DNA of 63,410 bases, the filler included, from Folioceros fuciformis (taxonomy: Eukaryota): NCBI GenBank assembly GCA_049999805.1. It is 11 parts of 11 records of this genome, joined end to end, with 100 filler letters (N's around TTAATTAATTAA, not from the genome) between each part and the next. Parts side by side here need not be neighbours in the genome. Positions count along the whole stretch, not along the records: positions 39,288 to 47,142 come from JBNGIO010002157.1; 10 more parts are not named here. One strand, written 5' to 3'. Shown here one piece after another: positions 1-63,410 of this stretch (position 1 is the stretch's first letter; each line of letters begins with the position of its first letter). Position numbers and translations under genes: made by a program. Below the pieces are notes generated by a model. That model had not been told where the DNA came from, made no database searches, and saw only the letters and a list, made by a program, of their open reading frames with translations.

Positions 1-47
1 TGCCTCTTGCAGCACCTCCTACGCCGATCTTGCACCGCCTGCACCGG

Positions 48-352
48 GCTCTGATACCATGTCAATAGGATTGACTCCAATCTACGTGCAAGTGTAGGAG
101 AGGAGAGGAGAGAAGAGAGGGTGGTATTGGTGATCACAACCATGAAAACAATACACATCACCACTGTCTTACTATGGAGGTCCGAGGTCTCCATTTAAGT
201 AGTACATTTAGGGCTACACAACTTCCAGGTTCAATATGGGATAATCTACACTATCCTAAGTTCACTAATAACTAGAACTAGTCTAGTATGAACCCAACTG
301 GGATAACTAACACCACATGAGTTTAGCTCATATAGAGCTCGATAACTCAACA
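48..352 (-). mobile_element. 5' LTR (60-352) plus tRNA-Met primer-binding site (48-59) of an LTR retrotransposon on the minus strand
   Basis: 48-59 gctctgatacca is the reverse complement of the canonical PBS TGGTATCAGAGC. It directly abuts a ~293-bp segment that reads TGTTGAG...TTGACA on the minus strand (TG...CA termini). Confidence 0.75.
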
Positions 353-3300
353 GGCATAGTGGCATTATCACGATGTGACTATAACATATTTTTGTATTCG
401 TTACACAATTAATTTGCAACATACGTTGTTCAACAGCAAGTGCTTGCTCCCTTCACATTATGCACATGGTATCAAAGCTTGTAATGCTCCATCGATCCCT
501 CACGCCATAATGCCTGGACGAGGAGGCCCTCGTACAGGAAGGCATCATGGCAGGAGAAATAACTGTGGAATAGATTTCCATCAACCTACAATTTCTCCTG
601 CTGCCTTGGGCAGGATCCTGGACCTATACGAAGCCAACTACCTAGAGATTTGGCTCAGGAATTTTGTAGATGTACATTCACGTGGTAAGGCTGGTAGAGC
701 TAGAGCATCATGCAGACAGGAAAGGAATTCTAGAGTATATGCCCTTTACCGTGCACGCTGCCTAAGTGGAAACCAAAACCCTGATCTGTTCTACAATCCT
801 ACACCTAGGCAGATTCCCTCAAACACAACTCTCTCACAATCTTTTGGTAGAGCAGCTCCGCTGGTTCCCATAGCAGACAATCCCTTGTATGCACTGTCAA
901 CAAACAGCAGAGGGATCAAGATTGCTCATCATCAAACCAGATTCTTGGAGAGAGAATTGAGGAAAATCTGCAGAAGGTGTTGAAAAATCAACTTATCTTG
1001 AGGGATGGAGTAGCCCGCGCCCAGTCCACTCTTGCACGAAAGACCTGCAAAATCAACAATTCGGTTTCCAGGCTCACAGAATTGCTGCAAGAAATGGATC
1101 TTGGACAGGGCTTCTCATCAGAATCTTCTCCATCTAGGAGAGATTCCATCCTGTGACCAGACTTCCGCTAGTGAAGGGAGCAAGAGAAACGAACCAGCAG
1201 CAAAGGACAGTGGCGACCTTTCGTGGAGACATCAACAGGCATTAAGAAATTGTCGTCTCTTGCTAAGCTTGTGTCTTCTTGCTTTGGATTGGTCGAACTG
1301 ACCCTATTGTTTCAGATGAAAGGGATATGTTAGTTGGAAAACCCTAAAAAAAAAAAAAACACTTTTTTGAAATGTTGCATGAGTTTATGTCTAAACTTAT
1401 TGACCCGTATCAGGAAGGTTGATGAGGGAGGAAGCCTGTTAGAAGTCAGATAGTTTTATTTGCCCCCACCAGGCTGTCTCCCCCATCGAACCCCGTGAAC
1501 ACAAATCGTCAGTCCTAAGCATGCTCATGAACTCATAAATAGATGAAATAAATGACAGGCATTCTAACTTAGCTGTTCTTACACTCTACCCGTAGAAAAG
1601 GGGGTAACCTCAGCGAGGTTGTATGTCCAGATTTGAGGACGAGCAATATCCTTCCCCCTCAGAGGAGGAAGAAGAGCCTTCACCAGGGTCCTCATCCTCT
1701 TTAGAGGAGGACGAAGGTGAGGTGGACATAGTGTCCTATGTTGCTTCCCTGTTTTGGCAGCAAAGTCCACCAGTCACATAGGCTGTTAGAGCAATGGCAA
1801 CCCCATTTTTCACATCAGACCTTAAAGAAAAAGATAGGTTTAATGGGACTAAGTCTGGAGAGTGCGCATGAAAGCCATTCTGATTGCACGAGGCTGCTGG
1901 AGTGTTGTGGATGGTTCTTTTCCAGAACCAAATCCCACCACCGGCTTGCAAGTTGACAAGGAGAAGTGGGCCTCCGTCAACGAAGTTGCTGTTGCAGTCC
2001 TGATAAATGGACTGGCTGCAGACCTTGTCCCTGATGTGGAGTATTTGACTAAGGGCATTCAGATTTGGAATCAGCTTGAAAAGATGTATCAGGTCATAAA
2101 CATCATGACAAAATGCGTAGTGTGGCAAGAGTACTACGCTCTACGAATGAAGGAAGGGGACAAAGTTGGGGTGTTCACCAGTAAATTTCGTCACCTTCGA
2201 TCAAAACTTGCCTCTTTCAACATAAAAATTGAGGAGGAACATGCTATTGTCTGGTTGCTCAGTAGTCTGCCAGCCACCCTCCAGCAGTTTGTCAGTTCTT
2301 ACAATGGACCACTGAACGTATCTCAAGTTGCTGTAGCTGCCGGGACTGCGAGTACGTTGACAGTTGATGACATAGTTGCAGCCCTGCATCAGGAGGAACA
2401 GAGTAGGCTGTTTTCCGTTAGTGGGTCTAAGCCCAAGGCAGAAAAAGTCTTAGTTGCAAAATTCAAACCTAATAAACAGAAAGGCAAGGCTCACCCACCA
2501 AGTCATAGTGAGCCTGGGCAATCTTCTACCACAAAGAAAACAGGAAACTGTAAATGGTGTGGAATCCCTGGACATTGGGCTCGTGATTGCAGAAAGAAGA
2601 AGGCAGGAGAACCCCAGAAGAAGGCTTCCACCAACGTTGCTGTTAAGGTGAAAGGCTCGAGCGACCACTCGGCACCTCCAGATAGCAAAGGAACAGTCAG
2701 AATATATACTATTTTCCTCTCTAATTCAAAGCACGATAGGGATAGTTGGTACTTGGATTTAGGTGCGACTGCTCACATTTGCAAAGACAAGGATCTGTTC
2801 TCATACCTGGACACTTCTCATACTGTTGAGAAGGTGTTGCTTGGGGATGAGAAAAATGAGACAGGCCTCCGCATTGAAGGACAGGGTAAATGTACCTTCA
2901 CCCTACATGACAGAACTGACCTGGTTTTGGAAGATGTTTTGTATGTACCTAGGATGGCCAAGAACCTTGTGTCTTTGAGTCGATTGCTTCGCATGAGGGC
3001 ATATAGCATGTTTGCAGACAAGAGTTCCTGTTCCTTTTATACCACCACTGTCCCATACAGATTAGTGTTTAAAGGAATTCCTGACAGTGACCTGTATCGA
3101 CTAGATATCCATTGCAAGCCTGTACCAGTCACTTTGTCGACAACCCTAGGTCAGATGGATACAAAAGACTTAGCTTCCCTTTGGCACGCTAGGTTGGGTC
3201 ATGCCAATAGAGCTAAGCTCATCGATATGTCGGCCAAGGACTGCTACAGAGAGCCCTTACCCCAGTGCTTCAAGGACTTGCCTATCTGTAAGGCTTCCAT

Positions 3301-3652
3301 CCTGGCGAAGTAGAAGGAGCAGCCATTCCCCATGACATCTGCACACAGAGCCAGTCATGTCCTAGAGCTAATCCATGCGGATATCTCAGGGAAAATACAT
3401 GAGCCATCACTCGGAGGTTCTAGATATTACCTCTCCCTTATAGATGACTTCAGTTGGTACTCTTGGACTTTCCCCATGCAGCTTAAGAATGACACCTTTT
3501 AGCTATTTAAGGATTGGCTCCCTGTGGTGCAACGTCAAATAGGACAGCTAGTTAAATGGCTGCGGACTGACAATGGCACGGAATTTGTGAATGCCCAGTT
3601 TGATTCTTACCTATAGGAGCATGGAATTCAGCGCTAGTTGACAATGCCTTAC
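353..3652 (+). mobile_element. Ty1/copia LTR retrotransposon: LTR remnant, PBS, long leader, gag-protease-integrase; interrupted at both ends
   Basis: LTR end ...tgcaCA (466) followed by PBS tggtatcaaagc (467-478). Downstream gag-pol with copia domain order. Truncated at 3652 by another LTR. Confidence 0.9.
1794..3652 (+). pseudogene. Copia gag-pol polyprotein (decayed)
   Basis: ATG 1794 MATPFFTSDLKEKDRFNG, frameshift ~1851 into WRVRMKAILIARGCW. Zinc knuckle CKWCGIPGHWARDC, protease WYLDLGATAHIC, GAG-pre-integrase LWHARLGH, integrase LELIHADISG/IDDFS/LRTDNGTEF. Several in-frame TAG stops from 3311. Confidence 0.92.
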
Positions 3653-3797
3653 TGTGAACCTCCAAAGTTTGGGGTAGTAGTTTGTTTTGGTTGAAAAAGG
3701 GTTAATAGTGGTATGGTTTGGTTTTCTTTTTCAACTTATTTTCCCTAATTTTCCTTGATTTTCTGGTCATTTTTCCTATTTTTCTTTGTGCTAATTA
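3653..3797 (+). mobile_element. Start of a different LTR (TGTGAACC...) inserted into the copia integrase
   Basis: Integrase reading (..LTMPY) breaks at TGTGAACC. 3653-3797 matches the reverse complement of 17685-17829 with 2 mismatches in 145 nt. Confidence 0.88.
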
Positions 3798-3897
3798 NNN
3801 NNNNNNNNNNNNNNNNNNNNNNNNNNNNNNNNNNNNNNNNNTTAATTAATTAANNNNNNNNNNNNNNNNNNNNNNNNNNNNNNNNNNNNNNNNNNNN
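3798..3897. other. Artificial contig linker (44 N + TTAATTAATTAA + 44 N). Identical linkers at 12302-12401, 16834-16933, 22653-22752, 39188-39287, 47143-47242, 51701-51800, 55464-55563, 58238-58337 and 60476-60575
   Basis: Ten identical 100-bp spacers; the 12-mer puts stops in all six frames; genes are cut mid-CDS at these points. Confidence 0.97.
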
Positions 3898-5514
3898 GGG
3901 ACGAGGGGGTGCACGATGTGGATATGATGATGATCGTGCCTCCTTTGTTCTCCTTGAAGGATATGCCGGATGATGTTGTGCTGCGGCCCGTGGAGTTCAC
4001 CAGGTTGAGGACCGTGGCGCAACAGCCGTCTCGTGAGCCCTCTGTTTTGGTGCAGCAGGGTGTTTTCGCGGGGAAGGTCTTGGGGCTGGATTTCAAGAGC
4101 AAGGAGATCCCGCCGGAGATTAACTGGGAGGAGAGGCTGGAGAAGGGAAGTGACGAGCACTTCTGTCAGTCCACCTTGGACAGGCTTTTCAGGGAGAGAC
4201 CGATTTGGTCTAAGCCCCGTCTGCTGGAGAAGCTGGAGGAGGAGGTATTTCTAATTTTTCATTTGTCGGTGCTACGTGCTTTGTTGTGTGGTGTTTTAGT
4301 CTTGTTGTTTACCAGGAGACTTGGTTGTGGCTCCTTTGGCGTGCAGGGGGTAGTGCTCAATGGTTCTCAGGTCAAACGGCTGTTTCTCAGAACTGCTTAC
4401 TGCTTTGGGTACGGCCCTTACCGGATGACGTGGATCAGGAATGGTTATGATCCGAGGTCTGATCCTGAATCCCGCAAGTACCAAATCATGGACTACAGGG
4501 TACCCTTGATTGTGAGAAAACCGACCATTGACGAGTACGTTCGACGGGAAAAGAAGGAAAGCGAGCCTGCTTGGAAAGACATGTGTATGTTCAAGGTGGC
4601 CCCACGGAAGAAGTTTTCCTTCTTTCAGGTGGTTGCTGTCTTCCTTTTGTTTCGTTTGTTGAACCAGAAGTCTACTCTGGCTGTCGGTGTCGTGCTAATG
4701 AATCTTCTCGTCTGTGAAGCTCTGTGATCTTGAAGATGATTTCGTCCAGGCTGAAATAAAGAAGCCTGCGGAACGGGCTACATGCGGTGCATCCACGGGA
4801 TGGTTCAAAAGGGGAACTCTAGAGAAAATTAGGCTTCATGTAAGGCTGAGATTTCTCCGCCTTGTACCAGGGGATGTGGCGAGGGCAGTGGAGGCTGCTG
4901 AACTGAAGAGCTTGCAGCGAGCGAGATTTCAGCCTGCGGCCCCGGATGATGGCACCCTTCTGAGCACTGACCGCCTGCGAGTACCTCCAAGAAGAAGGGA
5001 TGTGGCAAGTCATTTGCCGAATGTTAGCTCTTTTCACCCCGATCTGACCTTGGTCGATCATCCTTTCTATGAAGATATGAGGGTAAAGACCGGTTTCCTT
5101 TCGTCTCAGGAGACTCGGGTTGGGTTGAATGAAGCATCAGCTTTGGGAGATTTAGCTTTAGAAGAAACCGAGGATAACGATGAGGAGGATGAGGATGAAC
5201 TGAATGACGAAGAAGAGGACGAAGCTGTCGATGAGGTGGATGACCACTTTGAAGAGGGGGAAGAGGAAGAGGAGGAGGAGGAAGAGGAGGAGGAGATGGA
5301 GGAAGAGGAGGAGGAGATGGAAGAGAAGGAACCGCTAGGGTCAAAACCTCTTTCTGGCTTTGGCGACTTGGGTTTGGAATCCATGTCTAACAGCTATCTG
5401 CAGTCCCTCTTAGAGGAGTTCTCAGAGAAGAAGGGTGATACGCAGCAGGGAACTGTGCATATAGAAGAGTATGCTATTTTCGATCAAGATGATGACATCG
5501 ATGACGATTACTGA
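3898..5514 (+). CDS. GTF3C5: Transcription factor IIIC subunit 5 (Tau95/Tfc1 family), 5'-truncated
   Basis: Motifs PPLFS, LFRERPIWSK, YCFGYGPYRMTWIRNGYDPRSDPESRKYQIMDYR, FQLCDLEDDFVQ..STGWF, and a long acidic C-terminal tail. GT-AG introns 4245-4346 and 4629-4719. Confidence 0.88.
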
Positions 5515-5705
5515 CGATTATTGACGTATCCTATTATGATTAAGCATGTGTATTATTTCAATCATTTTACCAGATTTGAGGGATTTGTGCCGTCTATATG
5601 CATTTTGTTAGAGGAACTGACGTCGCTAGTTGTTTCCATCCTGTACGTGTACAAGGTAGTCTGTACAAAAAGAGTTGTAGAAATTGGGATCCAGCGGGTG
5701 TATAT

Positions 5706-8548
5706 TCAGAGGTCGAAGCTGACGGAATGGTAGTTGAATGCAACTCTCCCAACATTGTTGTGCTGTCTGCATTCCGTAGCTACCGAGCTTTGCATTCCAA
5801 CCGGCCCACAGACCAAGACTCCAATGCCTGAGCCTGCCAAGCGCTTTGCAAGGCCTTCGAAAAGTTCTGCGTTCGTTGTCAAATGATCAACTTCTTCTTC
5901 CGTACATGAAAAGCAGGGAAGAAATTTAGCGCTGGGGAAATGTGGCATCGTACCTTCCAGGTTAGGTCTCGCCCCATAGTGAATGTCAGAAGGCTGGATC
6001 AGCCCTAAACAATTGTCGATGCGTTGTTCGCCTTTCACGTGCTGTTCGTCCTCCCTCCCTGCTGCCGGCGCCTCGTAGTCTTCACCACGACAGCTCGTCT
6101 GGCTCCATCCTAGCGAGTGATTCCAGAAGGCGATCGCCAAGCCTCCAAACAAGACGACACCAAGCACTATGCTGACCAATATGATCAATCCTCTCACCCA
6201 CCATGGAACTATGGAATAGGTGGCGTGGTCTACAGGAAGCACATAGTAAACGTTGGCAAGCCCGGCTACAACCAAGTAGCCAAAGACGGATGACAGGATG
6301 AGAACACCTGCCCAAAAATTGCTGCCAGCCGTAGCTAGACCTGACAGTGGTTTCTCCGCTCCGTTGGGATCCAGGAATGCGGAGACTGGGGTCTTGACTG
6401 GGACTTCCCCCGCTCGGGACTCAAGGTCAGGTCCTGCTTCCTGTGTAACGAAGACTTGGACATTTATGGTGACAAGGGATTCAAAAGAAGGACAGATGGA
6501 ATGAGGGGATACAAGATCAAGAACATGCAGCTCGTCAGACTTCTTGACAGCCCAAATAAGGGTCACATCAGTAGGAAGCTCCGCATCACCCTTCTGATAT
6601 CGGTGCAGAAGATCGCGGAGGATGGCGATGAAGGGTGACACTCCGATGCCACCAGCAACGAGTACAAGCGAATCATACCTTAAGACAGAACCACAGGAGA
6701 GTCAGTCAGTTGGCAGTATGATAGAGATGACGGAGAGATGTGCGGGCCAAAAGAAGTTCTTACTTCAAGTAGTAACTGGATTGGTGTCCGTAAGGTCCCT
6801 CCACCGAAGCTCGCAGCTTGAATGGGCAGTGGCTGGATCCGTCGGTGAGAGCGGGGTCTACACTCGCTGCGATGCTCTCTTTGAGCTTCTGAGTCCACGT
6901 TCCCAAAGGCTTGATCAGAAAGGATATGTGTTTGTCCCCGTCGTAAGGACTTGAAGATACACTGAACGGGTGCCATTGGAGCCAGGAGATGGAAGGTATT
7001 TGCAGAAAGATGAAGCTGAGAGAGTTGTAAGCTAGCTCTGCACAAAAGAGAGGACCGTAAGGATATCCTGGGCTTTGTTGTATGCATGGCAGATGCCTTC
7101 AGAATAATGCAAGCAGGTTGGTTCTTACTTGGAGGCTTTGCTAGCACCAATTCCATTGTCCCACAAGGCAGTATCTGAGCTGACAGCAAGCCCACATCTC
7201 CTCTTGACTGGCAGAACCTGAGGAACCGGTCCAGGGCAAACAAGAGGAGCGCACCCAGTGCAACTGCAAATATGGTGTCTCCCACATGCAGCGCCAGGAA
7301 GGTGACGAATACGACGTAGAGCTGGTGAGTGTAGAAAAACAGCTCGAAGTTGGACTGCCGAACCAGGCCGAGAGAAGTAGTCCACATGGCCAACCCAGCT
7401 ATGTACGCGATGATCCCCGGTAAGTTGGCGATGTCGAACTGTTTCCACTCAAGGACCTACAGGCATGTTAAACCCTGGATTAGTTGATGGCCAGGCAAGG
7501 TGGTACTAAAGCTTTGCGAGGAAATCATCCAACAGCCCACCCACCTGTTCAATAAGCTTGCCTTGCCAGATCCACAGAACCAGAAACGACAGTCCGTGGA
7601 AGGTGAATATCCCCATCATGAAGTGGCCGATCCACACATGATACTTGACGGCGTGCTCGAAGGGGATGTCCAGCAGGCGCAACAAGACAGAGCCACGAGC
7701 CACTGGGATAAAGAGGAAGCTCATGACCACCAGGCCGATGAATCCGGAACGAATTCCCACGTACTTCAATTTCCTCTGTGGCCTGTCACGAACAGGAGAT
7801 CACCACGTAAGACACTGATCCGTGAACAAGGAAGGACACGAGAGCGGGGATCTGCCACTCACACAGTCTCAAACGAATGAAGCTGCTCAGTCTCTGCCTT
7901 GTGGAAATCCGCGATCCAGTAGTTGGCCAGTGCCCAGGTGATGTAGCTCAGGAAGAGCGCAACAACGACAAGCTCCGCAGCAGACACCACACCAAGAGGG
8001 CCATCCACTATGACAGGATGAGCCCACAAACTCGGCACCGAAGCATCAGCCTTGCCCCCTCTGCATCACCAACATTTCCCTCATCTCAAACATTCCGTGC
8101 TGCCTAGCCTCACTTCTCTCTCTCAGAACCAAACACCGTTCCCGGAACCAACCTGGAGCTCGTCTTGGGCGAGACGGCGAGGTACAAAACCGCCAACGTT
8201 GCGATGAGCAGAAGAGGCACCGAGTAGAAAACAGCAACAGCCCCTGCAGTTTCAGATCAATCCTGTCAGCCAAAAAGCGTTGCTCCTTGCTTTCCCCCCT
8301 CCGAACGCATAGTAATCCTCACCAGCCTTCCCGTAGATTTGGGCCCCCCCTGCCACCAGCAAGTACTCCGTCAACATGTCTCTCCCGACCTTTGTGGGCA
8401 GTGTGAGCAGCGCCACGGCATAGAACGCCCCAATCGTCCACATCAAAGCCAGCAGCGCCCATTGCGCAAAGCTCCGCAGGGTACTCCCATCCGGCTCCAC
8501 CAATTTGGCGCTGCCGAGCAGAGTCCGGTGGTCTCCATTCTGGGCCAT
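5706..8548 (-). CDS. Ferric reduction oxidase (FRO6/7/8-like ferric-chelate reductase), multi-exon
   Basis: TM ferric-reductase segment ([46 protein letters not shown]), FAD/NAD-binding motifs ([21 protein letters not shown]), and C-terminus [17 protein letters not shown] pieces are separated by short introns. Confidence 0.92.
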
Positions 8549-11500
8549 TTCACTCCGAGCCAGAACAGCCCAACTCTACCAGGAAGGCGAGGTTGCCAGG
8601 CGGAGCATGGCCCGCTGCCAATGGGACTGAATTGGTGACCAAGCCGCAAGCCTGAGCGATGTCTTGGGGCAGCTCAGGTGCTGGGTGAAAGGAAAAAATT
8701 GTTGTCTCTGAATTCGGGACGGGCGATCTAGATATGCTTTGCAGGTTTGTGGTCCGAGTGGAGGTGGATGTGAACGGGATGCCGGCGGTGAGGTGGGTTG
8801 GGCTGGAAGCGACAACGCGGGGCACGGAGCTTGTGTCCAGATTCAGTCCAGCCCGTGGGACTCGGAAGCCTGGGTGTCGACTTAAAGGTGAGCTTGCTGC
8901 AGGCGTATTTCCTGCGCCTCCTTTGCCCGTTGCGGCACACGCCGGCAGGTGCTTTTGGCATGCTTCCCATGATTTGGACTCCGACGTGTTGGAGGGTCCG
9001 AACACTTGGATTGACAGGCTGTACAAGCAGAATTTTGGATTCTCAGTATTTGGAAACCGCAGGGATCGTACCGGTCCCGTCTTCATGCCTGTTGATACAT
9101 ACGGCCTGTATGCGTCTTCTCTGACAGTGGGTAAGGTGACGTCGTGAATCCTTCTCTGACAGTGGGTAGGGTGACATCGTCACTCGTCTTCTCTGCAGCA
9201 ACAGGACTTGGGCTGACCTGCAGGAGATGTAGTGAGAATAAGTCCTGATTCCTTAGCTACGTAACCACCCTAGGACAATGAAGGTGGAATGGGATGAAAA
9301 GCTGAAGTATGGGTGGAGGATGTTCCAAGGGCCAGGAACAGTGTGTGGAAGACGGGCCGTAAAGGATGAGCTGAAGATACATGCAGTCTATGCTGCAAAG
9401 CAATGTTGAAAAGCAGAGTTCTGGCAATAGAGCAGGCTCTGCCAGGGGCACTGGGCCGGACTGATGCAAATGAAGAAGACCAAGTCCGACATATTCAATA
9501 CATTCTCCGCACACACCAGCACAGTGCAGACGGCTACTTTTCCTAGTGCGTACGCTAGAACAGAAGACTGCCATAAGTTCAAACCTCAAGGTGCACCACA
9601 CCAATTTAAAGATCAAGCTTCGGGAAGATGAGGCTGTGCTCACAAAAACTCTCGAAAATGTCCCGCAAGCCTAGTATGTACATACCTGTGCACCGAGGAG
9701 GGCTGGGCTGTGGCATTGGCTTCGGCTTTGGCTTTGGTTGCCCCGACTGTGTACATTTGGAGGTATCCAGGACAGGACACTGCTCATCAAAAGCGGTTGC
9801 TTACACAGATTCACAGTTGTGCGCGAGTGATGTCAAATCCGCACATTCTGGAATGTCGAAAGTGCGTACGTCAACTGGGAGGCCCAAAACCCTACCGCCT
9901 TACAAGATTCAGATACTGGACTGGAGCACCGAAGTTCGTCCACACGTCTGCCATGCCCCATCACATCAGACATCCCTTGTTGCATCAACTGCTAGAATCG
10001 AAAGACGAGTGCACACGGATCTCAATGGTTCATCCCGCACGCTGTCCTGATCCACCCCAGCTTTCACCATGCAGCGTTGTGTACATTGTCCCATTACATT
10101 TATTCTAATTTGTGATTCATGCATACATTGTGCCTGCTGAGACGCACTCCATAACCACGTCGCGAGGCCTCCCCGGGCCCAGGATATCTTCCTCCAGAAC
10201 TGAACACTGCATGGAGGCACACAAGCTGTCTGTCCCTTCTGCAGACGCTGTGTGTCTTGACGTTGGTGGAGCCATGTGTTCAACCACTTCTGCGATTGTA
10301 CTTCACCGTGGTCGAATTTACTAGTGGTTTAGGGTCGCATGTACTTCCAGTCACAGTTGAATCTTGATCTGCAGGAAGAAGAAGATGACCATTTGCGTCC
10401 CATGCCATAACCATGTATCCAGAGGCATCTTTCAGCACCGACTAGGGTGTCGCCTCACCTGCGAACCCCGGGGTTCCGAGCGGAGACTGTGGATGAGAGT
10501 GTCCCTCTACAGCCTGCACAGCCACGCAGGGTTCGGTACCTGGTACACCCTCTTCTGTCCGTGACTGTAAGCCATCAGTCTTGTGCCGGTGCACCGGCTC
10601 AGGACCCGGAAACCGTACAGCAAGCAATTCAGAACACTTTGGACGTTGATCTGTAACAGCTGTACATCATCGTCGCCAAGAACGTCGGCAGAGAGCCTAT
10701 GACGCCGCTGAAGCTCCCCAGCAAGCTCCAAATGCCTACCCCGGCACAGAGCTCGCCGGACAGCGGAGCATGCTCTACACAGGACAAACCCTAGCCTTGA
10801 AGTAGGCATCTGGGGCAACTTTTCAACTTTTTCAGCAGGCCAGTCTTCCTTTCATCGTGTTCAACATCCAGATCCCAAGAATGCATTGCCACAAAGTTCA
10901 GACAGTGCATCTTTGCCATTTGTTCCACCCTACGAGTCACTGACGACTTCAATCAGCAGCCTCCCGGGAGGCGGACTCGTGTCCCACGCTTCAGGGCAGC
11001 ATGCATCCTGACCGAATGCAGGAACGCAGGCAGGCTGCCGAATGGCGTTGCCTTGCAGGGATGTGCTGAGAGAATCCGGCAAGAATTGGGCAATCAGTGC
11101 ACACACAGATAGGCAAGCAAGAGAAGAGGGTCCCAACCTGCAAGGACGAACCAGTTTATAAGGCCCAAGAAATATCAAGATATGGCGGCACAGTCCCACA
11201 GAGATAAGTCGTTTGTGTTGGAAAGACACGTGCTGGATAGTATGTGTGCCCATGGAAAAACGGCTGTATAATAGATGTCATGGTTTGGAGGACTGTCGGA
11301 CAGGATGCCGCCCTTTCAGCCTCCACCTCGCTTGCTCCAAAACAAGAACTTCGCTGGCCGGTCCTACAACGTGCAATGCTACATCATCAGGGGAAATTTG
11401 GCATGCTTTTACCCTTCCCTTCTCTACCCTCCTTCCAGTCTTCCATAGCAAGCTCCAGACTTACTTACCCTCCTCACCCTTGGTGTTTGCAGGATGGTCT

Positions 11501-12401
11501 TGTTTCTAACTCCAGAAGTCTTTCACAATGAAGTTCATTCCCGAAGCCCGAAGTCCAATGTGGGTTATCTCACATCAAAGTTCTAGAGCCGAGGCAATCA
11601 TCGTCCTCTTCTATGATGCAAACACCAACACCTTTCTTGAGCGAATTTGTTCACCTTTGCAAGAGTATCAACAGGAGCGAGCTTGCTGGAATAATGCATT
11701 GGGTGGATGTAATTGGTTCGCCTTCTTTGTCCAATCCAATCACCAAGCTTCATGATTCTTGTTTCTTACGCTAAGAGATATGTGTGTATGCAGTTCACCA
11801 TGCTAGGTATCTCTGTCTTACTTTTTTATTTATTATCTATTAAATAAATCGTAATTATGTATGATGTACCCTAAACCCCTGGACTCATGGGTTGATTTAA
11901 GCAGTAAAGAACAGTGCTGATGAGCCCGAGCGATTGGGGTGGATGGCAGATTCATCGGACGCGGATAAAGTATGTAAGTAGGTCGGTGTGTGGATCGCTG
12001 TGCAACCGTTGGTGGCATAAAAAATTGGCAGTAAAGACTATCCATATCATCAGTCGTGCAGTTTTAACCCGTGAAGAGGGGATGGCGTGTGAAACGAAAC
12101 GAAGAGAAGCGAAGCATGCAAGTTATCCTAACTTAACTCAGATTAACTTAATCCGACCGGCGGTCTACGCTCTCTCTCCTATGGACAGCACTTTGTGTGA
12201 GCGCTCGGATTCCTCTACCGGGTAGGCAAAGTCGCGAGCCTGACCAAAAAAGCAGGCAGCACAGGACTAGCATAGCACAGAGCGCTTCTGGTAAGTTGAG
12301 GNNNNNNNNNNNNNNNNNNNNNNNNNNNNNNNNNNNNNNNNNNNNTTAATTAATTAANNNNNNNNNNNNNNNNNNNNNNNNNNNNNNNNNNNNNNNNNNN
12401 N

Positions 12402-15329
12402 CCGGTCTCGTCCCGAATATCCCCACTGCTCTCCAAAAACACGTCCATGCCATCGTAGTTAAATCTGATCAAGTTACGCGCAATGCTATACTGATGAGAC
12501 TGCATACCGCAGAGACCATCGAACAAGATCTGTCGTAACTTGACCTGCAATGCACAAGCAATGGCCATGTCATCAAACCCAAGAGAGGTTATATGGCTAA
12601 CAAAAGAGACAGCTCAGACGGCAACGTACCTGGAATCTTGGAAAGCAGCCTGGACCGAGAAATGTCTTTGTTTCATCTCGGCATTGTAGCCGCCTGCCTA
12701 CGTAATTGTACTTGGATGCCGCACCACCTTTCCAGTCCAACTGTCGTTTCCCTTGAAGAGCTTTACCTTCAGCGTCATCCAAGGTGAAGGGAACGAAGAA
12801 TCCTGGCCTTCGATTGGCATGATCTTCGTAGCACAAGTTTAGTCTCTTCATCAATAATACCAGATATTCAACACGAATCCCCTGCACTTGCGTATGGTCG
12901 AGGATGTGGGCCAAGGTTGCTTTCAGGAAACGTTCAGAAACAAATCCATCATTGAATCTTCCCAAGCACGGCTGTCCGGCTAGGCGCTGAATGAGGCGGC
13001 CCAGAAACGAATGACTGATCCATTGTGGATTCACCACCACAGCATCTACATCTTGGAACCAGATGACTCTGCCTGCATTGTGGAGATAGGCAAGAATTGC
13101 TTGAAGACGTTGCTCATCATCTTGTTGAAACAACTCTTTGCACCGCTCCTTGCTGACAATAGGCTCAGCTGGATTTTGAGATACCCACTGTGTCAAAACA
13201 GCACTGAATCGGTTGCATGGCTCCGGAACCCAAAACAGAGGAAGTGCAAATAGCTGTCGAAACGATTGGAATAGTTCCTCCAGCAAGGGGTGCACGGTGT
13301 GCGTAGATCGAGCATCCATGAAGAATAGATGGGTTGTCGTTACATGAAGTACGTCCTCAAAAGCCTTGGCCAACTCGTCCACGACTGGTTGCAGCAGTTC
13401 GACTAGTGTTTCAGCCTCCAGAGCCTGCATCTGATCCTTATGAGTGACAACCACAAATACCCGAGGCAAACAAGAACCCACGTTGCGAGAATTAGAGTGG
13501 ATGAACCTAAGCCAGAACTTGAAGCTGTTTGTGAACTTGTCCAACAGCATTTCAGTAGACGGTAGCGGTCCGCCAGGCTTGCGGGCCTCAAATGGGTTGA
13601 ACGCGAACAAGAAGACACAAGTCTGGTTGAAGCTCGGAAACAAGTAATCTTGCAGAACTCGGTAGTGAGCTTGTCCAGCGAGATCCCAAATGGTAATTTC
13701 CATCTCGTCGTCGTTGCGCAGCACCTCGATTTCTATGCCTTCGGTTCTGGGGACAGTACCCACCTGGCTGGGTGATGCTGCTCCTGTGCGTGGAACATTA
13801 CCGAACCGGGGACGTCTCCAAGCTAGAGACCGTTGTTCCCACAATTGGACTTGGTTGGCTGATGCGGCTGCTGTACAATGTGACGTGTGTGGTTGCAGTG
13901 CGCGCCATGCGGTGGTCATGGTGGTGCGGAGAGTAGTCTTCCCCGCATAAGGTGCACCGCACAGGAAAAGACGGCCGACCCTAGGCTTCACAGCCTCTTG
14001 CCCCTCCAAAAGCAAAGGCCAGTAGGCCCTGTGGCTAACATTGCGTGCCAACGTCGCGTTGATGATGGCGTGCTTTCCCTCTCTCCCCCAGTTTGTGTAC
14101 TCTACGTCGATTTTCTGTAAAGTGGTATTGACTTGCAGGTACTGCATCAACTCTCTGAATAGCTCATCGTCGAGTGTCCAAGAATCCGAAATGTTGAGCT
14201 CATTCAAAGAAGTATTTTTCCCCAAAGACTGCACCAACGCTTTCATGAAAGGGGGCGAGTTTATCGAGTACAAAGTCAGGATACGTAATGCTTTGCATTC
14301 CAGAAAGAACATCGGAAATTCACTTAACGACTCGTCACCGTGATAGTCGAACAACTCAAGTTTGGAGAGGGTGGAGTTGTGGCGCCAGGCGTCCAGGCCG
14401 AATTTGAGAACACAGTCGCTGATCCTAAGCTCCGTGATACAATCGTTTGTGCCCAACATTCCGGCCAGCGCGTCGGCCAGGCCTGGCTCCTCGCTGTTCC
14501 AGATATTCAACGTCAGCTTGGTGACCCCAGATATGGGGGTATCAGCCTCAGCATCAGCACGGGCGAAAGCAAGTTTGCACACAGTGCTGATGGGCCCCAG
14601 GTTGCCCTGTACGGAACCCCTACCTGGATTACGCAAACCCGGATATTTATCATCCAAATAAAGCTCCCGGAGCGGGGCACAGAGCGGAAGAGCGTTTGCA
14701 ATACACTGGGCTCCCGCCTCATCCATGCCAATACGTCGCAGATTTAGGGTATTGAGACGGGGAGCGGTGGCCAGCATGCGAGCCAGGTGCTGTGCCCCTT
14801 CACCATCTCCCACTCTGTTATGGCATAGGTCCAAGTACTCTAGGACAGAAGCCTGGTTGAAGCCATCGACCAGGGCACCAAGTCCAGCGGCATCAAGCCC
14901 TATCTCAGTTGCGTGCAGCCGTCGCAAGCTGCGACTGGAAGCAATAAGCTGGCCCAAGGCCTTGCAACCCGCCAGCCTTCCAAAACCTGAGCACTGATAC
15001 AGATCAAGAGATTCCAGGAAAGGGTTGGATGCCAGGCCCCCCAACAGAACCGCGCATTCATCCTCCCGACCGATGCCGATTTCCCACCGTTTAGATATCT
15101 TCAGGCGGCCGTGGAGACTGCGGCACTGGCCGATAGCTGTTAATACCCGCTTGCGCACTCGCCAGTGCCTGCCATCCGTGCTCGTTGAAGCACTCCTTTT
15201 AAAGAAATCGCCGTACTCCTTCCTGTCCAAGTTGGGGAGTTTGGAAAGGGCATTCCCTTCCAGATGTTCCAGCAGCTGTTGGAGCTTATCCGGCAACTCG
15301 CGCCGGTCATAGTCCTCCTGCTCCGCCAT
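12402..15329 (-). CDS. TORNADO1-like ROCO protein (RNI-like LRRs + Roc GTPase + COR), 3'-truncated
   Basis: N-terminal RI-type LRRs; P-loop LFLCGAPYAGKTTL; switch RTEGIEI; G3 IWDLAGQ; G4 VVVTHKD; COR segment GRRLQC..PGCFPRFQ. Intron 12545-12629, then VKLRQ... exon running into the gap. Confidence 0.88.
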
Positions 15330-15402
15330 GCTGTGCTCAGCTGCGCTTTCCTATGCAAGCAAATATGATGAATGGATTGTATGTATCATCCGTTTTGTAG
15401 CA

Positions 15403-15775
15403 GGGACAGCACCCTCACAGCACACACTCGAGGATTGCGACACTAGACAAGGACAGGCTACGGGACAGCCACCTCACAAGCACACACGCGCGGAGGATTG
15501 GGAGACCAGACAAGGATAGGCCAGCAGCCAGCAACCTCCCAACCACACACTAGTGGAGGATTGGCAGACCACACAAGGATAGGCTAGGGGACGGAGACAT
15601 CAACCTCACAGCACACACACTCGAGGAGGATAGGCAGACCAAAAAAGGATAGGCTAGGGGACGGGGACATCAACCTCACAGCGCACACACTCGAGGAGGA
15701 TTGGCAGACAACACAAGGATAGGCTAGGGGACGTCAACCTCCCAGCGCACACACTGGGGGAGGATTGGGACACCG
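15403..15775. repeat. Degenerate tandem repeat, ~63-70 bp unit, ~6 copies, immediately upstream of the TRN1-like start
   Basis: Recurring core caaggataggctagggg...caacctcacagcacacacactcgaggaggattggcagac at ~15448, 15511, 15574, 15644 and 15714. Confidence 0.8.
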
Positions 15776-16933
15776 TACAAGAGTCTTGAATCTCCGGGAG
15801 ACGAGAAGGTTGAGAGGTAGCCGGCAAGAGAGCTGACGGGCATCACTCACTCTCCACTCATCAACGCGTGAGCGTGCTGGGCTTTTGCCTTTCCCCACGC
15901 TCTCTTTCTCTCTGTCTGTGACCAGTGGATATTCCTCCTCCATACTTGCGCGCAGTATTTTAACTACCCACACCTTGGTGTTGTGGACTCACTGGGCCAG
16001 CCAGCAGGGTGGACAGGAAAGCTAAACCTTTCTAAGCTGCTGCTCCCAACTCTCCTTTGAATTCCCTCCCCCCTACTTGTCACAACACGACATGACTCTT
16101 GCTACACTGGCGCTTGCACGAAAGATGCCTTCCTTGTTGTAAAGGAATGTAGGTACGGTACGTTGGTTTGTGGACGGTAGGACCCAGCACGTAAGCTCCG
16201 CCCAGCTAGGGTCCTAGCCCATTCATCGTCATCCCTTCCTTTGGCCTCATCAGGAGGAAACGCGGTTGGTCCGGACCAAGCGCGTTGAATGAGAATGCCC
16301 TCTTGGGTTCCTTCAAGTCCACCGTTTTAGTGTACCTTGTATACACATATCATGCCTGCCGCGGGGAGAAAAGTCAGATCGCTTGCATATGCAAAAGAGG
16401 AACAGTCCGTTTGTCATTCTAAGCTGTGAGCGCATCAGAAAGGTGAGGACGCTGCTGCCTCAATGACATGTGGCACCTGCCTATGGCATACCAAAGCGGA
16501 CACGCCCCCTCTCTCTAGAATTTTTTACGAACACGCGAGTTTGAGGCCAAAACCGAAACCAAACCGGACATTTGACACATGCATCTGGAAAAACTTGTCT
16601 GGAGACCACTTCAAACACGTTTCCGCGGATCAAAAAAAGCTGCCACCAGCCTAGCCAAATCTCTCGCCGCCTATTCTCTGCCTTTCGTGCTCGGGGTTCA
16701 GAGTTTGGCCTGCCTTATCCCTTCCGACGCACACGCTTTCCCCCATCCGCCAAGCTTGCTTGGGCTCATGCGCTCAGCCACCCCCCCTCCCCCTTCTTGC
16801 CAACGCCCTCCACCTCCGTCATGGACAGCCTCANNNNNNNNNNNNNNNNNNNNNNNNNNNNNNNNNNNNNNNNNNNNTTAATTAATTAANNNNNNNNNNN
16901 NNNNNNNNNNNNNNNNNNNNNNNNNNNNNNNNN

Positions 16934-17846
16934 AGATAAGAAACGTCATGAAGTGCACCTCTTCATTCAAAAGAAAAAAAGGAGCCGGCTGATACTAACC
17001 GCTCATGTCCCTTGGGTGTGCAGACCTGGACCAATGAGGTAGCGCGCCAGGTTCTTTGGTGAAGAGGCGTGACGGAAGAGGCGTCGTTTCAAATCAGGAG
17101 CCGGCCAGTGTCGGATTGCTCCTACGCCTCAGCCGCGCCACCGCGCTACAGCAATCGCTTCAAGATTGCGGTGGGGATGAGGGTGAGGCCAATCTCTCGC
17201 GTTGGAGTTGCTCCGCAGTGGCGAGATGATCAACCATTTGCCCTTGAGTAATGAGGATGCGCGACAGGAGAATCTCGGCTCGATCCAATGATGCTTGCAA
17301 TTTCTTCGAGATGCATCTGAACTCTGATCTGTGGATAGCCGTCGCTCCTTCCCGCTGACCGAAAGTGGTGTGTGTTGGATCAGATTGGTGCAGGACGGGA
17401 GATGGTTGAACAGTGTCTGATGCCGGCAAGCAATCAAGGTTGGGAACCGATGATCGGTGGTAAGTTGGAGTCAAGGCCTCCTCCACAGACACATGTTCCT
17501 ATGTTCAAACCATTATTTTATTATTTAATATTATTATATATTATTTAATATTATATATCTTTAATTAATATTAAACTAATCACCCAACCATATGGCCTGG
17601 TACCGAACCTAAACCTTCCCAGGTCTGGGACCAAACCTATGCCCACTCTTATAACCAAACCAACTATTTCCTGGTCAATTAACCTAATTAGCACAAAGAA
17701 AAATAGGAAAAATGATCAGAAAATCAAGGAAAATTAGGGAAAATAAGTTGAAAAAGAAAACCAAACCATACCACTATTAACCCTTTTTCAACCGAAACAA
17801 ACTACTACCCCAAACTTTGGAGGTTCACACCTCTCCCCGGCCTTCT
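16934..17846 (-). mobile_element. 3' LTR (begins at 17829, distal end not resolved) with polypurine tract (17830-17846) of an LTR retrotransposon
   Basis: Minus strand reads AGAAGGCCGGGGAGAGG|TGTGAACCTCC (PPT then TG). The same LTR start is found as an insertion at 3653. Confidence 0.8.
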
Positions 17847-17924
17847 ATGATTTCTCCCTTCCTAATCCATATTTACTGTTATGCTAACCTCTGGTTTGAA
17901 CTGGAAGTGTTAGCCTCACTGCAT

Positions 17925-19873
17925 ATGTGGAGGTCGATAAGGGATGTGAAGTGGAAGCCCGTCAAGCCAGTGGGAGCCGACTCCAGCAGCTAGGAGTCGG
18001 GCGATGCGGACAGCTCGGAGGAAGGGACCCCCGCCAGGCAGAAGAGGAAGGTAGGGTTAGGGAAAAAGACTCCCGCCAAGAGGAGACGGGCCAGTGGCCA
18101 TATTGCCAGGAGAGGAAGCGGGTCAACGTCACAAGAGGCAGCCCTGGAGCAGGCTGAGGAGGAGCAAGGAGTTGCTCAAGAGCCAGCAGACCAAGAGCCA
18201 GCGGAGCAGGAACCCAACGAGGTGGAGCCAAAAGCACCTCAGGAGCAAGTGCCAGAAATGGAAGTGGCCCCTCCTAAGGATATGAGGGAATTAGAGCACG
18301 TTCCAGAGCAGGAAATCTTTCCAGAATGGGAAGATATTTTTAGAAAAATCCCGCAGGTGAATCGGCTGCAGGCAGGGGAGCTGGAGAAGTTACGAGCGCT
18401 GCTGAGGAGGTAGATAACCCAGAGGGGAAAGGCTCCTGTGGGGTCATAGGAGGTGGATCTGCAGGGACTAACCTTAGCTATGGTGTAGGCACAAGCGGAC
18501 CTGCTGGACCAGGTGGGCAGGGCGCTGACCTGGCTGAGCATGCAGGCTGAGAGGGAGGCTGAGGCCCAAAGTAAGGAGGCAGAGGTAAGAGGAAAGGAGG
18601 TCAAAGCCTGGAGACAGCTGGCGGAGTCTGAGACGGCACAGTGGCTCCTAGAAGAGATGCAGCGGGCCCTGAGTGAGGATAAGGCACAGTCGGAGGAAGA
18701 GGCGCGCCAGGCTAAGGCAGAGATCCAGGCGCCGAAGGAGCAATAGGGGTCGCTCCTAGCTCAGGTGAGGGAAGCCCACGAGACTAATCTGGAAATGCAA
18801 CAGGAAATGGCTAAGGCTCAGGAGCAGGAGATGGCTGCGATGGAACAAGTCCAGAAGCTGGCTGACAGGTACAAACGGGAGCGGGACGAGGCCAAGGACC
18901 GAGTAAAAGGGAAGGGCAAGGCTGGGCGCAGTATCCGGACGGCGACGTCGGTAGCCGAAGGGGCTACCGGTAGTCGAGTCCCAGTACCGATGGCCGACGG
19001 GGCTACCGGTAGTTGAGTCCCAGTACCGATGGTCGACGGGGCTACCGATAGCCGAGCAACTGTGTCGGTAGCTGACAGGGCTATCGGTAGTCTCGCGACA
19101 CCTGAGGTAGCCGAAGGGGCTACCGGTAGAGGAGGGACGACGTCAGTAGCTGAAGCCATCACGCCGGTAGCCGAAGTCACAACCCCGGCAACCGAAGAGG
19201 TGATGGCGGAGGTGCCTGTGCCCAGGCGTTCCAGGAGGGTGACTCGCACCAGGCGGACTGAGCAAGGGGAAGCAGCAGCAGCTGGAGGGATGGAGGACTC
19301 TCAGGTACCCCAGGAGAGCAGGGGACAGGCAGCCCGAGGTAGCCCAAGGGAGGAAGGGGTAAGCACCTCCTTTATGACAGAGGGTCAAGTTGTGCTGCAG
19401 TATGAGGAGGAGGCCTCTTATGTGCCGAGCCTCTATGTGGAAGGAGCCCGAGTTTTAAAGCTGTTTTTGTATGTACGCATCGGCACAGGAGGGACGCAGG
19501 GCTACAGCCTGCAACTAAGGACCCACAAGGACATCTACTACTACCGCTGGCGGGTGTGGGGTCTGCCTCATTGCTATTCCGAGGCAGTCCTGGAGGAACT
19601 GACAGAGGAGGAGGCGCAGTAGTGGGTTGAGCGGGAGCCTGTTCTCATCCTCAGCAATTGGCGACGGAGGGAGGAGAGGGATTCCCTACGACGAGACCCA
19701 CCTACACCGCCACCAGCCAGGACCAGCAGCAGCAGCAGTGAGGTAAAGGTCCTGTGGGAGGACCTTCCTGACCAGCAGTGGGGCAGGAGGGCCAGAGGTG
19801 GACCAGTAGGGGGAGGAGCGCAATGGCCAGGAGGAAGGCACGAGTCTGAGGCCCAACTTGCTCTCCTTGTGTG
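17925..19873 (+). pseudogene. Decayed ~650-codon coiled-coil/low-complexity accessory ORF, antisense to the LTR element
   Basis: ORF pieces 18222, 18513, 18765 and 19029 plus ATG 17925 are all in one frame, separated only by TAG/TGA stops. Basic NLS-like patch (KRKVGLGKKTPAKRRR), Glu/Gln-rich heptads and VAEGATG repeats. Confidence 0.75.
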
Positions 19874-21617
19874 AACATGAGCCATTGAAGTCTATTGATC
19901 CAAGTACCACGGCTCCGGCATTTTTTTCGCACCCGTGACGTTTTTAGGGCGAGGAAATGCCAAGCGAAATAATGGCGCTAGCAGCAAAGAGAGAGGCGAT
20001 AGTAATTACAGTCTAGACTAGTTTTTTGTTTAGATTGTTTTTGCTTGGACCTAAGCCGCTCAGAATTTAAGAGCGCTAACTGACCCCTAACAAACTTTAT
20101 GGTGGAAGACCGCCACTACCGTGTACAAGAGGCCAGTTTGGGGCCTCGGGAAAATCAGCAAAAACCAGCCCAACATTTTAACCTTGTGGAAGCCTAGCGA
20201 TGGCCGTTGCTGGACGGGAGGTCCAGGCAAGCGAGTGCACGTAGTGTTCTGAGGGCGTGGGTGCAGGTGGTGGATGCTCCGTGACCGGGGTCCGAGGGCG
20301 AATCGGGAGGAGAGACCTCGCCGAGTGGGAGACGAGCTCCCCAGCTACCCTCGGGACGATCGCGTGGAGTGGTGAGAGTGTCAGAGGCCGAATCCGCGAG
20401 TTCGGAGTGGAAGTGGAAACCCCTTCCCTTAGCCTTTGGTGACCCATTATTCCTCCAAGCTTTAGAGAGAAGAGAAGGCCCTGGAGGGGCGAGTCGGAGA
20501 AAGGTGACGAGAGTGGCGAGTGGACTAAGAAATGAGAGTGTGTGAGTAAGCGTGTCGGTGATCATGTGAACTGGGGGCAGTACCGAGTGACCGCTGTTGC
20601 GGAGCTGTGAGTGGACGCCGGTCGCGAGTGTGGCGACGGGGGAAAAAGGAAGTAGCGGTGTTGCTGAAAGGCTGGTGCAGCTGTGTGCGAGCTGTGAGTG
20701 AGTCAAGAGTTGAGCTGAGGAGTGTAAATCGGAGAGAGGGGCAGGTTGCGCTGCAGGTGTGTGACTGTGGCCGGTGAATGAATGGAGCCTGAGTGGGTGT
20801 GAGAAGTTTGGTCTAAGGTTGCGAGCAGAATGCGGCAATGGGTAAGATCACGCTGACTGATTAAGCGCGGTGTGTGGGTGTGTGTGTGTGTGAGTGCGCT
20901 GTCATGTGTAGTGAAGCGCAAGGGTTCCTAAGGGAAACGGGAAGGGCCTGTGACGAATGCGGGCAGAGAGTTGGTATGTATATGTGTGTGAACTGAACGC
21001 CGATGAGATTCGGGTTGGGGTGGGTGATGAGCAACGGTGAGTGAATGGAAGGATGTGAGCCGTGCGGAAAGAACGGTCGTAGGTGAGAGAGGACTAAGAA
21101 GGATCACAGCCGTCAGGAGGTGTAAGTCGAAAAGTAAGTCCGTGGAGTAAGTTAGAGAGAGAGTGTGAAGAGAGGGAGGGAGAGAGTAAAAAAGAGAGAG
21201 AGCGAGAGTGGGCCCCACCGAGGTAGCCAGTTGGGCAACTGTTGTAGAGGGACAACGGGGGTAGCTGAGCGTAGCGGTAGCCGTAAGGGCAAAGGGGTAG
21301 TCGGAGAACGATAGTTGGAGTAACCCTCACACCGATAGCCGATTAGGCCCGTCAGGTAGTCCCGAGTCAAGGTAGTTGAGGAGGTGACGGCGGTAGCCGG
21401 GTCACAACTAGATCAAGGTAGTTAAATAGGAGATAGACGAGCGGTAGGAGGGCAGGACTGACCCTGGGTAGTAACTGATTTTGTGAGAGAACCTGTGTTA
21501 TTTAACACAAATCATTCCCTTGGGATCGAATTCCAGTGCTATAACGACAAAGAGGGTTTGTGTGGACCTTGCAGCACCCCTGGGTGCAATATTTTCCCCC
21601 ACACTTACCTTGTGTCT

Positions 21618-22652
21618 GAACTGGAGGTACTCGCCTCACTGCATATGTGGAGGCCGATAAGGGATGTGAAGTGGAAGCCCCGCCGAGCCAGTGGGAGCCG
21701 ACTCCAGCAACTCAGAGCCGGGCCGGCGTAGATAGCTCGGAGGAAGAGACCCCCACTAGGCAGAAGAGGAAGGCGGGGGCAAGGAAGAAGACTCATGCCA
21801 AAAAGAGAAGGGCCAGTGGGCAGATCGCCAGGAGAGGAAGCGGGCCAGCGCCACATGAGGCAGCCCCGAAACAGGTTGAACAGGAACCAGCAGCCCAGGA
21901 GCTAGCAGACTAGGAGCCAGCAGACCAGGAGCTAGCGAAGCAGGAACAGAACGAGGAGGAGTCAAAGGCACCTCAAGAGCAGGTGCCAAAAATGGAAGTG
22001 GCCCCTCCTGAGGTCATGAGCGAATTAGGGCATGTTCCGGTATAGGAAGTCTTCCCAGGATGGGAAGATGTTTTTAGAAAAATTCCTCTGATAGATAGGC
22101 TACAAGCAGGGGAGCTGGAGAGACTGCGAGCGCTGTTGGGGAGGTAGATAACCAAGAGGGGAATGGCTCCTGTGGAGTCACAAGAAGTGGATCTGCCGGG
22201 ATTAACCTCAGCTATGGTGCAGGCACAAGCGGACTTGCTGGACCAGGCGGCCAGGGCGCTGACTTGGCTGAGCATGCAGGCGGAGAGGGAGGCTGAGGCC
22301 CGGATCAAGAAGGCAGAGGCAAGAGGGAAGGAGGCCGAAGCCTGGAGGCAGCTGGCGGAGTCCGAGACGGCACGGCGGCTCCTGGAGGAGAAGCAACGGG
22401 TCCTGAGTGAGGACAAGGCACAGGTGGAGGAAGAGGTGCGCCAGGCGAAGGCAGAGATACAGGCGCTGAAGGAGCAAAAGGGGATACTCATAGCTCAGGG
22501 GAGGGAAGCCCACGAGACTAATTCTGAAAATGCGATAGGAAATGGCTAAGGTTGAGGAGCAGGAGATGGTTGTGATGGAACAAGTCCAGAAGCTAGCCGA
22601 CAGGTACAAACGAGAGCGGGACGAGGACAAGGAGCGAGTAAAGGGGAAGGGC
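21618..22652 (+). pseudogene. Second, diverged copy of the accessory coiled-coil ORF (truncated by gap)
   Basis: Colinear homology with 17898-18915 (ELEVLASLHMWR.IRDVKWKP; RALTWLSMQAEREAEA). ATG 21645 is exactly 3720 nt from ATG 17925. Confidence 0.85.
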
Positions 22653-22814
22653 NNNNNNNNNNNNNNNNNNNNNNNNNNNNNNNNNNNNNNNNNNNNTTAA
22701 TTAATTAANNNNNNNNNNNNNNNNNNNNNNNNNNNNNNNNNNNNNNNNNNNNGCGCTAGCGGGGCTGGATAGCAGTGCCACAGCAGGGGAAATGGCTAGC
22801 TTGCCTAGCGTCAG

Positions 22815-24305
22815 CCTACATGGATGCGGCTACAACCATCAATAGGGATGCGGCACCAACAAATAAACACCTCATGCACGCCCATATGCTAGGACATCTC
22901 AATCGCAACAACAACAATGAATACGGATGCAATAATAAAATGAAAAGGGATGCGGCACCACAGTGATGAATAGGGATACGGCTACAACCAAGAATGGAGA
23001 TGCAAGTACAACCATGAATAGCGATGCGGCAACAGCCCATCAACAGGGATACTTCTACAACCAAGAATAGGGATCCATGTACAACCATGGACATGGATGT
23101 GACAACAGCGCATTAACAAGGATGTAGCAACAATGGATGAACAAGGATGCAGCAACAACAATGAACAAGGATGCGAATAAGCCATACGTCTTATAATTTA
23201 AGGTACATAAATAACTTTGAGTATATAAGGAGCCCATAAGCCATAAATCTTATAATTTAGGGTACATAAATAACTTTGAGTATAGAAGGAGCCCATAATC
23301 CATAAGTCTCCCATAGTTTATACTTTCAAGGAGAAATGTTGGTTTCCTCTTTCTCCATTGGCTTCCTCCCGTAGTATATATTTTCAAGGAGAGTTGTTGG
23401 TTTCCTCTTTCTCCATCAGCTTCTTCCCATAGTTTGTACTTTCTAGGAGAAATGTTGGTTTCCTTTTTCTCTATCGGCTTCTTCCATAGAGTATACTTTC
23501 AAGCGAAGCTAGACTTATGGAGGATCGATCACATGCAACTAGAGTAATAGATATGTGACCAATAATACTTTATTATATGAACAAGGATGCGGCACCAACA
23601 TATGAACACGAATGTGGCACCAACATATGAACAGGGATGCAGCTACAACCACGAATACCATAATACCTTTTTATAATGAATAAGGATAGGGATAGGGCTG
23701 CAAGGGTTATCAACAAGGATGCGGCTACAACCATTAATAGGGATGCGGCATCAACAAATGAACAAGGATGCGGCACCAACCACGAACATAATAATACTTT
23801 ATTATAATGGCTAAGGATAGGGATATAGCTGCAACAACAATCAACAAGGATGCGGCTACAACCATCAATGGGGATGCGGCACCAACAAATGAACACTTCA
23901 TGTGCGCCCATATGCTAGGACACCTCAATCACAACAACAACAATGAATACGGATGCAGTAATAGAATAAAAAGGGTTGCACAGTGCATCAGTAGGCATGC
24001 AACGACAGCGGATGAATAAGGATACGGCAACAAAGGGATGAATAGGGATATGGCTACAACCAAGAATAGAGATGCAGGTAGAACCATGAACAACGATGCG
24101 GCAACAGCACGTCAACAAGGATACTGCTACAACCAAGAATAGGGATGCAGCAATAGCGCATTAACATGGATGCGGCAATAGCACATTAACAAGGATGCGG
24201 CAACAACGGATGAACAAGGATGCGACAACAACAGAAGAATAGGGATGCGGCAACAATGATCAACAAGGATACAGCTACAACCAAGAATAGGGATGTGGCA
24301 CCAAC
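22815..24305. repeat. Complex degenerate tandem-repeat region (aacaaggatgcggcaacaac-type core, plus ~60-bp repeats at 23180-23500)
   Basis: Many copies of the ggatgcggc(a/t)acaac motif; a larger duplication between ~22822 and ~23848. Confidence 0.8.
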
Positions 24306-24570
24306 AAGGCATACCAAGGTTGCTGGTCATCCTTCCACTCTTTGGTAGTTTACTACACATGAGATCGACGAAAGGGGTAGCTTTCTCTACTCCTCCTCCT
24401 TCGATGTGAGTAGGTGATTACGCTTATAATCCATAGATGCCTCCCCTTGGGTGCTTCCTCCCCATCATACGCACCAAGGCTACTGGCCATCCTTCCACTT
24501 TTTGGTGGTTTATTGCTCACAAGATCGACCAAAGGAATAGCTTTCTCTACTCCTCCTCCCTCGATATGAC

Positions 24571-26680
24571 ATCATCACTTCCCCCCCTTAATCTGCTGAC
24601 TATCTTTCGTTGGCAAGACAGATTAACGAAATTTGCACCAAAATTCATCACTTGAACACGTTCCAATACATGCTTACCACACTGCCCTTCACAATGTATC
24701 AACTGCCACGCACATTGGATAAAACCATTGCCCCTAAGGCACTCCTTCTAGTGGAGGCACCCATCATTGCACCTATCACACATCAAGATGCAATGATCCT
24801 TTCCAAGGTCTCCACAGCCTGTGCAAGCAAATTCCTTTCTTGGTACAAAATTTTGCACATCAATTATTGGATTTAAAAGTAGGGTAAATGACATGGTGCA
24901 CAATTTTTCATGTGTTCCAAACAAGTTGTACCATCTCTTTCCTCCAATTCCAAAACTCCATTCAACTTCACACTTCACTTTAATATTATTCTACTTGTTG
25001 TTATATCAATTGTTATTATTGTCTTCCTCTGCAAATATACATAATCTCCCACTTCAAAAAATTTCACCTTAAGTCTGAAATTCCCACTCCTTGCTTTCCT
25101 ATACCTCAATTCATCCCTATGTTGAGCTATTAACAAGTTATCCATTGCCATGGGCATGATTCTCTTAAACAACTATGCCCTATGTGTAACTATCTTCAGC
25201 CACTTATTAGGATTATCCAACTCCACTATAACATTCACCTTGTCTTCCAACATCCCAGATAATTGTGGCCTCCGCACAAACAACAACATGTATAGTGAAA
25301 ACTTTCCCGATGATGCTTGGCTGCTCATCCTATAACCCATTGCAAGAAATGGTAACATCCTATCCCACTCGCTCTTGTCTATTACCAAACAATACTTTTT
25401 CAAAGCCCTCTTACATGTTTGTACCATTCTCTCCGCCAAATCATCAGTCTCTAGATGATTCTTTGAAGTAACCTTATGATCAATAAGATACTCATTTAAC
25501 AATTCATCAAAATCTCTTATAAACTTAGTACCTTGATCTATCAAAACTATCCACTTAGAGAGATGTTCTATCATTACCAACACGTATGTAAAACCTCTAC
25601 GCGTGACTAGTAACTCTCCAGCCAAATCCAAACTCCACCTATAAAACATCCCCCCAATAGGCAATGGATGAAGCTGACAAGTTTTGCCTGAAAAACTCGC
25701 TTTCACCCTGTCACAAATCTCACAAGTAGACACCAGCTTCTCTACCACCTCCATCATTTTTTTCCAATAATAATTGTTTATGAGCAAACTCAGTGTCCTT
25801 TTTGTACCAAAATGTCCTAACTCTACATGAATCTTTTTTGTTAAATTCATCCTTTCTTCTAGTCTTAGCACCACCTTCATGTTTTCCCTAAACAATAACT
25901 TATTATCAACCCATACATACCTTCTACTTCAATTTGTCACTCTATCATTCTCCCTTACCGTCAATGTCTCCTGATTCCTACCCGTCATCACCCGCTCCAA
26001 TGTATTCTTGTCTTCCCAAACTCCACCATCGCCGAAGAAACTCCTAACCCCACCAAATTCACCAAGTATGCACTCGGTGTCCGTCTGGACACCACCAAGT
26101 TACACTCAACCACGTCATCTTGATCAAAATCCTGCCTGGCGACTGTTGAGTCTTTCGCACTTCCCAACGGATTCCTTGATAACACATCTGCATTAGCATG
26201 TTTCACTCCTGCCCTATGCTCAAAAGAAACATTATACTCCTGTAAAATGAGCGCCCACCTTGTTAATTTTCCTGTCAATTTTTCACTTTTCATCAACCAC
26301 TTCAAAGGTTGATGATTTGTCACCAACCCAAACTGAGTACCATACAAACAAGGCCTAAAATACGATACTACCCATACTATCGCCAAACATTCTCCATGAT
26401 GTGAGAAATAATTACTCTCAGCAAAATTGTTACTCCTACTTGCATATGCTATCACATGCTTCACTCCATTTTCATCATCTTGCGCCAACATTGCCCCAAA
26501 CCAAGCTTGCTCCAATCAGTATATAACTTAAACTTTCTATCAAAATTGGGTCTCCTCAGCAAAGGCTTGCTCATCAGAATGTTTTTTTATCCCCTTTAAT
26601 GCGCTCTGTTGATCTTCTCCCCAAACCCACACTGCGTCCTTTTTCAGCAACATTGTCATAGGTTTCACCACCACACTGCC
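24571..26680 (-). mobile_element. Ty3/gypsy pol remnant: RT-RNaseH, integrase, C-terminal PHD finger, then PPT and 3' LTR start
   Basis: RNaseH VIAYASRSNN..GECLAIVW..TNHQPLKWLM..RWALILQEY; integrase HVELGHFG..CEIC, DQGTKF, AERMVQTCK; QHRDELRY; HMKNCAPCHLP; CTGC..ILMCDRCNDG..PPLEGVP*GQWFYPMC. PPT AAGGGGGGGAAGTGA (~24575-24589) followed by TG. Confidence 0.88.
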
Positions 26681-26739
26681 ATCAAGAGTTTATGCAAGTT
26701 TTCTCGCTCCTAGTCAAGAATTTACACAAACCTCTCTCG

Positions 26740-27135
26740 CCCTCTCCTCCACAAAAGCCGAGTATAAATCCTGCATTGTGATAACATGTTAGCCTTGGCT
26801 TTGGTTGCAAATCCCAAGTTCCATGCTAGGACAAAGCACATTGAGATTCAACATCACTATGTATGGGAAGTAGTTGAGCGGGGCATAGTCAAGTCTACCT
26901 ACATCTCAATGAAGGACAACGCCGCGAACATATTGACCAAGGGTCTACCCAAGCTACGCCACTACCAGCACATGCTTAAGCTATGCCCGCTTGACTTCTC
27001 ACCCCAATTTGCCGTAGCCTGAGGCAGAAGAGAAGACTTAGCCTTTAGAGGAAGTGCGCCGCATAGGAGTGTCGCTCTCCATAGGAGATAGTCTCCACTA
27101 CTGGCCAGGTTACGCTCACCTTAAGAGAGAGTATT
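26740..27135 (+). mobile_element. Ty1/copia RNase H 3' fragment with degenerate PPT
   Basis: SSTKAEY, ANPKFHARTKHIEIQHHYV, ANILTKGL; purine tract ttaagagagagta at ~27121-27133. Confidence 0.85.
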
Positions 27136-27541
27136 GCGAAACAGTTAATCTGCCCATAATGCTGCCTGTAACCCTGCCCGTAATCTAGTTACCGTTAATA
27201 GGATTAGGTCACTACGAAAGGGTGTGCCTCTTCATGAATGGACACCTTGCACCACCTTAAAACACACCTTGTGTACCTTCTGCACCACCTTAAAACACAC
27301 CTTGTGTACCTTTTGTTTAATTAATTAACGAAGAACATATCTTGTGTAGCATCGTGGGTTAGATGCATGCTACACAATCCTATTGTTAAGATCGATAACC
27401 GATCTCAAAAGCCATGATTGGGTATAGGTAGATTGCTGATGTGCATAGGTAGTCTCGTGGTGCATGGAATGATACTCCTTTATTTTCTGCATATTGTTTA
27501 TCCTAAAATGGTTTGTCATCTAGATAAAAATAAAAATAAAT

Positions 27542-27597
27542 TGTAGAATAATACCTTGCCACTACACAGACCTGGGTTCCATTCCCGGGCCGGTGCA
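27542..27597 (+). pseudogene. 5'-truncated, mutated tRNA-Gly(GCC) fragment
   Basis: tgtagaataataccttGCCactacacagacctgggttccattcccgggccggtgca aligns with the 3' two-thirds of plant tRNA-Gly-GCC (..GTAGAATAGTACCCTGCCACGGTACAGACCCGGGTTCGATTCCCGGCTGGTGCA). The acceptor 5' strand is missing and the B-box is mutated. Confidence 0.8.
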
Positions 27598-27615
27598 TTG
27601 GGAACAGGGCGTTGC

Positions 27616-27760
27616 TTTTTTCCTCTTTTCTCCACTAGTGGTTTCGTCCGGTTTTTTCCTCTTTGCTCCACTAGTGATTTCGTCCGGTTTTTTCCTCTTT
27701 GCTCCACTAGTGGTTTCGTCCGGTTTTTTCCTCTTTGCTCCACTACTGGTTTCGTCCGGT
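27616..27760. repeat. 36-bp tandem repeat, 4 copies
   Basis: ccactagtggtttcgtccggttttttcctctttgct starting at 27632, 27668, 27704 and 27740. Confidence 0.92.
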
Positions 27761-28854
27761 ATCACAACGGAGGCACTCATCGTCTCTTCAAGACGAGCAG
27801 CAAGTTGCGAAACATCTTCAAACCGGAGTGGTCGTCGACAACAGCTCTTTCTCCAGAAGTACATTGCGAAACGTGGACTACCCTGAGGGCCCGAGGGAGA
27901 CTAGAAAGAGCCTGATTAGTTAGACGAGATCGCAGTTAGAAGAAGGCGATCACTAGAGCACTGCTGGAGGACAGGTTTCAAGAAAAAAATTGCTGAAAGG
28001 ATTGAAAAATATTGAGGGAGAACCGTAGTCTTTACTCAAATCTAACACTCCTTTATTACAACAAGACCTGTTAACCAATGAACCCAGACATCCTGAGCGA
28101 GGGACTGGCTGCAGCATGTCAGCAAGATAGCACACTCTCATTGGACAAGGTCGCCTGCTCAAGCCATGCAGTAAGAGCATGGAGTTTTTGGCTTGTGGAC
28201 ATGGTGTGTCCTATCATAAGTTTTCCACAACGTCGCTATGGCACAAAAACCTGATGAACTAGGAGAAAACCAAGATAGCGTGCGCACAAGGTCGCAAAAA
28301 CTTCTCCGTGTAAGAGGTAGCTCAATGTAAAGGGGTTCTCCATCTGCCTTTCCGGCTCTGCAATTCTGTTCTCAGACCTTCCTGAATTCATAGGAATCTC
28401 TCTATTGTCCAGCAATACAATGGCTATGACCACCAGAGGTCTCCAAGTGCGTCAACTGGCTCAAATCTGAACCCTATCTAATTCCCCCGTGCATACCCCG
28501 TATCAGATAAGAGAATTCTTGATCACCTGTACATACTGTGCTAATGTCCTTCCAAGATACACTGGTCGTGTGCCACTTTCCAACTCAATATATGCTATAG
28601 ATTCACGTCGTTGCATGACCTGCTCAGTCCCCCTGGGTCCAAAATCTGAAGCTAATGTGGCTTCCTTCCCATAATGGCAGATACAACAGATATGGCTTCA
28701 CTCCAGAAAACATGATACGATGAAATCGCATTAAAATTCAGTCCGACCAATGTGCAAATATATTGCCAATTGATCTTGCACTGGCAACAGTACTTGATAA
28801 TGGTCTGACTCACTGACAAGAGAAGAAAATGAAGTCGCCAAAACCAATCAGCAG

Positions 28855-31820
<2,966 letters not shown>

Positions 31821-34800
31821 TGCATTCCGGCCCTACCTGGGACCAGTCGTCGTCACTACACACGCGAGCCTCCAGCAGAAGTGGAGCGCACTTCGGATGT
31901 GCACAGTACCCTCCCCAGTCGCTGATACCTGCTGTAACCCACTTCAGCACTTCCCATTCCTGGACGCCATCCTGCACAGTACCTAAGTCCTAATCTACGC
32001 AACTCCATCCTGTACACCGGAGCAGCAGCATTGTGCCACTTCCGCCAAGTGGGTAACCACCCCGATCTCCACAAGCGGGCACCAATCCGATCCCCTGGGC
32101 CGCGTACCGACTCACTCCTGCTGCTGTCGTCCTCTCGAGAGCAAGTGTCTCAGCAACCTGCCAACCAAATCAGCCAGATTTCCCTACCGTTGAGGCCAGC
32201 CAGTTTGCCAACAAAACGCGCACTGGGCACCTCAACGCACTCAGTCAGCTGTTGCAAGGACACCAAAACGCTCGGTGAAGATGCCCGTCCCTGCACGACA
32301 GCTTCCTAATATGCCGGCGTGACCCTCCTACATACTGGCCACCTCCAAGCTTCCGAAGCCTTGCAAGCCTGCTATTCCGTCTGCAGCGGTACTAACCCGC
32401 GTAGACAAACCCTAGGCAAGACGAAATCTGAGCCCCGCACAGCAAGAGCTCAACCGAAAGAAAAGCGTAAGACGGCGTAGCAACCAAAGAAGCGACAGCT
32501 CCACCAGCCAGCAACCCAGTTGGATCCCAGGTTCCACCAACAGAGTCCTTGCGGACACTCGACCTCTCCTCCCTCCACCTGCCAGTACTGGAACGCTTTT
32601 TCTCTACAATCAGTGCATCAAAATCCTCCTTCCCTTCACTTCCCTCCCCGTCCCGATGCCGCGACCTCCCCCACTCACAGGCCCCGGGCGCATCTAATTC
32701 CCACCTCCTCTTGGGGGTCGACAGCCCCGCTGCTGACCAGGGAAGAGACTGCCTTCGACCCTGCTTCAGGAACCCAACCCTCCGCCGCCGGATCTGAAGA
32801 CCAGTGCCCGCACCCTCGAAGGAGCCAGAAGCTCGAACCCAGCAGGGACGCGCGCTCCAGAAATGCGCCACAAAACGGAAGCTGCCCCAACGGAAATGCG
32901 AAGGGATGAGGCTGGCCCAGGCAATGGGTGGCCCGAGGTGGGAAGAGAGAGATGGCAGCGGACAGCAGAGACGGCGAGGGGGAACCGGGAGAGGGAAAGG
33001 GCGAGGGCGAGGAGACGAGGGAAAAGGGAGGGGCAGGGAGCGGAGGTGAGGCGAGCGGAAGCAGCCCACACAGGCACACACAGACAGTGCACAATGGCCA
33101 GGCCAGGCCAGACCAGGCCAGGCCAGGCCAGACCAGGCCAGGGAGAGTAATTTCCACGCGCTTCACCACTGCCCACAGCTTGTGTAAACAACTCTGCCTT
33201 GTAGAATGTCGTTAAAACCGTGTTCCTTCTGCTTTTCCGTTTGACCTGGTTCATTCGCCATCTGATCTCATGTCCTCCCCTTACCAGCAGCCCACGAGTC
33301 CACAACAACCTAACAACCCGATTATGTGGTCGGATTAACGCAGGTCACACTCCTCGGACACCCAGCCAGAGGCTCACACGCTTTACGTCGTCTCAATTCC
33401 ATGATTCCCTTCCCTTTAATTCCTAATTACTTTTCCAAAGCTGACTAAACTACATCTAATGACTCCAGGTCTCACTCGACCAAGCTATGCAGCTGGCTGG
33501 ATGGCTTTGCTGGCTGGCCTTGCTGGCTGGCTGGCTGGCTTTACCCATCCCATCCCATCACCTTGCAGGACTCGCTACATCTCCTGGCAGCTTAAACACA
33601 AGCTGAGATAGATGACATGCAAAGATACACATTCCTCAACCTAGTTATATAGTATTTGTCCCCAAAATTAGCCCTTCATAGCCAAGTAGAGTTCCTCAAA
33701 GCTTTCACTTCATCTCCTATCCTAACCAAGGTATCTCACATTCCAACCAACTAAGCTCTTCTTCTCATCCCCATTTCAACATCCTTCAAACTGTTTAGTG
33801 CATAGTGCAGTGAAGTATGTTTAGTGCATAGTGCAGTGAAGTATCACAGCGAGTGTTAGCATTTTTCTTCATCTTCATCTTAACATGCTCTTGTACCACC
33901 TTGTCAGATAGAAGATTTTATTCAAAAAAGATTATACTGATATAAAATATTAATTTCCAAGCGAGCATATTTGAACATGACAGAACTGAACCCAGAAGAT
34001 CCAACATATCAACTTTTACATTTTGTAGATAAAAAAGGATATAAAACAAAGCGAGCTGGCGCAAGAAATGTGTCAAGGAGAAAGGCGGGGGGATTAGAAC
34101 GCGGTTGGGGTTGGTGCGGAGTGATGATGCAGCATCGATGCGAAGCGGGACGCGGGTTTGGTTTGGGGCGGGGCCGGCGTGCGCGGCGCAGTGCGGGAGC
34201 CTTTATTATTGGGTACTGCCTGGAAGGCGTGGCCGGCTGCGATTGCGGGCCTCGGCCGGAGCCCCGATTATCAGGCGCAGGCATCGCGTTCAATCAATGC
34301 GACGCTCTGTGACGCTGTAACCCTTTCCTCGCCCGTTCTGTCCCAAGGCGCCATGGAACGAGGCCCAGGCCCGTGCCCGGGAATTGAACCGCCTCCATCA
34401 ATTCCTCGCCGTCTGCCCTGGTCCTGTGCCTCGCCTTCCGTCGCCTTCCCGCGCCTAATGGAGGAGTCTCTGGACCCTGCCGTGTCTCCCTACCCCAGTC
34501 CTCCGACACCCGTTGCCCCCGTTGCCCCGCTGGAAAGCCCTAATCGACGTGCCGCGTCCTGTGGGAGAGGGCGACGAAGGAAGACCGGGGACGGACTGGA
34601 GAGAGGGGCGACCTTGAGAGAAACAAGCCTGCGTGTGGTGGTGTCTGTGTGTGCGTGTACGGAGAATACTGGAGGATACGCAATTGCAAGCGGAGGGGTG
34701 AAAGAGTCCTAGGATGAGGGCCCGGGCGTTCTCTGTGCGTGGGAGGTTGTTGAGGCTTACGCATGGTTGCATGGATGCTTATTCTGATGAGGACTGCCGA

Positions 34801-34950
34801 CTATTGCGACGTTGTGAAATTCGATAGATCGGCTTCAAGGTTTTTCAGAACAAGATCCCTCTTTGACAAGGATGTATGGGGCTAACTCCACAAAAGTTAC
34901 AACCCCGCTGTGTAGGAGCACACAAATCTCTCACTCCAGGCCATTCTTAC

Positions 34951-35078
34951 TCCTCGGGGAAGGAAGAGCTCGCAGGAGTAGAGGGATTGACCATTCTTAT
35001 GACTTGAAGAAGGCAGCAGCTTGCAGGAGTAGAGGGATTGACCATTCTTACGACGTGAAGAAGGCAGCAGCTCGCAGC
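34951..35078. repeat. 51-bp direct tandem repeat (~2.4 copies)
   Basis: gcaggagtagagggattgaccattctta.gac.tgaagaaggcagcagct at 34972 and 35023. Confidence 0.85.
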
Positions 35079-36620
35079 GCATGAGGACTCTAGAGTGATG
35101 AGACACCTAGGACCATGAACTGTAAGGGGAGAAATAGTAACAAAGGTGGTACAGTAAAAAAACATGCAGATAAAAAAAGACTAAAATAATAAAGGTGAGA
35201 GACGGTGGAAAGGCACAGTTGCGTGTCACGGCTGGCGCTTTCCTTTCCACCGATGCGGAGGGTAGGGCGAGGCGAGCGGGGGTGGAAAGGACTGGCGGGA
35301 TTTAAAAACACATCAGAAGCCAGCAGAGTGCATGGAAAAGAAGAAAAGCTGGGACACATCGAGCCACACGACGGCGGGAGACTTGGACGACGTTGCAGCA
35401 TGCCAAGTGTCCCCCGCTGTGTGCGCGCTGTATTTCGCTGTGGGGCCGCGCTCTCCATGTTCATGCCATGCTGCCATGGCAGCAGCAGGAGGAAGGGGAG
35501 CAGCAGCGGCAGGAGGAGGAGGATCCGGTACGATGATTCCACCACTCTCGCTTGCCTTCAAATGGCTTGGCCTTGTAGAATGAGCTGCCTCGCCGACGGG
35601 GCGAGGCTTGCACAGACAGACAGATACACGTTAGGGCAGGATACCGCATGGTGCACGGGCAGCACAAGCAACGGCTTTACTTTTCCCTCCTCCTATTGGA
35701 CCGTTGGCAGGCATGTGAAGACTGTAAGCCAGGTAAGAATGTGTACCTGTTGTAGATAGAGGTGGTCGGCCTAGAACTACAGATCTGAAAGTAATCCTGT
35801 TTGCAGATGGCCGGCGCTATCCAGTTGTACCTGAACCTATTGGACTTCTGTCTACCCTGGCACCAGCGCAGGCTTGACTGGCAAGGGCATGGTTTGAGAA
35901 TCTCCTTGTGACTGGCTTCTGGAGAAGTAGAGCTTGACCCATATATCATGCTGGAAAGCCCTGGGAAGACTGATGAAGACGAAACTATGCAAGGGAGGCT
36001 ACGCTGTTGGGTCGTGCTCTCAGGCTTGGCGAACCCTGTTCATCTCCAGCTTCCTTGGCAACCTACAGGGGAGGATGGGCCCCGCCCACCAGCAACATGA
36101 GTGTTGGCCCCGGTCCAGTCTCCCAGGGCCTACGCGCTGGACCTGGGCACATGGACAGGGCTCACCGCAGGCAAAGCTGGACCCACTGGTGGGGATTCGC
36201 ACCCTCCGCGGAGACAATGCAAGTCCTGTGGCTTCACGAGGCTTAAATCTAGCATGGAGAGACGTTGTATCAGACCCCGAGAAGTTGACTATGCTCGCCT
36301 GGGAGGAGGCCGCTGAGATTGACGTCTTTACATGGAATCTGGCTTGGAGAAATGAGCCAACACAAACAGTCCTGATAACTAGGAAAGCTCGAGGGTGGAA
36401 CTGTTCGCCAGCCGATAACTTAACTGCTGAGGCCGGCCTGGTAGGTCATCTCTCCGTCGACGTTCTCGCTTGCCCCGTCCAGAAAATCCCGCCTCCTCTG
36501 CGAGTCTTGATCATTGACATGGTACTTCCCGATTGAAAAAAACGGGCCGGCCGCTTGCTGTGATTTGGAACAGCGCTTGTCGGTGGCCAGCGGGAGTCTC
36601 GGGGAGATGAAGTTCGCAAA

Positions 36621-39187
36621 TTACGCCGTTCGTTCCACATCAGCTGAACCTGAAGGGTCCTCAGAGTAACCCGAACCAGGTACCTGAGATCTTGAATTTA
36701 CAGGGGGAGAAGGAGACGTAGGCCCCCTTGCCAAGTGGAAAGAAGGTCTGCCCGGCAGTCTCGTCATCTCCCGAACCCCCGAAAGCAGAGCAGCCCGCTG
36801 TGGATTGAATAGCAACGAGTGTTGAGTATCCGGCTGCAGCATGTTAAATATGGCACGCAGGTCACTTCTTAGTTTCAAGCAGACTGGATTATCTGCTGTC
36901 CCATTCCCACCCCGTTGAAGAACCTGCACAACACCACAGGAAGGTGACTCAGAACTCAGACACTGGAGGGGTAGTTGGGAGTCGATCCACACCGCTGCTT
37001 GCATATACACACATCACATCTTACTGAGCTTAAGATTCCGGGTGTGATAACAGCACACATGCCAACTCGTCGACCAGGCCCGGAGGCAAACCTGTATCTC
37101 TTGAGTCAAGTGCCGCTCTACAGATGAAAAGGCATCCACAATCTCCACTTCACTCATTCTTGACAAATAGGCATTGATATCAGCTGACGTGCGAGCCAGC
37201 TTCCATGTCCTTAGTTGTTCCTGCTCAGCTACAGCACGCCGTCTTTGAAACCATGGCATGAAGTTGGGCCCCTTCAAGAAACGCCTGCAAAGTATGATTA
37301 GCTGGAACTTAGTCGAGGCCGAACCCGTTTGACAACCTCACTTCCCTAAAGTAGCTCGCATACCCAGTCCTTTTGACCAATGCAAGCATGATGCATCCCC
37401 ACCAAGTTCATCGTGCTCTGGAACACTTGCGGAATGCTGCAACTGCATACAGGCATTACGACAAGAGAGCATCAAGACACTTCACCACTTACCTGTATAG
37501 ATCAAGCCAGTTATTTCGTAGACGCTTGGAGAGGAACTTCCCAGGACCCCTTGCAGCAAGTCCTTCAATGAACTCATGGGCATCAAAAGGAGGAAGCGGT
37601 GGAGGATCAGCAAAAGGGGATGTCCCTTCCTGAGGAGTTTTCCCTCTCAAGTAAGGACCAAAAGGAGCCAAAAAGTTGGTTGTCAACTCCAAAAAGTGTC
37701 GCCGCAGTATCTCATTGTTCACAACCGCCATTGATTCCTCTGCTCTCGAATTCGTGCCCGCATCAACCAGGCGGTTGAGAACTGAAGTGTCCGGCTTGGT
37801 GGCTGCCACATAGTTTGTCCACAGAGTTTCCTTGTGTTCAGTCATGAGGGACAGAGGTCCATCTTTTCTAGTGCGGGCATTCTTGAGGAGATTGATGGGT
37901 GAAAACCTCTTCAGTGGCGACAGCTGCAATTGCAGCTGGGTCCGGGTAACCGCGTTCCTGATTCCATTCTGCGAGCTTGACCTGGAGACAGACTTCACCC
38001 GACTTACAGGGCCAGGGGCAACACCCACTGATACGACATGAGGCAGGTTCTTCAAAGCTTTCAGGAAAAATAGGTTTGTGACACCTAACAACATAGGAGG
38101 AGGTTGATCTCCTTCTTTCAAGACATTGAGGAGAGAAAAATCAGGGTCGTGAATGGTGAAGTAAGGACGGAAGTCCACACTGCACGGGAGAGGAGCTACT
38201 AGACCTACAAGGGATGCAAGAGCCTCGCAACATTGAGATGGAGTTGGCGCAACGACCAGCAGCGGCTCTCCCACCAAGAGCAGCTCCCACAGCACCCAGA
38301 GCTGCATCAAAATGCCCCTGAACATGCCAAACAGGTCAGACTCGTGGAAGATTCCCTGAGGTATGGACTTGGTCAAGGGTGCAACCGGTGCCATGGCCGA
38401 GGTGAAGTCATCCATCTGGCCTCCAGACCCAGGAGGCAGAGTATGGGCTGGAGGCAGATGAGACTTTATCACCACATTCCCCACTGGCAACTCCATCTGC
38501 CCTCCATGCACGGGGGCCGGCCATTGCGACACATAAGAAGCAATCTTCTCCAAAGCCTGTGCACCAGTGTCAAAATACAAAGGCCCCACGATCTGCACCA
38601 GGGGCTTGAAAACACATAAATAAGGCCGCTCCGATAACACAACCACCGACTTCTGCTCGCCACCTCTCTTCAACCTCTCATCCTGACGCTGCCTGTTGAA
38701 CACAAAGCCGTACAAATACCGAGGACCCCCACTCCCGGGACCTCCGCGACCTCTCTGGTAGGAACCATTCCCCTTCTCCTTCCCCACGGTGCCTTCATCC
38801 GAACCCTTTCCCTGTCCAACCTCCGCAGCCGCAAGATCGCCCTCCCTCACCCTAGGCTTGGATGGAGGAGTGGGAGGAAACAACCCCGAGCCTAGAAACC
38901 CTACACCCGAATCCTCGTCCCCTGCCAGCCTCGTTACATCACCACTAGACGCTCTCCTGGGAATCAAAACCTCAGCTGAATTCGGGCGCACCAAGGACTG
39001 CAAGGACCGGGAAGGAGACGGCGACGAGCCTTTCGTCCTGCTCTCAACCCTAGACCCCGGAGACAGCCTCCTCGCAAATCCGACGTACAAATCCTCACCA
39101 ACCCTATGCCCCCAAGAATCCTCCGAAGTATCATGCGCGGACGCAGATCGGCCGTGCCGCACGCCCATGACGTGACCAGTCCCCGGC
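36621..39187 (-). CDS. DENND6: DENN domain protein 6 (DENND6-like Rab GEF), 5'-truncated
   Basis: YLYGFVFNRQRQDERLKRGGEQKSVVVLS, LWELLLVGEP, DFRPYFTIHD, LLGVTNLFF, LRRHFLELTTNFLAPF. Introns 37285-37492 and 36924-37091; stop at 36621. Confidence 0.9.
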
Positions 39188-39287
39188 NNNNNNNNNNNNN
39201 NNNNNNNNNNNNNNNNNNNNNNNNNNNNNNNTTAATTAATTAANNNNNNNNNNNNNNNNNNNNNNNNNNNNNNNNNNNNNNNNNNNN

Positions 39288-40452
39288 ATGCTTCGTTAAC
39301 TGCCATTTCGCGGCGCACGCCGGGCAGTGCGAGGCCAGGAACGGGAACTTCAGGGAGATCGCGGACCAAATCAGAGTGGGAATCCCCGGGGTGGACATCC
39401 TCAACCAGTTTCATCATGTCTTCTGGCTGGGGGATCTCAACTACCGGCTGGACGTAGAGGGCGAGGACAACGGCAACGGTTCCGGCCACAGCTCCAAACA
39501 CCAGCAGCAGCAGGAGCAGTGGAGGAGCGTGGTGGAGCGCATCCGAAGAGGGCAGTTTGCGGGGCTCCTGCAGCGGGATGAGCTAGGGCGGGAGAAAGCC
39601 GCGTCCAGGGTTTTGCACGGGTTTCGGGAGGGGGAGATAACCTTTCCCCCGACCTTTAAGGTGAAGCGGGACCTGGTGGAGGAGTACCAAGAGAAGCGGG
39701 TGCCTGCGTGGTGCGATAGGATTCTGTGGAAGGATCTTCCAGGCTGCGCTGCGGAGTTGGATTCCTATACCTCGGCTCCGGGAATGCTCACCAGCGACCA
39801 CAAGCCCGTGGCCGCGACATTCCACTTCACGGCCCGGGCCATGCCGTGCGTGAGCCCGTCCGCAAGCAGGCTCCAGGCGGAGCAGGACAGCAGGTGGAAC
39901 ATCCACTTCACGGCGCTGCGGGCGAGGGATCTGCGGCCGGCGGATATCAACGGCTTGTCGGATCCCTACGTCTCGTTCGTCGGGCCCGTGCTGCTGCAGG
40001 AGGTGCACTCCAAGGTGAAGCCGCGGACGCTGAACCCGGTATGGAACCCCGCGCACGACGTGCCTCCGCTCGTGCTCTCGGTCATGACGCTTGAGCGGGT
40101 TAGGATGAATTATTTGCCGGTGCGGGTGCTGGATCGGGATTACACGTCTGCGGATGATCACATTGCGAATGGTGTCATCCCGCTGGCCGGCTTGGTGGAT
40201 GCGTTCGACCGCGGCGTCTTCGCGCAAGAGCAGTACGTGCAGGAGCAGGATGCGGCCACTACCTTTGAGGTGGAGCTTACCTTCAAGGGGCTTCCGGCAG
40301 GGGTGTTGGAGGGCGCCTTCCGACTCTCCTTCCAGCACAGCGACACCAGGAAGAGGAGTCGCATGCGATCCATGCTCGTGGACCGCACGCTAAGCTTCCG
40401 AGACAGCGTCTTCAAGCAGATGCTATCTAGGCGGCATGTGCACGAAGCATGA
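39288..40452 (+). CDS. Inositol polyphosphate 5-phosphatase with C-terminal C2 domain, 5'-truncated, intronless over the visible part
   Basis: CFVNCHFAAH, HHVFWLGDLNYRLD, FPPTFK, VPAWCDRILWK, SDHKPV; then a C2 domain ARDLRPADINGLSDPYVSF..TLNPVWN..VLDRDYTSADDHI. Confidence 0.92.
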
Positions 40453-40550
40453 AAGGCTGTGGGTTCCGCCCTCGTTTACGGAACAGGGTTTTTTTAGTGG
40501 TAGGTACTGGAGTTCCGGGTCGGATTTTGGCTTGGCCGGTCAAGTATCTG

Positions 40551-40715
40551 TCTTCTTTCTCTCTCCCTGGGGTCATCTCTCTTCTTTCTCTCTCCCTGGG
40601 GTCATCTCTCTTCTTTCTCTCTCCCTGGGGTCATCTCTCTTCTTTCTCTCTCCCTGGGGTCATCTCTCTTCTTTCTCTCTCCCTGGGGTCATCTCTCTTC
40701 TTTCTCTCTCCCTGG
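40551..40715. repeat. 29-bp tandem repeat, ~5.7 copies
   Basis: ctggggtcatctctcttctttctctctcc at 40567, 40596, 40625, 40654 and 40683. Confidence 0.95.
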
Positions 40716-40916
40716 CTCATTTCCTTTATGCCCTTCTCCTAGAATCGTGTGCACTTCGTGTAATCTCCTTCTCCGTAAGAAATGGATCTGAGTTGCCACA
40801 GCCGAGCAATCTCTACGATGAATCATTTTCTCAGCCGCACTTTGACCTAGGCCAACCATTCTCACACAATCTATCACATCGGCCTTCCAAAAAATCGCAG
40901 AGGCATTGGATAGCGG

Positions 40917-41215
40917 AAGAATTGGTAATAGCGCAGGGTGCAAGAAGGAATAATAGCAATAACATAGACAAGAAGGAATAACAGGAATAACATAGATAAG
41001 AAGAATTGGTAATAGCGCAGGGTGCAGGAAGGAATAATAGGTAATAGCGCAGGGTGCAGGAAGGAATAATAAGAATAACATAGACAAGAAGGAATAACAG
41101 GAATAACATAGACAAGAAGAATTGGTAATAGCGCAGGGTGCAGGAAGGAATAATAGGAATAACATAGACAAGAAGGAATAACATGAATAACATAGACAAG
41201 AAGGAATAACAAGAA
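40917..41215. repeat. Compound A-rich tandem repeat (~84-bp unit with sub-repeats)
   Basis: Recurring ggtaatagcgcagggtgcaggaaggaataa and aataacatagacaagaagg. Confidence 0.85.
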
Positions 41216-41272
41216 GACAAGAGGGAGGGAGCAAAGAGAGGACCAAAACAGGAGCCTAGTGATGGGCAGCTA

Positions 41273-43284
41273 TTGATCAAGGTGTCATCCGGACTGCTGC
41301 CCTATGCTAGAACAAGTGGGAGGCTCTCTTCACATATTACAAAAAAATCAGCGACTTCCACAAGACCATTTCAAGTGGGAAGGATGGATATTGGGCGATG
41401 GATTCCAAAACCAGAGCAAGCTATTCTCTACTTGCCAATTTCTTTCAAATTGTATAGAATCATGTCGATTCTTGGTGTGGTAAGAGTTGTGTTGTCAATC
41501 CAGAAGGGCTTGTTTTTTACTCATCTAGCATCAATTCAGAGAGTGCTGCAAACCATGAAGAATTACATGGAACTTTTGGTTTGGATGGAACTGACAGACC
41601 GAATGAAATAGACACACCAGATACATATTATGACGTGGAAAATAACGATACAGGTACTTCTCTTGTGAGGGTCTTTCCTAAGAAGAGGGAAAAGGCTTCC
41701 AAAAGTGTTCAATGGTTGCTCCCCATTTTGCAGCAGAAGAATGAGGTGTTGGTGAAATCAATGCACCAAAGACACATGAGAAGGAACGCGTAAGTGACTA
41801 ACTAAATAATGCCCCCTTCCTTGCGCAGAGTGAAAGGAAGCAACGGCCTTGAATCTCGTCTATTCACTCCGCAGTGCTCCACTTACAAATCACTCACTCC
41901 CTCTCACACGACTCAGCAATAGGCTCCAAGTAGCCCGCCGTCCACTGACGTCTCGCAGACCACCTCCTCTAGGTGCTGCTCTTTATTCAAGATACTTACA
42001 AAAGAGTCTAGCTATCTACGCCCCACTAGATACTGCTCTAGACTCAATCTGACAAGCTTACTCTTCAAGCCCTCCACAGCTATGTCTCAAGGCTAGACTT
42101 CTCACTGTCTGCCTCTCTCTCTTTGTCTCTCTGTGTATCTCTGTGTATGTCCTTAAGACCTTAACACTGGCCTATTTGTACTCCACAGCTAAGCCACTGC
42201 CAAAGCTGGGAATGATATACACCACTCATCTCAAAATACTAGTGGTCATTACAACTCCATCCTTCTTAGGAGGTTTTTCCTGGAACACACATCTTGTTTC
42301 CAAAGGCAACAAGAAGCATACTTGCTTCTTCATCAAGATAGCTCTAGATTTAACTTTCACGTTTCTACTTTTAACTTTCACCTTATTTCACTTGTGCCAT
42401 ACTCTCTCTCCCACTAGGAAGGTGTCACTGTCCTCAATGACTTGCAGTATAACGTGAGATCATCCATGATCCTTGTTGCACATCTTAAAGTGAAACCCAA
42501 ACAAGATCTGCAAAATCACGAAGCCTTACTAGATACTCTAGAACATTACTACGGACAGAAGGCACTTCTCTTTCTGCTAGGAATTCTACAATCTCCTGCA
42601 GACTATGGTTATATTGAACCAGGATAACATAGTCTTTCATGTTCATGTCTTCATTCTCTTTCGAAATCACAAACAGTTTTAGCAAAGAGACATGAAACAC
42701 ATCATGAGAGAATATCCAATTAGGCAGTTGTAGTTTGTAAGCAACATTCCCAATGCGCTTCAGAATGACAAAAGGACCTCCATACTTAGGCCTTAACTTT
42801 GGGGACTGTCCTTGAGGTACTGGGAAGTGCTTCAACTTTACCCAAACCTTGTCACCCACTTGAAATTCTACCTCTTTCCTGTGCCTATCAGCAAACTTCT
42901 TTTGCCTATCTTGAGCTTTGGCCAAAATGCTCTTAGCAATTTCATGCCTGGCCCTCAACTACTCAATAAAGTCATGCGGTTCTCTTGCTGCTATCTCAAA
43001 CACGCTAGCATTCAGCATGGAAACTACGTCCATTGCTTCGTTACCTATCACCTGGAAAGGTGTATAGCCTGTGGAGCTATGTATCGTATTGTTATAACAG
43101 AACTCTGCATCCTCAAGATGATTTCAAGATGAAGAGACATAGTGAGATGCTAGAATTGGAAATTAAGAAACTGGAAAAGTCTAAACAACTAGCAACAGGT
43201 AACAATAATGCTATGGCCAGTATAGGAGATAGCTTAAGATACTTAGGAGAATCCATAGTTAAAGCAACACAGAAACAGAACTAG
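41273..43284 (+). pseudogene. PIF/Harbinger ORF1-type Myb/SANT (trihelix) DNA-binding protein, decayed and split by a gypsy remnant
   Basis: Frame from 41281 reads GVIRTAALC*NKWEALFTYYKKISDFHK..GYWAMDSKTR (trihelix helix 3 plus tail) to 41793. A coiled-coil C-terminus resumes at ~43100-43284 (LELEIKKLEKSK..LGESIVK), convergent with the transposase. Confidence 0.7.
41810..42960 (-). mobile_element. Chromovirus (Ty3/gypsy) 3' remnant: integrase C-terminus + chromodomain, PPT, 3' LTR (~41810-42399)
   Basis: FQVGDKVW..PKLRPKYGGPF..VAYKLQLP..HDVFHVSLLK; chromo-like EYLVR..VWVS. Minus strand GGGAGAGAGAGTA|TGGCAC at 42412-42394. The distal LTR end is approximate. Confidence 0.8.
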
Positions 43285-43289
43285 CTAGC

Positions 43290-44666
43290 TAGACCAAAAC
43301 TCTAGTAGCTATGCCGCCTACCCCTCTCATGATGTGGGGTAGCATTCCACACATGTTCAATTAAGACTCGCCACATTTTGTGTGATTCTACAACATTGTC
43401 TGCAACCAAACCTGGTGCTTGCACAAGGTCATCATTTCAAGAGTGTGAGTATCCCTCGTACAGTCTTGAATCCACACGGTCACCGCAATCTACAGCAATG
43501 TTATGTAAGATACAACAAGCATATGTAATCTTGGCAAAGTTTTCAACCTTCATCCTCCATGTCTTGCACAACACATTTTAGGTCTCCAAAGGCACATTCT
43601 TTGACTATCCTACTTGAGGACTGCTTGTAATTAAATAGATAACACTTTGTATCCAATCCTCTTTCTCGTACTAGTGTGATCAACCAGGGCATATCAAGGT
43701 AGCCAGCATCTTCTAACAGAAATTCATGCACAAACCCACCTGGCAAAAGAATTGGAGGCCCATGCAATCTTGTACCTGAAAAGACAGCCTTGTAAAAGCT
43801 AGCGTTCCTGAAAATTCGAGCATCATTCGCACTACCTGGCCAGCCAGTTACGATATCCAAAAACTGCCTGTCAGGCCCTACAATGGCTTGCATAGCCATA
43901 ATGTACTTGCTGTATCTTCCATACCAATCTTTGGCAAATTCTTGAGCTCCAAGTTCCACGTTGAAGTGAGTAGCATCGATGGCTCCACAGCAGTTTGGAA
44001 TTCCATGCATCCTAAGAAACCCTTCTTTGACCAAAGTCAGACCTTGGTCACTAGGCCATGCCAAGTGGACTTTACCACAAATGAGAAGGGCTCTCACAAA
44101 TCTCATGCAAACATTGTGAATAGTGTTAGTGCCAAGATCAAACAATTCACCCAAACTGAAGTAACCATCTCCAGTTGCCAATCTCCGTAAAGCCACAGCA
44201 ACCTATTTATCAATATCCAAGGCTTTATTGGGTATGCTGTCAAACCCATCAACCCGTTGGGTGAGCATCTTAGGACTTACCAATCCATAGATGTATGAGA
44301 ATGAGCTTGGCTTGAATCGGAAAAACCACTTGAATCTAGCTTCATCTTAACAACAACACCTTTATACAAAAGCCAAAAATCCTTGACACAAGGCTTGATG
44401 AAGTAGGCACCGTACTGTAATCCATTCCACAAGCTTGGAGGGATTCTATGGAAGGAGGCAAGAAGCGCTATGTAGCCATTCAGTCCAAGGATTGCTGTTT
44501 GAAGCTCCAAATTCGTGATCTCCAATTGTCGGGATAGTAAATTGGATGTAGCCTAAGTAGTATCACCCAAATATGGAAGGCACTTTGGATCTCCAAGCAT
44601 AGTTACGAGTGCGGCTATAACATTGACCAAGAATGACAATATTATTTCCAGCATAGATGCGTCCAT
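43290..44666 (-). mobile_element. PIF/Harbinger DDE transposase (HARBI1/ALP1-like), decayed
   Basis: ATG 44666; FKWFFRF..FSYIYGLV; VAVALRRLATG; IPNCCGAIDATH; GWPGSANDARIF; DAGY; FNYKQSSSRIVKECAFGDLK. Contains stops and frameshifts. Confidence 0.9.
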
Positions 44667-44969
44667 AGCTCGGTGATCTTACACCTTCATGGACACAAAC
44701 AGAAAGATGCCTCACATCTCAAAAACTAGCTATTCTGGTTGACCTACTAAAAGACCGGCATCTGGCATTTAAGACATGTATCCGAATATTCTTTTTGCTG
44801 CAAAGGTCAATAAAACCAAAATTAATGAAATAAACAGTTTGAGTCTTGTACGCAAAACTTGGTATTTCGCAACCCTAAACATATGGTGCGCCGGTCAACC
44901 AGTGCACAATCTTTTCAAAGTACTTCAAGTTCAAGTTCATAACGAGCTCAAATGAAGTCAAGTTTATTG

Positions 44970-46225
44970 TCAAACAAAAATAGGGTCGTCCTGGTTGGCT
45001 TCGGAGTCCACAACTACATCTAAATCTCTCAGCCGTTGTGCATCTGTATCGCCAAAGTCATTGGCATCAACTCGTAGCACCAAGAAGTTGGGGTCCTCTG
45101 TGGTTTGGGGCGGCAAAGTACAATTCTCATCCCAGACAGTGATGGCGTAAAGGTCTTCCGTAGGCCTATCATCAATCTGGGATATGACCTCTCCTTTCTT
45201 GCCCAACATACTGAACACCATCAGTTTGCGGTCCACGCTCCCATCACCGCACACTTCCTGTGCCCAAAACTTTGATGGGCCTCACGTAAACGACTCTGTC
45301 GTAATCTCCTCATCTGCGTGAGGCAAAGGCCCTAGCCCGATAATCCGCTGCATAATATATGAAGTGCACTTGACATCCACATCAATAGCCACCGCATGCC
45401 TTCCATGCTGAACTACACTTTGGAGAAGAGATCCCGAGCTTGCGCGCCATGCATCAACCACCCAGCCCCCTCACAAGAAAACATATTAATTAGCATACTC
45501 ATAAACCCTAATGGTTTTTGGTAAGGGGAGACGACATGCGCATCTGCTGAATGAAAAAGGTGCTTCTTCACCACCGCTGCATGTCTTATAACCCTTGGGA
45601 GCAAAAATCCATGATTCACAAAAAGTACAGCCTTCGATTCTTGGGCCTTTGTTTGAATTGCACTCCCAACAGTGACATATTCAACTATTTCCACTACCCT
45701 TGCGTTTGGGGGTATGTTCGTCTTCTCCCATACCAGTGTCTGAATGCTCCCCTTCTTGCACCATGGCTGCAGTGCCTCCCTTGCTTTCGAAATCATATCT
45801 ACTCCGTGCATTAGAATAACTCTAAAAATATTGCTCGAAGTGCATTCACTGACCCCTCGGAGCATTTCATCTAACTCGGCTACCTTCATTTGCTTGTCAT
45901 ACTCATGCTGTTGCAATCCCCGAGGCTGGTCTGCAAATAGCAGCGTATAGGGGCATTTAACAAGAAATGCCTTCATTTCCAGTACATTTCTTTGAATAAC
46001 CTGGTATTTTACCTTTGACTTACTCGCCGGAACCCGAAAATCCGATAGCCCTACGTCCATATCGGCTGCCGCCAGCTTATGCTTCTCCTCTTCCATCCTT
46101 TTCCATTTTTTCGCCGAATATACAAAATCCTAGAATGGCTTCGGCAGTGACTCCAAGTCTGCTATCTTTGAAGGTTTCTACAACCAGAATTGTACACATT
46201 AGTCTGGCTACCGATAAAGCTACTT
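44970..46225 (-). pseudogene. Beta-class amino (N6-adenine/N4-cytosine) DNA methyltransferase-like pseudogene
   Basis: Catalytic-motif-IV-like LLFADQPRG, then W.KTN..EY, then HVVSPYQKPLGFMSMLINMFS. After a frameshift at ~45467: WVVDAWRASSGSLL..GRHAVAIDVD (SAM-binding motifs I-II). One in-frame TGA (45282) links to a C-terminal ORF ending at 44970. Confidence 0.75.
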
Positions 46226-46242
46226 AAACATGAGTAGACATG

Positions 46243-46355
46243 AGTGCGCCGGTACACCGGCGCACTGATGCGCGCGAAACGTCGACAATGCACCGGTAGA
46301 CCGGTGCACTCATGCGCGCGAAATGTTGGCAGTGCGCGGGTAGACCAACGCACTG
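46243..46355. repeat. Three tandem (~44-bp period) GC-rich palindromes; a fourth copy at 44886-44907
   Basis: agtgcgccggt-ac-accggcgcact (perfect), tgcaccggt-ag-accggtgca (perfect), cagtgcgcgggt-ag-accaacgcactg (degenerate); gtgcgccggt-ca-accagtgcac at 44886. Confidence 0.9.
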
Positions 46356-46369
46356 GAGCCCGCTCGGAG

Positions 46370-47142
46370 GGAGCAAAAAACAAAGGATAGTTGCGGACAA
46401 TGTCGTTGAATATCATTTGGCACAAATCAAATCAAAACTGGAGATGCGATTACGACAACACTTAGGACCAGGCGAGAACTTGTGGTGGGATGGGTTTTGG
46501 GCAGAGCAAGAGGCTATCATGCATTCTATAAACTCTGGTGTAGACAGAGACCTTGATTCTCCTTGGTGGTGGTATAATCGGGAGGCGGCAGAATTATTGA
46601 ACACACCCGTAAATGTACCAGACGCAATCGTTGTTCACAATCCACGCATCCGCGAGCTTCCCAGAAGAAACATGTATGTGGGGGCATACTGTAGGGAGAC
46701 AGACCTCAATGACGACAGCGAAAGTTTGCACGGGGATATAACCGAAATAGAAAAAGGGCTTATGATTGCAGTCCCTTGTAAGACTGACGAAGACAATATT
46801 AGATTGGATTGCCGTTTTGGATTGCCAAAGTCTTAGAGGCAGATATTACATGCGAAAAACCATATGTCAAAGTGCACTAGTGGGTAACCAAATGTTCAGA
46901 TGCTTTTGAGGGTCGTTACCAAGAAGAGATGATTTTACCACATGAAGCTCCGCCAAGAGGGTTACGTGGCGGTCGCAGACACAAGTCAAGCAGAAGACTT
47001 CGGAAGCATATAGATACATTATTCATTGAAGACACTTTTATTCTAGCATATGGATTTGACTTGACACGCCAAAAACAGCTTCCCTCCCGAACGAGGACTC
47101 TTATTTGCAGAAACCTATATGTCCTCAATCGCGACCAGGATA
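46370..47142 (+). pseudogene. 5'-truncated TE-like ORF, probably the C-terminal region of a DNA-transposon protein
   Basis: Continuous across a frameshift at ~46800 and one TAG: ..MIAVPC..GLPFWIAKVL..VKVH*W..FEGRYQEEM..ILAYGFDLTRQKQLPSRT. Family assignment is from motif resemblance only. Confidence 0.5.
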
Positions 47143-47369
47143 NNNNNNNNNNNNNNNNNNNNNNNNNNNNNNNNNNNNNNNNNNNNTTAATTAATTAANN
47201 NNNNNNNNNNNNNNNNNNNNNNNNNNNNNNNNNNNNNNNNNNATATATATATATATATATATATAAAAGTCTCATCATTCTATGTACCTTGTTCGAATAT
47301 CATATTTAAAATTATTTTAGCATATTTTATTTTAAACTTAAACATTTAAATGGATATTACTAGGAGTTT

Positions 47370-47800
47370 TTCTTATTTATTTTTAGAAAAACAAGATGAT
47401 GATACTTATCTACCCTTAAAAAGGCAAGACAAGTCATCAAAGATGACCGGGACATTGGCGACTAACCTCCTTGGAGCCGTAAAACCTAATAACTATGAAT
47501 AGCACATAGTTGGGAAGGAGGAAGGGTCTACCTACTTCTAGAGTCATTAACATCTTCTCTCCTACCACAGTCATCATCTTGTGTATGGCATTAGCCAACA
47601 CTTGTTGTAGTGCAATGAAAACTCTCTGCTGAAAGAACCTACAATACATGAAAGACGAAGACTAAGCCCATTTTCTTAAGAACTGCCTACATGCAAGTCT
47701 TTTAAGAACTTGGAAAATGCCTTGCACATAGCCATGTGGGTCTTAATGATAAGGGGATAAAGGTGTGTCCAGCCTACAAAAGGGTTGTACTTATAAATCC
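47370..47800 (-). mobile_element. 3' remnant of a CRE-like (RLE endonuclease) non-LTR retrotransposon
   Basis: GHTFIPLIIKTH..FSKFLKD..FFQQRVFIALQQVLANAI followed by an A-rich tail; homologous to 59258-59482. Confidence 0.6.
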
Positions 47801-48199
47801 TAGCCAATGCCCTCACCCTTTATTGCCGGACCGGGGAGTTGAGTTCAACATGCTCGTACATCGAAACCCATGAAAGGTCTATTACGACCACGTTGGCAAC
47901 AAAAACATGTTGTTCTCCCTAGATGAGGAAAGGTCAACTCGAAGAGAACTACTATTAAGTAGCGTATATAAAGGAATTAATGGGGTTAGTTATAATTTTA
48001 AAATCAGTTACATTCACAATAATTATTCAGACCAATATAAGTGACACTTTCTAAATAAAGTAAAGTAATCGTTTTTCATTCTTCATCTACCTACTTTCCT
48101 TAAGTATAAGTGTATCTTATTTGCTTGAGTATGGGCGCTCCCTGAAAGGTAGAAAACCTGCCTCCTTAGCCAACAAAAACATGACATCACACACAATAT

Positions 48200-51100
48200 T
48201 GAATGAGCACAAGATAGCATTCAGAACCTGCCATGGCCACTATGAGTGGGTGGTTATGCCCATGGGGCTCACCAACGCACCAGCAACCTTCCAGTGCGTG
48301 ATGCAGGACATTCTCTGGCTGTTGTTGGGGCAAGGCGTAGAAGTGTTCCTCGACGACATCCTGATCCATTCTGCAGATGCAGAGACCCACATCAACCTGG
48401 TTAGAGCTGTCCTATTACTCCTGCGAAAGCACCACATGTTAGCCGGGAGGAGCAAGTGCACCTTCATGTGCAAGGAAGTGGACTACCTAGGACACATCGT
48501 CACGAGGGATGGCATTAGGATGGACCCCCGCAAGGTCCAAGCAGTCACAACATGGCCATTACCCACAGACATCACCCAGCTCAGAGGGTTCCTGAGACTT
48601 GCAGGATTTTACCGCTGATTTATCTAGGGGTTTAGTAAGATTGCCTTACCCCTGACCGACACCCTGAAACAATCCCCCAGCAAATCTTTCAATCTGGATG
48701 CAGCAGCACAGCTAGCCTTCACCCAACTGAAACAGGCTCTGAGCTCAGGGCCAGTTTTGGCGGTGGCAGATCCCAAGGGGATCTATCATGTGCACACAGA
48801 TGCATCAGATCTTGCCCTTGGGGTTGTTCTGTCCCAGGAGAGACGAGCGATTGCCTACGAGTCCCACAAGCTCCAAGGAGCACAAGTTAATTACCCAGTT
48901 CATGACAAAGAAATGCTTGCCATCATCCATGCACTCAAGGTCTGGAGACATTACCCACTGGGACAGAGGTTCACAGTGCATACGGATCACCATTCCCTCC
49001 AGCATTTCTTCACCCAACCCAACTTGCATGCACGACAGCGGAGGTGGTCAGAATACTTAGCTGATTTTAACTTTGAGATTAAGTACATCACTGGAACCTC
49101 TAGCTCGGTAGCAGATGCCCTCAGCAGGCGAGCTCTCACTTTGATGACCTGTCAACTAGATACCATCAAGCTCGTCTGAGCAGCCATCCTAGGAGATCCA
49201 CACCTGCAGCAGATCTACTAGCAGTTAGTACAAGACACAGCAGAAGGCATTCCCACAGCTTTGATGTAGACTTACCAACTCAAAGACGCTTGTGTGTACA
49301 AGAAGGGTCGACTGGTGATTCCTCAACAGCTGAAGGAGACCCAGAGAGGGATCCTGCACGATCTGCACGACTCTCCCATCTCTGGACACCTAGGTATCGA
49401 CAAAATCTATGAGCGGGTGAAAACCCATTTCCACTGGGAGGGCCTGCGAAATGATTGCATACAGTGGGTCGGAAGCTACACCTCCTGTCAACAGACAATA
49501 CCATAGCATCAGAAAACACCAGGGTTGTTGTTACCTTTACAAATACCTGAGGGAAGATTCTAGTCCATCTCCATGGACTTTGTGACTGCCCTTCCCCGCA
49601 CTCGTACAGGAAAGGACAGCATATGGGTAATTATGGACAGAATATCCAAGTGCTGCCATTTCATTCCAGTCAATTCCAACGTTACAGCTCCACGATTGGC
49701 CAACATATTCACAAAAGAGATCTTCAGGCTTCACGGGTGCCCCCAGAATATTGTCTCAGACCGGGACCCCAAGTTTATAGTCTGGTTCTGGCAATCCTTC
49801 ATTGAAACCCTAGGCATCCGACAAAGCTTGTCCTCCACATGCCACCCCGAGTCAGATGGTCAGACAAAGCGTCAAATCCAAGTGCTTGAAGACATGATGC
49901 AGCATTACACACAAGACAAGCAAGGCAAGTGGGAGGAACTCTTACCCCTCCTCGAGTTTGCCTACAATAGCTCCAAGCACGCCGCCATAGGAGTATCCCC
50001 CTTCAAATTGCTGTATGGCGAGAATCCATCACCACCCGGACTCTGGCCAGTCAGCGACGCCAAGTGGAGAAGTGCAGCCGAGGTTGCAGAGGACATTTGG
50101 CATGAGGTCTACAAGGCCAAGCAGAATCTCCTGTCAGCTCAAGACCGGGCCAAGAAATCGAGCAACAAGCACAGGCAGGAAATCTCCTACAGCATCGGAC
50201 AGCTAGTGTGGTTGCGAATCCGCCCTCACAGGTATCTGTCACTTCTCCAGCAAAAACACAAGTTGGCATATCGATTGCAGGACCCTTCAAGATCTTGTGC
50301 AAGGTCAACGAAGTTGCCTACACACTGGAGTTGCCTACTGGGTGGCGCATGTGTCACACCTTCCATGTGAGTATGCTGAAGCCAGTGATCCAGAGACCGA
50401 CCCAACTCGACCCGCCGCCACCTACAGACCCCGCCACTCAAGACAGTCTAGAAGCCCTAACCGCCACGGACAATCTTGCTACCCCACTAGCGTAGGACAA
50501 CTCTCCAAGCTCTCCTACCACAACCAACCCGACCACCAGACCCCCGGTATCAGTTACACCCCCTCAACCAGAAAGCACGACACGGAAGCGGAACAGATCA
50601 CCCCGCCATCCCCAGCTCGCCAACCTTGTCCAGCCCGACAGAATCCTAGAGGTACGCACCCGTGACCTCATAAACCAATCTGTCCGTGATTACTTGGTTG
50701 GATGGAGCCAAGAACCAGACTCTTCTGCCACTTGGGAGCCAGAAGATGTTTGCAGACAATTTCCCCACCTCAGCCAGTAGCTGGAGGGCCTGGAGGACCA
50801 GGCCTCTTGCAGTGGGGGAGAATGTCACGATCGCCAGGAGCTGGAACGCCCGTAACGATCACCAGCAAGGAGAACGACACTGCAGAGATGGCTGGAACCT
50901 GCTAGGTCTAAGGCACCAGATAGGGTACCCACAAAAATCCCGATTTTCGATTATGACAATGTGAACCCGAACGGGTATGAGAAAAGGCATGCTAGATAAA
51001 GTATACTTAGATGAGCTATTTGTAAGCGTTACCTAAGCTAGGGTAATTAGAATAATTAGGATAGTTGCCAATTTACCTTAGGAAGTAGTTAGAGTCCGTT

Positions 51101-51246
51101 GTTTGGGCCTTCTTAGCCTTAACCAAGACCAACCTTCTTAGGCCCTGGACCCGGAACCTAAAGAGAGCCTATCTAAGACGGCTCCTTCACGAATTCTGGA
51201 TCCGACCTTGGAAATCTAGCTGGGTCTAGGAATTAAGAGCGTGACA
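48200..51246 (+). mobile_element. Chromovirus (Ty3/gypsy) 5'-truncated element: RT, RNaseH, integrase, chromodomain, PPT, 424-bp 3' LTR
   Basis: KIAFRT..YEWVVMPMGLTNAPATF, VFLDDILI, VHTDASD, HDKEMLAI, HDSPISGHLG, MDFVTALP, IVSDRDPKF, HPESDGQT; chromodomain DYLVGW..ATWEPE (~50640-50770). PPT agtgggggagaa 50811-50822; LTR 50823-51246 with TGTCACG...CGTGACA termini. Confidence 0.95.
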
Positions 51247-51440
51247 TTTAATATGTTCACTTACATAACAACCCAATTTGGGTGAGACTCAAGAACCACC
51301 TAAACCCCAAAAGCAATTGATTTGCAACCTTGCGAAGTCGCAATCCTAAATTGGTGAGGACTTAGATGAGTCTGGAAATAATCCCGGAACTAAGTAGCAA
51401 TACTCCGATTGATGAACCGCAAGAAAGACTCTTTCACAAT

Positions 51441-51700
51441 GATCAAATACATCCCAAAAGTAGCCTTCTTTATAGCTAGCATTTGTTTTTGGTGAAAATA
51501 GCTAGCAATCAATCAAATACATCCCAAAAGTAGCCTCTTTTATAGCTAGCATTTGTTTTTTGATGAAAATAGCTAGCAATGGATCAAATACATCCCAAAA
51601 GTAGCCTTTTTTATAGCTAGCATTTGTTTTTTGATGAAAATAGCTAGCAATGGATCAAATACATCCCAAAAGTAGCCTTTTTTATAGCTAGCATTTGTTT
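51441..51700. repeat. ~71-bp tandem repeat, >=3.7 copies, running into the gap
   Basis: atcaaatacatcccaaaagtagcc...tagctagc at 51442, 51512, 51583 and 51654. Confidence 0.92.
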
Positions 51701-54182
51701 NNNNNNNNNNNNNNNNNNNNNNNNNNNNNNNNNNNNNNNNNNNNTTAATTAATTAANNNNNNNNNNNNNNNNNNNNNNNNNNNNNNNNNNNNNNNNNNNN
51801 CAGCCTGCTGTGGCCCGGTGACGCGACAAGTATCTGACGCGGAGTGAATGTGGGAAGCGCAGCATCCCGTTCCCCGACGTCTCCTCGATCTGCCCTTTAC
51901 ACTTGCTTGACCGCCAGCAGCGACCACCTTCCTCCTACGACACAAAAGCACGTTTATAATAGCCCCTAATTTCCAGCCAGGAAACTTGGCCCACGTCCAC
52001 ACCGGTTGCCCCACAACTGCCACATGTGGCCCTAATTAAATCTACGTTTGACCAAAAAGAATGTTCTCGAAGGACTCTACATGTACGTATGTACGTATGT
52101 ATGGATGTACTGTACAGTACTGTACTGTACATACATCGACGAAGCGGGCCACCGGCCTTCAAATCGGTGCAACAAGCCCTGTGCCTGCCGCGTTGCCTTG
52201 TTGTCCAGCACCCACAACAAGAATTCTATTAGACTCGGCAAAATTTCTGTTGTACTTCACAACTTGTACCGTCATGCATCCTAAACTTCTTAAGCATCAT
52301 GAAGTTCTTATCAAAAAGGGTGTGTTCATTTCATCTAAAGTCAAATGAACTTCAAGATTAAGCTGTGGTTGTGGAGCTCTTTTGATCAATATGGTTGTCC
52401 AATTGCTCTTGAAAGCTCCAATTGATCCAATGGCTACTTGAAAGCTCTTTCCATCAACATGGTTGTAGACTTATGTACTCACACCATCGGATCATATTCA
52501 TTCATACATTTGAGACTCACTTCCAATCCATCTCAAGTTTCTTAAGCTTTTCAAGTACCTTCATCACAATAAGGTTCATCTTGTGTTTGAGTCTGACCTT
52601 GGATCATTGTTTTGTACTAACTCGAGCTTTATAGAATAGGAAGAAACAAGACCATCCTTGAAAGGACGAAGGAGACATGCAACAAGAGAGTGTAGAAAAG
52701 GATCAAAGTTAACAAGGCAGAGCTGCAAGATGTTGAAGAATTCAAGCTAACAAGCACAAACCAAGGCCTTGGCTTTGGCAACACAAGCCCAAGAGTAGGA
52801 ATAAGGGAGAAGATGCATCCCTAGACTAGAGAAACAATCCCCAAGCAAGCATGTGCACAAATGAGTTGTAGGTCTTATGAAGGTGTTCCAAGTCTTCACA
52901 ATATTTACGAAAAAACTTCCTTGTTGACAAGGACTTTGAGAATCTAACTTATTGTAGTCGCTCTATGTAAAAGCAATCACACAGTTAACAATGCAAGTTC
53001 CATATGAGAGGTCTAATTTTGATGATGAAGCTTCTTGTTGCCACCAAGCTCAAGCTTGATGTGTTGTGGGCAAGAGGCCTGGATATCTATGCTTCTTCTA
53101 TGATTATGACTATGTTTACCAAGAGTCATGTCCCCACATGAAGGCAATTCAATTTTACTCCTTCTTTGGACAACTCCTAAAGGTAGAGGAGAGGCTTGGT
53201 ATTCCTACTGTTTATGCATGGCTCCCAAGATATGAACGACTATGATGCTTTGAATAGTACCAGCCTATGGCGGATCTTATGTTGGATTAGTAGTGCTAAC
53301 GAATCCTTACTTAGAGGGAGACAAGGGCTTAACCCTTACTTAGAGAGAGACAAAGGCTTTACGGTAACAAATTCTTACTTGCTATGACTCGTTACAATTG
53401 GAGTTGTCCCCAAAATGGAATGGTTAATAACTGACTTGTTAGTGGAGGGTCCCTCATGAATATGTAAGTATTCTATTAAATATTGCAACCTAAGAGCACA
53501 AAGCCTTGTCTTCTTGCGTTCTATTGAGCATACCCATCCAATCACGCTTAGAAAGGATAACGATGACATACCATATGGAAGATCTACCCATTTGACCTTC
53601 CCAAATTCCTACTTATAAGATGTATTGTTCAAGGTAATATGAGTACTTGAACATGCTCATGTCACATGGCATTAGGGTCATCACTTAAAAGTATCCATGA
53701 TGTAAAGATAATAATAATAATATTTTTAAAATATAATTATAAAATAATAAAAATTTATATTTATTTTTAAGTTAAATAACATAAAACTATTTATGAATCA
53801 AAGGCAAAAATTCTGTTTAAAGATGGAAAGGCATCAATCAAAAAAAATCTAGTTAGTTGTCCCTTCTTCCTTCCAGACGAATTAATATTAATAATAATAG
53901 TATTTATAAAGCATTTTTATTAGTTATATATCTAAATATCTATTTACATTTGTGCATACGGTAGACCTATCGTTGTACGTGTGTACATGCCTGCGTGGGA
54001 TGCATTGACGCGGTTTGCGGAAATTCAAAGCTCTGTTAAAAGTGTCCGTTACGGATAGAGGCAAGGGAGCGGGAGGGGTCGTGTGGGCGGGTTTTGAAAT
54101 GCATGGACGACGTGAGGGCCAGGACCAGGGCCGAGACCGAGACTCTGGAATGGAGGGGGAGGAGCAAGGAATGTGAGTGGGT

Positions 54183-55463
54183 ATGGGGAAGGGAATGGGC
54201 ATGGAGGAGGTAGAGGGGGCCCTTCGGGCCGAGGCCGGGGCCGGGGCCGGCGGTGATGGCAATTGGAGTAAAGATGTGGAGGCGAGGATGCTGGAGTTGA
54301 GGATGGAGTACGAGGAGAAGATCAGGAGCTTGAGACAGACCGTGTCTGCGCTGCAGAAGCAGCTTAGCGCGGGCGCGGAAGATATGGATGCTTCTAGAGT
54401 GGAGAGGATGGCTATGTTGAGGGACCTGGAGGGCAGGGAGGCTTTGTTGGTTGTTGCCAAACAGGAGAATGAAGGCCTGAATGCAGGGAAGGAGAGGTTT
54501 TCATTCTCTGTGGAGGCGTTGCAACGAAAAGTATCGAAGCTGGTGGAGGAATTGGAGGTGAAGGAGGCGTTGATTGCGGGGAAGGAGAGGGAGGCGGAGG
54601 TGCTGAGTGAGCAGAATGAAGGCTTGGAGAGGCGGGTGAGGGAGCTGGCGGAGCGGGGTGCTAATGCGGACCAGCGGGTACTCGGGTGGAAGAGGAAGTT
54701 GGAGGAGAGTGCCGGGGAGCTGCGCGCGGCTGTGGATGCTCGGGATGGCCTTGCATCGGAGGTGGAGAGGTTGCAGGAGGAGGTGGATGGTTTGAAGGAG
54801 CGGCAGAGAGCGCAGGGATGGGAAGGAAGGGTAGCGAATCTGCAGCGGAAGGTTGACCAAGGTGCGGTGGAGGTGGATGCGTTAAGGAAGGAGAGGAGTG
54901 AGCTGTGGAGTTTGTTGGAAGGCCGGGATGTTGAGGTACAGGGGTTGAAGGACGAGAAGAAGAAGCTTCTGGAGGCCAAGGAGATGTGCGAGGGTGCGGT
55001 GAAGGCTTTGCAGGCTAAGGTGGCGCGGCTGACTGATGAGGCGGAGACCAGCAGGTTGGAGATGAAGGGAAGGGACAGAGCTGCTTGGTCTGCTGAACAG
55101 ACGTCTGAAATGGCGAGGCAGGTGCGGGAGCAAGGGCACCGTGAGTCCGTCGCTGAGCAGCAGCTTCTTCTTATGAGGAGAAAGGTTGAACAAGTTACAG
55201 GTGAGTTGGAGGAGACCACTGTTGCCAGGGATGTCCTTGTTGCTGATGTACATAGGTTGCAGGAAGAGGTTTATGGATTGAAGCAGCAATTGAAGAAAGC
55301 TCAAGCGTGGAAACAGACAATTTCTGTGCTTGAGGCGAAGGTTGAGGAACGTTCGGGCCAGATTGATTCGCTTGACAGGGAGAGAACTGCACTATGGAAA
55401 GACCTGGAAATGAAGGAGGCTGAGATGAACGGGCTGAAGGAGGAGAATAGAAGTCTGATGGGC
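54183..55463 (+). CDS. Long Glu-rich coiled-coil protein with an internal ~162-aa repeat, 3'-truncated; function unknown
   Basis: >420 uninterrupted codons with strong heptad pattern and G-rich codon usage. Start uncertain: ATGs at 54099 and 54150 are in frame but separated from the ORF by a TGA at 54174. Confidence 0.7.
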
Positions 55464-55563
55464 NNNNNNNNNNNNNNNNNNNNNNNNNNNNNNNNNNNNN
55501 NNNNNNNTTAATTAATTAANNNNNNNNNNNNNNNNNNNNNNNNNNNNNNNNNNNNNNNNNNNN

Positions 55564-58237
55564 GTGATCTAAGGTTGTACCTTGGTGCAGGTGTATCTTC
55601 CACAGGAACTGGTTCATCTTCATGTTCTAAAGGGTCCATTTCTTCAACATCATCAGCTTCCAACTGATCATTGTCTTCTTGAACATGAGGTACTGCATGT
55701 TCCGAAATGGCCTCAAGGGGATCAGATGAATGTGAAAATTGCTCCTCCTCCTCCGGTGTGTCGTTGTCGGTTGTGGGTGTGTCAGGACGCAATTTAGGTC
55801 CTAATACCTCCTCCTGCATGACAGGTCCATCGAAGGGAAGTCGGAGAGCAGGATCAGGAAAATCCACAATATAGTCACTAGCATCAAAGGAAGAACATTC
55901 AGATTCTATATCTTTAGATGAAAGGTAAGGAGGCAAAACATCTCCCACTGAAGATGAAAATAGGGAATGTTCATGAAAAGTGACGCTGCGAGCATAGAGA
56001 AGCCTCTTAGTAGAAGGATCAAACAATTTATAACCCTTGATTCCTTCCGAATAACCAATAAAGGTATATTTTGCGGCCTTTGGGTCGAACTTCCTTCTTA
56101 ATGCCTTGGGGACAAATACATATGTCGGAGATCCAAAAATGCGGAGGTGTTCTATGAAGGGCTTTCTGCCTATAAAGGCTTCATAAGGTGTCATATCTTG
56201 GACTGCTAAAGTGGGCAGTCGATTCATGAGATATGTGGTTGTGAGGAGTGCTTCGGCCCAGTATACCTTAGGTAAATTTGCTTGGTTTAACAGGCAGCCA
56301 GTAATCTCTTGAAGACGTAGATTCTCATTTTCAGCTACGCCATTTTGTTGCGGAGTATAAACAACAGTAAGTTGTTGAGCAATACCGCGAAGGCGACAAA
56401 AATCCGTAAATTGATTGGAAGTGAACTCGCCACCATTATCAAAACGTAAGGTTTTGAGTTTCTTTTCGGTTAACCTCTAAGCCCATACCATATAGTCTTG
56501 GAAGTAACGATAAACATCTCCTTTATGACTTAAGATATAGGTCCTTAACCGAGAGTAGTTGTCAATGAAGGTCATAAAATATCTGCTACCACTGAAAGAA
56601 GGTGTAGAGATAGGGCCACAAATATCTGTATGAACAAGCTCTAGAGGACATTTCGCCCTCTGTGGGGAGATGTTCTTAAGGGGGGCTTGATGTTTTTTGG
56701 TAATGTCACAAGTCTCACACCATGAGAGGTGTTGAATGTGAGAGAGGCAGGGTGTGCGATATAAATTTCCTGCCTTAGACATTTGTACTAATTTTTGACT
56801 ATTTGGATGACCAAGACGACAATGCCATAACATTGTGGGAGAGGGACTTTGAGGCGAAGAATTGGCGACATGAGCAGATTGTTGACCTCCTACTAGAACA
56901 GACAATTTATAAAGGCCATCTTCTAAAGTACCACTACAAATGATATGATTGCTATCACCTACATGAGAGAGAAAGCAACTATCTGTAAAAAGGGTCACCT
57001 GCATGGAATGGGTTTGACAAATACTTGCAACTGATAGTAAATTCTTGCACATTGATGAAACATGGAGAACTTGGTGGAGGTGGAGGACTTGTCTTGAATC
57101 ACATGTTAGTACAACAGAACCAGTACCTTCAAAAGGTAGGTTGTGATCATCTCCCAAGAGGACAGATTGATGTCCTGTGGTTGGTGAGTATGACTGAAAA
57201 TAACTTTTGTTGTAACATATATGTGATGTTGCTCCACTGTCTAAATACCATGAGGTATTAGCAGGTTTGGATGATGCCAAACATACAGTGAGCACTGTTG
57301 GAGTTGATGAAGATTGCTTTTTGGAAGCTACATTAACTCCTTGTGAAGCCTCCTTGTGAGGTTCACCATTCTTCTTTTTGCGACAATCCTTTTCTGTATG
57401 ATTAGGAATCCTGCACGACTTGCATATAATGCCGCTCTTCTTTTTACCCTTTGAAGGTGTGGATGAAGAACTCTCTCCAATGTTGGTACTCGGCGAAGAA
57501 TATGGAGGACGTTGGGAAGAAAAACCTCGGCCTCTGCCTCGTCCTCTTCCTCTGCCTCTCTGCAAGTACATTACTTGTTGTTTATTAGGCCTGGAGTGAG
57601 AATGGCGCCTACTTGCCTCCTCCTGTAGAAGTGCTCCGATCAATTCAGAAACACTTATGTCAAAACCCTTTGTCCCATCATCTGCAGTTCTTCGTGAATT
57701 ACGAATAACTGCGTTTTGAGTAGTGATGAATGGACGATAGGAGGGAGGCAATGAAGATAGAAGGGTTACATAAGCTTCCATCTCATATATAGGTACACCA
57801 GTTGCAAATTCAACTTGGGAGCGTGCTTGTCTAAAAGCATTAATATGATGTTCAATAGTGTCGGACTCCTTCATGGATAAATTACGGAAGTTACGAGAAG
57901 CTGCCACAATGCTCATTACATCTTGTGATGAATATAATTGAGCAAGGTGAGACCACATTTCATGAGATGTTTTTGCATGTGCAACATGCCTAACCATTTG
58001 TTGAGAGAGTCCACTTATTAACAAATCTTGTGCCTTCTCATCCATGGCGTCCCAAGAAATCTGAAGTTCACGTTCATCATCAGACCTTGGTCTCGTTATG
58101 GATCCATCAACAATGCCTCATAATGCTCTTTGTCTCAATGCTCCTCGCATACATAATGCCCAAATATCATAATCTTTCCCGTTGAATCTATCTTTCTCTT
58201 TGAAACCATCACCAAAATGATAATGTGTAGGAGGATG
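55564..58237 (-). mobile_element. Ty1/copia gag-protease-integrase (decayed, both ends cut by gaps)
   Basis: KEKDRFNG, CKSCRIPNHTEKDC, WYLDSGATSHIC, LWHCRLGHP, LELVHTDICGP, DNGGEF, YTPQQNGVAE, YWAEALLT..NRLPT, FIGYSEGIKGYK. Gag resembles the copia at 1794. Confidence 0.95.
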
Positions 58238-58337
58238 NNNNNNNNNNNNNNNNNNNNNNNNNNNNNNNNNNNNNNNNNNNNTTAATTAATTAANNNNNNN
58301 NNNNNNNNNNNNNNNNNNNNNNNNNNNNNNNNNNNNN

Positions 58338-59675
58338 GTCTTAGGAAGTTCGACAATCAAGTTATACAGGCTCTTGAGGACATCATAGATCTCGGCACCT
58401 TTGAGTGTGCCATAGATGATTTGGCTCAAAAGTAGGCTTTCTTGCCGGTCACCTTTGGAATGGTCGGCCTTTTGGCTATGGAGGCCTCTAGCCTAGCTAC
58501 CTTTCTCAATAGTTGGGTCCTATGAGCTCCAATTTTGGCTCTCGTTTTTTGCTGCAAGATTCCCCTCTTCTTGAAGATTTTTATCTTAGGAGTTTATGAG
58601 GGCATTTTTTTCTTTATAGGTATCTGTTAGGCAAGCGAGGGACTTTTTACCTTTGGAGGCTTGTGAGGCCCTACCTCCTTTTTCTAGGGAAGGGTTGAAG
58701 GGTCTCCCTCCTAGAAAAGCAATATGGCCAAGCATTAAGAGCACTTCTTTCGGACTCATCAATCCCTAGGCCTTCTCGAGCTCTTATTCAAGTAAAGGAG
58801 CAGGCTCTTAGCTTTTGGCTCGACCTTACATCCTAGCATTTTGAATCGCATTAGCAACGTTCGCCATTGCGATAAGATTTTGCTTAGGTTTGGCCCACCC
58901 CTTGGCTATTTCTCTCTCTACATGCAATTGTGAGGTTGTCATTGTCAATACAGGGTCCCATTTCGCATGTTGTCCTATTGGAGGGCACTACATTGCCACC
59001 CATATTGCAGTTCGAGACATCATGTTCGCAATGGCTAGGGAGTATGGGTTTATTCTATATAGGGAACATGCATATAGTTTGCTCAATAGAGTTTTACCAT
59101 GAGCCAACCTTTTTTTCACTAGGGGGGAAAAAGTTTGTGTCGCTAATGTGGGTGTTACGAATCTAACTAAGGATTTAATTGCAAGCACATCATCATCAAC
59201 CCCCCTGAATGGGCAACAAAGAGTTGTGCAAGCGCCAAAGTCCATAAATATTCTCCCTTGCAAGACGGGCATATTCTGATGCCCCTTGTTATTGAGAGTC
59301 ATAGGACCATGAGTGAGGACTTTTCAACCTTTATCAAGGAGTGCGCCAAGGTTTATCAGAGTAATAAGAATGGTGTTCTCTTTCTTTCCTCTATGGAGGC
59401 CTTCTGTCCACAACCCGTATCCATCGCTTTGCAAAGAGGATTAGCCAACGTGATTTTTAGAACAACAACCAACATAAGTTAAGCAGCTTCTTCGACATAG
59501 GTGTTAAGTAGGCTTTTTGTTATTCGACATTATGACTTTTTGGGAGCACTAGGTAGTTTTTGAGAATGATGTTTGAGGCGGCTAGTACCCCTTTTGTCCT
59601 TTGGCCCTACTCGGATTGTTCCTCCAATCTTTGGAGTAAATGGGACTTTACCTCTTTTTTTCAATAATAAAAAAT
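58338..59675 (+). mobile_element. CRE-like (RLE endonuclease) non-LTR retrotransposon, 3' part, highly decayed
   Basis: RT-thumb-like AFLPVTFGMVGL; CCHC CNC..GSHFACC..GG..THIAVRD; endonuclease tail GHILMPLVIESH..PVSIALQRGLANVI; A-rich 3' end at ~59663-59675. Confidence 0.7.
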
Positions 59676-59921
59676 AACTAGCTTGTAGGGTAATTGTGTG
59701 CACTTAGTGTTTATGTAATACTTGAATTAGGTTAACAAATAGATTCAACTCAACTCTTATCTTTCATCGAAGGATTTAAAGTCATTTAAAATAAGAACCA
59801 CTTTAGAAATCTCATTGTGGATTTGAGTCACATTCGAGCAGTGATGAAAAACCATTTTTATGAAATTTATGTGAGTTAAAATATTCTCAAAATCTCACTG
59901 TTAGTCACTAATTTGAATGAT

Positions 59922-60032
59922 TTGCTTGAAATTTTATTTACCCTAAATCTAATTTTTACACACTCTAAGTTGTTATTGCTTGAACTTTTATTTACCCTAA
60001 ATCTAATTTTTGCACACTCTAAGTTGTTATTG
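59922..60032. repeat. 54-bp direct tandem duplication
   Basis: ttgcttgaa.ttttatttaccctaaatctaattttt.cacactctaagttgtta occurs twice. Confidence 0.85.
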
Positions 60033-61516
60033 TGAAAATTGAGATTTTCCTGTCTGATTTGCTTCTATTCCTTATGAATCACCACAAATTCTTGAAGTGT
60101 ACTAATCATTCTATTTCCTATGTAGTATGACAAATCCTTCACCCAACAAACATATTGATGTTAATTAAAGTTTGATGGGTTATATGCAACATAAGGAAAA
60201 TGATGATCTAATATATTACACAATGGATGACATCCACAAATAAGAAATAAAAATCTAGTGTATATATCTTTATTGTTTTTCAAACATAATCTGGTGCAAG
60301 TACAACCCTTTTCATATAAGTAAAGCCATAAAAGTCAAGGCATTCAATGGTTTATTAATTTTTTCTTTCAATGGAGGAAGTAAAGCTTGAGAGTTTTAGA
60401 GCTGCAACTCCAATATGATAAACATCTTTTTCTACTATGTTATATAATCACATTGTGTTGTATTTTCTATTTATANNNNNNNNNNNNNNNNNNNNNNNNN
60501 NNNNNNNNNNNNNNNNNNNTTAATTAATTAANNNNNNNNNNNNNNNNNNNNNNNNNNNNNNNNNNNNNNNNNNNNTACTTTACATACATATATAAGTTTA
60601 ATTTTTTTCATCTCATATCATCTATGTTATTACTTCTACACAAAGTTATAAGTACAATTAAACTATCCAAAAAACCTGCTAAGAAACTTTACAAAAGCTA
60701 GATTCCTAAGTAATTGCCTTGTCTAGGCTAGTTAAGGTATTTGCTTAGGGTCCTATTTTCCCAAATTTATGAAACAAAGTCGATTGTGAGTTTCATTAGG
60801 AGGAGCTCCATAGGACTTCATGTAGCAAGTCATGTAGTCTTTCACAAAAAGTCTTATCACTAAACAGCCTTCATTATTTATTTATTTATTTTAAAACATA
60901 TAATAATATTTTATAAAAAAATCCGATTTTATTTGATGATAATTTATTAAAAATTCATACTGTTTTAGACAAATATAAAACACGTTGCGTTGTTAATATA
61001 GAACTCAAATGTCGTTTCACTTGGACCGAAAGCCGTTTCATGAGAGACAAGTAGACAAGCAAGGTAAGCTGAGTTCCAAGCATACCATGGAAGTAGGACG
61101 ACAGTCGTATATGGGACCTGTAAGACTGATGTGGAAATCGTGATGGCCAGACTCTACAACATAGGGTGACACCGGGCCCCTTTTTTATGCTGCCTTGTCC
61201 GGAAACCTGAGCTACTGCTATGGGCAGCCCTTTATCTGGGTAACGTGTTCGAGACAAACGATGGAAGACATCCTTGAAAGGCTGTCAACAACCGATTCCG
61301 CAAAAAACGAGGGAGGCATTGAACGAGGGCAACATTGTCGACAGATTTGCTTACAGGGAGCTAAGAGGACATTTGACGCAGACCTCCATGAGGAGTTTTC
61401 CGCCGTGTTGCTCGTAATGAAGCAACAAAAATTGGAAAAGGGAAAGGAAAAGAAAAAGCGAACATAAAGGCACACAGCGTTCGAAGGCAGCGAACTCAGC
61501 ACTAGTGAGTGCGCTC

Positions 61517-63275
61517 TCAGGTGGACGCTTCCGTAGGAAGTCCTGTGTCATTTCGTTGGGGTCTTCTGGAAACCACTTCCGCAGCCCAAGCCTTCCCCAA
61601 GTCTGTTTGAAACTTGCCTGCACATGATCCACAATCCATCAGCAAAGGACATCGCAAACTGCAGCAAAAAGTATTGGTCATTGCTGATACCTGCTGTGGT
61701 TCTGAAGAAGTCATCCAAGTTCTTCCCCTGAGCTGTGGATCAAAGCAAACAAGGCATGAGTGCTGGGATATCGTCCACTCATGAGCTTCGCACGAGTGAA
61801 GAGAGGAATCAGCATCGAATCAGTCGGCAACGCATAGGTGCTGGAACATGGCCCATGAGTTTGGTAGCAGAAAAGAGGAGCCGGAACCCCACCTTTTTCG
61901 TATTCCACGGCTTGCAAAATGAGCTCAATCTGGAAGGGAAGAGCCTCCGTGTTAGGTATGCTAGCGTTTGCAAGAGCAGACTTAACACCATAGCAGGCAA
62001 TTTAGAACGCAATAGCTGGGGAGACTATCATGACCTTGGCTTCTGAGAAACAAACCTTATCGAAGTCCTTCACAAGCTTGGCCTCAGACGTGACATTGTC
62101 CTCATATTCTGACCATAGCTCCTTCACTTCGTTCGCTGTTTTACGGGTTAAAATGATCATACAAACTCTGGAGTGCGCTGGTGTCATTCTTGAATGCAGG
62201 CAGGGATAATGCAATGCCAAATCACGTACACAGGGAAGCGAGCTAGTACGTACCAGCGGGTCCTTCGCCCAAGAGACTACACATGTGTTCAATAGCCTCC
62301 CTCTCCAAAGCGCTCTTCCGCTCTTTGGGAATATTGTCAGCTGGCGTGATGTCGCCAACGATGGCTGCACCGACAACCACAGACGATTGGTGACTAGAAT
62401 TGGAACAGCGGAGAATGCCGTCCATTTGCCGGAAAAGAAGTGGTGCAGCTGACCTTCAGCTATGTCGTGAACCACAGCCATCTTCACAGTCCTGACACAA
62501 GAATCCAGGCCCAATCAGCCCCAACCCGCACAACGCAAACCACTCCAGCCTCGCTCCCATGGCGTGTGGGGATGGTAAGGGTGGAAGCGTTACCTGTCTC
62601 TGTTGACGCCAGGGAGATCCGGAGCAACGAGGGCCATGACAGACATGCGGTACATGTGGTCCGCGATGGATTCCGACTCCTTCACCTCGTGATTCACCCA
62701 CCCCGCCCTTTTGGTTGTCTGCACACATTGTGCAGTACTCCTAGAATTGGTCGCGGCAGTAGCTTCCAGGCACAGACAATTCGGCACACGCCAGCAACCC
62801 ACTCTCCCCCGGTAGCATGCATGGAATTCCCCGCAACACGGGACGCAATGCTGACCTTAAGACTCTGGCAGAGCGTGAGGAACTCGATGGCGGAGAAGAC
62901 TGACTGCGGCGGCCTCGGCGCGGGCGCGGCGCTCCCGAGGCCACCATCCTGCTGCTGTTGCGGCTGCTGCGCCATGGCGAGGAAGGCGTCGCGTTGGCGA
63001 GAAGGAGGTTCGTAGGAAAGACAGCGGAGGGAGCGTGGTGCGCGGTGTGAGTGGCCAGGAGGGAGAGCACTAGGACAAGACCGCGAGTGTCTGCGGCTCA
63101 GGCTGAGTCTCGGGCTGGGGCTCGGGCTCGATCTCAGGCTGAGGCTCAGGCCCAGGCCGAGGCCGAGGTGGAAACTGAAGCGCGAAACAGCGGCCCCCCC
63201 GGCTCCTCCTGCAGAAGCAGCGCCGCCGCTGCCCGTTCCTGCCGCAAGAAAAGTTCCAGGCCAGCGGCAGCCCAT
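61517..63275 (-). CDS. HDDC2: HD-domain 5'-deoxynucleotidase (HDDC2/YfbR family), 8 exons
   Basis: LK|TTKRAGWV..ESIADHMYRM; KMAVVHDIAE|AIVGDITP; ELWSEYE..EAKLVKDFDK; ELILQAVEYE; DDFFRTTA|GKFQT..GKAWAAE. GT-AG introns; in-frame ATGs at 63275 and 62975. Confidence 0.93.
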
Positions 63276-63410
63276 GGGGCATCGACGGCCGCTGCTGCTG
63301 CTCCCGCAGCCGCTTCCGCTTCCCTCACACCCTCTGATCAGATGATACCAGCCTCATCGCCTCTGCGCGATTCTTCCTGCCTGCCCGCGTGCCTGTTGCC
63401 TCGCCTCCGT

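Follow-up and report, generated by a model that had tools for sequence, protein, structure and literature searches.

What is a gene resembling a prokaryotic DNA methyltransferase doing in the genome of the eukaryote Folioceros fuciformis, and is it still a gene? The window, meaning the whole 63,410-nucleotide stretch of assembly GCA_049999805.1 that we analyzed, consists of 11 contigs joined via N-linkers, and physical linkage to the methyltransferase pseudogene extends only over positions 39288 to 47142 (JBNGIO010002157.1). The "TE-rich" setting named in the original prediction is therefore made up mostly of other contigs that are not neighbors of the gene. The linked 7.9-kb contig also holds a eukaryotic gene for inositol 5-phosphatase+C2 and fragments of a Ty3 integrase and a Harbinger transposase. 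In the ESM Atlas, the phosphatase falls into eukaryotic clusters (diatoms, 0.87; chlorophytes, 0.82). We consider it likely that the methyltransferase-like locus is a decayed, nonfunctional gene copy residing in a repeat with many dispersed copies, for which a DNA transposon is the most probable identity.

The homology of the locus was established with a family profile built from 14 relatives from elsewhere, with no rows from the window. The profile matched frame -2 over profile positions 10 to 247 (E = 1.5e-52) and frame -1 over positions 246 to 304 (E = 5.4e-9); these matches run co-linearly and abut exactly at the frameshift (246/247), a result far beyond chance. When 18 relatives were used as tblastn queries, the pseudogene was the single matching place in the whole window, and the match to the relative P0002 extended to 46198. 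A 238-aa piece of the translation had 13 matches at E ≤ 1e-3 (best, 6e-16) among 1.84 billion representative proteins, 0 matches at E ≤ 10 in a sequence search of the PDB, and no match among proteins of near lengths in a word-indexed protein search. The word-indexed search with family alignment A1 gave 8 matches, the sole new family member being P0019; P0020 to P0023 look like ordinary bacterial enzymes and were not counted in the family. ESM Atlas clusters returned for the 238-aa piece (phage/glycosyltransferase; 142 to 153 shared features) were weak and unrelated looking, and we discarded them.

The original prediction had pointed to PF01555 (N6_N4_Mtase). Of 9 relatives scanned, 8 passed the gathering score of this family. 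Three window pieces and a read-through with the TGA rendered as X matched 0 Pfam families at E ≤ 10. Membership of the window gene in PF01555 is thus one of transitive homology. Against solved structures, the family profile matched M.RsrI (1.8e-8), M.BceJIV, CcrM, M1.HpyAVI, MboIIA, N4CMT (2.9e-5), and PvuII (0.23). The AlphaFold model of P0002, whose core has a pLDDT of ~80 to 94, has a Rossmann-type methyltransferase fold according to Foldseek; CcrM was matched at 1.6e-12, and MboIIA, RsrI, HpyAVI, N4CMT (2.6e-10), and PvuII were also matched. Target TM-scores against beta-class enzymes were 0.51 to 0.75, with 13 to 19% identity over the fold alignments, and the fold is that of a relative 26 to 30% identical to the window gene, not of the broken gene. 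By profile and by fold, the best solved matches were bacterial beta-class N6-adenine methyltransferases, in agreement with the predicted beta-class remnant of N6_N4 type.

In the phylogenetic tree, the window gene joined P0001 and P0002 (support, 91/91), and its terminal branch was long (1.37). The named family members come from the charophyte Chara braunii, in which the gene model consists of two tandem modules, and the fern Adiantum nelumboides. Literature searches returned nothing on these Chara and fern members or on proteins of the DLPRGL type (motif IV, below), and a paper on Chlamydomonas v6 contained nothing of relevance. Longer members have an additional N-terminal domain and a helical linker. 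To our eye, this N-terminal domain looks ParB-like in the sequences of P0003, P0007, and P0010; a profile of it matched only methyltransferases in the PDB, with no ParB structure at E ≤ 10, and it had no match on the contig of the pseudogene. In the AlphaFold model of P0007, the domain had a pLDDT of <50. No locus for P0007 or P0013 was found in metagenome contigs, and pattern scans of limited reach with family alignment A4 detected no relative among viral contigs or prokaryotic genomes. Alignments and the P0002 model suggest a small eukaryotic family of beta-class (CcrM/RsrI/MboIIA-like) SAM-dependent amino-methyltransferase-like proteins.

The motifs, frameshift, TGA, and tail on which the original prediction was built were all recovered on the minus strand at their proposed positions (Table 1). 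Read from 46198 to 44970, the pseudogene has motif IV ahead of motif I, with DQPRG (45931-45917) followed by SPYQKP (45529-45512) and then DAWRASSGS (45455-45429); the stretch WVVDAWRASSGS, which includes this last motif, follows the frameshift. Other copies of the gene were available in contigs of three DNA runs (X1, X2, and X3), all from one sample, which we also used to assess the repeat. The original prediction regarded DQPR as two substitutions from DPPW. We found DLPRGL in 5/5 of the nearest relatives covering motif IV, and other copies encode DLPRG through 45927 T>A in 8 (X1), 8 (X2), and 1 (X3) contigs, which indicates that an odd motif has been conserved rather than that DPPW has decayed. 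On the strength of these alignments, DLPRG(L) is a conserved trait, and only the L>Q change is private decay of the window copy. In all 8 sister sequences, the corresponding motif is D-x-P-[YF]-[GC]-F. The canonical motif IV, [DNS]-P-P-[YFW], against which the original prediction proposed to compare intact copies, was absent from the window (DQPRG), from other copies and the nearest relatives (DLPRG[L]), and from the sister clade (D-x-P-[YF]); read at the sequence level, this marks a homologue for which canonical enzyme activity would not be implied.

The SAM loop is degenerate as well. Motif I in the form F/C-x-G-x-G is absent from the window, where D-A-W-R-A-S-S-G-S has Ser at the first Gly of G-x-G, while D-x-C/F-x-G-S-G and PYQKP are retained in relatives. 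The V-D-V-D motif is retained by both the window copy and the relatives. The guess that motif I had suffered a 3-nt insertion proved correct: 3 nt are omitted at 45445 in 4 (X1) and 5 (X2) contigs, representing about half of the depth.

Table 1. Features of the methyltransferase-like locus and its surroundings, in window coordinates.
Feature	Position	Strand	Remarks
Harbinger DDE fragment (DDE_Tnp_4, E 1e-15)	43543-44202	-	Only transposase on contig; outside high-depth block
Many-copy repeat holding the gene	44774-47142		Sharp edge at 44773/44774; continues to contig end
Fourth palindrome copy	44886-44907		63 nt past stop codon
Beta-class N6_N4-type methyltransferase-like pseudogene	44970-46198	-	~400 codons with read-through; profile and tblastn
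Acidic C-terminal tail, 103 codons	44973-45281	-	Without family match; in the domain's frame where TGA is CGA
TGA	45282-45284	-	In frame, private to window copy; CGA in other copies
AIDVD, acidic end of strand 2 (motif II position)	45375-45389	-	Family V-D-[VI]-D
Degenerate motif I (SAM loop), DAWRASSGS	45429-45455	-	3-nt insertion at 45445-45447; relatives D-G-C-S-G-S-G-S
Frameshift, one base	45465-45470	-	In or adjoining G-run, between ..MFSCEG and WVVD..
SPYQKP, then ..MFSCEG	45512-45529	-	Counterpart of bacterial H-P-T-Q-K-P; region aligns to M.RsrI
WEKTN	45716-45730	-	Family W-x-K-[TP]-N; common to CcrM-like bacterial P0020 (W-V-K-P-N)
Motif IV position, DQPRG	45917-45931	-	DLPRG in other copies and nearest relatives
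TAG 1	46130-46132	-	Interrupts conserved N-terminal helix: LPKPF*DFVY versus relatives' LPxxF[QK]EH..
TAG 2	46178-46180	-	In frame, close to where similarity begins
Three tandem 44-nt units, each with a 22-nt palindrome	46245-46376		Just upstream of gene

Five lesions interrupt the pseudogene: three stop codons created by base substitution (two N-terminal TAG codons and the TGA), a frameshift of 1 nt, and the insertion of 3 nt. Coding similarity upstream of the ORF call, proposed originally, does continue past the TAG at 46132-46130 (..LPKPF*DFVY..) and probably extends past the second TAG at 46180-46178. The frameshift in the G-run was likewise seen by comparison, since in some contigs of other copies the frame is regained by a single additional base after 45465 or 45470 (E-G-[D/G]-W). 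About half of the depth at this point is without the extra base, although the lesions of the window copy are otherwise absent from other copies, so many copies may share the frameshift; that would be consistent with passive carriage and less so with a needed function. At the TGA, 45284 A>G gives CGA in 14 contigs of X1 (depth, 167/167) and 13 of X2 (218/228), joining the domain to the acidic tail as predicted. The reading frame after the TGA runs to 44970, and the C-terminal tail of P0002 is disordered in its AlphaFold model. The copy in the window is dead and inert, as had been claimed.

Contig depth and copies in the three DNA runs bore out the suggestion that this copy marks a multicopy family in the source organism. 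At ≥85% identity, 712, 728, and 493 contigs of the three runs fell on 43400-47142. Summed contig depth in X1, which is not equivalent to copy number, was 170 to 470 in most bins of the repeat and 46 to 115 over the palindrome array (46150-46399), compared with 9 to 37 in the flank (43400-44774); the repeat is therefore roughly 10 to 40 times higher, with the jump at 44774. The gene-bearing repeat is multicopy in the source organism, mostly as degenerate copies, and transitions predominate among the differences between copies. A run guessed to be RNA had a single contig on the region, at 44330-44761 only. The palindromes are of the type GTGCGCCGGT-nn-ACCGGCGCAC, a pattern with 4 matches in the window versus 0 in 100 shuffles. 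Beyond the array, the facing frame at 46432-46836(+) had no match in the word-indexed protein search, and four frames of 46413-47141 matched nothing in Pfam at E ≤ 10.

We found no transposase of the repeat's own, terminal repeats, or target site duplication; the repeat exits the contig end. This would suit a nonmobile host gene family that arose by one horizontal transfer followed by segmental or tandem duplication, with the window copy as a pseudogene, and both the small size of the family in databases (13 representatives) and the two tandem modules of the Chara model could be read in the same way. We regard such an origin as unlikely: the hundreds of diverged short contigs (85 to 99% identity), with their excess of transitions, many internal joints, and variable flanks, are typical of dispersed silenced repeats, and the noncoding flank at 46400-47142 is amplified as much as the gene.

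Harbinger elements normally have two genes, and a DDE_Tnp_4 fragment (E = 1e-15, 43543-44202) lies ~600 to 770 nt downstream of the methylase-like gene on the same strand. The latter could then be the accessory (first) gene of a neighboring PIF/Harbinger, the high-depth copies being nonautonomous derivatives that kept the methylase; according to the accessible text of a Bostrychia preprint, HarbingerS elements have a SET-domain accessory gene. The depth, however, falls by a factor of more than 10 at exactly 44774, a position that separates the two genes, and at 44773 ten X1 contigs and ten X2 contigs go on into one shared other sequence without a match elsewhere in the window. A single element accounts for this less well than an insertion or rearrangement at that point, and we think there is little chance that the Harbinger reading is correct.

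Assembly errors in a gene that the organism has intact are a very unlikely source of the lesions. The frameshift lies within a homopolymer, a typical site of long-read error, and of the 31-mers sampled from 44800-46400 only about half occur in the runs, but five independent lesions, three of them stop-creating substitutions, accompany many private substitutions (including the motif IV L>Q and the degenerate SAM loop) and the window gene's long terminal branch in the tree. That the piece is an assembly chimera, or contamination from a bacterium or phage, is hardly credible, for although the fold and Pfam family are chiefly prokaryotic and relatives match PHROG DNA-methyltransferase families, the same 7.9-kb contig carries the inositol 5-phosphatase+C2 gene and the Ty3 integrase and Harbinger transposase fragments, X1 and X2 contigs span 44774 with 0 differences (the runs are possibly the assembly's own data), pattern scans of prokaryotic genomes and viral contigs were without a close relative, and those relatives that have names come from a charophyte and a fern.

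For a decayed copy in a dispersed, presumably mobile repeat, the closest parallels described are accessory methylase genes in the giant DNA transposons of algae, to which we liken the locus by description only. In the accessible parts of these reports, Ectocarpus Sola1-1_Ec32 encodes a protein combining ParB-like and 4mC/6mA methyltransferase domains (PMC12477816), and red-algal Plavaka elements encode PAG2 (PF01555 plus SET) and PAG3 (ParB-like plus 2OG oxygenase) and have tandem inverted-repeat arrays next to a ParB-like gene (bioRxiv 10.1101/2025.02.11.637652). Like these, our locus has a PF01555-type domain of prokaryotic ancestry, lies within a many-copy repeat with chiefly degenerate copies, adjoins inverted repeats in tandem array, and has longer relatives with a further N-terminal domain. 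Unlike in them, DLPRGL stands at motif IV in its nearest relatives, and all family members with names are from streptophytes. Pfam detected neither a SET nor a ParB-like domain in the window pieces, in neighboring frames, or in 9 relatives.

Bacterial CcrM, M.BceJIV, M.RsrI, M.MboIIA, and M1.HpyAVI share with the family the fold, the motif order, P-x-Q-K-P, and W-x-K-x-N, and motif I is kept in relatives. These N6-adenine enzymes have DPPY where the family has D-x-P-Y-G-F or DLPRGL, and the family differs from them in its eukaryotic setting, in being carried by a repeat, and in having further N- and C-terminal regions. The original prediction also named Marchantia DN4MT1 and bdelloid N4CMT, a link that we could not sustain. 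Marchantia DN4MT1a/b and bdelloid N4CMT are also eukaryotic PF01555-type proteins of bacterial ancestry that write 4mC, but their accessible descriptions present them as few-copy host genes with (T)SPPY, N4CMT having a chromodomain, whereas the family here is multicopy. The SPPY motif was absent from the alignment of the window and relatives, as was a chromodomain from Pfam scans of the pieces and 9 relatives. With the family profile, N4CMT (2.9e-5) scored worse than N6-adenine enzymes (1.8e-8); DN4MT1 is set apart by description only.

DIRS and LTR retrotransposons carry an amplified prokaryote-type DAM module, with many orphan remnants, in the accessible text of bioRxiv 10.64898/2026.05.21.726589, which describes a Dam-like family with an Asn-Pro-Pro pocket that accompanies a reverse transcriptase or a tyrosine recombinase, and reports its LTR forms to be missing from Streptophyta. 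The likeness to our locus is that of a prokaryote-type methyltransferase amplified in eukaryotic repeats, which in our case are putatively mobile. The methyltransferase family is a different one, and neither reverse transcriptase nor recombinase adjoins the gene.

What might an intact member do? SAM-binding motifs are kept in intact relatives, and in the subclade of the window gene a conserved Arg stands where the catalytic motif has its aromatic residue, so that intact DLPRGL proteins probably still bind SAM, while their base-methylating chemistry may be altered or lost. By analogy with the accessory proteins of giant algal transposons, the protein could act on the DNA or chromatin of its own element, and the tandem palindromes would be candidate binding sites of the methylase-like protein or of a partner protein. 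We speculate, as a long shot, that the DLPRGL clade, far from being a set of enzymes in decay, descends from a CcrM-like adenine methyltransferase and has been conserved for SAM binding; Arg would have taken the place of the aromatic residue that stacks on the base, and the protein would have gained a new substrate or a regulatory, noncatalytic role. Together with the palindrome arrays, it might then form a self-recognition and self-marking module by which repeats tune their own chromatin in charophyte-, fern-, or alga-like genomes.

Transposons equipped with enzymes of their own for modifying DNA or chromatin represent a newly recognized manipulation of host epigenetic control, and the algal methylase accessory genes have to date been annotated without assays in the accessible parts of the reports. 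The locus described here adds a further, very rare family (13 of 1.84 billion representative proteins) that has members in streptophytes and a variant catalytic motif with a conserved Arg. The difference between DLPRGL and D-x-P-Y-G-F offers a testable contrast on whether such accessory proteins methylate DNA.

The features that the original prediction had listed for the broken methyltransferase-like gene are all present on the minus strand where it had placed them. The broken pieces matched no Pfam family at E ≤ 10, and searches with a window piece gave no match among PDB sequences and no relative of near length in a word-indexed protein search. A full HMMER pass with a 238-aa piece against 1.84 billion representative proteins recovered 13 proteins at E ≤ 1e-3 (best, 6.3e-16). 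Of nine relatives scanned, eight scored above the cut-off that Pfam sets for PF01555 (N6_N4_Mtase); the remaining one is a 229-aa fragment without the C-terminal half. Against solved structures, the family profile matched M.RsrI (1.8e-8), M.BceJIV (2.7e-8), CcrM (8.1e-8), M1.HpyAVI (1e-6), MboIIA (4e-6; profile positions 63-278), bdelloid N4CMT (2.9e-5), and PvuII (0.23). The AlphaFold model of one database relative, P0002, has a mean pLDDT of 59.9, with residues 70-320 at about 80-94; Foldseek matched it to CcrM (1.6e-12), N4CMT (2.6e-10), and PvuII (3.9e-9), and also to M.BceJIV, MboIIA, RsrI, and HpyAVI, with target TM-scores against beta-class enzymes of 0.51-0.75. A profile of 14 family sequences, built without the window row, matched the contig in frame -2 (positions 10-247, E 1.5e-52) and in frame -1 (positions 246-304, E 5.4e-9), and the two matches join exactly at the frameshift. 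This transitive evidence (relatives, profile, and P0002 fold) upholds the fold-family assignment first proposed, and on the question of whether the locus is a METHYLTRANSFERASE relative it makes homology to beta-class amino-methyltransferases secure.

The motif DQPR had been read as a worn-down DPPW. This reading fails: D-L-P-R-G-L occurs in all five of the nearest relatives covering the motif position (P0001, P0002, P0005, P0009, and P0015), and other copies of the repeat have DLPRG. These relatives are only 37-55% identical to P0002. The alignment identifies the Arg-containing form as a conserved trait of a subclade with intact SAM-binding motifs, not as decay. Eight sister sequences (P0007, P0008, P0010, P0011, P0012, P0013, and both modules of a Chara protein) have D-[IAFL]-P-[YF]-[GC]-F, and the three bacterial enzymes aligned with them have DPP[YF]; P-Y-Q-K-P, W-x-K-[TP]-N, and D-x-[CF]-x-G-S-G ... 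V-D-[VI]-D are conserved family-wide. Loss or change of catalysis in the Arg-motif proteins is plausible by analogy with inactive partners like METTL14, whose motifs are degenerate (PMC4738411). In a 12-row tree, from which seven short fragments had been removed, the window copy joined P0001 and P0002 (support, 91/91) on a long end branch (1.37), and all DLPRGL sequences fell on the same side of a branch (76/84). Having only three bacterial outgroups, this tree is silent on the donor.

Features of the gene copy and of its contig, in window positions
Feature	Position	Strand	Remark
DQPRG	45931-45917	-	
WEKTN	45730-45716	-	
SPYQKP	45529-45512	-	
One-base frame change	45470-45465	-	In or next to G-run
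DAWRASSGS	45455-45429	-	
AIDVD	45389-45375	-	
TGA	45284-45282	-	Then 103-codon acidic tail to 44970
Upstream TAG	46132-46130	-	Similarity runs through
Second upstream TAG	46180-46178	-	Similarity probably runs through
Inositol 5-phosphatase and C2 gene fragment	39289-40452	+	Exo_endo_phos2 8.6e-40, C2 2.5e-9
Tandem repeats	about 40500-41250		
Ty3-type integrase C-terminal fragment	42485-42958	-	SH3_Tf2-1 6e-21
PIF/Harbinger DDE fragment	43543-44202	-	DDE_Tnp_4 1e-15
Three tandem 44-nt units, each with a 22-nt palindrome	46245-46376		Directly upstream of gene
Fourth palindrome	44886-44907		63 nt beyond stop codon

One homopolymer error may be present in the window copy, only about half of whose sampled 31-mers were found in the sequencing runs. 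A pseudogene is nevertheless the safe reading, given the copy's five lesions together with its degenerate SAM loop and long branch; the earlier view that it is dead stands. Elsewhere in the window, the sole other match to the methyltransferase family is at chance level.

Contigs from DNA runs X1-X3 (one sample, perhaps the assembly's own) were aligned to 43400-47142 at ≥85% identity, giving 712 (X1), 728 (X2), and 493 (X3) contigs. Depth in X1, which is summed over contigs and is not a copy number, was 9-37 across 43400-44774; on the same scale, most bins between 44775 and the end of the contig had 170-470, with a fall to 46-115 at the palindrome array (46150-46399). At 44773/44774, one common different sequence continues in ten X1 and ten X2 contigs, and this sequence has no other occurrence within the window; position 44774 is where the window copy is truncated or interrupted. 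Differences between copies are mostly C>T and G>A, and the repeat contigs show numerous internal joints and loose ends. The picture is one of tens of diverged, dispersed copies.

Private lesions of the window copy are missing from other copies. The TGA reads CGA (45284 A>G) in 14 X1 and 13 X2 contigs, at all or nearly all depth; DQPRG reads DLPRG (45927 T>A) in eight X1, eight X2, and one X3 contigs; and three bases are absent at 45445 in four X1 and five X2 contigs (about half of depth), giving D-A-C-A-S-S-G-S. Some contigs have one base inserted behind 45465 or 45470, which restores E-G-[D/G]-W, and roughly half of depth has no extra base there. The frameshift may thus be common to many copies, in which case spread of the repeat would have continued once the gene was broken.

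The window's 63,410 bases comprise 11 contigs separated by N44-TTAATTAATTAA-N44 linkers (ten sites within 3798-60575), so features across a linker are not genomic neighbors, and physical linkage to the gene is limited to its own contig (7,855 bases, 39288-47142). This contig is eukaryotic, as it carries 5-phosphatase/C2, Ty3 integrase, and Harbinger DDE fragments; a language-model look-up, whose scores are leads only, placed the phosphatase with diatom and chlorophyte clusters. The label "plant" is an assumption made in the original prediction. Right behind the phosphatase/C2 fragment lie a CT-rich tandem repeat (29-nt spacing, six copies, 40517-40744) and a 116-nt repeat (three copies, 40915-41230). 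Uninterrupted GC-rich frames at 39289-40452 (+; 387 codons) and, on the neighboring contig, at 37489-39187 (-; 565 real codons of 580, the other 15 being linker N) contrast with the AT-richer repeats, and such long frames suggest an intron-poor genome. Inspected by eye, the translations of the contig at 47243-51700 mark it as a Ty3/Gypsy-like element: open frames resembling polymerase and integrase lie at 48064-50370 (+), and a tail that looks like a chromodomain lies near 50674-50780.

The Harbinger fragment lies outside the high-depth block and is probably a separate insertion, not the methylase element's own transposase. It extends over 43543-44346 (-), apparently frameshifted near 44202, and has a low copy number relative to the methylase repeat. 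In X4, a run guessed to be RNA, one contig aligns to 44330-44530 and to 44710-44761, the stretch between them being replaced. The palindrome pattern had four matches in the window versus none in 100 shuffles. Two of the 44-nt units contain TTTCGCGCGCAT (46268-46279 and 46312-46323, -), which resembles an E2F-type site (TTTCGCGC); there were two matches against a shuffle mean of 0.15, and two were reached in 1 of 100 shuffles. Beyond the array, 46400-47142 is amplified to the gene's level and yielded no recognizable coding content in Pfam scans of its frames and a protein search of one frame.

In P0007 (789 aa) and Chara braunii GBG86584.1 (P0003; 1825 aa), an N-terminal domain and a helical linker precede the methyltransferase. 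The Chara protein has two such tandem modules, each about 40% identical to P0007 and separated by low-complexity sequence, and may represent two adjacent element copies fused by gene prediction. P0015 also has the linker, and a protein from a fern has the last part of the N-terminal domain; a profile search found neither domain nor linker on the window's contig. By eye the N-terminal domain resembles ParB, an identity that Pfam on the relatives, the P0007 model, and a profile search against PDB did not confirm.

Several known systems invite comparison. Dam-like methylases carried by DIRS and LTR retrotransposons, the LTR forms being reported absent from Streptophyta in the accessible text of bioRxiv 10.64898/2026.05.21.726589, belong to another family. 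Among the clades listed in the accessible part of a 2015 survey of eukaryotic adenine methylases, none fits this family (PMC4738411). Our literature search, with supplementary files outside its scope, found nothing on DLPRGL-type proteins or on Chara or fern members. The nearest precedent lies elsewhere, among the methylase genes that giant algal transposons carry as accessories. In red algae, giant Plavaka transposons encode PAG2 (PF01555 plus SET) and PAG3 (ParB-like plus 2OG oxygenase), with inverted-repeat tandem arrays adjoining PAG3 and mostly degenerate copies (bioRxiv 10.1101/2025.02.11.637652); one red seaweed has 66 PF01555 genes (PMC12115072). Unlike these accessory methylases, the window locus has no detectable ParB or SET partner, and its family has the conserved DLPRGL motif.

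The results do not support the proposed link to sperm 4mC. Marchantia DN4MT1a/b are sperm-specific host genes with TSPPY (bioRxiv 10.1101/2021.02.12.428880), and N4CMT of bdelloids is likewise a host gene, whose product has a chromodomain and an N4C-type motif (PMC8885841). At the locus, then, lies a dead copy of a CcrM-like, methyltransferase-like gene carried by a repeat; by analogy, it would best be classed alongside the accessory methylase genes known from giant algal transposons. The window copy is inert; its family provides a clean experimental contrast.
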